Shown here in pieces: positions 1-64,000 of a stretch of DNA of 64,000 nt; the stretch's first letter is position 1, and each line of letters begins with the position of its first letter. The notes under the pieces are model-generated. The model searched no databases and was not told where the DNA came from. It saw only the letters and a program-made list of their open reading frames with translations. Source of the DNA: Spirochaetia bacterium (lineage in GTDB: Bacteria > Spirochaetota > Spirochaetia > CADAEX01); the NCBI GenBank assembly GCA_963662795.1, contig OY759746.1:3488001-3552000 (forward strand), in the 5' to 3' direction. A program made the translations under genes and the position numbers.

Positions 1-518
1 TCAGTGGAAGTGCTTATGGAGAGATTTTTTCCGGTAAGAATAAATTTATTCAGCTTTGAATGATTATCTGATGTGTTGTCTTCCGCTGATGTTCCATAAC
101 CTGTAAGCCTGGCGGCAAAATTGATAAAATCCCGATCAGAATTTGTATCAATGTTAATTGATGAGTTTTCCATATATATCATATGAAGGGGATTATGAAT
201 TTTAAAGATTACTTTAATTATATTAAATGTTATCCTTAGTTTATCAACTTTCAGAATACATTTCCCGCCTGCATCTGTAATAAAAAGCTTTCTGATTTCA
301 ATAAACTGAAATACAGATGGAGAAATACTTTCATAGGTAATTGTCCTGCTGATTTCTTTTTCCATCCCTGTTATTATTTTTTCTTTGAATCTGCCGATGC
401 TTTTTTCAAGATAGCTGTCAAGAAAAAAAGCAGCAATAAATAGTGTGCAAAGAGAAAGAGTCAATGTCAGTGGAATGCGGTAGCGTTTCAAGGCTTTTTT
501 CTGCAGAATATTCTCCAT
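1..518 (-). CDS. 5' part of a large membrane-anchored protein, probably TamB/AsmA-like; runs off the window
   Basis: Manual translation from ATG at 518: MENILQKKALKRYRIPLTLTLSLCTLFIAAFFLDSYLEKSIGRFKEKIITGMEKEISRTITYESISPSVFQFIEIRKL... It has one N-terminal TM helix, and the 'I.YESISPS' segment resembles spirochaete TamB N-termini as I recall them. Not in the ORF track because it is truncated. Confidence 0.55.
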   Translation of the reverse strand, partial: MENILQKKALKRYRIPLTLTLSLCTLFIAAFFLDSYLEKSIGRFKEKIITGMEKEISRTITYESISPSVFQFIEIRKLFITDAGGKCILKVDKLRITFNIIKVIFKIHNPLHMIYMENSSINIDTNSDRDFINFAARLTGYGTSAEDNTSDNHSKLNKFILTGKNLSISTST

Positions 519-655
519 TGGTCAGTATTCAGGATATAATTATTTAAAAACATTCGCAATTATATATCATGAAAACATTAAAAATTATAATATATTACAT
601 ATTTCGGTATATTATTTATTAAAACTGCAGCAACCCTGAACAATATGGAGCAAAA

Positions 656-1261
656 ATGAATTCAACAAATATATTGAAGAATTTTATTGTACTTGAAGGA
701 CTGGACGGGTCTGGAACAACGACACAGCTGAAAATGATTTCCGAAAGGTTCCGGAAGAATGGGATGAAGTGTTTTCCCACAATGGAGCCGACTGAAAGCA
801 GCATCGGAAAACTGATAAGGGATGCATTAAGGAAAAATATCAGCATTGACGGTAAAACGATGGCGCTTCTTTTTGCGTCTGACAGGAATGAGCACCTTTA
901 CGGCAGGGACGGGATTATCCAGTTTATTGATAATGGATACACCGCTGTTTCAGACAGATATCTTTTTTCATCCATAGCCTATCAGTCACTTTCCTGCGGA
1001 TTTGAATGGGTTTTGGGCCTGAATGATTTTCCCCTGCCCGAATATCTTTTTTTCATTGATCTGCCTCCTGAAATATGTCAAAAAAGAATGAAGAACCGGG
1101 ACAACCGGGAATTGTTCGATGAGATAGAGATTCAGGAGAAGATTCTGATAAACTATAAAAAAGGTATAGATTACTACGTAGAGAGCGGTATGAAAGTATT
1201 TTATCTTGACGGGAATGAAACTCCTGAAATGATAAATGAAAAAATATGGAATATTATATAA
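656..1261 (+). CDS. tmk: Thymidylate kinase
   Basis: P-loop FIVLEGLDGSGTTT, EP motif, LLFASDR, SDRY..SS.AYQ; GGAG RBS. Confidence 0.95.
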   Translation: MNSTNILKNFIVLEGLDGSGTTTQLKMISERFRKNGMKCFPTMEPTESSIGKLIRDALRKNISIDGKTMALLFASDRNEHLYGRDGIIQFIDNGYTAVSDRYLFSSIAYQSLSCGFEWVLGLNDFPLPEYLFFIDLPPEICQKRMKNRDNRELFDEIEIQEKILINYKKGIDYYVESGMKVFYLDGNETPEMINEKIWNII

Positions 1262-1281
1262 TCCTTACCGATAATTAAACC

Positions 1282-1887
1282 GTGAACAGTATGAAAAAAA
1301 TTATTTTAATAATTATTCTGGCGGCAGTTCCGTCAACTTCTGTTTTCAGCTATAAAATACTTTATGCTGAACAGTTTTATAAATTATATCACAGGCATTT
1401 TTACCAATATCCGGAAGATTATCTGGAAAATATATACTACCTTGAAGAGGCACTTCGTTCAGATTTCGCAAATCCTTTAAACGCACTGGCTATTATAAAA
1501 AACAAATCAGACTGGGAAAGATACCGCAATCTATTTCGCATGCATGTAAGCCTGAAACTGACTGATTTATATCTCGGTCTTGGAAGTAAATATGACAAAA
1601 GAAGCGCTTATTTTTTTAATGCGCCATGGCAGCGGGAGAATGTTGAAAGTCTTAAAATTGCCCGAGAATCATATGAATACGCCCGTGTTTACTGGGAAGA
1701 GGCCCTGAAATGGAACGATAAAATCAAACATTCATGGGTCTGTCTTGAAGAGGTTCAAAACTGGGAAGACGAGTCCTTCAGAATAAGGGAAAAAGAACTT
1801 GATTATAGTTCAATAATAGACAGGCATATCACCCGGCTTGACAAGGTAATGGCTGATTTCTTAAAAATGGACAGCAGTACATACTAA
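1282..1887 (+). CDS. Exported hypothetical protein (signal peptide); start may be ATG 1291
   Basis: MKKIILIIILAAVPSTSVFS signal peptide followed by a helical domain; directly downstream of tmk on the same strand. Confidence 0.7.
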   Translation: MNSMKKIILIIILAAVPSTSVFSYKILYAEQFYKLYHRHFYQYPEDYLENIYYLEEALRSDFANPLNALAIIKNKSDWERYRNLFRMHVSLKLTDLYLGLGSKYDKRSAYFFNAPWQRENVESLKIARESYEYARVYWEEALKWNDKIKHSWVCLEEVQNWEDESFRIREKELDYSSIIDRHITRLDKVMADFLKMDSSTY

Positions 1888-1888
1888 A

Positions 1889-2905
1889 TCAGATTAAAAA
1901 CACAGCATCCCCGTAGGAAAAAAACCTGTACTCCGCATTAACGGCTTCAGAATATATTTTTTTAATCTGATCACTGCCGGCGAATGCTGATACCAGCAGA
2001 ATCAGTGATGAATCCGGTGTGTGGAAGTTGGTAAAAAGATGATCAACCATTTTGAATTTATAACCAGGATAAATAAAAAGCGATGTCGAATTTTGACCAG
2101 AAATCAGTTTGCCGCCTTCGGTTGATGATTCAAGAGCCCTGAGGGAGGTCGTCCCGATTGCAGCAATCCTGCCTCCCGACGCCCTGCATCTGTTTATTTT
2201 TTCTGCGGTATCCGGCGTAATATCATAATATTCTTCATGCATTTTGTGGTCTTCTACAAATTCACTGCGTACGGGATGAAAAGTACCCATTCCGACATGA
2301 AGGGTTATAAAACATATTTCTATCCCTTTATCCCGTATCTTCTGGATAATCTCATCAGTAAAATGAAGACCTGCAGTAGGTGCGGCTGCAGACCCTGTTG
2401 TTTTGGAATAAACAGTTTGATAACGCTCGCTGTCAGAGAGTATATCATCTCTTTTTATGTATGGTGGGAGCGGCATATGACCGTATTTTTCAAGATATTC
2501 ATCATTAACAGGATGAGAAAATTCAATTATTCTTTTTTTATCTTCAGTATCGATGATTTTCCCGGTTATACCGTCAGGAAAACTATACTTTTTGCCTGTT
2601 TTCTGTTTTTTTGTCTTGCTGCAGATAGTACTCCAGGTAGAATCTGATATTTTCAGAAGCAGGAGAAACTCGGTTTTCCCGCCGTTATCAGAAATGCCGA
2701 ATAAACGGGCTTTTCTTACCCGCGTATTGTTAAAAACAATGCATGTGTTTTTATCAAGGTAATCCGGAAAATCCTTTACATTTGTGTGAATTATTTCCGA
2801 GCTTTTTCTTTTGTAAACCAATAACCTGCTGTCTCCCCTTTTTTCAGACGGATATTGGGCAATAAGTTCAGGTGGCAGATCAAAATAAAAATCGCTGGTT
2901 TTCAA
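1889..2905 (-). CDS. queA: S-adenosylmethionine:tRNA ribosyltransferase-isomerase
   Basis: [49 protein letters not shown]. Confidence 0.97.
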
Positions 2906-3905
2906 TACTGCCTTCTTTCATAATTTCAAGATGTTCATAAGCAAGGTCTGTTGCAACTCTTCCCCGGGGTGTTCTTTTTATCATTCCTATCTGAATAAGA
3001 AAAGGTTCATAAAAATCTTCAAGTGTTTCAACTGTTTCTCCAACAGAAATTGCAAGTGTTTCTGCACCGACAGGACCGCCTGAGTATTTATTTATTATTA
3101 CATCAAGTATCTGTCTGTCAAAAGATTCAAGGCCCAGACTGTCAATATTGAGTTTTTTAAGACTGTAGACAACTATCTCTTCAGTTATTGTCCCGTCTCC
3201 TGTAATCTGAGCAAAATCGCGAATTCGCCGTAAAAGACGGTTTGCGACTCGCGGAGTTCCCCTGCAGCAGGTTGACAGAAGTTCAATGGCTTTGTCTGAA
3301 CAGGTAATATCCAGTATCCCCGATGAGCGGCGCAGTATGCTTATAATATCTTTTTTTTCATACAGGTTCATTCTGATATTAATACCGAATCTGCTGAAAA
3401 GGGGACTGGATACGTTTCCGGATTTTGTTGTAGCTCCTACCAGAGTAAATGATGGAAGAGGTATTCTTACTGATCTTGCTGACGGGCCCTGCCCTATAAT
3501 CCAGTCAAGCTCAAAGTCTTCCATCGCTATATAAAGCATTTCTTCTATAGCAGGTTTTAATCTGTGGATCTCATCAATAAAAAAAACAGTATGTTCGTTA
3601 ATCGAAGTAAGAAGTCCTGCCAGATCCTTGGGTTTATCCATGGCAGGTGCTGAAGTGACCTTGAACTCACTTCCCATTTCATTTGCAAGAATAAAGGCAA
3701 GAGTGGTTTTCCCAAGTCCAGGGGGGCCGCTTAGAAAAACATGATCGAGGCTTTCTGATCTTTCTTTCGCCGCGCTTAAAAATATTTTAAGATTATCCTT
3801 TATTTCATGTTGCCCCTGAAAATCATCAAGCCTTAAAGGACGGAGGTTTTTTTCTTTTACATCTTCTTCCGAAAATTCTCCGGACAGCATTTTTGATTTA
3901 TCCAT
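2880..3905 (-). CDS. ruvB: Holliday junction branch migration helicase RuvB
   Basis: [46 protein letters not shown]. Confidence 0.98.
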
Positions 3906-3917
3906 AATTATATTTTA

Positions 3918-4508
3918 TCATGAGCTTAAGGCAATAATTGCTTTTTTCATAATAATTTTTTCCTTTTCACTTATATCCTTTAATGAAGAAACTTCGCTGT
4001 CTTCCGCAATATCAAGTACTGTTTTTGCAGCTTTACGGTAATCAAAACCCATATCAGAGAGAGCTTTTATTATGTCAGCAAAAGGAGATGCCGCATCGCT
4101 GCTTTCCTTTAATAGTTTTCCCCTCATTGCAAGAACTATTTTCTGCGCCGTTTTCTGTCCTATTCCCGGAAGCGCTGACAGTACTGAAAGGTTTTCCGTA
4201 TCAAGGGCAGATATAAAATCATCAGCAGAAATTCCTGACATTATTTTAACTGCCTGTTTGGGTCCTATGCCGCTTATTTTGATAAGTTCAAGAAAAAGCA
4301 GTCTCTCTTTTTTATCTGCAAATCCGAAAATAGAAATATTATCTTCCCTTAAATGGAGATAAGTAAGGACTCTGACGCTATTGCCGGGTGACGGAAGCTG
4401 CATAATTGTTTTAGAAGATGCAGCTATATCCCATTCTATCCCGTTATTTTCCAGAAAAAAACTGCTGTTTCCCTTGTGTGTAATTGTACCTGTTATACTA
4501 TTAAACAT
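3918..4508 (-). CDS. ruvA: Holliday junction branch migration protein RuvA
   Basis: OB-fold start, HhH motifs ISGIGPK and LPGIGQKTAQ; lies between ruvC and ruvB. Confidence 0.95.
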   Translation of the reverse strand: MFNSITGTITHKGNSSFFLENNGIEWDIAASSKTIMQLPSPGNSVRVLTYLHLREDNISIFGFADKKERLLFLELIKISGIGPKQAVKIMSGISADDFISALDTENLSVLSALPGIGQKTAQKIVLAMRGKLLKESSDAASPFADIIKALSDMGFDYRKAAKTVLDIAEDSEVSSLKDISEKEKIIMKKAIIALSS

Positions 4509-4986
4509 TTATAAAACCCCTGTTGTTGCAGTGGCAGATAGCTGCTGCCAGAGCATCTGACGCGTGATCCGGTTCAGGTATTTTCTCCAGTTTCAAAAGC
4601 AGTTTTACAAGAGCCTGAACCTGATTTTTTTCCGCCCTGCCGCTTCCAACGATTGATTGCTTGATTTGAAGCGGTGTATATTCAGCTGCAGATATATTTT
4701 TTTGTGCACAAAGAAGATGAATAACCCCTTTGGCATGAGCAACAGGAATTGCGCTTAATACATTACGCGCAAAAAAAATGGATTCAATACCAGCTTCTGC
4801 AGGTTTATATATATTCAATATTTTTTCAAATTCTTTATATATTGATTCAAGACGTTTTGACAGATCAGCATCAGATGAAGTCTGAACAACTCCATGACAA
4901 ACATGTGTATATCTGCAGTCTGCGTAGTCGACAATACCCCAGCCGGTTTGTGCCAGGCCTGGATCAATACCCAAAACTCTAACCAA
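4501..4986 (-). CDS. ruvC: Crossover junction endodeoxyribonuclease RuvC
   Basis: VLGIDPGLAQTGWG, EYTPLQIKQ, G.GRAEK.QV, DHASDALA. Confidence 0.96.
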   Translation of the reverse strand: MVRVLGIDPGLAQTGWGIVDYADCRYTHVCHGVVQTSSDADLSKRLESIYKEFEKILNIYKPAEAGIESIFFARNVLSAIPVAHAKGVIHLLCAQKNISAAEYTPLQIKQSIVGSGRAEKNQVQALVKLLLKLEKIPEPDHASDALAAAICHCNNRGFINV

Positions 4987-4997
4987 GAAGAAGCCTG

Positions 4998-5741
4998 TTA
5001 TTCGTCAAAATCAAAATCATCAGGAATTTCAAGGTTTGTTGATACAGACTGCACATCATCAAGATCTTCCAGCCTTTCAACCAGTCTTAATGCCTTTGCA
5101 GTTTTATCCTTGTCAAGCGTTACAGTTGAATCCGGAATCATGGAAATTTCTGCCGTATCTTTTTCAAACCCGGCTTCAGCAAGGGCATTGCGTACCTTTT
5201 CAAAATCATCTGGTTCAGTAACTACTTCTACGGTATCTCCCAGAGTGCTTACATCTTCAGCTCCGGACTCAAGCGCAACTTCAATTATATCATCTTCTGA
5301 ATATTTTGATGAATCGAAACCAATTATCCCTTTTCTTTTAAAGAGATATGATACACATCCAGTTTCGCCGAGGTTGCCTCCACCCTTTGTAAGCTGGCTT
5401 CTGACATCTGCAGCTGTACGGTTTTTGTTGTCTGTAAGGGTATCAATGAGGATAGCTACTCCACCCGGTCCGTATCCCTCATATGTCAATTCTACATATG
5501 TAACGCCGTCAAGTTCGCCTATTCCCTTTTTAACTGCCCTGTCAATATTATCTTTGGGCATATTGGCATCTTTTGCTTTGAGTATTGCTGTTCTTAAACG
5601 GGGATTCAGGTTTTCATCTCCTCCTCCCATTTTGGCTGCGACTGTGATTTCTTTTATTATTTTTGTAAATATTTTTCCCCGTTTTGCATCATTTGCACCT
5701 TTTTTATGCTTTATGGAAGCCCATTTGCTGTGGCCGGACAT
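4998..5741 (-). CDS. yebC: YebC/PmpR family protein
   Basis: [31 protein letters not shown]; AGGAG RBS. Confidence 0.96.
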
Positions 5742-5787
5742 ATTTTGTCTCCTTGTTAGTAATTATCTCATATAACTTTATATCAGA

Positions 5788-5817
5788 AAAGTATCATAAT
5801 GAAAAATCAGGTGTCAA
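5788..5817 (-). promoter_or_regulatory. Putative sigma70 promoter for yebC-ruvCAB-queA
   Basis: Minus strand TTGACA-N18-TACTTT with an extended TG. Confidence 0.5.
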
Positions 5818-6980
5818 GTAAAGTTGCATTTTACTTTCTCCAAATATCTTAAGATATCAATCATAAATGAATTATGGAAAAACCGCCCGCTGCGGTTGAG
5901 CGCAAGATTTTTATTATCAGAAGATATATAACCTTTGTTTTTCCAGACATTAATTACAGGAAGAAGCAGTTCCCGGATGTTTAAATTGAAATATTCATTG
6001 TTTTTTTCAAGATCAACACCTTCGGATGTGCGAAGCCCCATCATCAGTGTTTCTACCAAGAGATCATATCTGCTTAATTTTTCTGATTTAGTTCCCCATT
6101 GACTGTCAGAACCTTCCAGAAAAATTTCAGGGACGGAAGATGCAGTCAGCCTGATCCCGCATTTGGTTTCATCATAAACAGTTGATACTGCAGACATTCC
6201 ACAGCCCATATATGGCTCCATCCGCCAGTAATTCATGTTGTGGAGAGATTCCTTGCCGGTTCTTGCAAAATTGGATATTTCATAATGATTATAACCGCTA
6301 TCGTATAGATAATCAGCAGCTTCAACCCAGCAGTTTTCGTCCTGGTCTGTGTCTGAATAATTATCAAACAATGGAGTCTTTTTTTCAAGTGTCAGATAGT
6401 AAAGTGAAATATGGTCGGGAATGAATCTTAAAGCTTTTTTTACATCATCTATTGCTTCTGAAACATTTTGTCCTGGAATTGATGAAATTAAATCCAGAGA
6501 AAGAGTTTTATTATCAAGTGCCTTAAGCATTTCCAGAGCTTTGAAATTTGCCTGCGGACTGCAGTTCCGTCCTATTATTTCAAGCATTCTGCCGCTGAAA
6601 GACTGAATGCCAATACTCATACGGGTTACAGGTATTTCGGCAAGCAGGCTGATTAAATCGTCATCTACAGTTTCAGGATTGATTTCTATTGTAAATTCTT
6701 CAGGAATGAAATCACATATTTCAAGAACCTTTTCAATAAAAGTTCCAAGTTCTGCCGTTCTTAATGATGTAGGAGTGCCTCCTCCGATATATAACGTTTT
6801 AAAATTGGATTTGCAGTATTGCTCTTTATAAATTCTGATCTGATTCAGTGTTTCTGATAAAATATTACTTACAATCGAGTCATCAGAAGAAAAAAATGAA
6901 AAAAAATCGCAATATCTGCATTTTTTAACGCAAAAAGGGATATGGATATAGAGGGACCGGGGATATGTCCTAAAAGCCAT
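5814..6980 (-). CDS. hemW: Radical SAM heme chaperone HemW (HemN-like)
   Basis: LYIHIPFCVKKCRYCDF (CxxxCxxC), YIGGGTP, YEISNFA, HN..YW; start taken at ATG 6980. Confidence 0.9.
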   Translation of the reverse strand: MAFRTYPRSLYIHIPFCVKKCRYCDFFSFFSSDDSIVSNILSETLNQIRIYKEQYCKSNFKTLYIGGGTPTSLRTAELGTFIEKVLEICDFIPEEFTIEINPETVDDDLISLLAEIPVTRMSIGIQSFSGRMLEIIGRNCSPQANFKALEMLKALDNKTLSLDLISSIPGQNVSEAIDDVKKALRFIPDHISLYYLTLEKKTPLFDNYSDTDQDENCWVEAADYLYDSGYNHYEISNFARTGKESLHNMNYWRMEPYMGCGMSAVSTVYDETKCGIRLTASSVPEIFLEGSDSQWGTKSEKLSRYDLLVETLMMGLRTSEGVDLEKNNEYFNLNIRELLLPVINVWKNKGYISSDNKNLALNRSGRFFHNSFMIDILRYLEKVKCNFT

Positions 6981-7719
6981 TGATACGTTCAAACGGCCAG
7001 TATCTTAAAACTGCTTTACCTTTTATTAAATCTGCAGAGACAAGTCCGCTGCTGCGGGAATCAGGGAACAACTCCCTGTTGTCGCCGATAATAAAATAGT
7101 AACCGTCTTTGATTGCTGTTTCTTCAGTATCAGAATTAAAAGGATTTTCATCAGAATTCCAGTTTTCAGGTAAAGAAGAAATATTGATATTATATCTGTT
7201 TCCTGTCAATTCAAATTCTGTCAGAAATCTCTCTCCCCCTGAAGGCTTGATTTGAACTACATTGTTTTTAATTTTTACGATATCTCCGGGAAGTCCGATT
7301 ATCCTTTTGACAGAAATATTATCATTATAAGAATGATTTGTTTTTAGATTTTTTTTCTGCAATGTAAAAAAACGGACTACTGCATTTACAGGTTTTAAAT
7401 ACCAGGGATAATTTTTAATAAATTGCTGTCTGTAAATAACTATATCGCCCCGTTTGGGATTACTTAAACCGGGAATTTTGATAAATTTATAAAATAGATA
7501 CTGACTGTAAAGAGGTTTGAAAATTAAAAGACGGTCTTCTTTTTGAATCCCGGGCAGCATTGAGGAAGATTGAACAATGACAGTAGAAATAATGTACACA
7601 GTCATAATTTCATAGAATAACAGCGCAATCAAAAGAAATCTGATTACCTTGAACAGAAAAAAACGTTTAAACGGCCCAGGTCTGTAAAGGCTGTACTGAT
7701 ATTTTTTATTAAATCCCAT
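6970..7719 (-). CDS. lepB: Signal peptidase I
   Basis: TM segment then SSMLP (catalytic Ser), VKRIIGLPGD (Lys), GDNR...DSR. Confidence 0.9.
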   Translation of the reverse strand: MGFNKKYQYSLYRPGPFKRFFLFKVIRFLLIALLFYEIMTVYIISTVIVQSSSMLPGIQKEDRLLIFKPLYSQYLFYKFIKIPGLSNPKRGDIVIYRQQFIKNYPWYLKPVNAVVRFFTLQKKNLKTNHSYNDNISVKRIIGLPGDIVKIKNNVVQIKPSGGERFLTEFELTGNRYNINISSLPENWNSDENPFNSDTEETAIKDGYYFIIGDNRELFPDSRSSGLVSADLIKGKAVLRYWPFERINGF

Positions 7720-7727
7720 ATAAAATC

Positions 7728-8714
7728 CTATTTAATTGAACCGAATCTGCCTGGGGGCCAGTATTTAATCATAGCCTTTCCCAGCACCTTCTTCATCCGT
7801 ACAGGACCGAAATATCTTCCGTCTCTTGAGTTGTCCCGGTTATCGCCCAGCGGAAAAATCCACCCTTCCGGAATATACCATCCTGTTTCATATTTGCGCC
7901 ATATTTTCCTGACGGATAAATTGTGAGGCTGCATTGAATATTCTATTTTTGATCTGTATTCATTAAAAGTAATAGAATCCGCATAAACAGAGTTGATATT
8001 TTTCAACGCTTGTGCATCTTCACTGCTTACATCCAGATTGTGGTAACTATAAACAGACGCCCTGGCAGCTTTTAAATATAAACTATAATCCTCATCAGTA
8101 ATCAGTCTTCTTACAGGTGTTACAGCCCTGTCTATCTGTTTGAACTCAGACTCATCAATCCATGAAGATAATCCTTTCGGTTTAATCTGAAGATTTCCAT
8201 TAATATTTCTTATTCTGTCGTTTCCCACCCCAACAGCTCTTTTTATTAAAAAATGGGCTTTGGGATTGCCGTTTTGGTCTTTATCAATATCTATTAGTGA
8301 AAGAGAAAGCATGTATATTATTCGTTGTGCAATATCAAAGACAGGTCCATTTGATAAATAGGTAGGACTTTCAAAAATAATAACTTCTCCTCTTTTCGGA
8401 GAAAAAAATCCGGGAATTTTCATGATTCCAGGCATAAGTTCAGGGCCGTAGATAATTTTATTTACAAAAATTCTGTCTTTAACCAGCAATGTATTCATCA
8501 TTGAGCCGGACGGTATCTGGTATGCCTGGAAAAGGTATTGATTTATGAGCAGAACAACCATTGCAGCCCACAGGAATGCCTCAACCCAATCAAGAACAGG
8601 ATTTTTATTCTTTTGTTTTTCATATTTCCGGTATTTCCGGATATTACGCCATGTAAGGAACTTCTCAGTAATAAGTTGTATTGCAGTTAAGTATTTATTC
8701 ATATATAAGAACAT
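7728..8714 (-). CDS. lepB: Signal peptidase I (second tandem copy)
   Basis: IPSGSMMNTL, LIKRAVG, LGDNRDNSRDGRYFG. Confidence 0.92.
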   Translation of the reverse strand: MFLYMNKYLTAIQLITEKFLTWRNIRKYRKYEKQKNKNPVLDWVEAFLWAAMVVLLINQYLFQAYQIPSGSMMNTLLVKDRIFVNKIIYGPELMPGIMKIPGFFSPKRGEVIIFESPTYLSNGPVFDIAQRIIYMLSLSLIDIDKDQNGNPKAHFLIKRAVGVGNDRIRNINGNLQIKPKGLSSWIDESEFKQIDRAVTPVRRLITDEDYSLYLKAARASVYSYHNLDVSSEDAQALKNINSVYADSITFNEYRSKIEYSMQPHNLSVRKIWRKYETGWYIPEGWIFPLGDNRDNSRDGRYFGPVRMKKVLGKAMIKYWPPGRFGSIK

Positions 8715-8749
8715 TTTCCCCGTATCAGCGTATCATAGATTTTATTACA

Positions 8750-8779
8750 TTGACAAGTAATAATAGTTCTCCATATAAT
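8750..8779 (+). promoter_or_regulatory. Consensus sigma70 promoter
   Basis: TTGACA (8750-55), N18, TATAAT (8774-79); ends 9 nt before ATG 8789. Confidence 0.7.
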
Positions 8780-8788
8780 TCCCGCAAT

Positions 8789-10342
8789 ATGTTGAAAAAA
8801 AAGAACACAATAAATGCTGAGTATATTGATCTGAAAGTAAAGCTTAAAAGTATCATGGGAATATCTCCAGGAATTTATCTCACAATTATATATGCTGCAT
8901 TCCTTGCACTATTAATATTTTCAATTCTGTTTTTGCCTGGATTGATGAAAAAAGGAACCAGAGTTTATTTTTCAACTTCCCCGGAAGGTGCTGCAGTTTT
9001 GGTTAATAATGAATATGCAGGTTCAACACCGTTTAAAGGATTTTTATCTGCCGGTATGAATGATGTTGTTTTCAAAAAACCCGGCTTTAATGATAATGGT
9101 GAAGTAATAAATGCCAAAGGTTATGTTTTTGCAACTATTTTCAAAAAACCGGAACTTAAAATTGAAAAAAAACTGGATATCTCCGATTACCGCGAATTAT
9201 ATGAATTTGTGCTTGATGACTATCTAAGATGGGCATCAATTGAAGATTTTCATGAATCTTACCAGCCTGAAATGCTGATATCAAAAACCCTCTCCATGCT
9301 TGAAGAGGGAGGAAAAGAAAGCACATTAACCGAGCCCTTTCTTGAAAAATGCTTTAAAAATATAACAAGAGAATATCTTCTGGGTGATTTTATAAGGGGA
9401 TTATATTTATTTACAAACAGCAATAATCCTCTTCTGCCAAACGATGTATTTGAAATGGCAGCATTTGCATCTGATAAATTTTCTCAAAATCCCGATTATT
9501 TTATTCATCTTTTATCAATTGTCACAAAATCCGGTGATGAGAAATTATCAGCTACATTGCATATCGCTGATTTAATAAAAGAAAGCGAAGAAAAAAGAAT
9601 TCTTGCCCTGAAAAATAAAAAACAATATCCCAGCGCTTCTTTGAAAAAAGAATTTGAAAACAGAACTATATTATCAGGAAACTACCGTAAAATACCTTCA
9701 GGAACCTATATTCTCGGAAATCCTGATGATTCTGAAAAAATAATTAAAGATACTGCTCCTTCTCCCCAATTATTGCTTGAATTTAAAGAATATTTTATTT
9801 CAACAGAAAAAATTACAAACAGACAGTATCTGGAGTTTATAAAGGAAAAGCCATTCTGGAGCAAGAAAAACCTGTCGGAACTTACCGAAAAAAATCTTGT
9901 AGATACAAAATATCTTGAACACTGGCCGGAATATCTTCCTCTTGAAAAAGAGATGGAAAAACCTGTTATAAATATTTCCTATTTTGCTGCAGAAGCCTAT
10001 TGCGATTGGCTGACAGAAAAACTGAAGAAGCAGAATTTTAATTATACTGCAGTAATTCCTGATGAATATATGTGGGAAGCCGCATCTTTAACACAGAATG
10101 CTTTATGGGACTGGTGCTCCAACTGGTATAATACGGCAGATTACATCAATCCTGAGCAGTATCTGAACACATTAATAAACACATCAGGTAATCCATATCT
10201 AAGTGGTATTGAAAAATCTGTAAGGGGCGGCAGCGGAATTAATGAACAGGATAAAATTAACCTGTGGACACGCGCTTCCCAGCCCCCATACTGGTGTACC
10301 CCTTTTACAGGGTTCAGGACAGCACTACTGGAGAATAAATGA
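8789..10342 (+). CDS. Membrane-anchored PEGA + FGE-sulfatase (SUMF1)-like domain protein
   Basis: TM helix, PEGA-like 'TSPEGAAVLVNNEYAGSTP', and C-terminal 'ITNRQYLEFI', 'PVINISYFAAEAYCDWL', 'RGGS', 'GFR'. Start moved from 8681 to ATG 8789 because of the promoter position and the overlap with divergent lepB. Confidence 0.8.
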   Translation: MLKKKNTINAEYIDLKVKLKSIMGISPGIYLTIIYAAFLALLIFSILFLPGLMKKGTRVYFSTSPEGAAVLVNNEYAGSTPFKGFLSAGMNDVVFKKPGFNDNGEVINAKGYVFATIFKKPELKIEKKLDISDYRELYEFVLDDYLRWASIEDFHESYQPEMLISKTLSMLEEGGKESTLTEPFLEKCFKNITREYLLGDFIRGLYLFTNSNNPLLPNDVFEMAAFASDKFSQNPDYFIHLLSIVTKSGDEKLSATLHIADLIKESEEKRILALKNKKQYPSASLKKEFENRTILSGNYRKIPSGTYILGNPDDSEKIIKDTAPSPQLLLEFKEYFISTEKITNRQYLEFIKEKPFWSKKNLSELTEKNLVDTKYLEHWPEYLPLEKEMEKPVINISYFAAEAYCDWLTEKLKKQNFNYTAVIPDEYMWEAASLTQNALWDWCSNWYNTADYINPEQYLNTLINTSGNPYLSGIEKSVRGGSGINEQDKINLWTRASQPPYWCTPFTGFRTALLENK

Positions 10343-10800
10343 CAACCGATCAAAAGATAAAGGTTCTTTCTGTCAACAAAAAAGCAAGATTCAACTATAT
10401 GGTTGAGGAATCGCTTGAATGCGGAATTGTACTGAAAGGAACCGAAGTTAAATCTCTGCGGATGAATAAATTCTCCTATTCAGACGCTTATTGTAAAATT
10501 GCGAATGGTGAACTTTGGCTGGCTGGGTTTCATATTTCTCCTTATGACTTTGGGAATATTAACAATCATGATCCTGACAGGGAAAGGAAGCTGCTTGCCA
10601 ATAAAATTGAAATTAAAAAACTATCCAGAAAAGTTGCAGAAAAAGGTTTTACTCTTGTTCCGCTTAAAATATATTTAAAAAATGGTAAAGTAAAACTTGA
10701 AATTGGTATTTGTAAAGGTAAAAAAGTATATGATAAGAGAGAATCCATTAAAGAACGTGATGTAAGAAGAGATACTTCCAGGGAAATGAAAAATACCTGA
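10339..10800 (+). CDS. smpB: SsrA-binding protein SmpB
   Basis: NKKARFNY, GIVLKGTEVKSLR, RERKLL, GKK.YDKR; adjacent to tmRNA. Confidence 0.97.
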   Translation: MTTDQKIKVLSVNKKARFNYMVEESLECGIVLKGTEVKSLRMNKFSYSDAYCKIANGELWLAGFHISPYDFGNINNHDPDRERKLLANKIEIKKLSRKVAEKGFTLVPLKIYLKNGKVKLEIGICKGKKVYDKRESIKERDVRRDTSREMKNT

Positions 10801-10836
10801 AAAAAGCAATTGCCGCCTCTTTATATAACTTTTATA

Positions 10837-10865
10837 TTGATAAAGTTATTTTTATTAGTTACTAT
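10837..10865 (+). promoter_or_regulatory. Putative tmRNA promoter
   Basis: TTGATA-N17-TACTAT upstream of ssrA. Confidence 0.5.
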
Positions 10866-10892
10866 ATATATGGACTCCTTATTTTTAAAATA

Positions 10893-11240
10893 GGGGGTGA
10901 AATGGTTTCGACTGGGGATTTTTCGGATCATAGGCAGCAGGTGGAGAGCCGTCTCCTTAAACAGGCAAAAAACATAACTGCTAACGACGCAGAATACGCA
11001 TTAGCAGCTTAATTTAGCTGCTACGGACACCCAGGATGCTGTTCCTAAGCCTGGAATTGTTTGTAAGAAATAGGGACTTGCTGGTATATATGTACTGCTG
11101 TATACCGGGACACAAAGCAGACTAAGGGGGAAGTAAGGTTTGTTACCGCGCCGAACTTTTCCTGAATTCAAGCGGTGACTATGCCTGTAGAAGTTTATGG
11201 GCCTGTCTTCAGGACGGGGGTTCGACTCCCCCCACCTCCA
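10893..11240 (+). ncRNA. ssrA: tmRNA; tag peptide ANDAEYALAA (10980-11012); 3' CCA not encoded
   Basis: 5' GGGGGTGAAATGGTTTCGAC, T-arm GGGGGTTCGACTCCCCC, 3' CACCTCCA, and a resume context (ATAACT then GCT) opening a tag that ends in LAA*. Confidence 0.95.
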
Positions 11241-11249
11241 ATAAAAAAA

Positions 11250-11300
11250 GACAGTTTCAGCTGAATATTTATTTTAGCAAGCTGAAACTGTCAATTTTTT
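11250..11300. terminator. Bidirectional intrinsic terminator between ssrA and the convergent small ORF
   Basis: 12-bp stem GACAGTTTCAGC/GCTGAAACTGTC with an A-tract before and a T-tract after. Confidence 0.75.
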
Positions 11301-11308
11301 TAATCTAA

Positions 11309-11404
11309 TCAGGCACCCAGAACAAAAGCAATAATACCGATACTACCAAGAATAACAACTGTGTTTAATAGAATGAATAAAATCTTTTTTACCAATTTGT
11401 TCAT
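11309..11404 (-). CDS. Unannotated 31-aa single-TM peptide MNKLVKKILFILLNTVVILGSIGIIAFVLGA
   Basis: ATG preceded by GGAGGGG RBS, upstream promoter, downstream terminator, basic N-terminus plus a long hydrophobic stretch. Confidence 0.7.
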   Translation of the reverse strand: MNKLVKKILFILLNTVVILGSIGIIAFVLGA

Positions 11405-11625
11405 TTTAACCCCTCCGGTTATTTCATATTTATAAAAGACAAAAATGTCTTTGTTCACACATATTTGAAAATTTTAAATGAGTCGGTTTTATGAATTGAT
11501 TTTTATGGTATTTGATATTTTTAACACTTAACCACTAAGGAAGCAATTCATTAGTTCATTGCCCGGCTGTTTTAACCACCACAACACACTAACAAATTTG
11601 TTAAAGAACGGTTAGTAATATGTTA

Positions 11626-11655
11626 AATATACATTTAGTATTTGTGAAAAGTCAA
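11626..11655 (-). promoter_or_regulatory. Putative sigma70 promoter for the small ORF (about 215-nt leader)
   Basis: Minus strand TTGACT-N18-TATATT. Confidence 0.5.
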
Positions 11656-11678
11656 TATGAAAATTTACTGCAATCAAT

Positions 11679-13229
11679 TTATTCCCATTCGATAGTAGCA
11701 GGAGGTTTGCTGGATATATCATAGACAACCCTGCCAATCCCGGGCAGTGAATTTGTAATAAGAGACGATATTTCAAGCAAGTCCTTCATCGGCATGGGAA
11801 ATACATCCGCAGTCATACCGTCCCTGGACGTTACAGCTCTTAACGCAAGAACCTGTCCGTATTTTCTCGAGTCGCCCCCCACGCCTACAGATCTGACAGG
11901 CAATAGAACAGAAAAAGCCTGCCAGATTTTTTCATACAATTCTCTTTTTTTAAGTTCAGAAATATAAATATAATCTGCATCTCTTAAAAGATTGCAGTTA
12001 TCTTCTGTAACATCTCCGATTATTCTAACTGCAAGCCCCGGCCCCGGAAAAGGATGTCTGTGAATAATTTCATTTTCAAGTCCTGCAATTTTACCCAGTT
12101 CCCTTACTTCATCCTTATAAAGCCGGTCAAGAGGTTCAATAATTTCCCCTCTTTTCCTTTTTTCCTCAACTAAAGGAGATTTTACATTATGATGAGACTT
12201 GATTACATGAGCCTTGTTTCCAACTCCTTTCCCTGATTCAATCAAATCGGTATAAAGCGTTCCCTGAGCGAGAAGAGCATCTTCCGGTATTCCCAGTCTG
12301 CTTATCTCCTCCTGCTGTATTTTCATAAATAAATCACCGATTATTTTCCGTTTTGTTTCAGGGTCATCAATACCTTTAAGCGCTTTTAAAAATATACTTG
12401 ATGCATCTATGAGATGCAGATTTTCTGCTCCAAGTTTTTTAAGATTTTTTTCTACTTCAGCTGATTCATATTTTCTCATCAGTCCGGTATCAATATACAT
12501 GAGATGTATTTTTGCAGGGTCTATGGAATTAAGCAAAAGGGCCGCAACTACGGCAGAGTCGACACCGCCGGATATCAGAAGCAGTACATCACGTCCTGCT
12601 GTCTGGTTTATAATCCGTTCTTTGGCTGTTTCAAAATATATTTCCATATTCCATTCTTTTTTTGCACCGCATATCTGTGAAGCAAAATTATCCAGAATCC
12701 GGGAGCCAAATTCGCAATGCGAGACTTCCGGATGGAATTGAATACCGAAAATATTTAATTCTTTATTGACTACTGCTGCGGTGTGGTGCTCAGATACAGC
12801 TATTTTCTTAAATCCCTCTCCCGGTTTTTCCATGCTGTCGCCGTGGCTCATCCATGAAATAAAATATTCGGGAACATCTTTAAAGAGAGGAGATTCTTCC
12901 AGATATTTTACAGCAGATCTCCCGTATTCTTTTTTTTCAAGAGGGCTTACAAGACCGTTAAAGTCTGCTGTAATTCTTTGAAATCCATAGCAAATTCCCA
13001 GAATTGGTATTCCCATGCTGTAATATTTTTTATCAACCAAAGGGGCGCCGGCATCATAAACAGATTCAGGAGAACCTGAAAAAATAATTCCTTTAAGGCC
13101 TGTAGTAGATATACTGTCAGCCTTAGTTTCTCCAGGCAATACTTCGCAGTAAATCCCGGTTTCCCTTATCCTTCTTGAAATAAGCTGAGATGTCTGACTT
13201 CCAAAATCCAGTACAATTATTTTGTCCAT
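11679..13229 (-). CDS. guaA: GMP synthase (glutamine-hydrolysing)
   Basis: LDFGSQ, GICYG, QFHPEV, SGGVDS, IKSHHN, KPPATIEWE. Confidence 0.97.
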   Translation of the reverse strand: MDKIIVLDFGSQTSQLISRRIRETGIYCEVLPGETKADSISTTGLKGIIFSGSPESVYDAGAPLVDKKYYSMGIPILGICYGFQRITADFNGLVSPLEKKEYGRSAVKYLEESPLFKDVPEYFISWMSHGDSMEKPGEGFKKIAVSEHHTAAVVNKELNIFGIQFHPEVSHCEFGSRILDNFASQICGAKKEWNMEIYFETAKERIINQTAGRDVLLLISGGVDSAVVAALLLNSIDPAKIHLMYIDTGLMRKYESAEVEKNLKKLGAENLHLIDASSIFLKALKGIDDPETKRKIIGDLFMKIQQEEISRLGIPEDALLAQGTLYTDLIESGKGVGNKAHVIKSHHNVKSPLVEEKRKRGEIIEPLDRLYKDEVRELGKIAGLENEIIHRHPFPGPGLAVRIIGDVTEDNCNLLRDADYIYISELKKRELYEKIWQAFSVLLPVRSVGVGGDSRKYGQVLALRAVTSRDGMTADVFPMPMKDLLEISSLITNSLPGIGRVVYDISSKPPATIEWE

Positions 13230-14443
13230 ATATCCTTTCTTATCATTGTTTCGCTTCTCTGGTATCCCACAGAAATAATATCAACAGAAACTCCTGTAAA
13301 ATTTTCAATGAATTCTATATATTCTTTCGAAGCCGCAGGCAGATCGCTGTATTTTTTTATATCAGTAAGCTTTGTATTCCATCCTTTAAAGCTTTTAAAA
13401 ACAGGTTTTGCATTTTCAAGAGCGGTAATTGAGGATGGAAAAGCTGTAATTTCTTTATTGTTTAAATTATATGCGACGCAGGCCTTAATATCTTCCATTT
13501 CATCGTATATATCCAGATGAGTAAGGACAAGAGATGTTATTGAATTTGTATCGCAGATATACTTTAATGCCACAAGATCAAGAAAACCGCACCTCCGGGG
13601 ACGGCCTGTTGTAACTCCGTATTCCCTGCCGATTTCCCTTACCTTGTTTTCAAGTTCTCCTTCAATTTCAGGATTGAATTCTGTAGGAAAGGGTCCGTTT
13701 CCGACGCGGGTATTGTAGGCTTTAAAAACACCAAGAATTCTGTCTATGCTTTTGGGTCCAATTGCTCCTCCTGTACAGGCTCCTGCAGCTGAAGATGAGC
13801 CTGATGAAACATAGGGATAGGTTCCAAGATCCAGATCCAGAAGAGACCCCTGAGCCCCTTCAAAAAGCTTTTTTTTATCCTTGCTGTGAGCTATAAAATC
13901 TGCAAGATCAATCATCATCGGGAAAAGTTTTTCTTTATATTTTTCAATAAAATCCTTTTCATCTTTCTTTAGTGTTTTATAAACTTCATTATCAAATATA
14001 TCTATCAGGCGGATACCGTCCCTGTGTGATTTCAAGGCGTATGCTACACCTATACCGCGCCCCGTAGTACCAATAGGATTCCTCCTAGTCTTCTCCATTT
14101 CAATATCAAGTTTTTTGTATGAAGGAAAAACAAGGTGGGCCCTGTCAGATATAAAAATTCTCCCTTTCCAGTTAACGCCCTGTTTTTCAAGGGTATCGAG
14201 TTCGCTGAACAGTGATTCAATATCTATTACCATTCCTGTTCCCAGAACCACCTTTTTTTCAGGATATACTATTCCGGAAGGTACAAGATGGAGCTTGTAA
14301 GTAATGTCATCATGAACAATTGTATGTCCTGCATTGGCTCCGCCTGAGAACCTAACGACAATTTCAGCATTTTCAGCCAGATAATCAACAATTTTGCCTT
14401 TCCCTTCGTCACCCCATTGAGCACCTATCACTACTAAATTCAT
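13217..14443 (-). CDS. purA: Adenylosuccinate synthetase
   Basis: GAQWGDEGKGK, GGANAGHT, GTTGRGIG, EYGVTTGRPRRCG. Confidence 0.97.
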   Translation of the reverse strand: MNLVVIGAQWGDEGKGKIVDYLAENAEIVVRFSGGANAGHTIVHDDITYKLHLVPSGIVYPEKKVVLGTGMVIDIESLFSELDTLEKQGVNWKGRIFISDRAHLVFPSYKKLDIEMEKTRRNPIGTTGRGIGVAYALKSHRDGIRLIDIFDNEVYKTLKKDEKDFIEKYKEKLFPMMIDLADFIAHSKDKKKLFEGAQGSLLDLDLGTYPYVSSGSSSAAGACTGGAIGPKSIDRILGVFKAYNTRVGNGPFPTEFNPEIEGELENKVREIGREYGVTTGRPRRCGFLDLVALKYICDTNSITSLVLTHLDIYDEMEDIKACVAYNLNNKEITAFPSSITALENAKPVFKSFKGWNTKLTDIKKYSDLPAASKEYIEFIENFTGVSVDIISVGYQRSETMIRKDIWTK

Positions 14444-14452
14444 TTAAAACCC

Positions 14453-15898
14453 CTATTTTGTATAATTTGGTGATTCTTTTGTAATAAAAACATCATGGAC
14501 ATGACTTTCCTTGAGTCCGGCTGCAGTTATCTTCATGAAATTTTTATAATTTTTCAATTCACTAATATCTTTACATCCGCAATATGCCATTCCCTTTCTC
14601 AAACCAGTTACCAGTTGAGCAAGAAATGGTTTTAATTCGCCTTTATACGGCACCCGTCCTTCAATTCCCTCAGGTACAGGATCTTCCCCTTCAGCCATTC
14701 TGTATCTGTCGCCTGATCCGTCATTTATGGCGCCGATTGACCCCATTCCCCTGTATTCCTTGAATATCCTTCCTTCATAGATAACCTCTTTCCCCGGCGC
14801 TTCCTTTAAACCTGCGAAGAGGTTTCCTATCATTACAATATCCGCACCGGCGCCGATTGCCTTTGTAATATCACCCGAATACTTGATACCGCCGTCGGCA
14901 ATAACAGGAATTCCAGCCTTGTCAGCTTCTTCAGCACAGTCCATAACAGCTGTAAACTGGGGTACACCGATACCGGCGACAATTCTGGTTGTGCAGATTG
15001 AACCTGGACCAATACCTACTTTTATGCAATCTGCGCCTGCATCTATCAGTCTTTTAGTTGCCCCGGCTGTTGCGGCATTGCCTCCAATTACAGGAATATT
15101 ATATCTTTTCTTGATATCATATACAGCATCAATAACGCTTTTTGTATCACCGCTTGCAGTATCCATTACAACAAAGTCAACCTTCTTATCAAGAAGCAGA
15201 GGGATCCTTTTATTATAATCAACAGGAGATATGGCAGCCCCTACTATAAGTCTTCCAAGAGCGTCCAGAGAGGCACTGGGATGACTTTTTTTCTTATCCA
15301 TATCCTTGTATGTTACAAGACCTTTTACATAACCGTCCTGATCAATGATAGGCAGCTTTTCTATCTTGTATTTGTCGAATTTTTCTCTTGCGCTTGCGAC
15401 AGTGGGAATGCCGATTTCTGATACAGGATTTCTGGTCATTACATTTTTTACAAGCAGAGAATTATCATCACAAAACCTCAAATCCCTTGAAGTTATTATT
15501 CCGCATAGTTTTTGATTAACATCAATTACAGGTATACCTGTGGCATTATAAGCTGCCATTATTTTTTTGATTGTGCCGATGGTGGTTTCTTCTGTAACAG
15601 TCTGCGGGTCCTGTATTACCCAGTTTAAAAATCTCTTTACCTTGCCAACTTCATCTGCCTGAATTTCCGGCAGATAGTTCCGGTGTATTACCCCGACCCC
15701 TCCTTCAAGCGCAATTCCAATGGCAAGGGTGGCATCTGTAACACTGTCCATTGCGGCAGAAATAATTGGCACATTTAAATATATATCTCCAGCCAGTCTT
15801 GATTTTACGCTCACATCCCCCGGTGAAACTTCTGAATAAGCTGGCAGAAATAAGATATCATCATAACTAAGTCCTTCTTTCATGGGTAGATTATCCAT
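14453..15898 (-). CDS. guaB: IMP dehydrogenase with CBS pair
   Basis: SAAMD.VT, KVGIGPGSICTTR, IADGGI, YRGMGS, PEGIEG. Confidence 0.97.
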   Translation of the reverse strand: MDNLPMKEGLSYDDILFLPAYSEVSPGDVSVKSRLAGDIYLNVPIISAAMDSVTDATLAIGIALEGGVGVIHRNYLPEIQADEVGKVKRFLNWVIQDPQTVTEETTIGTIKKIMAAYNATGIPVIDVNQKLCGIITSRDLRFCDDNSLLVKNVMTRNPVSEIGIPTVASAREKFDKYKIEKLPIIDQDGYVKGLVTYKDMDKKKSHPSASLDALGRLIVGAAISPVDYNKRIPLLLDKKVDFVVMDTASGDTKSVIDAVYDIKKRYNIPVIGGNAATAGATKRLIDAGADCIKVGIGPGSICTTRIVAGIGVPQFTAVMDCAEEADKAGIPVIADGGIKYSGDITKAIGAGADIVMIGNLFAGLKEAPGKEVIYEGRIFKEYRGMGSIGAINDGSGDRYRMAEGEDPVPEGIEGRVPYKGELKPFLAQLVTGLRKGMAYCGCKDISELKNYKNFMKITAAGLKESHVHDVFITKESPNYTK

Positions 15899-17327
15899 TC
15901 ATTTTCTCCTTCAATACGAGCATTTCCCTCTGATATTTTTCAGCCAGTGATTTTGCTATGTTCACTGACTGACCTCTATATAGTTCAGGGTTGTCAAAAA
16001 AATCAGATGCATCAAGGCCTGTAGTCTTATTAAGCTGATTTGCAACCTTTTCCCATACTTCTTTGTCTTTCTTTAAAAGCGAAGATAATTTTTCTCCCTT
16101 TTTTTCGCATTCAAGCGTAATTTTCCTGATTTTCTCATGTGCATCAGGTTCACCTGAACAGGAAAGAAGAATATAAGCAGCTTCAGCCAGAACAAGATCA
16201 CCTGTCAATACAAGATTGTCCTTCATCTTTTTTTTATCAACATATAAAGTTGATAAGACTTTTCTGATTCTGTTTAATGCTGCTGCAAATCCGGCTATAT
16301 AATCTGCCACAAATCTTGAAGAGGCCGAATTTGAAAGATCCCTCTGATGTTCTGAAATCTGGTCCATGTAAAAAGTAATTACCCTTGGACAGAATGCTTT
16401 CCACAAACTTTTAACATGCTCACTGTTCCATGGATTTCTCTTTTGCGGCATTGTAGATGAGCCCACCTGTGTTTCTGTAAACATTTCCCTTATCTCTGTT
16501 ATTTCAGATCTCTGAAGATGACGAAGGTCATCTGCCAGGTTAGCTATAATGCCGAATGCTGTGTTCATTTCAAGCAGAAGCCGCAGCAGATATTCCGGTT
16601 CAATCAGCTGGGTTGAATGTTCCGACGGTTTAAGTGAAAGATAAGAGAGGGTCTCTTCTTCCATTTTGACGGGATCTTTGACTATCAGCGATGTTGAATT
16701 ATATGCACCTACGGCGCCTGCCAGTTTTCCCCTGAGATCATCAGAGGCCTCTTTTATTTTAATTATTGATTTGCCCAGTCTTGAAACATATTCCGAAATT
16801 GCAAATCCGAAAGTAATCGGCACAGCATGCTGACCGTGCGTTCTTCCTACCTGAGGAGTCCCGGCTTCCGTATCAGCAATTTTTATAAGTATTTCCTCAA
16901 TTTCCATAAGCAGCCTGAGAAGAACATTCCTTGTTGCATCACGCATTTTAAGTGATGTCGCTGTATCCAGTATATCAACAGATGTAGCTCCAAGGTGAAC
17001 ATAGGGTTTGATACTGTCTGATATATGCTCTTTTATAACATTCACCAGTGCCCTTATATTATGCTGGGTCTTTTCCTCTTCTTCATATACTTTTGCCGGA
17101 TCAATAGTATTTTCAAGAGATTCTGCTTCTTTTATCAATTCTTCGCAGTCATCATGATTATTCATGATTATGTGTGTTTTTAATAAGGCGGCTTCCACTT
17201 TTACACAATATTTTATGGATGCTTCTTCCGAGAGATAATTACTCAACTCTTCAAAAAGCTCTTTATTTGATAAAAAATACCTGTGATCAAGAGGAGAGAT
17301 GTTTAGAAAAATATTTCTGGTTATCAT
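15891..17327 (-). CDS. purB: Adenylosuccinate lyase
   Basis: SPLD.RY, H.GATS.DI, GRTHGQHA, GSSTMPQKRNP. Confidence 0.95.
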   Translation of the reverse strand: MITRNIFLNISPLDHRYFLSNKELFEELSNYLSEEASIKYCVKVEAALLKTHIIMNNHDDCEELIKEAESLENTIDPAKVYEEEEKTQHNIRALVNVIKEHISDSIKPYVHLGATSVDILDTATSLKMRDATRNVLLRLLMEIEEILIKIADTEAGTPQVGRTHGQHAVPITFGFAISEYVSRLGKSIIKIKEASDDLRGKLAGAVGAYNSTSLIVKDPVKMEEETLSYLSLKPSEHSTQLIEPEYLLRLLLEMNTAFGIIANLADDLRHLQRSEITEIREMFTETQVGSSTMPQKRNPWNSEHVKSLWKAFCPRVITFYMDQISEHQRDLSNSASSRFVADYIAGFAAALNRIRKVLSTLYVDKKKMKDNLVLTGDLVLAEAAYILLSCSGEPDAHEKIRKITLECEKKGEKLSSLLKKDKEVWEKVANQLNKTTGLDASDFFDNPELYRGQSVNIAKSLAEKYQREMLVLKEKMNG

Positions 17328-17414
17328 ATGTAATATTTACAAAAAGAGAAGATTTTGTCAAACCTGTAAATTATTATCTTTCAAGTATTATAATTTTCTA
17401 TTACAATAATTATT

Positions 17415-19310
17415 GTGTCTGATAAGTATGGTTTACTGCTCTCCCAGGCAATAGAATATGGAGAAAAAAGAGAATACTCAAAAGCTGTTGAATTTTTACT
17501 GAAAATTGTTTCAGAAACCGATTCTTTGCCTGAAGCTTTTTTATTTCTGGGCAGAAGCTATCATGCTTTGGGAGAATATTACAAAGCAGTTCAGTCTTTC
17601 AAGATTTATCTTACATTTAAGAATAATTCAGCAAGGGGATACTTTTTTCTTGGAAGGACCTATCATTCTCTTGGTATTTATTCGAAAGCCCTGAAATGTT
17701 TTAAAAAAGCACTGGAAATTGCACCCGATAACCCGGAAGTTTTAAGCCTTACCGGAATGACCTACCTGAAGCTGAAAAAAGTTTCTGCTGCATTGAATTA
17801 TCTGGAACAGGCTGTGTTTGCGGCAACTGAAAATAAATCAATTTATAATGCGTATCTTAATGTTCTTTATTTAAAAGGAATTAAAGATTTCTATACAGGA
17901 AATAGTGATGAGGCAGAACAGATTTTTGAGTTTCTTATAAAAACAGAAAACAATCTCCCTTCGGTATTACTGCACCTTGCTTCTGTCAAAAAGGAAAAAG
18001 GAGAAATTGCACAGTCGCTGGATCTTTACACAAAAGTCATTAATGAAAATCCTGAGGATCATTTATTAAAAATGCATATTATCCCTCTTTTGATCCAGGT
18101 GGGAAGAACAGATGAAGCAGCTAAAATCATTTTTGAACTAACCAGCAAAAAAATACAGATAGATGATCAATACCTTAATGAAATCGATATAAACAGGATT
18201 ATTGCCATAGAAAATTACAGCAGGGGAAAATATAAAAACGCTGTATTTTACGCAAAAAAAGTATTGAAGGAAAACAATTATGATAATGAAATGCACCTTC
18301 TCATGGGGGAAGCATTCAGAGTAACTGATAATCTGGATAAAGCAGAAAATCACTTCAGACTTGTAATAAAGCGTGATGAAGCAAAAATAGAGGCAGTTTA
18401 CGGGGTAATACTGGTTTTATGGGTACAGGAGAGGTATAAAGAACTTTTTGAAGAGCTCTCAAGAGGAAAACGCCATTTTCCTTCAGATGAAATTATTGAT
18501 TATTATTATGCTTTAACTGCCGGAAAGCTCTATTATGACCCCGAACAGACAATTGCCCTTCTGGTGTCTGTGGCAGAAAAGAATGACCCGGACCCTTATC
18601 TATCAGAAGCTTTGGGAGAGCAGTATCTTCGTCTTTCAAAACCTGATATTGCAGAAAACTATTTTAAAAAAGCTATTGAACTTGGAGAAACCCTGGCTTC
18701 TGCCTACATCGGGCTTATCAAGACTTATCATCTCCTTGGTAAAAAAAACAAGATCGGAGGTATATTCCGCAGTTATCTGACCCATTTTCCAGAAGACAAC
18801 AGGATAAGAAAATATTATATCAATCATCTGTATATGACTGGAAATTTTAAAAAAACAGCCAAAGAAATTGAAAAATATGCGACAGGTAATGATTCTGACA
18901 TGACTACAGAAAGACTTCTGGCCAGATGCTACCTGAATACAGGTGATTACCAGAAAGCAATGATATTATACAGGCAACTTCTCCGTGAAAATCCCGGTGA
19001 TGACAAGTATTTATTATCCTACGTTTACTGTCTTGACAAGCTTTCAGAAACAGAAAATGCAATCAGTCTTCTTGTAAAGTCAAGAAAATATTTTAATAAT
19101 AATATATCTATTGAACTTACGATTGGAGTACTTTCAGCCCGTCTGAACAAGGAGGAGGAAGCGTTAAATGCATTTAAAAAAGCGCTTGAAATCAACGAAA
19201 AGGAATGGAGGGCATACTACAATATTTCGAGGATATATGATAAACAGGGTTTAACTGAATTTGCTCTCAAATTCAGAACTCGCGCAGAACAACTTAAAAA
19301 AAGTACTTGA
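17415..19310 (+). CDS. Multi-TPR protein
   Basis: Many 34-aa TPR repeats (e.g. AFLFLGRSYHALGEYYKA, GYFFLGRTYHSLG); GTG start. Confidence 0.85.
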   Translation: MSDKYGLLLSQAIEYGEKREYSKAVEFLLKIVSETDSLPEAFLFLGRSYHALGEYYKAVQSFKIYLTFKNNSARGYFFLGRTYHSLGIYSKALKCFKKALEIAPDNPEVLSLTGMTYLKLKKVSAALNYLEQAVFAATENKSIYNAYLNVLYLKGIKDFYTGNSDEAEQIFEFLIKTENNLPSVLLHLASVKKEKGEIAQSLDLYTKVINENPEDHLLKMHIIPLLIQVGRTDEAAKIIFELTSKKIQIDDQYLNEIDINRIIAIENYSRGKYKNAVFYAKKVLKENNYDNEMHLLMGEAFRVTDNLDKAENHFRLVIKRDEAKIEAVYGVILVLWVQERYKELFEELSRGKRHFPSDEIIDYYYALTAGKLYYDPEQTIALLVSVAEKNDPDPYLSEALGEQYLRLSKPDIAENYFKKAIELGETLASAYIGLIKTYHLLGKKNKIGGIFRSYLTHFPEDNRIRKYYINHLYMTGNFKKTAKEIEKYATGNDSDMTTERLLARCYLNTGDYQKAMILYRQLLRENPGDDKYLLSYVYCLDKLSETENAISLLVKSRKYFNNNISIELTIGVLSARLNKEEEALNAFKKALEINEKEWRAYYNISRIYDKQGLTEFALKFRTRAEQLKKST

Positions 19311-19349
19311 TATTTTTTATTTCAATGCAATAATAATTAACAGGAGGAC

Positions 19350-19904
19350 ATGATGAACCAGCCAATAGCTTTAGATCTTTTCCAGGCTTACAATGAAAGT
19401 AAAATGCCTGATAAAGGCGGATATATAGTCTCATCGTTTTTTAATCAGAATTCAACTTATTCAATATACGAAATTGTTGCTTATGATAATGTAAAAAGTA
19501 TTTATTTCAGTGAAACAAGTTTAACATTCCAGGCAGACGGCCATAAAGTATTCGTACTTGTCGAACCTGCAAACTATGCCCACAAATACCAGGAACCTTT
19601 TACAAGGGTAAAGGGTGAATCCATACCTCATCGTTTTTCTGAACTTGATATTGTAACAGCTAAAAATCAGACAAAAGTTATGGTAAGCAAAGAGCCAGTG
19701 GTTTCTTATTCTTCTTTTACTGTATTAAAGCCAACAGGAGTAAATTTTTCACTGATATTCTACCACCAGGAAAATATTCTTAAATCGCTTGAATTTTTCT
19801 TTACACAGACTCTTAACAAGGAAGCCGGCGTACCTTCTCTGGATACTAAAAAGTCTGCGAAAGCTGTAATAGAGGGATTGAAAAAGTTCAAACTCTGGAA
19901 ATAG
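19350..19904 (+). CDS. Hypothetical cytoplasmic protein
   Basis: 184-aa ORF with AGGAGG RBS, followed by a terminator; no recognised motif. Confidence 0.8.
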   Translation: MMNQPIALDLFQAYNESKMPDKGGYIVSSFFNQNSTYSIYEIVAYDNVKSIYFSETSLTFQADGHKVFVLVEPANYAHKYQEPFTRVKGESIPHRFSELDIVTAKNQTKVMVSKEPVVSYSSFTVLKPTGVNFSLIFYHQENILKSLEFFFTQTLNKEAGVPSLDTKKSAKAVIEGLKKFKLWK

Positions 19905-19929
19905 CAGGGATTAACAATATGTACTCACA

Positions 19930-19967
19930 AAATAAAGGCTGTCAAAACGACAGCCTTTATTTGTTTT
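19930..19967. terminator. Bidirectional terminator between convergent genes
   Basis: 14-bp stem AAATAAAGGCTGTC/GACAGCCTTTATTT with a 5-nt loop and T-rich flanks. Confidence 0.8.
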
Positions 19968-19979
19968 CAAATTTACTTC

Positions 19980-22613
19980 CTATTCCTTAATAAAGTACTG
20001 GGCAACTGCCAATGTCGCAATAGGAACTGAATAGGTAGAGCATGAAACATAATTAAGCCCGGCCCCTATACAGAATTCAATATTAACAGGAACAGCTCCC
20101 TGTTCCCCGCATAAACCCATAACTATATCAGGTCTTGTCATTTTTCCTCTTCTTACAGCTGTCTGTACAAGTTCCTGAACGTTTGGATCAAGTATTTCAA
20201 ACGGATTGGCCGGTATAATATCAAACTGGGTATAATCCGGCATAAAATTATTGAAATCATCGCGGGATAGGCCAAGAGTTGTTTGAGTGAGGTCATTTGT
20301 CCCGAAAGAGAAAAATTCTGCATACTTGGCGATATCTCCGGCGCTCAGCGCTGCTGCAGGAAGTTCTATCATTGTTCCTATTTTGTATTCAACAGGTTTA
20401 GCTTTTAATGACTCTCTGACCTGAAGTTCAACTTCCGTTAGACCTTTAATTGCTGTCCCTTCAATTTTCTTTCCGTAAACTATGGTTTTTAATTCCTCAG
20501 TATTCATAATAATTGGAATCATTATTTCAGGGTTAACCTTAACTCCCTCTTTTTGCAGTGAATACACTGATTCAAAAAGGGCTGTAACCTGCATTTCGTA
20601 TATTTCAGGATAAGAAATTGCAATTCTGCATCCCCGATGACCAAGCATTGGATTAAACTCGCTTAAACCGTCACATAACAGGGCTATCTCTTTTTGAGTT
20701 ATTTTTTGATAACCTTTCTGGGTTTTAAGATACTTAATAAAATCATCCATTTCTTTAGCATTATGCGGAAGAAATTCATGCAAAGGTGCGTCAAGAAGCC
20801 TTATTGTTACTTCTTTGCCCTCCATGATTTTTAATATTTTATAAAAATCATCTTTCTGCATATTTTTAAGCCGCAAAAGAGATTTTGCCCTTTTTTCCTT
20901 ATTGTCAGAAAGAATCATTTCACGGAAAACATTAATTCTTTTTTCATTGAAAAACATGTGTTCAGTTCTGCACAATCCGACACCTTCTGCACCGAATTTT
21001 TTTGCAAGCGAACAATCGCGCGGATTGTCTGCGTTTACCCTGACATGGAATTCCTTGTTATATTTTTTAGCAATCTGGATGAGTTTTTCAATTCCTGAGG
21101 ATGCAAAATCAGGTTCAATAAGTGTTGATTTACCGATATAAATTTCAGGACTTCCATAATGAGGAATATTCAGGGTAACATAATCACCTTCATTAAGCGT
21201 TACATCGTCAATGGTAATTTTATTTCCTTTGAATTTCATTTCAGGTTTAACAAGCGAAACTTTTCCATATTGCCGCGCAACAACAGACGCATGCGCAGCG
21301 TATCCGCCTTCTGAAGATAAAACACCGGATGCAACTTCGATGGCTTTAACATCTTCAGCAAAAGTAGCTTTCATGCAAAGTATGAAATTTGTATCAAGTC
21401 CCTGCTGCATTGCGACCTTGTTGGCATCAAGAAGAGCTTCTGTGGTAAAAAAGATCCTTCCTATTGCCGCCCCGGGAGCTCCGGTAATACCTCCGACAAG
21501 CTTTTTAAAACCTTTAGTTGAAGTGATATCAATGATTGGATGAAGTATTTCATTAAGCTGTTCAGGTTTTATTGCATTTAAAAAATATTTATCATCAATA
21601 AGTTTTCTATCGTGCAGATCAAGCAATGTAATTATCTCAGATTTAACCGATTTGTTAAGTACGTCCCTTTGATCAACAAGCCATAGTTTGCTGTTTTCAA
21701 TGGTAAAGCGGATATGTCTTATATCCTTAAAATGATCTTCCACAGTTCTGGCAATTTTATCCAGTTTAGAAAAATTCGATTTGTCAATCTTTGTAATATC
21801 TTTGCCTTTTACACCTGTAAAGTCAAAAGTATTCTGGAAATATTCTCCAAACAATACTTTATCTCCATTGATAATATTTCTTGTATAAAAGGAACCGCTG
21901 CATGATGTATTGCCTGTATTACCGTATACCATTGCAGAAACGCCAATTGCTGTATCGTTATCATTCATCTCATCAATTTTAAGCAGATAACTTACTCTTG
22001 ATATTGCATAGTCAAGCTGTTCATATGCATCTTCGAAAAAACTTTCCGGTAAAATTCCTTTTACCATCTCATAAAGTTTCTCAAGATCTTTTTCAGAAAC
22101 ACTTTTGTTGATTTTTCCGCTTATAAAATCAATTATTGTGTTGATTTTTATTGATTCCTTCTCTTTCTCTTCAATTTTTAATATTTTATCTTCAATGATG
22201 AGCAGTCCTTTTACCATAAAAAAAAGTTCGTTGTTGGAAAATTCACTGCCTACCATTTTGCTGAAACCATGAAGCGTCTTTTTTGTCAATCCGAAATTGT
22301 GCAGCGCCGGATAACTGCTTGTTATAATCAGGTTTGGGCTGATTACAATCTTTAAAGTCAAGGGTTTAGTTTCAGCGTCATATTTCTTCCCCATTTTATT
22401 TTCTACTTTGGAAATAAATGGTTTTATATATTTTATTATCTGACCGGTTTCAATAGAAGAAGCTACATCAGAGTCAATTGCGAATCCCGGAATTACAGGT
22501 AAATTCAGTTCTGCGAAATTATTTGCTTCTCTTATTCTTAACCCAATTTTTTCAAGTATTGATGAATTCTTTATAAATTCTTCTTTACAAAAAAAATGAA
22601 TATTATTTTTCAT
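19980..22613 (-). CDS. PPDK-like PEP-utilising protein with degenerate ATP-grasp domain
   Basis: Intact phospho-His motif GGYAAHASVVAR and C-terminal GLCRTEHMFF, IRLLD, NPMLGHRGCR, GTMIE, FSFGTNDLTQ, GLCGEQG; N-terminal nucleotide-binding motifs altered. Confidence 0.9.
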   Translation of the reverse strand: MKNNIHFFCKEEFIKNSSILEKIGLRIREANNFAELNLPVIPGFAIDSDVASSIETGQIIKYIKPFISKVENKMGKKYDAETKPLTLKIVISPNLIITSSYPALHNFGLTKKTLHGFSKMVGSEFSNNELFFMVKGLLIIEDKILKIEEKEKESIKINTIIDFISGKINKSVSEKDLEKLYEMVKGILPESFFEDAYEQLDYAISRVSYLLKIDEMNDNDTAIGVSAMVYGNTGNTSCSGSFYTRNIINGDKVLFGEYFQNTFDFTGVKGKDITKIDKSNFSKLDKIARTVEDHFKDIRHIRFTIENSKLWLVDQRDVLNKSVKSEIITLLDLHDRKLIDDKYFLNAIKPEQLNEILHPIIDITSTKGFKKLVGGITGAPGAAIGRIFFTTEALLDANKVAMQQGLDTNFILCMKATFAEDVKAIEVASGVLSSEGGYAAHASVVARQYGKVSLVKPEMKFKGNKITIDDVTLNEGDYVTLNIPHYGSPEIYIGKSTLIEPDFASSGIEKLIQIAKKYNKEFHVRVNADNPRDCSLAKKFGAEGVGLCRTEHMFFNEKRINVFREMILSDNKEKRAKSLLRLKNMQKDDFYKILKIMEGKEVTIRLLDAPLHEFLPHNAKEMDDFIKYLKTQKGYQKITQKEIALLCDGLSEFNPMLGHRGCRIAISYPEIYEMQVTALFESVYSLQKEGVKVNPEIMIPIIMNTEELKTIVYGKKIEGTAIKGLTEVELQVRESLKAKPVEYKIGTMIELPAAALSAGDIAKYAEFFSFGTNDLTQTTLGLSRDDFNNFMPDYTQFDIIPANPFEILDPNVQELVQTAVRRGKMTRPDIVMGLCGEQGAVPVNIEFCIGAGLNYVSCSTYSVPIATLAVAQYFIKE

Positions 22614-22633
22614 TTAAAAAGCCTCTTCTTTAT

Positions 22634-23683
22634 TTAGAATAGTCTCAAAACAGTGTTAACAGGGTATTTCAAAAAATCTTCAAATCTATGACTTGCGCCC
22701 TGTCTAAAATATCTTTGAAGTTTGGCTACATCCTGAATATCTCTTCCTGATACTGCAAACATGATTGCACTGCCATGTTTAACCTTACCCCATTTGAAAA
22801 GTGTATTTATATCGTGGATTCTTTCACCTTCATAGAAAATTATGACATCTGCACCTGGATATTTTGCTTTATAACTTCCTATGATCCTTTTCCACGCTTC
22901 AACATTTCCGTTGTGAAAAAGTTCATTGGTAACAGGGACAGCATACAGAGGCGTCATTCTTACAGGTCCGCTTCCGGTTGATGCAGGGACAGGTGCTGCT
23001 GCTTTCGATGCCTGCTGTGGTGCAGAGGCCGATTCTTTTACTTCAGCTCCGGAAGATTTTTGTGCTGTTTTATTTACCGATTTTTTAGTTGTACTCTTTT
23101 TTACCTGTGCTGTATTTTTTGGTGCCGGTTTCGTTTTTAAAACTTTAACTTTATATTTCCCGTCTAAAACCTGAGCAGGAACCTTTGGTTTTTTATTTTC
23201 AAATATTTTTATTATTTCTTCGATTACTTTTAAAGAATATTTATTCCCGTTTTTACCTGAATAATCGCCTGCATAAATTGTAAGTATTTCATATTTTTTA
23301 AATTCCGAAGTCAGCTGAAGACTTTCAAGTCTTTTCGGATTAATAACAAGATATCCAATGTTGGGATTATGATAACCAAAAACAATATCTATACCCGACC
23401 ATTTGGAAACTTCTTCCTGAATCTTGCTGAAATCAGTTATGGTTTCTTTTAAATTAATTGATTTAAAGGAATAATTATATTTATCAACAAGAAGGGAGTT
23501 AATTACAGGTAAAAGCTGATGCTGTTCGAGTTCCCCTTCCTGCAGATTTTTATTCAAAATATCTGCAATATTGTTGTAATCTTCAAATTCATTTATTGCT
23601 GAAAGTACAGAATTAAAATGGTTTAACGATTTATTAAAACCATCACGCGTATAAAAGCGCTCAAATTCTTTTATATCAGTCAT
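22634..23683 (-). CDS. Two-domain protein: unknown N-domain, K/A/P/S/T-rich linker, C-terminal HPr-like domain
   Basis: 349-aa ORF between cfpA and the PPDK-like gene; residues 243-330 align by eye with HPr. Confidence 0.75.
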   Translation of the reverse strand: MTDIKEFERFYTRDGFNKSLNHFNSVLSAINEFEDYNNIADILNKNLQEGELEQHQLLPVINSLLVDKYNYSFKSINLKETITDFSKIQEEVSKWSGIDIVFGYHNPNIGYLVINPKRLESLQLTSEFKKYEILTIYAGDYSGKNGNKYSLKVIEEIIKIFENKKPKVPAQVLDGKYKVKVLKTKPAPKNTAQVKKSTTKKSVNKTAQKSSGAEVKESASAPQQASKAAAPVPASTGSGPVRMTPLYAVPVTNELFHNGNVEAWKRIIGSYKAKYPGADVIIFYEGERIHDINTLFKWGKVKHGSAIMFAVSGRDIQDVAKLQRYFRQGASHRFEDFLKYPVNTVLRLF

Positions 23684-23709
23684 GGAATTTTCACCTGCCT
23701 TATGAATGG

Positions 23710-23739
23710 CCCGGAAAAGTTCTATCGAACTTTTCCGGG
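23710..23739 (-). other. Intercistronic stem-loop after cfpA, without a U-tract
   Basis: Perfect 13-bp stem CCCGGAAAAGTTC/GAACTTTTCCGGG with a 4-nt loop. Confidence 0.8.
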
Positions 23740-23751
23740 ATTAAATTGAAA

Positions 23752-25788
23752 TTAAATTGTAGTTAATTTATTGCCTGAACGTTTTCTCGTAGTAGTTTTT
23801 TTCTTTGAATTATCAACAACGCCGGTTGATTTTCTTTTTTCCTTTGCCGGTTTTGCTTTTGTAACTGCGAGTGCAGGTGCCGGGGATTCATTGTCAATGG
23901 TACTGTTCAGAAGATCAAGATAACTTTGTCCTTTATCTTCTTCTTCGCCTTCAGCAAGTTCAGTAGAGAAAGACTGACTGATATCTCCCCTGACAGTTGA
24001 CCTTCTTCGTGAGAATGAAGCAAACGCAGCATCCTGGAATCCTTTGGAAACACCATAAAGGAATTCATTGAGGACATTTGCCATACCGTCAAGTGTAGCT
24101 TTCTTTCTTTTTACTGATGTAATATCAAGATCAAAAAGAAGACCGGGCTGAATATGATAAGGATTTATAATATAATCATAATTGTTGAATTGTGCTTCAA
24201 GCTTTTCAAGCCTTTCTTCCATAACACGGCGCTGAATCGGATACTTATAGCCGTACATATCATGGAGTCTATTCTTCATAAGAACAAATCTCTTTTTAAT
24301 TTTATCCTTTTCAAAAATATATGTTCTGTTCAGCTCTTCTACACTTGTTTCAGCAGCCCTGATAAAAGAAACTTCATCCCAGACTTTCTCAATATTTTCA
24401 TAAAGAGGATCGCCTGTTTTTGCTTTGATGGTTTTTGCTATCTTGTTTTTATATGCTTTTGCAAGATCTTCAAAATCTGTTACACCCTTGAATCTCTTGG
24501 CATCCTGATAAACCATTTCAAGGATATCCCAAAGATGCTCTACTTCAACTTCAAAAGACTTGATCTGTACATCATAAGCTTTCTGTTCTTCAATAAGCTG
24601 TGCATTATCGTAATATCTCATTCGGATCTGATATCTTTCATCAGGAAGATGTTTTGCATCAGTATCTTCATATTCCCTGATCAACAGCTCTCTTCCGTTT
24701 TTCAGGTTTTCAATATACTGATAACCCATTTTTGAAGTATCAAGAATTGAGGTTATTGAATTGATTGCAGTGTTGTAGCCTCTGTTTCTGATATTTTCTA
24801 TATCAATTATCTTTTTAAGGTTTTCACGTACATTCAGCTGATCAAAAGACTCCGGCGGAATCTCTGCCCTTAATCCGTCAATAGCATCCATAAGATTTTT
24901 AGCAACAAGATTAAATCTCTTTGATTTGGGGTTATTCTTGTCATCATCAGTAAGGGTTTCCACCTTTTTCATCTTCTCAAAGATTATTTCACTATCGGTA
25001 AACTCTTCTTTACCTTCATCAATGAGCTGGTCTTTCAGTTTTTCAATCTCTGCATCAAGAATATCTGTGATGTTTTTCGAGATCAATTCCTTGATAAGAT
25101 ATTCAACTGTAGCCTGATAATGAAAAATCGGGCTGATCAGTTCTGAATCAAGGATATTAACAGACATTTTTACATCGCAAACAGTTTTTGGTTTGTAAAT
25201 ATTGTCTTTAAATGCACATTTCACAACAGAGTATGCATTTTCACCTCTGATAAACGCACCTACATCTGTTTTCTGCCGTAAAAGTGAGTTTGTGAGGTTT
25301 TCCAGATCGTTAACACCCCTCTGGATATGTCCCTGAAGGTGTCCGTACATGTTGACGATAGATTTTTCAATCTCACCGGTATTGAACTTATCCATACCGC
25401 CAACTTCATCAAGAAGTGTTGCAATTTCCTTAGGTGTATACCTGTTAAGAACCTGCATTTCCTGTTTGTCTATAAAATTCCTGACTCTTTTTACCATTTC
25501 ATCTTCAGTAGTAACAATATATCTATTGAACATATTCTGGTAGTTCTGGTTAAAATAGTTATAGACTTTTTCTTTAAGTCCACCCATTACATCAATTTTT
25601 TCCACAACTTCAAGTGGAAGTTTTGAAGTAACATGGTTTATTACTTTGTCTACTTCTTCTGCAAGAAGTCTGTCAACTTCGGCCTGCTGATCCCTGCTTT
25701 CCTGAGCGAGAGAGTTTCTAGATCCTACAGCACTCGGCTTCTCTGGGTGGAATACCATCGGGCTTTTTGGAAGATCAATACTTGCCAT
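23752..25788 (-). CDS. cfpA: Cytoplasmic filament protein A
   Basis: N-terminus [30 protein letters not shown] closely matches treponemal CfpA as I recall it; 678 aa, coiled-coil rich; AAGGAG RBS. Confidence 0.92.
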
Positions 25789-25818
25789 AATACTCTCCTT
25801 AATTATGCTTACTAATAT

Positions 25819-25848
25819 AGAATATCAATAACTTCACAAAAATGTAAA
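25819..25848 (-). promoter_or_regulatory. Putative cfpA promoter
   Basis: Minus strand TTTACA-N18-TATTCT with extended TG, preceded by an A14 tract. Confidence 0.5.
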
Positions 25849-25853
25849 GCATG

Positions 25854-25867
25854 TTTTTTTTTTTTTT
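25854..25867. repeat. T14 homopolymer
   Basis: 14 consecutive T; the longest homopolymer I noticed in the window. Confidence 0.9.
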
Positions 25868-26010
25868 ACTTTTTATTATTACAATAGTTTTCTATAATAA
25901 TATTAAATAACAGTTTAATATTATTTATTAAGATTATAAACAATTGAACAATATAATACAAACACATTTTTATTAAACTGCTAAAATATCTTGACAGGAA
26001 AGGAAGCGAA

Positions 26011-27441
26011 ATGAAGAAGCATATTTTTTTGTTTATGTTTATTATGCTATTTTTGCGATTTCCGGTTTTTTCCGACAACAGGGAAGAAAATATTGATGTT
26101 TTTATTGTTCTGGATAAATCCTTGTCAATGGAAGATAAAATCGGGGCTGTAAGCGGTTATATAAACACATATATAGTGGACAGAATTATAATACCCGGCG
26201 ACATGCTTTATATACTGGATTTTTATGGAAAAACAGAAATTCTGATAAATTCCGAAATAACTGATGAAAATCACAAAACAGAAATCAAGAATACTATAAA
26301 AGAGGTAAAGGCAGACGGCAGATTTACAGATATCGGCAATGCACTTGACGGTTTGTCCGAAATAATACCCAGGTATGAGAATAACGGAAGATTAAAATAT
26401 ATGCTCCTTATAACTGACGGCAAACAGGAAGCTCCTCCTGAAAGCATATATTACAGTCCGGATGGAAGTTTCAATCACAGGTTTCTTGAGCATACAAGGA
26501 CAATTGAAAAACAGGGCTGGAAAATACAGGTTCTGGGTATAGGCAATAATACAGATGCTAAGGCGATAGCGGAAAAACTTTCAGCCGCTTATTCAGAAGT
26601 CGAGGCTCCCGCCGATTCATCAGATGAAGCATCTGAGAAATTAATTAAAGATATGATATCAGAAACAGAAGATTTTCTTACCGTTTTCAGCATAACTTCA
26701 CCGCCCGAAATAATTTACAAAGGTTTTTTCCAGAAATCATTTATGGTAATAACTATTGAAACATCAAATCTTGAAACAGAGAAACTGGTTAAATTGTCAT
26801 CAATGTATCTTAAAACTGATACTTTATCTGAAACCGACATTCTTGAGACAAGAAAATCTATTGAATTTACTGAAAATGGTATCAGAGAGGTACAGATCCC
26901 TGTAATTATTCCGTCTGCCCTTGAACCTGGAAAAGTTAATGGCAGTTTACGAATTTATTATAACAGTCATGATAATTTGACACCTTCAATACTTGATATT
27001 ACTTTTAAAAACAAAGGGATTTTAAGCAGGTTTTTTCTTCATTTTTCAGCAGTCGGAATTCTGCTGATTTTTTTATTATTTTTACTGCTTAAAAAAAGAT
27101 CAACGCCGGTTCTTTCTGTCAAGAAAGAAGGCTCAGGAAAAGAAATTGCTTTTTACTGCTATGTAGACGGCAGTAAACTGCAGGAACTGCCTTTTATACT
27201 CGGGAACCAGGATAAACTGTATCTAAACCTTTCTCCTGCCGGATTCATAAATTTTACAAAACAAAAACTTGCAACAACAAAAGCGTTTCTTACGGCAAAA
27301 GGCAATATGATTTCAATGGAGGTAATCGATAAATCATTTATTGAGGGGCCCAAAAATGTATTTGATAATATTCTTGAAAAAAGCTTTAATTTTATGAAAA
27401 AAAACGGTAAACATCTATTGATCAATTTCAAGAGGAAATAA
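26011..27441 (+). CDS. vWA-domain membrane protein (TP0750-like)
   Basis: Signal peptide, MIDAS DKSLS, FTDIGNAL, LLITDG, TM helix near residue 345, cytoplasmic C-domain. Confidence 0.85.
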   Translation: MKKHIFLFMFIMLFLRFPVFSDNREENIDVFIVLDKSLSMEDKIGAVSGYINTYIVDRIIIPGDMLYILDFYGKTEILINSEITDENHKTEIKNTIKEVKADGRFTDIGNALDGLSEIIPRYENNGRLKYMLLITDGKQEAPPESIYYSPDGSFNHRFLEHTRTIEKQGWKIQVLGIGNNTDAKAIAEKLSAAYSEVEAPADSSDEASEKLIKDMISETEDFLTVFSITSPPEIIYKGFFQKSFMVITIETSNLETEKLVKLSSMYLKTDTLSETDILETRKSIEFTENGIREVQIPVIIPSALEPGKVNGSLRIYYNSHDNLTPSILDITFKNKGILSRFFLHFSAVGILLIFLLFLLLKKRSTPVLSVKKEGSGKEIAFYCYVDGSKLQELPFILGNQDKLYLNLSPAGFINFTKQKLATTKAFLTAKGNMISMEVIDKSFIEGPKNVFDNILEKSFNFMKKNGKHLLINFKRK

Positions 27442-28583
27442 TGCATATAACTTCTTTATTCATAGACCGGGGCTATTTTAACAAAAAAAATATTCCAGGA
27501 TTTTCATCTGAATTCTCATTATCAGCTTTTCCATTTTGGGGAGAATACAACTTTTTGGATTTTGCCTACTACAACACTATTCTGCCAATTGATAATACTG
27601 AAATCAGAAGACTTCTGCTGTGTAATAAAAATGTTAAAAAAAATGCCTTTGCATCGCTTTCCCGATGGGATGACGCTATGGCTGAAATACTTTCAATTGA
27701 TTCGGAAATGGATTTTGTTTCAGAGCTCGCTTCCCTACTTGCCGGAGATTATGTACTGCTTTACGATATTAATCATGCTTCACTGATCTCAGAAACCGGC
27801 AAAAAAAAGATTCTTGAAATAACTGAATCCCTGGATAGCGATGAAATTGTAAAATTGTCTATAAATAATGTTCCTGTTGATATTTATCTTTCGCCGGTAA
27901 ACCATTTTATAGAATTACTTGAAAAAAACCGGAATTTAATGGAAAAAGAAAAAAAGTTTATTGAAACCCTTGTAGATGAAATAATGATTGGATGTTTTGA
28001 CCAGACAATTAATGTTGAAGGTAATGTATATTTCAACAGCACAATTACACAGTTTTACGAGAACAACATTGCACTTCTATATGACGGTGAATCGAATCTT
28101 ATGAACAATTTCCTTGCTGCTGCGCCGGAACCGGCAGAAAAAGATTCATTTATCAATAAAAACAGCATGGTGATAAATTCAATTATTTCTTCAAATGTAA
28201 AAATTGAAGGGTATGTTGAAAATTCGATAATATTTTCCGATGTGGTGATAAAAAATAACGCAAAAATAATTAATTCAGTAATATTAAACGGTAATCAGAT
28301 TGGAAAAGATGTGCTGATATCCAATGCTCTTGTTTTTCCCAATTCCAAAAACCCTGGCAGTATTTCAAATATACAGGAAAAATCTGTTATCGGAGGTAAT
28401 TCGAAAAAGGCGGTGAATATTTCTTATCCTGATCAAATCTATAATGGACTTACTTTTTTGGGGGCCAATCCTAACACACCTAAAAATTTCAGTATAGAAC
28501 CGGGGGGATACATGGGTGCAGATATACCATCCGTTAAACTGAAAAAGAATAATAAAATTGCCAGAAACGGTTCATTAGAATGA
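27441..28583 (+). CDS. Degenerate GlgC/GlgD-like nucleotidyltransferase with left-handed beta-helix
   Basis: AFPFWGEYNFLDF resembles GlgC AVPFGGxYRIIDF; hexapeptide repeats INSIISSNVKIEGYVENSIIFSDV; no GGxGxRL motif. Confidence 0.65.
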   Translation: MHITSLFIDRGYFNKKNIPGFSSEFSLSAFPFWGEYNFLDFAYYNTILPIDNTEIRRLLLCNKNVKKNAFASLSRWDDAMAEILSIDSEMDFVSELASLLAGDYVLLYDINHASLISETGKKKILEITESLDSDEIVKLSINNVPVDIYLSPVNHFIELLEKNRNLMEKEKKFIETLVDEIMIGCFDQTINVEGNVYFNSTITQFYENNIALLYDGESNLMNNFLAAAPEPAEKDSFINKNSMVINSIISSNVKIEGYVENSIIFSDVVIKNNAKIINSVILNGNQIGKDVLISNALVFPNSKNPGSISNIQEKSVIGGNSKKAVNISYPDQIYNGLTFLGANPNTPKNFSIEPGGYMGADIPSVKLKKNNKIARNGSLE

Positions 28584-29566
28584 AAAAATATAAAAAATTC
28601 TTTATGTTTCTTGATAATTTCAGAAAAATTATCATTACTTCACATGAAAACCCGGATGCTGATGCAATAGGCAGTGAATATGCCATATGCCTGCTGCTTA
28701 AGAAGCTTGGATACAATGCTGCAATTATGACATGTGAAGAAATACCGGAAAAATATAACTTTATAAACATTGGAAATTATATCAATGTTTACTCACGTGA
28801 AAATATAATTAATGAAGATCTTTCCGATGCTGCCCTGGTTGTTCTGGATACAAATACACCGACAAATACCGGGTATATTTATAATTTAATTAAGGATTTT
28901 GTTAAAGATATCTTTATAATTGACCACCATGAAATAGATGAAAATATTTTTAATAAAGAAAAAAGTATTATAGATGAAAATTCTTCATCCACATGTGAAA
29001 TTTTGTTTAATATTTTTAAATACTGCCGTGTAGATATTGATTTTCCTGCGGCCCAGGCAATTTATGCAGGGATACTCTACGATACCGGTTCTTTTATATA
29101 TCCAAAAACAAGCAGCAAGACACTGGAAATTGCTTCAATTCTGGTGAAAAAAGGGGTAATTCCAAAGAATGTTTATTCCAACCTGTATGAGATGAACAGC
29201 CTTTCATCCCTGCGGCTTCAGTCAAAAGTATTTTCAGAAATAGAGTTTTATCACTATAACAAAATTGCACTACAGGTTATGCTGAAAAAGACTTTGGAAT
29301 ATTTTAAAGCAAATTATGAAGATGGAGATAATATTATTAATCTGCCTTTGAAATGTAAAGATATTCTGGTATCAGTTTTTTTTAAAGAAAATTATAATGG
29401 GATATTAAGATGCTCTATCAGATCAAAAAATAATATTGATGTAGTTGGAATTGCTAAAAAATACGGCGGCGGCGGCCATACTACTGCAGCAGGTTTTAAA
29501 TGCAAGGAATCTCTTGAAATTGTTAAGGAAAAAGTGCTAAAAGAAATTATTCAATTGCTTGGCTAA
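28580..29566 (+). CDS. DHH/DHHA1 phosphoesterase (NrnA/DhhP-like)
   Basis: SHENPDADAIGS, VLDT, IIDHH, DTGSF, SIRS, GGGGHTTAAG. Confidence 0.92.
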   Translation: MKKYKKFFMFLDNFRKIIITSHENPDADAIGSEYAICLLLKKLGYNAAIMTCEEIPEKYNFINIGNYINVYSRENIINEDLSDAALVVLDTNTPTNTGYIYNLIKDFVKDIFIIDHHEIDENIFNKEKSIIDENSSSTCEILFNIFKYCRVDIDFPAAQAIYAGILYDTGSFIYPKTSSKTLEIASILVKKGVIPKNVYSNLYEMNSLSSLRLQSKVFSEIEFYHYNKIALQVMLKKTLEYFKANYEDGDNIINLPLKCKDILVSVFFKENYNGILRCSIRSKNNIDVVGIAKKYGGGGHTTAAGFKCKESLEIVKEKVLKEIIQLLG

Positions 29567-31094
29567 AAAAATGAACAAAAACCCCGGACACATTATATTA
29601 AATTTATTATTATTATTTTTATTTATCTCCTGTGGTGAAAAAGCTGCATCCAGACATGATGGTCTGCCTAAAACAGTAATACCTGTTGTATCAAGGGATT
29701 CAGAAACAAGCGCAGAAATAAAGGATAAAAATGCCTTTAAAGGGGAGACACTTCCGCAACCCAGGATAAACATTGGAAGCGGCAATTCTGTTCTTTACAT
29801 CAAGAATATCAACCTTGACTTTGATGTTGAAGATGAACAGGTTATAGTTGCAGCCCCAAGAGATGTCAAACAGAATTTAAAAATAATGGTACTTGATTTT
29901 GATTCAGTCAGAAATAAATATATTATTACCTGGGAAACTGAAAAAACAAATATAAATCACAGGTCCATCGCTGTATCATATATTGATACTGTCGGAGACC
30001 ATAATCTTGAAATAGTTTTTTCAGCAATTTCACTGGATAATAATCATCATATTGATATTTTCAGGAAAACGCACTCTCCATCCGGAATCAGATTGTACTA
30101 TGAATCTATATGCAGCATTGAACTGAACGGGCAGATAGAATTGATTGAGAAAGAAAGAAGTCAGGCATATAATCTTGGCCAGAAAAACGGAATCAGCTTT
30201 CCCGTAATTACCTATCAGGAAAACAATATAAGTCCGGATGAGGGGCAGAAACTGCTTAAAACAACTTATATGTGGAATTATCAGGCCAATAAATACATAA
30301 ATGCCTTTCAGGAAAATATTCCGGCAGAAGTACTGGAAGAACAAAAAATAAATAAAATGTTTTTTGACGGAATTGATGCATATAAAACCTTTCTCGAAGG
30401 ACAGTGGTATAATGTCGACTCTGACGAATTAATTATACGTTTCAACAAAAATGAGAATGAAATTTCTTTCTTTACTTCTGATATCCTTGAAATATACAAG
30501 TGGTCGGAGTTCAACTATTCACGATTAAATAAAACAATAGATATTTACGCAAGAAATGATTTGATTCATTTTATTACAAAACGCATATCACTTAAAATTG
30601 AAAATATGAACCGAATTAAAATAGAGGTCAAGGACAGGGAAAACCCCAAGGACATTGACCAGATGAACGGGTTTTATGAAAGAATATCTGAAGATGTTAT
30701 CTCATCAATTTATAACAGCAGAGAAAATAAATCTGAGCAGGTGATACTTTCCGGTGAATATTCCGGCAGCAGCGGAACAATCTCATTCAATGGACATTAT
30801 TTTACCATGAATTCAGCTGATACGGTAAAAAAGGGGATTTTCTCCATTTACAATTATAATAAGGAATTAATACTTGAACTGCGCGTAATTGACGATAATT
30901 ATTTGTTAAAAGAAACCCTGCTTTTCAAGCTCTCTTATGATAAAAAGGATATGGAACAGACTATCATAAACCGTATTCTGCTTACAAAGGGAATTGTTAC
31001 TGCTGATACTTTCAAAACATCAGGTGAAGATCAGCTGCAGTTTATTCAGACTATAGAAAAAAATACAACTTCGGCAGTCAATCAAAAATCATAA
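29559..31094 (+). CDS. Lipoprotein, pallilysin (TP0751)-related adhesin family
   Basis: Lipobox LFISC; 'NLDFDVEDEQVI' and 'SYIDTVGDHNLEIVF' resemble the family; same operon as the vWA gene. Confidence 0.6.
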   Translation: MAKKMNKNPGHIILNLLLLFLFISCGEKAASRHDGLPKTVIPVVSRDSETSAEIKDKNAFKGETLPQPRINIGSGNSVLYIKNINLDFDVEDEQVIVAAPRDVKQNLKIMVLDFDSVRNKYIITWETEKTNINHRSIAVSYIDTVGDHNLEIVFSAISLDNNHHIDIFRKTHSPSGIRLYYESICSIELNGQIELIEKERSQAYNLGQKNGISFPVITYQENNISPDEGQKLLKTTYMWNYQANKYINAFQENIPAEVLEEQKINKMFFDGIDAYKTFLEGQWYNVDSDELIIRFNKNENEISFFTSDILEIYKWSEFNYSRLNKTIDIYARNDLIHFITKRISLKIENMNRIKIEVKDRENPKDIDQMNGFYERISEDVISSIYNSRENKSEQVILSGEYSGSSGTISFNGHYFTMNSADTVKKGIFSIYNYNKELILELRVIDDNYLLKETLLFKLSYDKKDMEQTIINRILLTKGIVTADTFKTSGEDQLQFIQTIEKNTTSAVNQKS

Positions 31095-32136
31095 AGCTTT
31101 CGATACTGTTGTGTTTTAAAATCATATTTATATTTTCAGCATCTGACTCAGTTTTGGCCGGAACAAGAACCTTGTAATATTTGGTTCCTTCTTTAATATA
31201 TTCCCTGATAATTCCGGAAAGTCCTGCTGATCCAATTTTTTTTATCATATTGGATGCGTTAGCTTCAGAATTATAGACCCCTGTCTGGATAAAGGCATAG
31301 TATTCTCTTTCTGTTTTTACCTTGCCCGTGTTTTCGAATAATACAAGCGGTGTAACCGGATATGAATAAATATCCAGTTCATCTACAGCTTTTTTGCCAT
31401 ATTTTCGGATAATTATATCTTTTGCCTTATTCTTCAGATTTTCAAGGTTATACATGAGTGATATTTTATAAACAGCAGACGCAGTAATTCCTCCTGATTT
31501 TTCATCAAGTATACCGGCAAATATTTTTTCAGCTTTAAGCGAGTCTCCGCGAATCAGGGAAATATAAGCAATAATTAATAAACCTTTCTGTTTTTCTTCA
31601 TTCTTCTTTGATTTATCAATGACAAAGTCTGCAAGATATATACTTTTTTCAATATTTCCGGTTTCAAGATTCAGAACTGCAGAATCAAGCAGGAGCGGCA
31701 GGTTTTCTTCAACAGGGTTGGTATTATAGGCAGATTCATAATAATCCCCTGCCCTGTCTATCATACCTGCCAGCTGCATCAGAAGAGCAGTTTTTTTTAT
31801 CAGAATTGTTCTTTTAACATTATCAGATATTAGCGGAATTTTTCTTTCTTCCGTATTGATTACTCTGATTATATTATTATCAAGCGATAGTATTTTATCA
31901 AGTACATTAAACAGCTCATTTTCATCTGTGGTTTTATCAGAAAGCTGATATAACATTTTAATTGATTTTTCTGTTTCTCCTTTTTTTTCCAGCTGCAAAA
32001 CATCTGAAAAAGTTTGTGCAAAAGCTGCCGGAATGGTCTGAAACAATAATATCAGCAATGATATACGGATTAAATTCCGGATATATGTCTGTGAAAGATT
32101 ATTTTTACAGGAAATCTTCTGGTTTATCATTATCAT
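31078..32136 (-). CDS. Exported TPR + C-terminal SPOR domain protein
   Basis: Signal peptide, helical repeats, C-terminal 'FIQTGVYNSEANA...YYKVLVP' SPOR pattern. Confidence 0.75.
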   Translation of the reverse strand: MIMINQKISCKNNLSQTYIRNLIRISLLILLFQTIPAAFAQTFSDVLQLEKKGETEKSIKMLYQLSDKTTDENELFNVLDKILSLDNNIIRVINTEERKIPLISDNVKRTILIKKTALLMQLAGMIDRAGDYYESAYNTNPVEENLPLLLDSAVLNLETGNIEKSIYLADFVIDKSKKNEEKQKGLLIIAYISLIRGDSLKAEKIFAGILDEKSGGITASAVYKISLMYNLENLKNKAKDIIIRKYGKKAVDELDIYSYPVTPLVLFENTGKVKTEREYYAFIQTGVYNSEANASNMIKKIGSAGLSGIIREYIKEGTKYYKVLVPAKTESDAENINMILKHNSIESFMIFD

Positions 32137-32407
32137 TTTTTTTATTCTTGAATAATTTTAACTTTTTTTCCTTTTTTGCATCTTTTTTAATTTCGGCAGT
32201 TTTCCCGCTTTTTTTCGCAGAAAACAGGACAAAAGGGAAAACTATGACTGCACCTGCAATAAAAGAGAGGGAAATTGTCAAAAAAACCGGAATATCTTTT
32301 AAAACAGTAAAACCAAAAGAAATGTCAGAAACATTTTTAATGTTTAAACCTGCAAATACAGCCTGAATAAGTATGATTGCAATTATTAATATCAGTTTTG
32401 ATTTCAT
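32105..32407 (-). CDS. LapA-family small membrane protein
   Basis: Two TM helices, 'N...SDISFGF....IPVFLTI..SF..G', basic tail. Confidence 0.7.
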   Translation of the reverse strand: MKSKLILIIAIILIQAVFAGLNIKNVSDISFGFTVLKDIPVFLTISLSFIAGAVIVFPFVLFSAKKSGKTAEIKKDAKKEKKLKLFKNKKNDNDKPEDFL

Positions 32408-33705
32408 TACTCTATCAACTCCCCAATAAAAGTATTTCCCTTCAGGGAAATTATTTTAACATTATTGAATTCACCTATTTTATCATGTTTACCGGCAAAT
32501 ACAATCATTTCATCTGATTCAGTTCTTCCCAAAAGTTCTTTTTTACTGTTTTTTGAATAATCTTCAGCCAGAACTTTAACAGTTTGTCCCAATTTGTTTT
32601 TCCTCAGTTCCAATGAGATTTTTTTCTGCAGTTCAATAATTCCGGACAGTCTCTCCAGTTTTACTTCCATTTCAATTTCATTGGGGAAATTATACGCCTG
32701 TGTCCCTATCCTGGGATTGTAATAATAGGTAAAAGCATCAGAAAATCTTACTCTTTGCATCATTTCACAGGTCAGTTTAAAATCATCTTCTGATTCACCG
32801 GGAAATCCTGTAATTATATCGGTTGTAATTGATACCTCCGGTATAATACTTTTAATATTCTCAACAAGCTCAAGGTAATCTTTTGTATTATAGCGTCTGT
32901 TCATCAATGAAAGAATATTGTCAGAACCGCTTTGAAGCGGCAAATGGATGTGGCTGCAGATATTTGCTGATGCTGCAATTGTTTCAATCAGTTTGGGACT
33001 TAAATCTTTAGGATGAGAAGTAAGAAACCGAATCCATTCAATTGATTTTACTCTTGATGATATTTCTGAAATTAAATCAGGAAAATCAATTAATCTGCTG
33101 TTTTCAATATATGTATAGGAATTAACATTTTGCCCAAGAAGGGTTATTTCTTTTGTTTTATTTATTTCAAGAGTTTCAAGTTCCCTGTAAATATCAACAG
33201 GGTTCCTTGAGATTTCACGGCCTCTTACATAAGGGACAATACAATAACTGCAAAAATTATTGCATCCGTTCATTATTGGGATAAATGATTTGAAAGAATC
33301 CTTTCCTGTATGATTCTTTTTGAATTTATAAATTCCGTTTTCATAAGATTTTACAATATTTTTTTCTTCGATAAAATCAGCAATTTTATCCTTGTCAAAA
33401 GTTCCGAAAACTTCATCCACAGGAGATTTTTTTTCTTTAAGCTGATCCCCAAGTCTTTCTGCCATACAGCCTGTTATGATAAGCTTCTGATCAGGATTGT
33501 CTTTTTTTATCTTTTTAAAAAAACCAATTCTTCCCCATATCCTGTCTTCCGCAGTTTTTCTGACTGAACAGGTATTTATTATTACAAGCGATGCGTTTTC
33601 AGGAACACGGGCTTCTCTCCATCCGTTTCCAATAAGTTCAAGTTCAAGTGCATCAGATTCAGCTTTATTCATCTGACAGCCGTAAGTTTCAATCCAGTAT
33701 TTCAT
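32407..33705 (-). CDS. miaB: tRNA 2-methylthio-N6-dimethylallyladenosine synthase
   Basis: TYGCQMN..ES, NTCSVR..AE, GCNNFCSYCIVPYVRGRE, TRAM-like C-terminus. Confidence 0.95.
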   Translation of the reverse strand: MKYWIETYGCQMNKAESDALELELIGNGWREARVPENASLVIINTCSVRKTAEDRIWGRIGFFKKIKKDNPDQKLIITGCMAERLGDQLKEKKSPVDEVFGTFDKDKIADFIEEKNIVKSYENGIYKFKKNHTGKDSFKSFIPIMNGCNNFCSYCIVPYVRGREISRNPVDIYRELETLEINKTKEITLLGQNVNSYTYIENSRLIDFPDLISEISSRVKSIEWIRFLTSHPKDLSPKLIETIAASANICSHIHLPLQSGSDNILSLMNRRYNTKDYLELVENIKSIIPEVSITTDIITGFPGESEDDFKLTCEMMQRVRFSDAFTYYYNPRIGTQAYNFPNEIEMEVKLERLSGIIELQKKISLELRKNKLGQTVKVLAEDYSKNSKKELLGRTESDEMIVFAGKHDKIGEFNNVKIISLKGNTFIGELIE

Positions 33706-35721
33706 TTTTTATGCTGCTACCTCTTAACTTTTCATCAATATACGATCTGATAACTGACCAGTTATTCTCTTTCGGGATGAGAATCCAGGCACCAAGATCA
33801 AAGTTTTCATCAACATCTTCTTCAGTCAATCCAAGGTATAACAGGTTGGAATAAGTCTGTTCAAGGACATTTTGAGTCGATATTACCGTCTTGGTGATTT
33901 TTTTTATATTTTTAACATCATTTATTATATTTAATGCTTCAGGTATAGTCATGTCTGTATCAAGATACAAAATAACTGTTTTCAGAATATCATATATCTG
34001 ATTGATATTTTTCACAGACAATCCGGATATTTTTTTCATTAATGATTCAATTATTTTCTGCTGACGCTCATCCCGTGAAAATACCGGTGTAAAATGACGC
34101 GCTCTTGCAATTCTCAGGGTTTCAATGCCGTTAAAATGATAATTACCTTTTTTATAGTATAAAGTCGACCACACACCATTATTCCTTACTTTATAGGTAG
34201 GATCTACAAGATCTTCTTCAAGGGTAATATCAATACCCCCCACAATGTTTACAACATCTATAAAGGCATACATATCGACAATTACATATCTTTCTATATC
34301 AAGCCCCGTAATATCTCCAATTATTTCAGCGAAACGCTTTCCGCCAAAAGTTTGATAATAATTGTTGATTTTTCTACCCCGGTAAAACATGTCCCTGGGA
34401 ATGCTTATAAGGTTTAATGTCTGACGCGAATAGTCTATTGTTGCAGCAATAATTGTATCTGCGTTTCTTTCATGAGTACCGCAGATAAGAAAGCTTGAAT
34501 AATTGTTTTTGGAAAAATCGGTAAAAAGAGAATTATTCAGATTTTTTTTTTTGAAACCGCATCTGTTGTAATGCTGCTTATTCCGAACGATTTGATTGAG
34601 GAAACCGGTACTTCATCAAAATCAGTCAGATATATGGTGCCGGAAATTTTATGGATTGCAAAAGAGCCTATAAGTACTGTCCGGTCTTCAAGTTTTCGGA
34701 TATCAAAATATTGATAATCAGCGTCTTCTCGCGGGTCTTCTGCTATGTAAAACCCTTTGTCTTCAAGATATGCCTTGAATGACGGATCATTTATCATTCT
34801 GCTTATATCGTCAAAAGATTTTTTTACCATTTTTTCTTCATCGGTTTTTATGTCAATAACATCTTTAATATTTCTTATTGCAATTTTAAAATCCTCTGTA
34901 TTATCAAAAGCAATATCATTCAGTACAATTTTTTTATTTTTATAAGAATATGATACTTCACCGACAGTCTGCCCCGTCTCCCTGTTTAAATTGTATAATT
35001 TAATTATTAAATCTTCATCATTTTCGACTGGAGTAGAAGGAACCGCATAAATCTTATCTTTTGATAATATTTTTTTTATTTCAGTAGATTCGATAAAAGC
35101 CCTGGTTTTTGCTTTAACAGATAAAGATTCTGCAAATGAAGTTTCAATCTCATTAAAAGACAGTTTAATAAAATCCTTGAAACTTTTTTCAATTCCTGCA
35201 TCAATATATTTTTCAAAGGGGAAAGAAGATATTTTTATCTGGTCCGAACTGCTGTCAATTGTCAGTTTATAGTAAGCTTCGCCGTTTTTCTTCAAATAAA
35301 AAGTGACATCATCAGAGATGCTGTCCTGATCAATAATCAGGTTATAGCTATCGAGATACCCTTTCATTGAATCCAGATATTTTTTCAGTGTATTCGTGAG
35401 GTTTTGTTTTTTGTAATCTGAATAAAGTTTTTCAAAAGCGCTGTAGTATGCCTCATATCCGTAAGCCCTGTCATTAAGCTCGTTTTTGTTTTCAGTACCA
35501 GTATTCAATTCAGAAACAAAGGCTGGAGGAAATCCAAGAACTTCTCTTAACAAGTTTATTTCATCAGATGTTTTTATCAGCGTATTTCTTATATCTTCAT
35601 TTCCTGTTATGTGTTTTTCAAGCTTCCCTGTTTTATTAATAACAATAAATAACAAGGTGAAATTGAGCAGAGCGAGAAAAATAAGAAGTATTATTATATA
35701 GGATTTTCTTATAAAAAACAC
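33689..35721 (-). pseudogene. LCP (LytR-CpsA-Psr) family protein split by a 1-nt frameshift in an A11 tract
   Basis: The upstream ORF (TM + large periplasmic domain, probable GTG 35721) stops right after A11. The -1 frame continues FLICGTHERNADTII...LISIPRDMFYRG into ORF 33689-34390 (KIN..Y, VGGIDI, LRIARAR, RDERQQ). Confidence 0.8.
34542..34552 (-). repeat. A11 slippery tract at the LCP frame break
   Basis: T11 on the plus strand; coding strand reads TCA AAA AAA AAA ATC TGA. Confidence 0.9.
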
Positions 35722-35722
35722 T

Positions 35723-36982
35723 TTAATGTCTGAAGCTCCTCTGTCCTGTAAAAACCATTGCAGCATTTTTTTCATTGCATGCTTCAATTACTTCAAAGTC
35801 CCTCAGCGATCCGCCCGGCTGTACAACAGCGGTGATTCCTTCATTAAGACCAACATCAACCCCGTCCCGGAACGGGAAAAAAGCATCTGAGACCATTACG
35901 CTTCCTTTAAGCCCTCCGTTTACAGCTGCTGTCTCTGCAATTATCTCTTCTCTTTTAACCCTGTCTTCAAGAAGATTCCAGGGGGTACTGTACTTTTTCC
36001 AGGAAAGTCTGTCCCAGGTTTTTCTGTATGCTTTGTCACGGGCAATCTCGGCGACTCCGACGCGGTCCTGTTCACCTGTACCGATACCAACCGTTGCTCC
36101 GTCTTTAACATATATAACAGAATTGCTGGTTATTCCGCTTTCAACAAGCCAGCCGAACAGAAGATCATCATATTCTTTTTCTGTAGGTGCTCTCAGTATT
36201 TTATATTCCCTGTTTTTCCAGGTACAGTTTGCCGGAAGAAAATCTTCTTTTCTTCTTGTCAAAGGCATATATGAGAGCTGGGTAATCAATGAACCGTCAA
36301 TTAATGATTTAAAATCAATAACACGTTCACCTGCAAAATTATGTAATTTTTCGATATTTTTAATTTCCATTACCCTTATATTCTTTTTACCCTTTAATAC
36401 ATCAATAACCCCTTCTTCATAAGCGGGGGCAGCAACAACCTCGAAATAACTTTCAGTCAAAAGCAATACAGTTTCCATATCAAGCGGCCTGTTTAATACA
36501 ATAGCACCGCCGAAAGCGGCAACCCTGTCGGCCATTAGCGCTTTTGTAAAAGCTTCTGCATTTGAATCGCCTTTTGCTGCACCGCAGGGATTATTGTGCT
36601 TTACAACTACACAGCAGGGAGAATCGTGAAAATATCTTAATATGTTAAGAGCATTGTCAACATCAGTGATATTTGTCTTTCCTGGATGTTTTCCGGACTG
36701 CAGCAGTTTGATGTCTGAAACCAGATATTTACCAGGCAGGATTGTCGATACTTCACCTATAGTTATATTTCCATTTACCAGTTTATAAAATGATGCCTCC
36801 TGACAGGGATTTTCCCCGTATCTTAAGCCTTTTTTTTCATTATCAATGGTCCATTCTATTTTTTCATATAACATAGATTGTCTGTCATTGTTATCATCAT
36901 AAAAAGATATTTCCATTTTTGACGGGAATCTGTCCTTGTGCAGTGTATGGTATATTTTCTTGATGTCTTCTTTTCCCATCAT
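35723..36982 (-). CDS. purH: Stand-alone AICAR transformylase (PurH C-terminal part)
   Basis: LRYGENP.Q, VKHNNPCG, AFGG, TSNSV, SDAFFPFRDG, QPGGSLRD, FTGQRSFRH. Confidence 0.9.
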   Translation of the reverse strand: MMGKEDIKKIYHTLHKDRFPSKMEISFYDDNNDRQSMLYEKIEWTIDNEKKGLRYGENPCQEASFYKLVNGNITIGEVSTILPGKYLVSDIKLLQSGKHPGKTNITDVDNALNILRYFHDSPCCVVVKHNNPCGAAKGDSNAEAFTKALMADRVAAFGGAIVLNRPLDMETVLLLTESYFEVVAAPAYEEGVIDVLKGKKNIRVMEIKNIEKLHNFAGERVIDFKSLIDGSLITQLSYMPLTRRKEDFLPANCTWKNREYKILRAPTEKEYDDLLFGWLVESGITSNSVIYVKDGATVGIGTGEQDRVGVAEIARDKAYRKTWDRLSWKKYSTPWNLLEDRVKREEIIAETAAVNGGLKGSVMVSDAFFPFRDGVDVGLNEGITAVVQPGGSLRDFEVIEACNEKNAAMVFTGQRSFRH

Positions 36983-37034
36983 TTACTCCGTATTTTTATT
37001 GCAAATCGAATAATCGGTTTTTATTACAAGCAGA

Positions 37035-37721
37035 TTAATGAATTTCATAGCATTTTTCAACATCGCTGATATCAAGCTGCAGTAAATATTCAGAAATTGT
37101 TTTATCATAAAAAGCTGTATGCTTAAAAGTTTTTTGAGCCATAATGAATCGGGTTTTTAAAGATATTTTACCGCCGCTTTTCTCCATTTCATCAGAGAGA
37201 TTGCTGTAAAGAGAAGGATCGCATACAGAGACAACCCTGTGAAAATTTTTGGCGGAAGCGCGCAGCATACAGGGTCCTCCAATATCAATATTGGCTCTGG
37301 CTTCTTCGGTGGTTGCTGTTTTTAAACTTATGGTTCTGCTGAAAGGATATAAATTGACAATTATCATGTCAAATTCGACCGAATTTATCCTTTCAAGATC
37401 TTTTTTATGTTCCATATTGTATTTTTCACTTAAAATTCCGGTATATATCCTGAAATCAAGGGTTTTAACAAGTCCTCCCTGCATTTCCGGTTGTTTTGTA
37501 TAATCTGATATCTGAATCAGATTATACCCTTCTTTTATCCCGGGAATATCTGAAAGATATTTATAGGTTCCGCCTGTTGAGTAAAAAATTATAGAAGGAT
37601 TTACTAAAATCATTTTTTTTACAAAAACATCAAGTCCGGTTTTATCAGATACACTAACCAGAATATTGCGGACAGCAACACTGTTGTCAATTTCCTTAAC
37701 TATATTTAAAGCCATTTCCAT
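37035..37721 (-). CDS. Stand-alone IMP cyclohydrolase (PurH N-terminal MGS-like domain)
   Basis: LVSVSDKTGL, STGGT, PEM.GG.VKTL, VNLYPF, NIDIGGP.MLRASAKN. Confidence 0.88.
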   Translation of the reverse strand: MEMALNIVKEIDNSVAVRNILVSVSDKTGLDVFVKKMILVNPSIIFYSTGGTYKYLSDIPGIKEGYNLIQISDYTKQPEMQGGLVKTLDFRIYTGILSEKYNMEHKKDLERINSVEFDMIIVNLYPFSRTISLKTATTEEARANIDIGGPCMLRASAKNFHRVVSVCDPSLYSNLSDEMEKSGGKISLKTRFIMAQKTFKHTAFYDKTISEYLLQLDISDVEKCYEIH

Positions 37722-37825
37722 TCCTTCCCAAATAATTCAATGAACATTATATTAAATCAAAACTCAAATCAAGTTAATCAGCGTGACAATCATGTGATAA
37801 ATATAGTTTCATTATAAGCAGTTAC

Positions 37826-37854
37826 TTGATAAAAGGTTTTTCAGGTGATATCCT
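37826..37854 (+). promoter_or_regulatory. Putative sigma70 promoter for the OMP-lipoprotein pair
   Basis: TTGATA-N17-TATCCT with extended TG. Confidence 0.55.
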
Positions 37855-37880
37855 TTGGAAAAATATTCTGGAGAAATTAA

Positions 37881-38504
37881 TTGAAAATTAAAAAATATTC
37901 AATCGTTATAATAATATTATTGTTGATTTTTTCTTTTGCTGATCTTTGGGCGCAGGAAGGGGAACAGCCTGCTGATGAAGAAAACTTTGAATATGTTTAT
38001 GGACTCGGTGACCAGATTTTTACGATAAAAGCCGGTCTTATATTTCCACTGTATTTGATGTCTCCCGATTTTAATTTCGCATCAACCAATCTTTCAATGG
38101 GCGGAGCAGGCTCTCTTGAATGGAGCGCATTTATAAACAGCCGCCTTGCTCTGGGCGGGGAGTTCGGCGGAATGTTCGCATTCAGCCCTAATGACAGGGT
38201 TTTATACATGATGCCGCTTACTTTCAAGGTCAGCTATTTTTATCGGAAATATCCGTTTGAATTTCCGATTTACTGCGGAGCAGGAATATCTTTCAACAGC
38301 ATTGATGACGCATTTCATCTTGATTTTATCTTGAAACCAGGCGCGTCTGTCCTCTGGAATTTCAATTCCGAGTGGGCTTTTGGTTTTAACCTTGTATACT
38401 GGTGGGTACCGCAGATTTATACAGGGAACGGAGATGTTCCGGCAAGCCACACAAGATTCGGCAACTTTCTTGAAACAACAATGTCGGCACTTTTTCATTT
38501 TTAA
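37881..38504 (+). CDS. Small outer-membrane beta-barrel (TP0733/OmpW-OprG-like)
   Basis: Signal peptide, about 8 amphipathic strands, aromatic girdles, C-terminal F; TTG start with GGAG RBS. Confidence 0.75.
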   Translation: MKIKKYSIVIIILLLIFSFADLWAQEGEQPADEENFEYVYGLGDQIFTIKAGLIFPLYLMSPDFNFASTNLSMGGAGSLEWSAFINSRLALGGEFGGMFAFSPNDRVLYMMPLTFKVSYFYRKYPFEFPIYCGAGISFNSIDDAFHLDFILKPGASVLWNFNSEWAFGFNLVYWWVPQIYTGNGDVPASHTRFGNFLETTMSALFHF

Positions 38505-38515
38505 CAGGGGAATTT

Positions 38516-39592
38516 ATGAAAATTAAATATATTTTATTATTTTTTGCAGCAGCACTTTTTTATTCCTGTAACCAGAGCGATGTCGGTATATTTTACGGAC
38601 TTGAAAACGAAGTTAAAATTACGGACAATTCGCTTTCCAATAATCTTACTATCGGAAGCATGGCAAAAAACGGGACAGAACTCTATATTGCTACAGGCCG
38701 GGTTTATACAAAAACATCAGGGTCATCCGAAGACTGGAGGAAAGTAGAAATCCCGTCGGGATATGATCTTTCAACCAGCCTTGCCGTCAACACCACAGAT
38801 TCAAATATTTATGCGATTTTTTTTGATACTGATACAGCCAACAAAGCCCTTTTCCGCATGTCAAACGGCGGAAGCTGGACAGAAGTTACCGATCCTGTTT
38901 TCGAAGGCAGTTTTGAGTATGTAAAAAGCGCAAACGGTTTTATTCTCGTTTCAACGCGAATCGATGAAAACAACGCAAGACTTTATTATTCAAACGGAGG
39001 TGCTTTTTCAGAAGTTGCTGTTATAGCAATGACAGGAAGCGAATTTTATGTAATTCACGATGGTACGGATTATTGGGTTTCCAATTCCAGCATACTTTAC
39101 CAGGGTAATAGCCTGGGTGCGATGACGACTGCACTAACGCTAGTTTCAACAGTTGAAATCAAGGGGCTGTCTGAATCATCATCCGGTACGTATATATATC
39201 TTTCATGCTGGGATAGAGACAACAGCGACGGTTACCTAATGGCAACAGACGGGAATAACGGGACACTGGATAAAGAAGGTGAAAATAAAACATATAAGCT
39301 TTTCAATCTGACAACCTTTACGGCGGAGGGGTACGAGTTCCTCCTCTGCGGTACAAACGGGTTGGGCTACCGGCAGATACTTTCTCCATCTTCTTCCGAT
39401 CTTGATCTTGATACACCTGATGATGATGTATTAAGTGAAAACTATTCATCTGCAATTGACCTGAGCAGCTGCTCAGTAATTGATTTTTTTGTAGACGGAG
39501 GCGATGACGGAGACCTGTACGCCCTGACAGCGACAACCGGGCTCTGGAAGAACTCACTTTCAGGAGGATCAAGAGTCTGGTCGATAGAATAA
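38516..39592 (+). CDS. Lipoprotein, probable beta-propeller (TP0136-like N-terminus)
   Basis: Lipobox LFYSC then 'GIFYGLENEV'; repeated 'LY.ATG/LF....GGSW' blade-like motifs. Confidence 0.65.
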   Translation: MKIKYILLFFAAALFYSCNQSDVGIFYGLENEVKITDNSLSNNLTIGSMAKNGTELYIATGRVYTKTSGSSEDWRKVEIPSGYDLSTSLAVNTTDSNIYAIFFDTDTANKALFRMSNGGSWTEVTDPVFEGSFEYVKSANGFILVSTRIDENNARLYYSNGGAFSEVAVIAMTGSEFYVIHDGTDYWVSNSSILYQGNSLGAMTTALTLVSTVEIKGLSESSSGTYIYLSCWDRDNSDGYLMATDGNNGTLDKEGENKTYKLFNLTTFTAEGYEFLLCGTNGLGYRQILSPSSSDLDLDTPDDDVLSENYSSAIDLSSCSVIDFFVDGGDDGDLYALTATTGLWKNSLSGGSRVWSIE

Positions 39593-39618
39593 ACAGCTGT
39601 TTCTGCGTTATTTTATTA

Positions 39619-40230
39619 TCAGAAGTTTTTTTCAAGAAATGAAAGAGCTTCCTTGAGTTCAGGATCTTCCCTGTAATAGTATGTTTCAAGCTCATCAGGT
39701 GTAAGCCCCTGGAGTTCATGACTCATGTAATGGATCCAGATATCCTGATCCTTGTTTTCAATAATATGTTTTCTGCAGTAATAATCCGGATGTATCGGCA
39801 GATTTTCTGAAGAAGAAGTAAATGCTTTATAATCGTGTACCGCGATTTTAATATCTTCCCTCTTAATCCCTTCAGAAAGAATTATATTAACAAGGTAATT
39901 AATAGTTTTGCCTGAATCGAATATATCGTCGATAAACAGTATCTTGTCTCCGCTTCTTAAATATTTAGGATCATATGTCCAGCCGTCTACCTTTACATTG
40001 GAGTTGTCCATAATATCGTTATAAGATCTTGCCACAATTGCTGCATAGAAAACAGGGCGTTTACCTTTTTGAACAATTTTAAAATATTCGCTTATTATAT
40101 TTCCCAGATAAGCTCCGCCCCTTAGAGGGACATAGATAACATCAGGAATAAATCCATCCTGATAGATTTTATGGGCCAGTTTTATTGCATTATTCCTTAC
40201 GACTGTATAGGGTAAAAATATTTTGTTCAT
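39619..40230 (-). CDS. Type I phosphoribosyltransferase
   Basis: PDVIY..LRGG and PRPP loop ILFIDDIFDSGKT. Confidence 0.85.
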   Translation of the reverse strand: MNKIFLPYTVVRNNAIKLAHKIYQDGFIPDVIYVPLRGGAYLGNIISEYFKIVQKGKRPVFYAAIVARSYNDIMDNSNVKVDGWTYDPKYLRSGDKILFIDDIFDSGKTINYLVNIILSEGIKREDIKIAVHDYKAFTSSSENLPIHPDYYCRKHIIENKDQDIWIHYMSHELQGLTPDELETYYYREDPELKEALSFLEKNF

Positions 40231-41624
40231 TATTCCTTACCTGTATATTTAAATTCTTTTATATATTCTTTATTCTCACGATAATATTTTACTGATATTT
40301 TATCTTTGGCGAGGCTTAATTCCCTGTAAAAATCCCTTGTATTTTTTACAGCATTGCCGTTTATCTCAACAATTACATCTCCTGCGTTCATAGATTCCAA
40401 AACGGCCCCTTTTTCAACATATGAAACAATTACGCCGCTTTCAACATCTTTATTATCATTTAAATTTATATATTTTTTATTCACAGTAATAACAGTTATT
40501 CCCGGCCAGTAAGTATAAGTCCTTTCGGCAAGTGTATTTTTCTTTTCACGCAATCCCGGCTTTAATTTTTTAACAATAACTGACCCTTCCCTGACAATTA
40601 AAAAATCAGCATCGCTTCCTTCTTCCGCCTCTCCTACCGCCAGCAGAAGAGAATCAACATTCGGAGTTTCCCTGTTGTTGACTTTCATTATAAAATCCCC
40701 GGGAAGAAGGCCGTTTATATCTGCCGGTCCCTCTTTGATTGTCTGAAAAACCATTATCCCTTTTTTATCTGACACATTAAATATTTCTTTCTCAAAATCA
40801 GGAAGATAGCCGGCAATAACGCCTATCCAGCCGTACCGGACCTCTCCAAAATTGATTAAATCATCAACACTTTTAATTATGTTATTTACAGGTATTGCAA
40901 ATCCAAGGCCTATGCTGCCGCCTGTAGTCGTTGTAATCCAGCTGTTTATCCCGACAAGTTCCCCTTTCATGTTTACAAGTGCGCCGCCTGAATTGCCGGT
41001 GTTAATTGAAGCATCAGTCTGAATAAAATCACTTATATTTCCGCCCGCATTGTTTTTTCTACCCAGTGCACTGACAATACCGGATGTAACGCTTGAATCA
41101 AACCCGAAAGGACTTCCTACGGCCAGCACCAAGTCGCCCACTTCAAGTGTGTCTGAATCGCCTTTTGAAATTACTTTTATATTGGTATTCTGCGAATCAA
41201 AATAGATTACAGCAATATCTTTTCGATCATCTACTCCTGCAATAAACGCCTCTGCAAATTCTCCATCAAAAAGTTTTACAGTTATTTTATCTGCATCGGC
41301 TATAACATGTTTATTTGTAACTGCGAAGAATCTGATCCCGTCCTGCTTTATAATTACACCGGATCCCAAACCCTCTTCAAAGAATTCTTTTTTCTCCTCA
41401 AATATATTACCAGGGGATGGTGTAAACGGATTATATGAAAAATCCCAGCCTTCAGGCGTCTGTTGTGTTTTTTGATCAACAACCCTGACATGGACAACAG
41501 AAGGAAGTACTTTTTCGGCAACAGAAGAAAAAGATATATTTCCTGTTAAAAAACGGGAGACAGAAGAACACGATAAAACCAATAAAAAATTCGCTGAAAG
41601 CAGATAAAAATACTTCTTATTCAA
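40230..41624 (-). CDS. htrA: HtrA/DegP serine protease with two PDZ domains (probable lipoprotein)
   Basis: GLGSGVI, TNKHV, DIAVI, IQTDASINTGNSGGAL; lipobox-like LVLSC. Confidence 0.93.
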   Translation of the reverse strand: MNKKYFYLLSANFLLVLSCSSVSRFLTGNISFSSVAEKVLPSVVHVRVVDQKTQQTPEGWDFSYNPFTPSPGNIFEEKKEFFEEGLGSGVIIKQDGIRFFAVTNKHVIADADKITVKLFDGEFAEAFIAGVDDRKDIAVIYFDSQNTNIKVISKGDSDTLEVGDLVLAVGSPFGFDSSVTSGIVSALGRKNNAGGNISDFIQTDASINTGNSGGALVNMKGELVGINSWITTTTGGSIGLGFAIPVNNIIKSVDDLINFGEVRYGWIGVIAGYLPDFEKEIFNVSDKKGIMVFQTIKEGPADINGLLPGDFIMKVNNRETPNVDSLLLAVGEAEEGSDADFLIVREGSVIVKKLKPGLREKKNTLAERTYTYWPGITVITVNKKYINLNDNKDVESGVIVSYVEKGAVLESMNAGDVIVEINGNAVKNTRDFYRELSLAKDKISVKYYRENKEYIKEFKYTGKE

Positions 41625-41666
41625 TTTTTTCTCCAGGCAATGTGCTTTATATATGTGCAGGATGTG

Positions 41667-42413
41667 TTAAAGGAAAGTCAATATTTCCGCCCTGTCATCA
41701 AAAACAGCGACTGTATGTTCAAAATGGGCAGACAAAGATTTATCGGCAGTTTTCACAGTCCATTTGTCTTCCATGACAATGACTTCATCTCCTCCAAGAT
41801 TTATCATAGGCTCAATAGCAAGCACCATCCCTGTCTTGAGACGGGGATTGGGGCCATTATTTATATAATTGGGTATTTGAGGCTCCTCATGTACACTGAA
41901 CCCGACACCATGTCCGCAAAAATCCCTGACTATGCCAAAGTTGTATTTTTTTGCATGGATAAAAATTGCCTTTGAAATATCAGATATCCTGTTACCTGTT
42001 ACTGCCATGGAAATTCCTTTTAAAAGACATTCCTGGGTAGTTTTCAACAGGAGCTGAACATCCCTGCCCGTTTGGCCGACAGGAATGGTGATAGCTGAAT
42101 CACTTATAAAACCATTTAAATCTACACCCAAATCAAGACTGACAATATCGCCTTCTTCAATAATTCTTTTCGATGGAATACCATGAATAACTTCATCATT
42201 TACCGAAATGCATATGCTTGCCGGATAACCCATATATCCCTTGAAAGCAGGTTTAGCGCCGCATTTAACAATATAGTTATACGCGATATCATCTATATCT
42301 TTGGTAGTAATACCGGATTTCAGATTTTCTTTGATTATTTCAAATGTTTCAGCAAGTATTTTACCTGATGATCTTATTTTTTCGATTTCTTTTTTATTCT
42401 TGAGTTTTATCAT
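41667..42413 (-). CDS. map: Methionine aminopeptidase type I
   Basis: CISVNDEVIHGIP, D.G...DSA, GHGVG..VHEEP, IEPMI, SAHFEHT. Confidence 0.96.
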   Translation of the reverse strand: MIKLKNKKEIEKIRSSGKILAETFEIIKENLKSGITTKDIDDIAYNYIVKCGAKPAFKGYMGYPASICISVNDEVIHGIPSKRIIEEGDIVSLDLGVDLNGFISDSAITIPVGQTGRDVQLLLKTTQECLLKGISMAVTGNRISDISKAIFIHAKKYNFGIVRDFCGHGVGFSVHEEPQIPNYINNGPNPRLKTGMVLAIEPMINLGGDEVIVMEDKWTVKTADKSLSAHFEHTVAVFDDRAEILTFL

Positions 42414-42864
42414 CTGCTGTCTGTGTTTTTCTATCTTTTGGATAGGGTTTTTTCTCTAAATCCTTGAAAAGTGATTCAGCTTCTTCACCAAAAGATTCAG
42501 AAATTATTTTATCAACATTATTGTTACCGGAAGAATGAATGATAACCTTACCGCTTGTTACTACGCCCTGTTCAACATTCAGCTTTGGAGTTGAAATATT
42601 TCCAAGCACCTTTCCTGTCGCAAGCAGATTTACTTCTTCGCTTGCAGTAATATTCCCTATTATTGTTCCGGAAACAGTTACTTTTCTTGCGGAAATATCT
42701 GTTTTAACTTTTCCTGTTGGACCTATTACAACCTGGTCATCAGTGCGGATATCTCCCTGGAATTTACCTTCAATAAGAACCGGGCCATTAACATAGAATT
42801 TTCCTTCAAAAACAGAGCCTTCGCCGATTATACAATTTGTATTCATATCATTTATTTTTGCCAC
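42394..42864 (-). CDS. Bactofilin (polymer-forming cytoskeletal protein)
   Basis: IIGEGSVFEG...IEGKFQGDI...IGPTGKVKTDI.A..V.VSG.I.GNI.A beta-helix. Confidence 0.9.
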   Translation of the reverse strand: MAKINDMNTNCIIGEGSVFEGKFYVNGPVLIEGKFQGDIRTDDQVVIGPTGKVKTDISARKVTVSGTIIGNITASEEVNLLATGKVLGNISTPKLNVEQGVVTSGKVIIHSSGNNNVDKIISESFGEEAESLFKDLEKKPYPKDRKTQTADDKTQE

Positions 42865-42914
42865 TTATTTAAAGCTCCTGTAATTAGAATAATTATAATA
42901 CACAATAAAATATA

Positions 42915-44618
42915 TCACTTATACAAACCCTCTTCAACTATTTTGGATTTATAATATTTTCGAAGGTAAAGAGCTGTAAGGGACTTGTTGCCGGTTTTTA
43001 CAGCTCTGTCGAGGGATGCTTCACCCTCTTTAAGCCTTCCGCTCCTTAAATAAGACAAAGACAGCATCAGATAAATATCACTAAGGTTATTCTCATCTAT
43101 AATGCTGTCCTGCTTTTCAACAGTACTCTTTAAAATATTATTAAATGAATCAACTGCAGCATCAAATTGATTAATACAGAGATTGACCAATCCAATGTTG
43201 TAAAGTGATTCCCAATTTTTTTTTAGCTCATAATATTTTTTGAATAGATTAAGGGAATCATTATAATTCCTTTTTGAAAATGCTAAAGCAGCTCCGTAAA
43301 AAATTGTCCAATCTTCTTCCTTATTTTTTTCTTTGGCTATGAATACGGAAAGATCGTCAAACCGCTTCAGTCTGTATAGTTCTTTGGCAAAATACAGTTT
43401 GAATTTTCTGCTCATTCTGTCATCGTTAAAATAACTCCAGAATTCATTTATATATCTGTCCTGATTAGATCTGCTGAAATTCCCGGATGGTTTATCTTTT
43501 TTGCCGGAATAAACAGGTTCTTCCATATTTTTCAGGGTATGTGGAGAATCCAGCACAACAAGGCTTTTATAATCATCTTCAGTTAAATCATTATCTCCAA
43601 CATTGCTTTTAAGAAGAGACATAAAAAGAAGTTCCCTGTCTTCGGGAAAAAGAATTACCGCATCCTCTGTTCTGTAACTCTCTTTTTTTTGTGCAATATT
43701 AATCCAGTCAATGTTTATATACGGTATCCAGGAAAAGGTTTTATCAGAATCAAGCACAATTTCATAAATAGTCTCAGCCTGATTGATTTTATCCTGATAC
43801 ATTAATGCATCTGCTAGAAGCAATAATATACCGTTATCCTGTATTTCCCCTTTCCCGTTATCATATATTTTAATAAATTCCTCTGCTGCATCGTTGTAGT
43901 GCCTGTTATCATAGAAAACAAGTCCGGTCAATTCACGATTAATACTGTCGATTGATTTGCTGTTTCTCAAAATATTTTCTGCCCTGTCGAATTCCCCCTC
44001 ATAAAGAAGTGAAAGAACATAATTGTTTAAAACAAGCGGTTTATCTGAAATTCTATAAAGCTTTTCATACAAATCAGGTTTTTTAATATTATGCAGAAGT
44101 GCAGTAAGATCATTATCCCTGATTTTCAGCAATATTTCATCATTACCGGTATTTTTATATATTGCAGAAAGAATTACTGAAAAAAGCGAACCTGGTATGG
44201 TGATTTTTCTGTTTCTTTCAAGAAGTGTGGCGGCTTTATCGTATTTTTTATTTTGTACAAGTGAATATATATATACTGTAAAAATATCCTGATCTTTACT
44301 GAATCTGGTAAATGCCTTTTCCGAAACAGAAATTAAAAGATCAATATTACCTGTTTTTTCAGAAATTATATATGCCCTCTTTAATATTCTCATGTAATCT
44401 GCTTGTTTTACAGCAAAAGACAATAATTTTTTTATTGCACTTTCTGCTGAGTCAAAAGCATTACGTGATATGGAGAGGTCAATTTTATTTAACGTTATAT
44501 TGAATTCTTTCTTTTTTACTGTATTGGTATATAGTAAAAAAGATATTATCATAATGACTATTATATTAAGAACAGACAAAAGAACGATAATACTTTTATA
44601 TTTTTTTTTATTTATCAT
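42915..44618 (-). CDS. Membrane-anchored TPR-like protein
   Basis: N-terminal TM and helical repeats (WESLYNIGLV). Confidence 0.7.
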   Translation of the reverse strand: MINKKKYKSIIVLLSVLNIIVIMIISFLLYTNTVKKKEFNITLNKIDLSISRNAFDSAESAIKKLLSFAVKQADYMRILKRAYIISEKTGNIDLLISVSEKAFTRFSKDQDIFTVYIYSLVQNKKYDKAATLLERNRKITIPGSLFSVILSAIYKNTGNDEILLKIRDNDLTALLHNIKKPDLYEKLYRISDKPLVLNNYVLSLLYEGEFDRAENILRNSKSIDSINRELTGLVFYDNRHYNDAAEEFIKIYDNGKGEIQDNGILLLLADALMYQDKINQAETIYEIVLDSDKTFSWIPYINIDWINIAQKKESYRTEDAVILFPEDRELLFMSLLKSNVGDNDLTEDDYKSLVVLDSPHTLKNMEEPVYSGKKDKPSGNFSRSNQDRYINEFWSYFNDDRMSRKFKLYFAKELYRLKRFDDLSVFIAKEKNKEEDWTIFYGAALAFSKRNYNDSLNLFKKYYELKKNWESLYNIGLVNLCINQFDAAVDSFNNILKSTVEKQDSIIDENNLSDIYLMLSLSYLRSGRLKEGEASLDRAVKTGNKSLTALYLRKYYKSKIVEEGLYK

Positions 44619-45027
44619 TCATTTCTTTATAAATACTGTCCAGAACGCCGTTTATAAAGCGGTATGACTCATCGCTGCTGAAACCGCGTGATATATCAAC
44701 CGCTTCATCAATTATAATATTCCCGGCTATTTCTTTCTGAAATAAAAGGGAATATGTACTTAGTCTTAAAATTGCAAGATCTACTTTTGCAATTCTTTTA
44801 AAAGCCCAGTTGTCTATGTGCTGCCTGATTTTTTCATCAATTTCAGAAACATTTTCAAGGGTTCCCTTAATCAGGAGCTTGGCAAAAACAATTGATTCTT
44901 CTGTAATTTTCTCTTTTTCAGTATCAAGCCATTCAAGATTATATAAATTCTCTATACCGGTTTTATTTATGTCCCAGCTGAAAATAACCTGAAAAGCAAT
45001 TATTCGACCTTTACGACGTGCCCCCAT
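44608..45027 (-). CDS. nusB: Transcription antitermination factor NusB
   Basis: RRKGR..AFQ, W.F.RIAKVDLAILR, IIDEAV, FINGVLD. Confidence 0.95.
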   Translation of the reverse strand: MGARRKGRIIAFQVIFSWDINKTGIENLYNLEWLDTEKEKITEESIVFAKLLIKGTLENVSEIDEKIRQHIDNWAFKRIAKVDLAILRLSTYSLLFQKEIAGNIIIDEAVDISRGFSSDESYRFINGVLDSIYKEMNDK

Positions 45028-45041
45028 AGTACCTGCAATTT

Positions 45042-46058
45042 TTATAAGTAATACTTTATTTCAGCATCTTTCCTGAGTTCATCAACAAGTTCTTCAACAG
45101 ATTCCTTGAATACATCTTCCTGCTTTTTGATAATCAGGTAACTTTCAATCCTCTGCCTTACCGTAGTATCAGACTCAGGATTTATTTTATCATCTATTTC
45201 CAGGATTCTCGGGTCATAAACATCATTCATTCTTATTATATGGAAACCCATATTTGACTTTATTACACCGCTTATCTGCCCTTTCCTGAGGTTAAATACA
45301 GAATCAAAAAAATCATCACCCAATAGTTTTTTTCTCTGTAAATCATCAATTCTCAGATAACCAAAACTGCCCTTGTTGTATTTAGAGGTAGTATCATCTG
45401 AGCTTTCTACAAGCTGATCAAATGTTTTGGTTCCATTCTTTATCTGTTTTTCATAATCCAAAGCTCTTTCTCTGGCTCTGTCATTTTCTTCTTTGGTTGA
45501 AAGCATTCTGATATCAACAAATATATGATCAAACTGCACCATTTTTGCAATAAAAAACTGTCTTGAATTTTCATCATAGAATTTTTTTATTTCCGCGGCA
45601 GTAGGGTTCGGTATATTTGACATTTTTTGGCTTTTTACTTTCTGCACAAGCTTTTGAAGTTCAATTGTTGCCTTGCTTTTTTCAGCATAACGTTCCCAGG
45701 TCACTCCTGTCTGCCGTCTTACAAGGTCTTTAAGCTGCTGGTCTGTCATGTTTGACGAAGCATTACCAAGCTGCTTTCTTACAGCATTAATTACTTCAGA
45801 ATCACTGACTTTGATATTTTCACGTTCAGCACCCTGTTTCAGCAGGACATCGCCTATCATCGTATCAAGAACTTCCATTTCGGATTTATCAATTCCATTC
45901 TGTTTAAGAAGTTCCACAGTCTGAGTCAATTGTTTTTTTGAGATAATTTCAGGCTTTGTAAGATTTACAGTTGCAGCCCTCTGGTCAATAATTTCCTGAG
46001 AATATGCAATACCTGAAAACAGCAATAATATAATTAATGAAAGTATTAATTTTTTCAT
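45042..46058 (-). CDS. SurA-like periplasmic chaperone / parvulin PPIase
   Basis: Signal peptide from ATG 46058 (MKKLILSLII...), HIF, S.D..S...G..G, S.MGFHII. Confidence 0.8.
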   Translation of the reverse strand: MKKLILSLIILLLFSGIAYSQEIIDQRAATVNLTKPEIISKKQLTQTVELLKQNGIDKSEMEVLDTMIGDVLLKQGAERENIKVSDSEVINAVRKQLGNASSNMTDQQLKDLVRRQTGVTWERYAEKSKATIELQKLVQKVKSQKMSNIPNPTAAEIKKFYDENSRQFFIAKMVQFDHIFVDIRMLSTKEENDRARERALDYEKQIKNGTKTFDQLVESSDDTTSKYNKGSFGYLRIDDLQRKKLLGDDFFDSVFNLRKGQISGVIKSNMGFHIIRMNDVYDPRILEIDDKINPESDTTVRQRIESYLIIKKQEDVFKESVEELVDELRKDAEIKYYL

Positions 46059-46065
46059 AATTAAA

Positions 46066-46398
46066 TTACTCTTTTTTATCTGCAGAACTGTCATTCCACC
46101 ATTCTGTAACTTCAGTTTTTTCAGAACTCTGTCTGTATGCAGCGCCGAGTACATCGCTTTTGTCTGAAGTTTTATTAATCCAGGCCAGTCCGAAAGATGT
46201 TAAAAGAAAAACGGCTGCAAGAATTGATGTAAATTTTGTAAGAACATTACCCGATCTTGATCCAAACGGAGTAGAACTACCACCTCCGAAAAGACCGCCC
46301 ATCCCTTCTCCCTGCTCATCCTGTATAAGTACCATAAGAATAAGAAGAAGGCATGATATTACAAAGACAACAAGAAGCAAGATTGAAAGTATACCCAT
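46066..46398 (-). CDS. secG: Preprotein translocase subunit SecG
   Basis: Two TMs, VLIQ...G.G.GG.FGG, LTKFT; follows tpiA. Confidence 0.93.
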   Translation of the reverse strand: MGILSILLLVVFVISCLLLILMVLIQDEQGEGMGGLFGGGSSTPFGSRSGNVLTKFTSILAAVFLLTSFGLAWINKTSDKSDVLGAAYRQSSEKTEVTEWWNDSSADKKE

Positions 46399-46416
46399 TT
46401 ATAATCACCTCAAATA

Positions 46417-47175
46417 TTATTTAACACTGTTAATGATAGCTAAAAATTGTTCAGCTTTCAATGATGCCCCGCCGACAAGGGCACCGTCAATGTTTTCCAT
46501 TGATAAAAGCCCTGATGCATTTTCAGCTTTGACAGAACCTCCATACTGGATAATCATTTTTTCAGCACTTCCGGCTGAATATATTTTTTTAAGAGTCTGC
46601 CTGATGATTGCATGTACATCATCAGCATCCCTGTCAGTCGCAGTTTTACCGGTTCCTATAGCCCATACCGGTTCATAAGCTATGGTAATCAGAGAAAGAT
46701 CTGCCTCTGAAACATCTTTAAGTCCGTTTATAACCTGTTTTGAAACTACATCTGCAGCTTTACCTGCTTCTCTTTCCTCAAGGGTTTCACCTACACAGAA
46801 AATTACTTCCATTTTTTCAGCCAAAGCAAGTTTTATTTTACTGTTTATGAATTTATCAGTTTCTCCGTATATTATTCTCCGTTCTGAATGTCCGAGAATA
46901 ACAGCCCCTACACCAAGATCTTTTAACATTTCAATTGATATTTCGCCTGTATGAGCGCCGGATTTTTCATTGGACATATTTTGTGCGCCGAGTATTACGT
47001 TTGTTCCCTTAACAATTTTTGAAACATCAGAAAGCGCAGTAAAAGGGGGCGCAATCAATACCTTGCATTTTGCAGCTTTCGCCCCTTTTACAATTTCCGC
47101 AGCAAGGAACGATGCATCTGCGGTAAGCTTATTCATTTTCCAGTTTCCGGCTATATATTTTTTTCTTAAAGACAT
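46417..47175 (-). CDS. tpiA: Triosephosphate isomerase
   Basis: AGNWKMN, GHSERR, AYEPVWAIGTG, YGGSV, LVGGASL. Confidence 0.98.
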   Translation of the reverse strand: MSLRKKYIAGNWKMNKLTADASFLAAEIVKGAKAAKCKVLIAPPFTALSDVSKIVKGTNVILGAQNMSNEKSGAHTGEISIEMLKDLGVGAVILGHSERRIIYGETDKFINSKIKLALAEKMEVIFCVGETLEEREAGKAADVVSKQVINGLKDVSEADLSLITIAYEPVWAIGTGKTATDRDADDVHAIIRQTLKKIYSAGSAEKMIIQYGGSVKAENASGLLSMENIDGALVGGASLKAEQFLAIINSVK

Positions 47176-47187
47176 AAAAACTCCAGA

Positions 47188-48372
47188 TTATTTTTCGATT
47201 GCTTTAATTCCGGGAAGAACTTTTCCCTCCAGATACTCAAGAGAAGCCCCGCCTCCGGTTGAAACATGACTTATTTTATCTGCATATCCGAATTTATTGA
47301 CAGCAGCTACAGAATCACCGCCGCCTACAACTGTTATTCCCTTGGAGGCAGCTATCATTTCAGCGACAGCAATCGTTCCTCTCTGGAAATTTTTGAATTC
47401 AAAAACTCCCATCGGGCCATTCCATACAATAGTTTTTGCTTTCGCCAAATGTTCCTTGATTAATGCTAATGTTTTTGGGCCGATATCCATACCCATGCAA
47501 TCATCAGGAATATCGCTGCTGTCTATATAAAGGCCTTCAGCATTCTCATTGAATTCTGTGGCTACAATATGGTCTATAGGAAAAACTATGTCAACACCTC
47601 TTGCAGATGCAGCTTTCAGGAATTTTTCAGCAGTTCCAATAAATTCTTCCTCAAGCAGGGATTTGCCGACTTTTTTACCCATTACCTTTAAAAAAGTATA
47701 AGCCATTCCGCCGCCGATAATCATTGAACTGCAATTGCCAAGAAGGGATTCAAGAACCGCAATTTTGGATGAAACTTTTGCTCCGCCTATTACCGCTACT
47801 AACGGCTTCTGGGGGTTTTTTAAAATTGGTTCAAAAAAATTGATTTCTTTTTCAATCAGGAAACCTGCTGCACCTGGAATAAATTTTGTAACACCCTCAG
47901 TCGAAGCATGTGCCCTGTGGGCTGTTCCAAATGCATCATTTACATAAACATCACCCAGTTTAGCCAGTTTTTTGGCAAAATCAGGATTGTTATCTGTTTC
48001 TTCTTTGTAATATCTTACATTTTCAAGCATAATTATTTCACCAGGCTTGATGTTTTGGACAAGTTTATCTACTGAAGGCCCGATGCAATCTTCAGCCATG
48101 GTTACTTTTTTTCCAAGAAGGGCAGAAAGTTTTACAGCAACAGGAGAAAGGCTGAATTCAGCCTTTCTCTCGCCGCTTTTGGGCCTTCCAAGATGACTCA
48201 TAAGAATCACCGATGCCCCTTCCTGCTTGAGAATATATTCCAGGGTTGGAAGTGATGCAGTTATTCTGCTGTCATCAGTTATTTTGCCTTCTTTAACAGG
48301 CACATTATAATCCACCCGGACAAGAACCTTTTTATTTTTAAGATCTAAATCTCTTACAGATTTTACAGGCAT
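47188..48372 (-). CDS. pgk: Phosphoglycerate kinase
   Basis: [43 protein letters not shown]. Confidence 0.98.
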
Positions 48373-48382
48373 TTATCAGCTC

Positions 48383-49381
48383 CTAAACAAGTTTCTGGGC
48401 AAGATCGACAACCCTGTTCGAATAACCCCATTCATTGTCATACCAGGAAAGTATTTTAAAGAAGTTGGAACCGAGTTTCATTGTACTTGATGCATCAAAG
48501 ACTGATGAATGTGAATTGCTTCTTACATCAGCTGATACAATGGGATCAGAAGTATACTGGAGTATCCCTTTCATCGGACCGTCAGCAGCTTTTTTCATTG
48601 CAGCATTAATTTCATCAACAGAAACATCTTTTTTAAGTCTGAATGTCAAATCCACGATTGAACCTGTAGCTGTTGGAACTCTCATTGCAATACCGTTCAT
48701 TTTTCCATTGAGTTCAGGAATAACCAGCCCTATTGCCTTTGCAGCTCCGGTTGATGTAGGTATGATGGAAAGCGCAGCAGCCCTTGCTCTTCTGAGGTCG
48801 CTATGGGGCTGATCAAGTATAACCTGGTCATTGGTATAAGCATGAATAGTTGTCATAAGCCCTTCTTCAAAACCGAAGGAATCGCTTAAAACCTTTGCTA
48901 CAGGGCCAAGACAGTTGGTTGTACATGAAGCATTGGAAACTGCAAGATCAGTTTTCAAAAGCATGTCTTCGTTAACGCCGAGAACAATGGTTCTTATTTC
49001 ATCTTTAGCAGGTACTGTAAGTATTACTTTTTTTGCGCCTGCAGTAACATGATCAAGATAACCGCCCTTGGGGCCTGTCGCACCGCGGAAAACACCTGTA
49101 GATTCAATAACTACATCAACACCCAGGCTTTTCCAGGGAAGATTTTTAGGATCTCTTTCTGCATAAACCTTGATCTCTTTTCCGTCTACTGTTATAGCGC
49201 CTTCCTTTGCGTCTACTTCTTTGCCATATACACCATATGTGGAATCATACTTAAGCAGATATGCTAAAGTTTTTGGGCTTGTCAGATCGTTTATGGCAAC
49301 AATATCTATCCCTTTTTTTTCAAAAGCGATTTTAAAAACATTTCTTCCGATTCTGCCGAAGCCGTTAATAGCAATTTTCAT
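48383..49381 (-). CDS. gap: Glyceraldehyde-3-phosphate dehydrogenase (type I)
   Basis: INGFGRIGR, SNASCTTNCL, WYDNEWGYS. Confidence 0.98.
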   Translation of the reverse strand: MKIAINGFGRIGRNVFKIAFEKKGIDIVAINDLTSPKTLAYLLKYDSTYGVYGKEVDAKEGAITVDGKEIKVYAERDPKNLPWKSLGVDVVIESTGVFRGATGPKGGYLDHVTAGAKKVILTVPAKDEIRTIVLGVNEDMLLKTDLAVSNASCTTNCLGPVAKVLSDSFGFEEGLMTTIHAYTNDQVILDQPHSDLRRARAAALSIIPTSTGAAKAIGLVIPELNGKMNGIAMRVPTATGSIVDLTFRLKKDVSVDEINAAMKKAADGPMKGILQYTSDPIVSADVRSNSHSSVFDASSTMKLGSNFFKILSWYDNEWGYSNRVVDLAQKLV

Positions 49382-49414
49382 ATTTTCCTCACCTTGTTTA
49401 ATATTTTCAGAATA

Positions 49415-49443
49415 ATAATAGTCAAAAGATATTCGATTGTCAA
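49415..49443 (-). promoter_or_regulatory. Putative sigma70 promoter of gap-pgk-tpiA-secG
   Basis: Minus strand TTGACA-N17-TATTAT. Confidence 0.65.
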
Positions 49444-49459
49444 TTAAGCAGGATAACTG

Positions 49460-51433
49460 CTATTTTATTCCCATAATGATGTTATAGAGGGCATAACCGC
49501 TGTTTTTGTCAGTAATTTCTTCCTCTTTTGGTTTTTCCTTGATTTCAGGAAGAACTATATCTCCATAATTTACAAGATTGAAGATATCACGGTTTTTAAT
49601 ATAGCCTTCAGAAATATATTCATCAGTTTTAGTCACATGAAACGTGCCAAGCAGATCCGCTGTCTGGTAGTTTTTCCCTATTTGTGTCCTGTCAGGGATT
49701 ACCCTGTCCTTTCTGACAATCAGGAAAGAATCCTCATCTTTTATATTGTCGTATCTGCCTAGATTTATAATTCCCCTGTCAAAATCCATCCTGATTATGC
49801 GGCCGTGAAGCCCTGAATCAATTTTCAGCTGATCGGCAAGTTTGTTAAGGCTTTCCCATATCCGGTTGTTCCCTGTAGTATTGATTTTGTATTCTTTTAT
49901 GACTGAACCGGTATAAGCTGAATAGAGCTGTGCATTTATTTCGAAAATTCTTTCTGACTCATTTATTTTTAAAATCAGGAAATAATCACACGGACTATCG
50001 GAATTGCGTGAAGCTGAAAAGGCCTGAGAATAATTATTTATTTTAAAGTCAGTATTTTTTATCTTTATTGTATCAGTATGATTAAGAATATCTGAAAAAA
50101 CACTGACAACAGTTTCTTCACCCCCGGGATGAAGCATATTGATTGAATCAATATAGAACAGATTAAAATCATACCCGTCTCTGTCAACAAGAAACTGATC
50201 TATATTCCATCGTGATGAAACAGTATTTTCATTCAGACTTTCCTCAATTTCTATAAGATCGCTGATATACTGTTTACTTTTCTCTTTTTCAGGCAGGGTT
50301 TTAAGTTCTGAAAGGTATTTTGATCTGAATCCGGATTTTAAAAAAATATTCGCATACTGCAGACGTCCATTTACTGAATACGGATTAATCAGAAGTCCTC
50401 TTCTGTAGCTGCTTAAAGCTTTCTGATTATAATTTCTCTCTTCAAGTCCCCTGCCCCGGTCAAAATGGTATTCTGCGTAGCGGTTTCGAAGCGGGTCTGT
50501 AAACTCTTTTGTTTCCCTGATGAGATTTTCAAGAGCAAAGCGGGATATTTCATCATCAGGATTTATTCGAAACGAGTCTGCATAGTATTTTAATGCCTTG
50601 TCAGAGTCACCGGTATTTTCATAAGCTTTGCCAAGCGTATATGAGACTATATTATTGGTTCTTTTTTTGTATAGCGGCTCAAGTATCTCCGGAATATGGC
50701 TGAAATCACCTTTTGCAAGCAGCAGTCTCGCAAACAGCAGGGATGATTCTGTATAATCCTGCTTTATTCTCAGGGAATCCCGTATTTTTCGCTCCGCCTG
50801 ATAAAAATCGCCGCGCTGCAGATAATGGCGGGCTGCAATATAAAGGGCAAAATAATCACCTGAGTAAAGTCTTAACACTTCCGACAGATATTTTTCTGAT
50901 TCATCGTATCTTCCCTGATAATCCGAGAGAAGTATTAAGGATAAAAGAGCTTTTTTATTTGATGGAGAAATTGAAAGAATATCAAGGTAATTTACAGTTG
51001 ATTCTGAATAGCGGCCCGTTAACAAAGCAATTTCAGCAAATCCGAAATAAGCGTTTATGTTATTGGGTTCTTTTTCATTAATATATTTAAATATTTTTTC
51101 AGACTCAGCGATTTTTCCCATTGCAAGCAGTATGCGGGCCTCCATTCCCTGAAGTTCTGTATTGTTTTTGTCAAAAATTCTGGCTGATTTAATCTGTTTA
51201 TGCGCTTCTGCGAATTCACCAAGATAAAAATAAGCTTCTGCAAGCCCTTTAACTGAATTGATGTAATCAGGATTGATTTCAAGAACAGTTTTATATTTTT
51301 CAATTGCCTTATAGTAATCGCCGTCAAGAACAAGCATATCTGCTTCACTGTTCAGGGTAAAAACATCATTTTGAGAGTATACAGACTGCAGCAGGACGAA
51401 TGTTATTGCGATTAAAAAAACTGTTTTCTTCAT
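49460..51433 (-). CDS. Exported TPR protein with C-terminal beta domain
   Basis: Signal peptide, multiple TPRs, C-terminal 'GIINLG...IK..D.F.I' segment. Confidence 0.8.
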   Translation of the reverse strand: MKKTVFLIAITFVLLQSVYSQNDVFTLNSEADMLVLDGDYYKAIEKYKTVLEINPDYINSVKGLAEAYFYLGEFAEAHKQIKSARIFDKNNTELQGMEARILLAMGKIAESEKIFKYINEKEPNNINAYFGFAEIALLTGRYSESTVNYLDILSISPSNKKALLSLILLSDYQGRYDESEKYLSEVLRLYSGDYFALYIAARHYLQRGDFYQAERKIRDSLRIKQDYTESSLLFARLLLAKGDFSHIPEILEPLYKKRTNNIVSYTLGKAYENTGDSDKALKYYADSFRINPDDEISRFALENLIRETKEFTDPLRNRYAEYHFDRGRGLEERNYNQKALSSYRRGLLINPYSVNGRLQYANIFLKSGFRSKYLSELKTLPEKEKSKQYISDLIEIEESLNENTVSSRWNIDQFLVDRDGYDFNLFYIDSINMLHPGGEETVVSVFSDILNHTDTIKIKNTDFKINNYSQAFSASRNSDSPCDYFLILKINESERIFEINAQLYSAYTGSVIKEYKINTTGNNRIWESLNKLADQLKIDSGLHGRIIRMDFDRGIINLGRYDNIKDEDSFLIVRKDRVIPDRTQIGKNYQTADLLGTFHVTKTDEYISEGYIKNRDIFNLVNYGDIVLPEIKEKPKEEEITDKNSGYALYNIIMGIK

Positions 51434-52206
51434 TGTTCCTTGCTTTTCTCAATTTTTATTGTTTTTATTTTATGGCCTTCCATGTTATTTACAATAAAAT
51501 TAACCCCTCTGTAGGAAACCTTTTCATATTTTACAGGTATTTTGCCAAATAAATCAAATACAAATCCTCCGAGCGTATCATAATCTTCATGAGGAAGATC
51601 TATATCAAGCTGTTTGTTAACATCTTCAATATATGCCCTTGTATCGCATAAATACTGGAAGTCATCAATTTTAATGATATCTTCTTCTTCATCATCAAAT
51701 TCATCCTGTATATCGCCTACTATTTCTTCGATGATATCTTCGAGGCATACAATGCCTGAAACACCGCCGTATTCGTCAACGGCAATTGCGATATGAACCC
51801 TTCTTCTCTTGAATTCATGCAGCAGCGAATTAATCCTTTTACTTTCAGGAATAAAATAGGGTACTCTTGCTATTTTTTCTATATCAATTTCCTGTTTTGT
51901 TACGATATAACGGAGCAAATCTTTTGCATAAAGAATTCCTATTACATTATCGATTGTATCCTTGTAGACAGGAAACCTGGAATGTGCGCTTTCAGTTACA
52001 GCCTGAAGCATCTCGTCCGGCGGCATATTGCTTGCTATAAATACAACATCGATCCGTGGTATCATAACCTCTTTGACTGTAGTTCCTGATAGTTCAACAA
52101 TTCCTCTAATCATGTCCTTTTCTTCATGATTTAATTCACTATAATTTTCATCTTCATCATCACGGTTCAGTCCCAATAATCTGTTTAAAAAACCACTCTT
52201 TTTCAA
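51430..52206 (-). CDS. corC: CBS-pair/CorC (HlyC) family protein
   Basis: VKEVMIPR, HSRFPVY, AVDEYGGVSGIV.LEDIIEEIVGDI.DE, DTLGG. Confidence 0.9.
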   Translation of the reverse strand: MKKSGFLNRLLGLNRDDEDENYSELNHEEKDMIRGIVELSGTTVKEVMIPRIDVVFIASNMPPDEMLQAVTESAHSRFPVYKDTIDNVIGILYAKDLLRYIVTKQEIDIEKIARVPYFIPESKRINSLLHEFKRRRVHIAIAVDEYGGVSGIVCLEDIIEEIVGDIQDEFDDEEEDIIKIDDFQYLCDTRAYIEDVNKQLDIDLPHEDYDTLGGFVFDLFGKIPVKYEKVSYRGVNFIVNNMEGHKIKTIKIEKSKEQ

Positions 52207-52670
52207 AATATTTTAACTCCTGTAAACTTTTTAAGAATATCTTCCTGTATAACAAGCATTTCCTGTTCCGGATTGTTATCACTGTGCGTATAACCGTTCA
52301 GGTGCAGAATCCCATGTATTAAAAGTCTTGTAAATTCCTCATTAATGTCAACTTTAAATTTTTCCGAGTTTTTTATAAGTGTTTCCATTGATATTACAAT
52401 GTCTCCGGCATAGACAGTTCCGTCTTCATGTACCGGGAAGCTGCTTTCTATCTGCGGGAAAGATAATACATCTGTAGGTTCGTCCTTTCCGCGAAAATCG
52501 CAATTAAGATTTTTTATAAAAGAATCGCTGCAGATAACAAGCGATAATTCCCAATTCATTATTGAGAGTATATCAAATATTTTACTGCATAACATTCTTA
52601 TTTTTTTCGCAAAAGCAGTCTTATCAGAAATAATGCCGATTTCTTCGAATTGTATATCAACCCTGTTCAT
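52203..52670 (-). CDS. ybeY: rRNA maturation endoribonuclease YbeY
   Basis: LN..FRGKD.PTDVLSF, GDIVIS, HGILHL.GY.H; start taken at ATG 52670. Confidence 0.93.
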   Translation of the reverse strand: MNRVDIQFEEIGIISDKTAFAKKIRMLCSKIFDILSIMNWELSLVICSDSFIKNLNCDFRGKDEPTDVLSFPQIESSFPVHEDGTVYAGDIVISMETLIKNSEKFKVDINEEFTRLLIHGILHLNGYTHSDNNPEQEMLVIQEDILKKFTGVKIF

Positions 52671-54897
52671 TTTTTTCCGCTTCCCTGACATCGGGATATT
52701 CAATTCTGCTGTGAAAACTTCCTGCAATGGTTTTCAAAAAGGAATCCCTTATGATTTTTAAATCATTAAAAGTCAGCTCACTTTCTGTTATCTGATCTGT
52801 CTCTATTTTTGAAAGCATTGTTTGCCATATAAATTTTTCAATTCTTGACATCGTAGGTTTTTTCAGGGCCCTTGTAGCCGCTTCCACGCTGTCGGCAAGA
52901 AGAACAACCGCGGCTTCCTTGGATCTTGGTTTACCTTCTGTGTATGAATAATCAAGCGGGGTTACTTTAGCTTTATTTTCAAGTTTAAGCGCCTGCACAT
53001 AAAAATAGGCTATAAGCCCGTTTCCATGATGCTGGGCAATAATATCGATAACAGCCTGAGGAAGGCCAAGCTCTTTTGCTTTTTCAATACCTATTTTTAC
53101 GTGCGATTTTATTACTGAAACTGACATACTTGGTTTTAAATCATCATGCTTGTTGAAAGCCTTCTGATTTTCTATAAAATATTCCGCCTGGTCAATTTTA
53201 CCGATATCATGGTAATACGCCCCGACTCTTGCAAGAAGAGGATTGGCACCTATAGCCCTGCATGCAGTTTCAGCAAGGTTTCCTACATTGAGCGAATGGC
53301 TGAATGTCCCAGGAGCACGGCTGTGCATTTTTTTCAGAACAGGATTATTCAGATCGGAAAGTTCTATCAGCCGGAATCTGGTAGGTGAATTAAGTACATG
53401 TTCAATTATCGGGAGTACACCAAGAGTAAGAATTCCTGAGAGAAATCCATTGATAAATGCAATGCCGGAAGATACAAGCAGTATCTTTACATCAAAATTT
53501 GTAAAAAACAAAAGTGTATTTATAAAGAATATATTTAAAAACCCGTTTTTTATTCCCGCATTAATAAGATCTATTCTTGTTTCTGTTTTTCTGACACAAA
53601 AAACACCGCTTATGCCGTTAAGCAGAGCGAAAAAAGATGCATACGGTGAAAAATTACCTGTAACCAGTACGATAAAACTCATGACAACCGCGAAATTTAT
53701 TCCTGCTGCCTGTGAGATAACAAGAGATAATACCATCGTAAAAAGAGGCACAGGTATTAAAAGGGCAAAATTAAACCAGTCAGGCAGGATGAAAAGCTTG
53801 AGGACAGCAAGTGTATAGATAAAAAACAATTCTGCAAGTATCAAAAGCAGTATGACCTCACCCGGATTGTTTTTCCTTAGTACTCCATTTTGTGCAAAAA
53901 GGATGATAGAGAGGAAATATATTGAAATCAGATAAAGAAATATTGCTGTCAGTTTTCTGTAGTTTGTTTTTATTACAGTACTGCCCATGGATTTGATAAT
54001 TTCCATATCCCTGTCTGTTATAATAAATCCCTTCTCTACAATAACATCTCCTTTTTTTATGCTGCTGAATACCGGTGTTGTGTTTGAAAGTACTCTTTCC
54101 CGTTTTTTTTGTGTTTCTTCAAAATCATAAAAACAGTTTTCCCTTGAAAAGATATATACAAGGTCCTTTACAAGTCTTTCTTCCTTTTCCGAATATTTAT
54201 TCAGCATTGACAAGGCAAAATCCCTTATTTTATCCCTTGTAAGCGCTTCTGAAAACCTTATATCTTCTTTTTCCCTTTTTCCGTCAGTCCATCTCCATAT
54301 CTCAAACAGCTCATCCTTTTGATAGGCACCTGCTTCACCGTTATCAGAAACCATAATGCCCCTGTTCATTGCAGCATTCAGAATTGTGCCTGACATTTCA
54401 AGTATTGAAATAGCTGACGGTTTTTCATAAAGATGCATGAGAATATTTTTATTGATATCAGGATAACGTGAAATATAATCAGAAAAAGATTTTTCCAGTT
54501 CCTTCTCATTCTTTTTTTCATCAAGGAATGCCCTGAATCTTGCGGAAAAAGCATCAAAACTGGAAACAGTTTCATCAACAATCTCTTTATAAACCTTGAA
54601 AACAGGAGTTATTTTTCTTTCAAGCTCATAATCCCGCTTTGACGTGCTTTTTTTATCAATATATTCAAAATCATATTCAGCTGTGATAGTTCTTTCAGCA
54701 ACCTTCCCTGCTTCATAGTTCTTTATTTCCATCTGATAAAAATATGAATCTACTTTTAAAAACAGGAACAAAAGGACTGAATTAATCAGTAAAGTTGAAA
54801 TAAGAAGAATGATATTAAGATCAATTTTCTTATAAATCCTGAATAACTGTATTTTGAATTTTTTATTTTTAGTCTTATTTTTCTTTTTCATATGCAT
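52657..54897 (-). CDS. 7TM-HD phosphohydrolase (PgpH-like, probable c-di-AMP phosphodiesterase)
   Basis: Extracytoplasmic domain, 7 TMs, APGTFSHS, YYHDIGK, FIENQ, QHHG, LADSVEAA. Confidence 0.88.
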   Translation of the reverse strand: MHMKKKNKTKNKKFKIQLFRIYKKIDLNIILLISTLLINSVLLFLFLKVDSYFYQMEIKNYEAGKVAERTITAEYDFEYIDKKSTSKRDYELERKITPVFKVYKEIVDETVSSFDAFSARFRAFLDEKKNEKELEKSFSDYISRYPDINKNILMHLYEKPSAISILEMSGTILNAAMNRGIMVSDNGEAGAYQKDELFEIWRWTDGKREKEDIRFSEALTRDKIRDFALSMLNKYSEKEERLVKDLVYIFSRENCFYDFEETQKKRERVLSNTTPVFSSIKKGDVIVEKGFIITDRDMEIIKSMGSTVIKTNYRKLTAIFLYLISIYFLSIILFAQNGVLRKNNPGEVILLLILAELFFIYTLAVLKLFILPDWFNFALLIPVPLFTMVLSLVISQAAGINFAVVMSFIVLVTGNFSPYASFFALLNGISGVFCVRKTETRIDLINAGIKNGFLNIFFINTLLFFTNFDVKILLVSSGIAFINGFLSGILTLGVLPIIEHVLNSPTRFRLIELSDLNNPVLKKMHSRAPGTFSHSLNVGNLAETACRAIGANPLLARVGAYYHDIGKIDQAEYFIENQKAFNKHDDLKPSMSVSVIKSHVKIGIEKAKELGLPQAVIDIIAQHHGNGLIAYFYVQALKLENKAKVTPLDYSYTEGKPRSKEAAVVLLADSVEAATRALKKPTMSRIEKFIWQTMLSKIETDQITESELTFNDLKIIRDSFLKTIAGSFHSRIEYPDVREAEKNEQG

Positions 54898-55843
54898 CGA
54901 TAATTTTTTTGATTAAAGGATTTCTCATTACATCTTCTGAAGAAAAAAAAGAAAATCCTATTTCGTTTATATGAGCAAGCATATTGACTGCATGGATAAG
55001 GCCGGAATGTTTTTTGTTCGGGAGATCAATCTGCGTAATATCTCCTGTGATTATGGCTCTGGAGTCTTCGGCAATCCTTGTCAGAAACATTTTCATCTGT
55101 TCTTTAGTCGTATTCTGTGCTTCATCAAGTATTATAAAAGAGTCTGAAAGACTCCGTCCCCTCATGTATGCAAGAGGAGCAATTTCTATTGTCCTGGTTT
55201 CTTCAAGTTTTGAAATCATCTCAAAAGGGATAAGTGATTCCATTGCGTCGTACAAAGGCCTAAGGTAAGGGTTGATTTTCTGTGCAAGATCTCCCGGAAG
55301 AAATCCGAGGCTCTCGCCGGCTTCTACTACAGGCCTGGTAAGAATAAGTTTTCTCTTTTTTTTCTGGAGTATTTCGCTTAATGCTTTTGCAACTGCGAGA
55401 TATGTTTTACCTGTACCTGCAGGACCCACCGCAAAAATTATGTCATTTTCCATAAATTTCTTTAAAAGCGATATCTGGTTATAACTTCTGGGATAAACTC
55501 TTTTACTGCTCCCCGGTATTATAAGCTCGAGATCCTCAATTTCATTTTTAAGATTTTCCCTGTATCCGTTTAACTGCTGATAACAGATACTTGAATAAAT
55601 ACCTTTGATCAGATCAGGGCCTGGAATGCAGCCTCTTTCTGTGTAATCCTGGAGTTTTTCAATAATTTTATTGAACTGGTCCTGTTTTTCATTGTTATCC
55701 GAGGAAAAATATATTTCGTTTCCTATTGTATATACATGGGAGCCAAGCAAGTCTTCAATCAGCCTTAGATTGGAATCATTGGATCCGCAAAGGTCCGAAA
55801 GCTTTTTATGGTTATCAAGTACTACTGAATATTTATCTTTCAA
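54875..55843 (-). CDS. phoH: PhoH-family ATPase
   Basis: GPAGTGKTYLA, RPVVEAGE.LGFLPG, PLAYMRGR, LDEAQN, TGD.TQIDL. Confidence 0.95.
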   Translation of the reverse strand: MKDKYSVVLDNHKKLSDLCGSNDSNLRLIEDLLGSHVYTIGNEIYFSSDNNEKQDQFNKIIEKLQDYTERGCIPGPDLIKGIYSSICYQQLNGYRENLKNEIEDLELIIPGSSKRVYPRSYNQISLLKKFMENDIIFAVGPAGTGKTYLAVAKALSEILQKKKRKLILTRPVVEAGESLGFLPGDLAQKINPYLRPLYDAMESLIPFEMISKLEETRTIEIAPLAYMRGRSLSDSFIILDEAQNTTKEQMKMFLTRIAEDSRAIITGDITQIDLPNKKHSGLIHAVNMLAHINEIGFSFFSSEDVMRNPLIKKIIDAYEKEK

Positions 55844-55861
55844 ATTTATCCCTTGAAATTG

Positions 55862-55891
55862 ATTCTATAAAGCAATTTCTTATAAAGTCAA
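55862..55891 (-). promoter_or_regulatory. Putative promoter of the phoH operon
   Basis: Minus strand TTGACT-N18-TAGAAT. Confidence 0.5.
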
Positions 55892-55911
55892 GCATCATTA
55901 CCTATTATATA

Positions 55912-58900
55912 TTAGAATGAGATATCATTGTTATTTATTTTAATTTCAGTTTTTATTTCTTTTATGGGGTTCCACTGCATCATTATTGTTGTTTCCGATT
56001 TCCATTGCCACTCCGGTACACCGGTAGAAGGCTGATAAAGATCTGGTGCGCCGCTGTACTGAAGGGTTAAATCCCAGTCTCCAAGGTGGTGAACGGCCTT
56101 TACTTCTACTTCCTTAAGCTTGAAAAAAGACTCATATCGGTCATTGCTGCCGTCAAAAAAGTTAAATGATTTCATGAGATCAGAGAAGGGATTTACCGTC
56201 TCTTCCCCAAGCTGCCTTGCATAGGACGGAAAATATCTGTACGTGCTGTTGTTTTCAGATTTTGAATTAAAGCTTAGATCAAGGAATTTATGTATATTCA
56301 TTTCAAATCCAAAATCAAAAACCAGCGAGTTTTCCGTGAATTCCTGCAGATCCATTACCCAGCTTGTCAGGATATTTGTTTTGTATCTTACCCTGTTTTT
56401 CCAGACCGGCATAAAATATCTGGTAAAATCAATCGTAGCGGAAAATTCCGAGGGGACAAATTTTTCAGTATCTCCTTCAATCCATCCGAAACCTGATTGA
56501 TATTCCATGGGATATTTTCTTTCCGCCTTATATTTTGTTTCAAAAAACCATAAATTCAACAATGATGACATTTCAAGAGGAGAGCTTTCAGGGAATCCGT
56601 ACTCATAACTCTGCATGAAAAACACTTCATCATATAAAAAACTGATTCTGCCGATAGTTTCACTGCTATCCCACTCATCGTTTTCACCGTCATAAATTGT
56701 TATCTGTTCAAGATATGTTTTGTTGTCATAGGATAATTTCTCTTTCCACGTGAAATCACCGTATTCCCAGTTGTCCTCTGTTTTTTCATAGGCTTTAAAA
56801 TTCAAGGTTGAAGTAAGCGGTCCGGTTCTTATGATATCTTCATTCTCTACTTCCTGAAGAAGCGGAGGAAGAACAGTTATTATTCTGAAATGCTGTATCT
56901 GGTTCCAGTTTGCAAGGTATTTAAGATTGAAATCAGCTTCATGTTCCGTAAAATATTCTTTATCAAACTGAAAATATGAATCTTTATAAACAGGATTATC
57001 TGAGTTATCAAGATACTCAAATTCTTTTTTTGCAAGAATCGTATTAACCTGATAAGTAAAAAAAGACTGGTCATACATGTCGTATTTTAACAGGGGATAA
57101 ACCGTAAAGAGGGATTTATTTTGAATTTTAAGATATGATGCCTTATAATCCTGCAACAGATAACTGTCCCAAGCAGTATCTTCAATACTGTCAGACCTGT
57201 TGTAATGTATTCTGTAATCTTCGGTTAATATTAAATTGTTTGTGAAACTGGTGAAATCCTCATATAAATCAGCTTCATATGTAACATTTGCGTTACCGTA
57301 TATCCTCATAGCTGAATATGCCTGTTCAAAGGTTACCTCATCTGGTTCTTCCCACTCTGAATAATCCATTGTTTCTGTTACAGATATACTTGGAGAAATT
57401 GAATATGACATTCCATGCTGGAAAAATTTTCTCCTTTTGTATAGTTTTACAGATTCATCATTCATTTTTTCATATTCAAGCACTCTTTCAGATACATCTG
57501 AATTATATTTCTCGCCTTCGTCAGAAGAAGCGGAAGACTTTTCACTCTGCCATGGTTCAAGAAGTTCTCCGGTACCCGGGTCATCTGTCTTTTCAAAATC
57601 AGTGTTTTTATGAAATGAATCATAACTCCTGCTGAAAATATTTCCTTTTACGGTAAACGAAAGATCCGGGAATTTATAATATTCGGGATAATAAAAATAC
57701 TGCTGCGGGAAAAAATAATCCGTCCTTGCATAATAGGGAATATATCCGTCAAGCTCCGGATCTGTACCGGAAAAACCTGTATCGGACTGTTTTTTATTTT
57801 TCCAGTTAAGTGAAAAATCAATTCTTGAAATATTTATATCAGTAATAAATCCTCCCAGGTAATCTTCAGAAATATTATAGGATCCGTGGAAATACCACCA
57901 CAATCTGTCAAGAATTCCTGTATCTATATCAGAATCGGAATCTTCATCTTCTTCTTCAAGCCCCAGAACTTTACTCCAGTCTGTTTTTTCGGCCCTCTCA
58001 TTAAAATCTCGCAGAAAATATGGGTCAGAGTACAAATCAAGATAAAGAGAATATTGGAATTCTTTGTATGTGTTTTCCATGTCAAGATTAGCACCGAAAC
58101 GGAACGGAATATTATATTTAAGAAAATTAGAGTCATTCCACGAACTTTTAAACTCACCATCCTCGTTTTCATAAAACGGTGTATATGCATTCCCGGGACT
58201 GATATATATATTTCTGCTTCTGGCAAGTCCAGCATAAAAATCAGCAGAATCTGTCTTGCCTTCTATTCCGCTGAAAAAGCCGAGTCTTGAGTATGCGTCA
58301 AACATTATTTTAATATAATTTTCATCTTCAGATATCTCTTCCTTTTTTTCCTTTTTCTTTAAAAATATACCGTTAAGCTCTGTTTCATATTTAGCGTCCT
58401 CCTCTGTCAGCGCAAGAAAAGAGAGATTCTGACTTGTTTCAGGCTCTCCGAGCAGATAGGTTGTTGTCTGGAGGAAATAACCGTGAGGTATTTTCATGCC
58501 GAAAGCAGGATTAAAAACAAGTTTATCACCGGGATGGAAAAAGAACGGAAAATAAAAAACCGGTACATGTCCGACATATAATACAGCGTTTTTGACACCC
58601 CACTCCCCTGGAGCAAGTACCCAGATTCTTTTTGCCTTGATGTTATAATAGGGGTCTTCGGGTTTGCTTGACGTTATTTCGGCTTTATCCAGTATTACCA
58701 GATCATTTTCGGATCTGTAGATCCTTTTTCCGGAATAAAGAAAGGTAAGTTCATTTCCGTCCTGTTCCTTAATTTTTTCAGAAGTACCTTCGATGAAAAT
58801 ACCTTCCCAATTGGTAATATTGAATGACAGTTTTTCACCCCGGAATATTTCGTCACCTTCTTTCCCTTTTCTTGTATAGTTAACATTACCGAATGCTGTT

Positions 58901-59433
58901 ATAAGATTGTTTTCCTGGTTCAGGATTATCCTGTCGGTTTTTATTATATGTGTTGTCTGCTTTTTTTTGTCTTCCATCGTTACAACAACGTTGCCGCTGA
59001 TTTTTATATAATTTTCATCAATTTTTTCTATATTGAAATATTCTGTTCTTTCTGCTGATTCTATCATCAGGGTGTTTTTTTCTTCTGCCTTGCCATCATC
59101 TGTTAATTCAGCCTGACTATAATAATCATAAAGTCTCTTCTGCAGATCTTTTTTACCCCCTTTTTCGTCAAGTCCCAGGTATCTGCACCATGCAGCAAGT
59201 TCATAAAAATCTGCAGTAGAAATATCTGTGCTTAAAGTTTTCTGAAAAAGTGTTTTATCCGGCTCATCCGCGGGAAGGTTCTGATCCGCAGACTGGTAAT
59301 CAGCTGTAGAACCGGACAGAGATTCATTCTGATTTGCAGCCTGGGGATAAGCAGGTGATATTTTTACAATAAAAAAAAAGAGGAAAATCAGTTTTATGGA
59401 AATACTATTTTTATATATTTCCATCAACGTCAT
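55912..59433 (-). CDS. lptD: LptD-like outer-membrane assembly protein (spirochaete type)
   Basis: Signal peptide, beta-jellyroll (ITAFGNV, YY.IKAKRIW, LYVG.VPVFYFPF), long beta-rich barrel ending in F; overlaps the uvrA stop. Confidence 0.75.
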   Translation of the reverse strand: MTLMEIYKNSISIKLIFLFFFIVKISPAYPQAANQNESLSGSTADYQSADQNLPADEPDKTLFQKTLSTDISTADFYELAAWCRYLGLDEKGGKKDLQKRLYDYYSQAELTDDGKAEEKNTLMIESAERTEYFNIEKIDENYIKISGNVVVTMEDKKKQTTHIIKTDRIILNQENNLITAFGNVNYTRKGKEGDEIFRGEKLSFNITNWEGIFIEGTSEKIKEQDGNELTFLYSGKRIYRSENDLVILDKAEITSSKPEDPYYNIKAKRIWVLAPGEWGVKNAVLYVGHVPVFYFPFFFHPGDKLVFNPAFGMKIPHGYFLQTTTYLLGEPETSQNLSFLALTEEDAKYETELNGIFLKKKEKKEEISEDENYIKIMFDAYSRLGFFSGIEGKTDSADFYAGLARSRNIYISPGNAYTPFYENEDGEFKSSWNDSNFLKYNIPFRFGANLDMENTYKEFQYSLYLDLYSDPYFLRDFNERAEKTDWSKVLGLEEEDEDSDSDIDTGILDRLWWYFHGSYNISEDYLGGFITDINISRIDFSLNWKNKKQSDTGFSGTDPELDGYIPYYARTDYFFPQQYFYYPEYYKFPDLSFTVKGNIFSRSYDSFHKNTDFEKTDDPGTGELLEPWQSEKSSASSDEGEKYNSDVSERVLEYEKMNDESVKLYKRRKFFQHGMSYSISPSISVTETMDYSEWEEPDEVTFEQAYSAMRIYGNANVTYEADLYEDFTSFTNNLILTEDYRIHYNRSDSIEDTAWDSYLLQDYKASYLKIQNKSLFTVYPLLKYDMYDQSFFTYQVNTILAKKEFEYLDNSDNPVYKDSYFQFDKEYFTEHEADFNLKYLANWNQIQHFRIITVLPPLLQEVENEDIIRTGPLTSTLNFKAYEKTEDNWEYGDFTWKEKLSYDNKTYLEQITIYDGENDEWDSSETIGRISFLYDEVFFMQSYEYGFPESSPLEMSSLLNLWFFETKYKAERKYPMEYQSGFGWIEGDTEKFVPSEFSATIDFTRYFMPVWKNRVRYKTNILTSWVMDLQEFTENSLVFDFGFEMNIHKFLDLSFNSKSENNSTYRYFPSYARQLGEETVNPFSDLMKSFNFFDGSNDRYESFFKLKEVEVKAVHHLGDWDLTLQYSGAPDLYQPSTGVPEWQWKSETTIMMQWNPIKEIKTEIKINNNDISF

Positions 59434-62240
59434 AAATAATCCTTCAGATATTTTCCTGTATATGATTTTTTCTGTTTGATGATTTTTTCCGGGCTGCCGG
59501 CAAACAAAAGTTCACCGCCGCGGCTGCCTCCTTCAGGGCCTAAATCAATTATGTGGTCCGCAGTCTTTATTATATCCATATTATGTTCAATAATTATAAC
59601 AGTATTACCCTTATCGCATATCGCATCAAGAACATTAATCAACTGTCTTACATCGCTGAAGTGAAGTCCTGTTGTCGGTTCATCAAGAATGTACAGCGTG
59701 TTTCCCGTATTTGTCTTTGAGAGTTCGCTTGAAAGCTTGACCCTCTGCGCTTCACCGCCGGACAGTGTTAAAGCTGACTGCCCAAGCTTTATGTATCCAA
59801 GCCCGACTTCATTCAACGCAGACAGTTTCCTCCTGACAGCCGGTATGGGACTGAAGAATTCAAGCGCATCCTCAACAGTCATATCCAAAACATCGTGGAT
59901 ATTTTTACCCTTATATCTTATTTCAAGCGTATCACGGTTAAATCTTTTACCTTTGCATACATCACATGTTATATAAACATCCGGAAGGAAATGCATTTCA
60001 ATTTTTATTGTTCCGTCCCCTTCACAGTTTTCGCATCTGCCTCCCTTTACATTGAATGAAAATCTTCCCGGCTTGTAGCCTCTGGCTCTTGATTCGGGAA
60101 GATTGGAAAACAGGTCCCTGATAGGGGTAAAAACTCCAACATAAGTGGCAGGGTTTGACCTTGGAGTACGCCCTATCGGGCTCTGGTCAATACTGATAAT
60201 TTTATCGATATGCTCAATACCGGTAAGTTTTCTGTAATCACCTGCATCCCTCGATGTCCGGTTGATAATATTTGCTACAGCCGGATAAAGAATATCATTG
60301 ACAAGCGTAGACTTCCCTGAGCCTGATACACCTGTTACGACAATCATTTTCCCAAGCGGAAATTCTACATCAATATTTTTAAGATTGTGCTGCGAGGCAC
60401 CTTCAAGTTTTAATATTTTACCGTTTCCGGACCGTCTTGTTTCTTTTACATCTATTTTATCTATACCAGAAAGAAATCTTCCGGTAAGGCTGCTTCTGTT
60501 CTTGACTATAGTTTCAGGGCTTCCCTCCGCGATAAGGCTGCCTCCATGTACGCCGGCAGCAGGGCCCAGTTCAATAATATGGTCAGCCGATTTTATAGTC
60601 TGTTCATCATGTTCGACAACAATAAGTGTGTTTCCAATGTCTCTTAAATGCTTCAGGGTATTAATCAGACGCTGATTATCCCGCTGATGAAGCCCGATTG
60701 TAGGTTCGTCAAGGATATAAAGCACACCGACAAGGGAGGACCCTATCTGTGTCGCAAGGCGTATTCTCTGTGCTTCACCTCCCGACAGTGTTGCGGCCTT
60801 TCTTTCAAGCGTCAGGTAGTCAAGGCCGACACTGATCAGAAAATCAAGCCTTGACCTGATCTCTTTCAGAATCTGCCAGGAAATCTTTTTTTCTGTCTCA
60901 GTAATTTCAATAACATTAAATAAGTCAAAAAGGGCCCCTACAGAGGTTTCCGTCATTTCAAAAATATTTTTCTCAAAAACAGTAACTGCAAGGCTTTCAC
61001 TTCTGAGTCTTCTGCCTCCGCAGGTTTCGCATTTCTTCTGCCTCATAAATCCTTCAAGCCATTCTTTAATTCCGGATGACATGGATTCCCTGTGTCTTCG
61101 CTTAAGGTCGGCTATAATACCTTTGAATTCTGTATTATATTCATACGACCGGTTTTTTTCTGCACTTGTATATTTCACATCAATCTTTTCATCTGTCCCG
61201 TAAAAAAGAATTTCAATAGTTTTTTTATCAAGTTTATTGAATGGTGTATCAAGTGAAAAATTAAACTTTTCCGAAATTGCATCAAACCAGCTTCTATGCC
61301 AGTTTGACCCCGGTTTATATGGAAGAAACGCCCCTTCATTAAAAGAAAGACTTTTATCCGGGACAATAAGATCCGGATCGAATTCCATTGTAATACCCAG
61401 TCCGGAGCAGCTCTGGCAGGCACCGTTCGGGTTATTGAAAGAAAACATGGATGGCTGAAGCTCAGGAATACTGATACTGCATTCAGGACAGGAGTTCTTC
61501 ATCGAAAAAAAATGCTCGCTGTTGTCTGCCATGTCCAGGATAAGCACCATTCCGTCACCAATATCTATTGCAGTTTCCAGTGATTCGCTTATCCTTTTCC
61601 TGGACTCTTCAGTTATTATTATTCTGTCAATAACTATTTCGATTGTGTGTTTTTTATTTTTCTCAAGTTTACCGGCTTCATCAAGATTTATAATCTTCCC
61701 GTCAATTCTTGCACGGGTAAAGCCTGATTTACCCGCATCTTCCAAAATTTTTTCATGTTCACCTTTTTTATTTTTAATTACAGGTGCCATAATAATTATT
61801 TTTGAATTTACAGGAAGACTCATTACTGCATCAAATATCTGGTCTTTTGACTGCTCCTGGATTTCCCTCCCGCACGAGGGGCAGTGCGGTTTTCCTATCC
61901 TTGCGTAAAGCAGACGGAGATAATCATAGATTTCAGTTACTGTGCCGACTGTTGATCTGGGATTCCTGTGTGTAGTTTTCTGTTCAATAGATATTGCAGG
62001 GGACAGCCCTTCAATATAGTCGACATCAGGTTTATCCATTCTGCCGAGAAACTGCCTGGCGTATGAGGAAAGAGATTCCACATACCTTCTCTGTCCTTCA
62101 GCGTAAATTGTGTCGAAAGCAAGAGATGATTTGCCTGAACCGCTCAGGCCGGTTATTACAACCAGTTTGTCTCTTGGTATTTCAATATCCAGATTCTTAA
62201 GATTGTGCTCGCGTGCGCCTTTTATTATTATTTTATCCAT
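59430..62240 (-). CDS. uvrA: Excinuclease ABC subunit A
   Basis: [18 protein letters not shown], two LSGGEAQR signatures, zinc fingers, GVSGSGKST. Confidence 0.98.
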
Positions 62241-62287
62241 TTATAAATTCCGATTTAATTCTAATTTGCTGATAATTGATCTTTCGA

Positions 62288-63217
62288 TCAATCAGAAATG
62301 AGCGAATGAGCTTTTGCTATTCCCTTGATATAATCAGGTGAATAATTGCTGTTTTTTATTCTTACAGACATATCCCTGAAATTGCTTTTAACCCTGCTCT
62401 CCGATAGCATGCTGAAAATATATGCAGACTGATCCCTGATTCCCATATTTTCAAGTGTAAGGGCGAGATAGAAAAAATATTTATAAAAATTTGTTTCTTT
62501 CAGGTAAAAAATCTTTTTTTCATCATTTTCAGATTCTGTGAAAAGCTTTCTATAGTCAGTATAAGTGTATTGCGGATCGTATTCCCTGTGCATTGCAATC
62601 AGTTCCGATGAGATAATGGTTATTGCTGATGCAAAATACTTTAATGCAATACTTTCCCGCGCATGAGAAAAATAGTATACCCCCATTTCTCCATAAGGTT
62701 TAATAAGGGCATCTCCTTCGTGGCGGAAATAATATACCATCTTGTCAAGGCCGTTATCCTTTAGCCTTTCTGACAGGATTGTTTCATAATCATCTGATAC
62801 AGCTGAATTCTTTTTGATTTCATTTATCAGTTTTTCAAGGACATCGTGATATAAAATATAATTTTTCTGCTTTTGGTAGATATTTGACATTTCCAAAAGG
62901 ACTGAAGCGTAAAAATCTTTCGATTCCGCTTTCCAGGAATAATCCAGAGCTCTTTCATATTGTTTTAACGCAAGATTCTGCTCACCTTCATTATCAAATA
63001 TTCTTCCGATCCAGTATTCGGCTTCAGGATATTCCATTTTTTCAGTTGCTTTCCTGAAATACTTAAAAGCGCCGCTGAAATCCTTATTTCTGTATAAATA
63101 CATTCCCTTTTGAAACAATACCCATTCAGGTTCGCCCTTTTCTTCAGAAAAGGAGGAAGAGACTGTAGACATAAATAGCAGAAGCAGAAAAGCTGTAGCA
63201 GATAATATTTTTTTCAA
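62288..63217 (-). CDS. Exported TPR-like hypothetical protein
   Basis: Signal peptide, [18 protein letters not shown]. Confidence 0.75.
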
Positions 63218-64000
63218 AGGCTGTCAATCTCCCTGATAAACTCTTCCTCAGCAAACCCTGAGGTTGTTTTTTTAATTATCTCACCTTTTTTGAAAATTAC
63301 AACTGAATTTCCGGAACCTGTTATCCCAAGGTCTGCTTCTTTTGCTTCCTGCGGTCCGTTTACAGCGCATCCCATAATGGCAATAGTAACAGGTTTTCTG
63401 ATCTGATTTAATTTTAAATTAATTCTCGAAAGAAATCCATGCACATCAAATTCAGCTCTTCCGCATTTGGGACATGAGATTATATTGACAAATTCATTTC
63501 CAAGTCCTGCCTGGAACAATATTGCCTTACCGGCTGTTATTTCATCTTCAGGGCTTGAAGAAAGGGAAACCCTTATTGTCGCACCAATTTTTTTTTGAAG
63601 TAAAGGCAGTATTCCTGCAGTATTCTTGACAATTCCGTTTATCAAAGGGCCGGCCTCTGTTACTCCCAGATGAAGCGGGAATTTATATTTTTCAGCGAAC
63701 AGCTCGTTTGCAATTACAGTTGTTTCAACATCGGAAGATTTAAGTGAAAAAACTGCATCAGAAAATCCATATTTTTCGAAAAGATCTATCTCCTTTTCAG
63801 CAGCAAGGATCATTGCAGCCGCCTTATCGCTTTTTTTACGCAGACTGACAGGGAGCGAACCGCCGTTTATACCTACCCTCAAAGGAGTTTCAGTATCTTT
63901 TGCTTTTTCAATAACCTCTTTCACCTTCCAGTCGGAACCGATATTACCGGGATTTATACGTATTTTTGATATTTTATAATCCATGCAGAGAAGCGCAATT
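63214..64000 (-). CDS. ispG: (E)-4-hydroxy-3-methylbut-2-enyl-diphosphate synthase, 5' end outside the window
   Basis: RINPGNIG, RVGINGGSL, PLHLGVTEAG, SCPKCGR, MGCAVNGP.EA; frame stays open to the window edge. Confidence 0.95.
   Translation of the reverse strand, partial: IALLCMDYKISKIRINPGNIGSDWKVKEVIEKAKDTETPLRVGINGGSLPVSLRKKSDKAAAMILAAEKEIDLFEKYGFSDAVFSLKSSDVETTVIANELFAEKYKFPLHLGVTEAGPLINGIVKNTAGILPLLQKKIGATIRVSLSSSPEDEITAGKAILFQAGLGNEFVNIISCPKCGRAEFDVHGFLSRINLKLNQIRKPVTIAIMGCAVNGPQEAKEADLGITGSGNSVVIFKKGEIIKKTTSGFAEEEFIREIDSL

Follow-up and report, generated by a model that had tools for sequence, protein, structure and literature searches.

A protein with two predicted HPr-fold domains encoded between cfpA and a divergent PPDK paralogue in spirochaetes

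A conserved three-gene module

The window (the whole stretch of DNA analysed here, 64,000 nt) is taken from the Spirochaetia bacterium assembly GCA_963662795.1, contig OY759746.1, positions 3,488,001 to 3,552,000. Three consecutive genes on its minus strand are considered, and all features described below lie on this strand. The first gene, cfpA (23752..25788), encodes cytoplasmic filament protein A and is recognised by NCBIfam model NF040882 with 1168 bits (cut-off 500). Treponemes are marked by their CfpA filaments, to which no accessory protein is known to have been assigned. The second gene (22634..23683, delineated from its open reading frame and translation) lies directly downstream and codes for a protein of 349 aa from the TP_0747 family; gene and protein are both called X in the following. 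The third gene (19980..22613), 20 nt downstream of X, codes for a divergent PPDK paralogue that is detected with TIGR01828.

On sequence grounds X is a member of Pfam family PF27497 (TP_0747_N), an assignment that is new here. X itself carries a precomputed PF27497.1 match in its N-terminal part; 3188 homologues are found at E <= 1e-3, and 120 of 120 among the matches listed carry a PF27497 match as well. The family is uncharacterised and named after Treponema pallidum TP_0747, with which X has the gene position between cfpA and a 'PPDK' in common. The name refers to just the N-terminal part, however, and conveys no function. A full-text literature search returned no paper on the structure or function of the TP_0747 protein, and TP0747 is absent as a term from the literature searched; supplementary tables may mention TP0747 or TDE0843. 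Searches for 'cfpA' together with 'cfpB' returned unrelated papers only, and those for CfpA with cryo-tomography no paper on accessory proteins. The sole mention of an X-family gene found in full text is an expression table from a T. denticola array, in which TDE0842-0844 (cfpA, a conserved hypothetical gene and a putative PPDK) are repressed together (PMC3914990, Table 5).

The co-occurrence of the three genes is strict. In a phylum sample of 61 genomes X is present in 21 and CfpA in 20; both occur together in 20 genomes and are jointly absent from 40, and the single discordant case is a contig that breaks off at X. The 21 genomes with X are precisely those for which the divergent PPDK class (620 to 740 bits on TIGR01828, below the cut-off) is listed. 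With respect to gene order, cfpA is immediately followed by X in the same orientation in 16 of 20 genomes, as well as in three of three further genomes, and the PPDK paralogue comes next after X in all 24 genomes examined. The gap between the latter two genes is 9-58 nt in 14 of the 18 loci measured, and 9-20 nt in many. The paralogue stays beside X even where cfpA has moved away (genomes G010, G011 and G039), and the trio is kept together in a reduced genome of 1.14 Mb (G149), with X placed between cfpA and the PPDK-like gene as in the window and in related loci. The genes cfpA, X and the PPDK paralogue hence constitute a conserved three-gene module. The first-pass annotation had placed X beside cfpA and overlooked the strictly linked PPDK-like gene on its other side, the most important element of the gene context. 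Both the co-occurrence with cfpA and the linkage to a divergent PPDK paralogue are new here, such that two strictly linked partner genes of cfpA can now be pointed out, each with a structural reading.

Two domains with a predicted HPr fold

According to the structural models, X is composed of N-terminal helices, a first HPr-fold domain (residues 71-164), a disordered basic linker, a second HPr-fold domain (residues 243-337) and a conserved tail. The N-terminal region (residues 1-68, 23480..23683) is modelled by AF2 for the whole protein with helices at residues 4-8, 13-33, 39-48 and 54-68, and has a mean pairwise identity of 40.9% (20 genomes). The tail (residues 338-349, 22637..22672) was delimited from alignments and ends in L-F: residues L348 and F349 are invariant in both alignments used here (A1, 36 rows; A5, 20 rows), and F349 remains nearly invariant even when stand-alone homologues are added. 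The isoelectric point changes along the protein, from 5.3 in the N-terminal half to 10.5 in the linker and 9.6 in the C-terminal domain.

The C-terminal domain (domain 2, 22673..22957) had been proposed to hide an HPr-like fold. The coordinates and sequence on which this proposal was based are right, with M243 starting at nt 22957 and His257 encoded by CAC; the extent given is less consistent, as the quoted peptide runs to F326 but the range 22694-22957 reaches residue 330. The proposed fold is borne out by the predicted structure. Modelled alone, domain 2 attains a pLDDT of 94.2 and a pTM of 0.87 (AF2) with elements in the order b-a-b-b-a-b-a. A Foldseek search against the PDB yields HPr or Crh, a paralogue of HPr, in all of the first 29 rows (ranks 1-33) among the matches listed, with a best E-value of 5.3e-3 and none at E <= 1e-3. 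The four top matches of VIA-align against 48,161 chains are likewise HPr (Z = 7.4, 7.2, 7.1 and 6.9; rmsd 2.2-2.8 A over 77-80 residues), the next match has Z = 5.8, and KH domains and the aIF2-alpha C-terminal domain are found below HPr with Z = 4-5.7. These scores are middling: the Foldseek E-values exceed 1e-3, and Z is 7-9 over the two domains of X, in a search where even models that lack clear relatives typically reach best values of 7-8. The b-a-b-b-a-b-a sandwich is small, and its occurrence here could reflect convergence. Residues 243-337 are described as having the predicted, rather than an established, fold of HPr, the phosphocarrier of the PEP:sugar phosphotransferase system (PTS). 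Ubiquitin, suggested by a weak Pfam match (E = 0.13), was ruled out as the identity of the domain, since the fold search leads to HPr and not to a beta-grasp. A comparison of residues 243-349 with named protein-atlas clusters, PF27497 excluded, gave no usable match.

Domain 2 is highly conserved. Its mean pairwise identity is 65.6% (20 genomes), compared to 45.5% for true HPr (30 genomes) and 34.7% for domain 1 of X. The near-invariant residues fall into two clusters, one where helix 1 begins (NELFHNGNVEAWK, which includes His257), the other on helix 2 and the loop that follows it (LFKWGKVKHG).

The N-terminal half, previously described as an unknown domain attached by a linker, contains a second and better match to the same fold. 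Residues 71-164 (domain 1, 23192..23473) have the order b-a-b-b-a-b-a in the AF2 model of the whole protein, and their four best VIA-align matches among the 48,161 chains are again HPr, with Z = 8.8, 8.5, 8.1 and 7.7 (78-80 residues superposed at an rmsd of 1.9-2.3 A), compared to 6.9-7.4 for domain 2; NPr, another HPr paralogue, has Z = 6.1. At the place of the HPr histidine, the helix-1 N-cap, domain 1 has D84/F85 and no His. An alignment with HPr by hhalign has a probability of 4.3% and pairs I-N-P-K of domain 1 with V-N-A-K-S of HPr, which is suggestive at most. The predicted HPr-type fold of domain 1 is new here. Between the two domains of X, hhalign gives a probability of 0.6%, and an internal duplication is for this reason not demonstrable from sequence.

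The two domains are connected by a linker rich in K, A, P and S (residues 165-242, 22958..23191), delimited from the AF2 model and from composition. It has no secondary structure from about residue 174 to 240, a pLDDT below 50 over residues 190-236, and 16 Lys and 12 Ala among its 78 residues. Its sequence is poorly conserved (mean identity 23.9%) and its length varies. The earlier picture of a low-complexity swinging arm thus holds in the form of a disordered basic tether.

The conserved histidine and the HPr sequence family

The codon of His257 is located at 22913..22915. In the AF2 model this residue is number 15 of the domain and immediately precedes helix 1, which starts at domain residue 16. 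All 36 rows of A1 and all 20 rows of A5 have His here, in agreement with the equivalence to His15 of HPr proposed in the first-pass annotation. The core of that proposal thus passes the check set for it, namely a predicted sandwich of the HPr type together with an unvarying His257 at the start of helix 1. Among all anchored sequences the position is His in 205 of 222; the exceptions include three two-domain homologues with S, Q or N, and an equivalent is absent from 14 of 14 short stand-alone homologues. Since domain 1 and some homologues of domain 2 are devoid of the histidine, the HPr fold by itself does not imply phosphotransfer.

Beyond the histidine, the resemblance to HPr does not extend to the sequence. 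The first-pass annotation had described a likeness element by element, which is not above chance, and of the four sequence equivalences put forward two fail, namely the signature after the histidine and Thr294. As to the former, the replacement of HxRP by HNGN had already been recognised as a caveat: H-N-G-N is invariant and has no equivalent of Arg17, whereas the genome's own HPr reads G-I-H-A-R-P-A. As to the latter, Thr294 had been equated with the regulatory Ser46 of HPr, yet the position is T in 23, A in 9 and S in 4 rows of A1 and T in 10, A in 8 and S in 2 rows of A5; in the AF2 model it is the third residue of helix 2, which starts at residue 292 with D291 as its N-cap. Pfam hmmscan of the whole protein and of residues 243-349 gives no match to PF00381 even at E <= 10, and hhalign of domain 2 with 30 spirochaete HPrs gives probabilities of 0.16% (global) and 1.6% (local). 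HPr is not found when PDB sequences are searched with a profile, and phmmer of X against PDB sequences returns chance-level matches only, for example an RxLR effector with E = 0.047. As judged from these searches, neither domain of X falls within the sequence family of PTS HPr. Authentic HPr (PF00381) is present in 61 of 61 phylum genomes. In the genome analysed here, a six-frame search with PF00381 finds two places only, a canonical HPr and a fusion protein, neither of which is X; an ordinary HPr, an HPr kinase and a DhaM-type fusion are all encoded elsewhere in this genome.

Compared to HPr (PtsH), X thus has in common the predicted two-layer fold, a conserved His that directly precedes helix 1 in domain 2, a conserved surface on helices 1 and 2, and a gene that adjoins one for a PEP-utilising enzyme homologous to Enzyme I (EI). 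It differs in the lack of a profile match, in having H-N-G-N in place of H-A-R-P and a helix-2 N-cap where Ser/Thr is not conserved, in a helix 1 of domain 2 that is about 5 residues longer, and in being a 349-aa protein of two domains with a conserved tail of 12 residues. Another parallel is offered by Crh and NPr, in which a phosphorylation site is lost or changed and the fold serves mainly as a regulatory binding module. Both are among the structural matches of the X domains, but their homology to HPr is plain from sequence, and that of X is not detectable.

Homologues of domain 2 also occur as stand-alone proteins in MAGs of SAR324 and 'Deltaproteobacteria'. At one such SAR324 locus the neighbours are PurH-like and UbiE-like genes (named by eye from their translations), with no CfpA or PEP enzyme nearby; they offer no clue to function. 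As such homologues exist outside the module, at least at the one locus seen, the basic function of domain 2 would not be tied to the module. A second candidate locus (L033) proved to be a chance match of 24 residues and was left out.

A PPDK paralogue with a remodelled nucleotide site

The paralogue in the window scores 654.4 bits on TIGR01828, below the cut-off of 843.45, compared to 1345.9 bits for the canonical PPDK of the same genome; the range of 620-740 bits holds for 21 of 21 X-linked copies. In the phylum sample, 20 of the 21 genomes with X encode a canonical PPDK elsewhere. The paralogue agrees with canonical PPDK in length, domain order, catalytic His, and the CGE and NDLTQ motifs. 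The histidine, His441 (codon at 21291..21293), is invariant in 20 of 20 paralogues and aligns with His455, the catalytic histidine of the PPDK from Clostridium symbiosum (H455 of 1dik_A), whose preceding T453-S454 are replaced by A-A.

The paralogue differs from canonical PPDK most in the nucleotide domain. We counted the columns invariant in canonical PPDK (11 of 12 fetched loci used, L061 left out) that are kept in at least 90% of paralogues (n = 20): these amount to 20 of 117 in the nucleotide domain, 15 of 47 in the His region and 96 of 130 in the PEP domain. At the positions of Arg92, Asp321 and Glu323 of C. symbiosum PPDK, residues with catalytic roles, the paralogues have Val, His/Gln/Asn/Glu and Arg/Lys, respectively. 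The position of Gly101, which together with these three residues binds ATP/Mg, is deleted in 19 of 20 paralogues, and none of the 20 has the conserved loop formed by residues 287-291 of canonical PPDK. As far as can be read from these alignments, the paralogue keeps the phospho-His and PEP/pyruvate domains and has a remodelled nucleotide-binding domain.

The 1.14-Mb genome has no PPDK-like gene other than the paralogue, and a search of it found no pyruvate kinase. TP0746 of T. pallidum, too, appears to belong to the class with a remodelled nucleotide site, and has been treated as the glycolytic PPDK of this organism (PMC10013896). The class assignment thereby bears on metabolic models of T. 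pallidum, an organism that is hard to study.

Possible roles of X in the module

We hold it to be somewhat more probable than its opposite that X is a two-headed HPr-fold adaptor or regulator within the cfpA / TP_0747 / PPDK-like module. Here X would provide two protein-binding heads on a flexible tether and would link or regulate the PPDK-like enzyme and the CfpA filament, with the C-terminal head docking via the face by which HPr meets its partners. The roles assigned to both heads are drawn from gene linkage and conservation. Binding is taken as the default over the carriage of phosphoryl groups, with phosphotransfer as its rival, and an X that only binds would still offer a handle on what bridges or anchors the filament ribbon. 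A complex prediction for the paralogue (877 aa, 20-row alignment) with residues 243-349 of X resulted in an ipSAE of 0.01 in both runs, which speaks neither for an interaction nor against one.

A phosphocarrier, too, would be expected to have an invariant His exactly where the active site of HPr lies and to be encoded beside a PEP enzyme. In such a system, which we think rather unlikely, the paralogue would autophosphorylate on His441 from PEP and, because its nucleotide site is remodelled, pass the phosphoryl group to His257 in the manner of EI and HPr; depending on the PEP/pyruvate state, phospho-X would then regulate the CfpA filament or a different target. The HPr fold, the adjacency to the PEP-utilising enzyme in 24 of 24 genomes and the retention of His441 and the PEP domain along with the loss of most nucleotide-domain invariants and substitutions at Arg92, Asp321 and Glu323 are consistent with this arrangement. 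EI and PPDK have their His and PEP domains in common, TIGR01417 matches the paralogue at 1e-31, and in both systems a PEP enzyme with a swivelling phospho-His domain is encoded beside an HPr-fold module. However, PPDK is devoid of the helical subdomain by which EI docks HPr, and the N-domain of the paralogue is a remodelled PPDK-type ATP-grasp instead of the HPr-binding domain of EI. The invariant H-N-G-N without an Arg17 equivalent, the homologues in which the histidine is replaced or absent, and the lack of a sequence-level link between X and HPr also argue against a phosphocarrier. Moreover, the paralogue of the 1.14-Mb genome may turn over at metabolic flux, given that it stands alone there as a PPDK-like gene in the apparent absence of pyruvate kinase, and it would then need a small molecule and not a protein as acceptor.

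A previously unrecognised PTS-like phosphorelay attached to a bacterial cytoskeleton, leading from PEP via His441 of an Enzyme-I-like enzyme with PPDK ancestry to His257 of a head that is tethered to CfpA filaments through the other head or the linker, is regarded as doubtful. If it were true, filament behaviour (cell division, chromosome placement, motility) would be coupled to the glycolytic state, and what is annotated as the sole PPDK of the syphilis spirochete would be something other than an ordinary PPDK. An HPr-fold head that accepts phosphate would make the module a PTS-type relay on a PPDK scaffold, wired to the cytoskeleton, and thus a new use of an old module.

The change in isoelectric point along X would also fit a tether for nucleic acids, in which DNA or RNA is bound by the basic linker and C-terminal domain and CfpA by the acidic N-terminal half, coupling the chromosome to the filament, while the PPDK-like gene is merely co-transcribed. 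Chromosome and cell-division defects have been reported for cfpA mutants, and KH domains and the aIF2-alpha C-terminal domain are among the matches of domain 2. These matches are weaker than those to HPr and within a Z range common for VIA-align, though, the linker shows little conservation of sequence or length, and the continued adjacency of the paralogue to X in genomes with a relocated cfpA would be left unexplained; we consider this tether improbable. That X is a regulatory subunit of the PPDK-like enzyme only, its HPr-fold domain(s) binding the remodelled N-domain and controlling the swivelling His domain with a purely transcriptional link to CfpA, would suit the very short spacers and a linkage of X to the paralogue that is tighter than that to cfpA, but is likewise improbable in view of the identical phyletic pattern of all three genes in the sample of 61 genomes and of a trio kept together in the 1.14-Mb genome.

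With regard to transcription of the module, contigs of relatives (90-97% alike) in three sediment metatranscriptome runs cover cfpA and parts of the paralogue, and none spans a gene junction. A scan for promoters and terminators detected sites no more numerous than in shuffled sequences, and the terminator scan did not list the hairpin of the cfpA-X spacer. This hairpin is a perfect 12-bp stem-loop (23711..23738) that is not followed by a U tract, with a folding energy of the spacer RNA of -24.3 kcal/mol (z = -5.0). Stems of at least 10 pairs are found in the spacers of 13 of 18 related loci, which are all loci with a spacer of at least 85 nt.

Protein X and its genomic context

Protein X, a 349-aa protein, is encoded by an ORF on the minus strand (22634..23683; ORF call and translation). 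It lies 68 nt downstream of cfpA (23752..25788, minus; NCBIfam NF040882, 1168 bits) and is separated by 20 nt from the gene downstream (19980..22613, minus; Pfam), which codes for 877 aa with domains of PEP-utilising enzymes and is a divergent relative of pyruvate, phosphate dikinase (PPDK). The codon of M243 (starting at nt 22957, minus) and the CAC codon of His257 (22913-22915, minus) are where the first-pass annotation had placed them, as read from the sequence. Scans of the Pfam and NCBIfam libraries give no match for the protein. Of 5.8 billion proteins searched, 3188 are homologues of X (E <= 1e-3); PF27497, named TP_0747_N in the protein atlas, is precomputed on 120 of the 120 homologues listed, and all named sources among these are spirochaetes. 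X therefore belongs with the orthologues of Treponema pallidum TP_0747, a family that is catalogued and uncharacterised.

Within a phylum sample of 61 genomes, HPr is present in all 61, X in 21 and CfpA in 20; X and CfpA occur together in 20 genomes and are both absent from 40, and the sole discordant genome (X without CfpA) has a contig that breaks off at X. Of the 20 genomes, 16 have X directly 3' of cfpA and in the same orientation; in the other four the genes are 7 kb apart on one contig (one genome), on separate contigs (two), or on separate contigs with each gene at a contig end (one). The PPDK-like gene then follows X in 24 of 24 genomes (the window, all 19 loci fetched and compared by their ORFs, one genome by coordinates, and three further genomes), with a spacer of 9-58 nt in 14 of the 18 loci measured. 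Conserved flanking genes outside this trio were not found in the fetched loci. Table 5 of an array study of T. denticola reports TDE0842-0844 (cfpA, a conserved hypothetical and a putative PPDK) as jointly repressed (PMC3914990).

The spacer between cfpA and X contains a perfect 12-bp stem-loop (23711-23738, minus) without a U tract, and its fold has an energy of -24.3 kcal/mol (z -5.0). Stems of at least 10 pairs are predicted for the spacer in 13 of 18 related loci, namely all those with a spacer of at least 85 nt. The structure may act as a partial terminator or stabiliser that sets a high ratio of CfpA to X. One sampled genome (G005) harbors three full-length CfpA genes on contigs C69, C97 and C102, with X and the PPDK-like gene after the C97 copy only. 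A 193-aa ORF antisense to cfpA (24154-24735, plus) has BLAST matches in several related loci, and is most simply explained as a shadow of cfpA conservation rather than a gene.

Predicted folds of the two domains of X

X consists of a helical region (residues 1-68), domain 1 (71-164), a basic disordered linker (165-242; 16 Lys, pI 10.5), domain 2 (243-337) and a C-terminal tail ending in an invariant L-F, with an HPr fold predicted for both domains. The first-pass annotation had proposed a hidden HPr-like domain at residues 243-330 on the basis of an element-by-element likeness to HPr. Pfam PF00381 does not match X even at E <= 10, an HMM built from 51 homologues does not find HPr among PDB sequences, and hhalign of domain 2 against 30 HPr sequences extracted from spirochaete genomes gives a probability of 0.16% (global) or 1.6% (local); the sequence likeness is therefore not above chance.

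The fold itself holds up in the predicted model. AlphaFold2 (residues 243-349, 51-row alignment) yields a confident structure (pLDDT 94.2, pTM 0.87) with, in domain numbering, a strand at 5-8, a helix at 16-32, strands at 36-42 and 45-47, a helix at 50-57, a strand at 64-71 and a helix at 77-87. Against 350,542 PDB chains, the first 29 Foldseek rows (ranks 1-33) are HPr or Crh (E 5e-3 to 8.5e-2, none at E <= 1e-3; target-normalised TM 0.43-0.67, rmsd 3.1-5.4 A). VIA-align, which is independent of Foldseek, places HPr chains in the top four positions among 48,161 chains (Z 7.4, 7.2, 7.1 and 6.9, with the caution that best Z values of 7-8 are common; 77-80 residues aligned at rmsd 2.2-2.8 A), followed by a phosphoglucosamine-mutase domain (Z 5.8). 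Because of this caution, domain 2 and HPr are regarded as sharing a predicted fold, with homology unproven.

In the whole-protein model (pLDDT 80; below 50 at residues 190-236), domain 1 is a second predicted HPr fold and a better match than domain 2 (VIA-align Z 8.8, 8.5, 8.1 and 7.7, rmsd 1.9-2.3 A over 78-80 of about 85 residues; NPr, Z 6.1). Its helix-1 N-cap lacks a His (D84/F85). By hhalign domain 1 matches HPr weakly (4.3%), with I-N-P-K aligned to V-N-A-K-S of HPr, and a sequence link between domains 1 and 2 was not found (0.6%). We note that residues 13-165 also match the regulator NiaR, too weakly for use (Z 4.3, rmsd 4.4 A, 116 residues); NiaR has an HPr-like domain joined to a helical DNA-binding one.

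Judged by alignment, constraint on X is far stronger in domain 2 than anywhere else: the mean pairwise identity of domain 2 is 65.6%, compared to 34.7% for domain 1 (20 genomes) and 45.5% for genuine HPr (30 genomes). The residues of domain 2 that never vary are concentrated at the beginning of helix 1 and on helix 2 and the next loop. HPr binds its partners by the face formed by the start of helix 1 and by helix 2 with its loop.

His257, claimed as the counterpart of HPr His15, is domain residue 15, just before helix 1 in the model (from residue 16), which corresponds topologically to the position of the active His in HPr. All 36 close and mid-range homologues have it, as do all 20 genome-paired ones, which represent at least 12 families, so that the position and conservation proposed for it are borne out. 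A wider set comprised 252 sequences, of which 222 could be anchored by the E-A-W motif that comes next (the other 30 are mostly fragments). The His is present in 205 of these 222 and missing from 17, of which three have two domains (with S, Q or N instead) and 14 are short stand-alone proteins. The active His of this genome's HPr is followed by Ala-Arg-Pro, whereas in X an invariant N-G-N takes this place. The suggested equivalence of Thr294 and the regulatory Ser46 fails: the position is variable (T/A/S 23/9/4 and 10/8/2 in two alignments) and falls within helix 2, as its third residue, with D291 as the modelled N-cap.

Domain 2 also occurs in stand-alone proteins of 108-163 aa (P0215, P0220, P0225-P0236, P0242, P0243, P0246-P0254, and positions 1618-1974 of fetched locus L032), from SAR324 and 'Deltaproteobacteria' MAGs where sources are named, with two copies in one MAG. 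Except for P0215 they lack the His; E-A-W and the C-terminal L-F are kept in all, as D-A-W and F-F in P0215. At the sole stand-alone locus examined the neighbours are unrelated.

The PPDK-like neighbour

By sequence, the neighbour of X represents a distinct paralogue class and not an ordinary PPDK. It scores 654 bits by TIGR01828 (cut-off 843), against 1346 for another gene in this genome. The class, with scores below the cut-off (620-740 bits), lies beside X in 21 of 21 X-bearing genomes and is listed in none of the 40 X-less genomes of the phylum sample; a canonical PPDK is encoded elsewhere in 20 of the 21, the exception being a genome that is 73% complete. When 20 paralogues are aligned with 11 canonical enzymes, the canonical-invariant columns kept by at least 90% of the paralogues number 20 of 117 for the nucleotide-binding domain, 15 of 47 for the His/linker region and 96 of 130 for the PEP/pyruvate domain. 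Relative to C. symbiosum PPDK (1dik_A), whose Arg92, Asp321 and Glu323 bind ATP/Mg, the window paralogue has Val for Arg92, His for Asp321 and Arg for Glu323; across paralogues position 92 is always Val and position 323 always Lys or Arg. His455 is kept as His441, with Ala-Ala for Thr453-Ser454. The remodelled nucleotide-binding domain has invariant residues of its own and is therefore under selection for something.

Of 71 genomes in the class sample, 5 have the paralogue class alone at E <= 1e-150. Genomes with this class and without canonical PPDK at that threshold are G149, G082, G092, G094, G112 and G119. In G149 (1.14 Mb, complete, single contig) the paralogue class accounts for all PPDK-like genes, no pyruvate kinase match was found, and the full trio is kept (locus L066, 2672-8546). 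The paralogue's coordinates are those given for TP0746 in a passage of PMC10013896 that describes it as the glycolytic PPDK. The PEP-to-pyruvate route of this genome deserves a second look.

Possible functions of X

Three points are taken as established: X has two HPr-fold domains in the models, these lie outside the HPr sequence family, and the gene belongs to a conserved three-gene module. We lean towards X being a two-headed adaptor or regulator, whose highly conserved C-terminal head would bind a conserved partner (most likely the neighbouring enzyme) by its HPr-equivalent face, with the other half or the linker engaging CfpA. A real phosphorelay from PEP via His441 of the paralogue to His257 of X seems unlikely: the invariant His257, the EI-like logic and the lost nucleotide site of the paralogue speak for it, but the Arg after His257 is missing, the His is absent in some homologues, the sister domain (71-164) has the same fold without a His, and turnover by the paralogue at metabolic flux may be needed in the reduced genome. 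That X is a nucleic-acid tether is more doubtful still, and a role as regulatory subunit of the PPDK-like enzyme only is the least probable.

The TP_0747 family is in Pfam, yet a literature search of main texts turned up no paper dealing with its structure or function. As far as our searches reach, nothing has been published on an HPr fold in either domain, on the strict linkage of X with a remodelled PPDK paralogue, or on the status of the latter.

PTS-type genes are found outside the window on contig C1 of this genome (1341247-1344492 and 132714-135962): an ordinary HPr adjoins HPr kinase and a hibernation-factor gene, and a DhaM-like fusion of EIIA, HPr and EI adjoins a DhaL-like gene. The genome therefore has working PTS-type chemistry alongside X.
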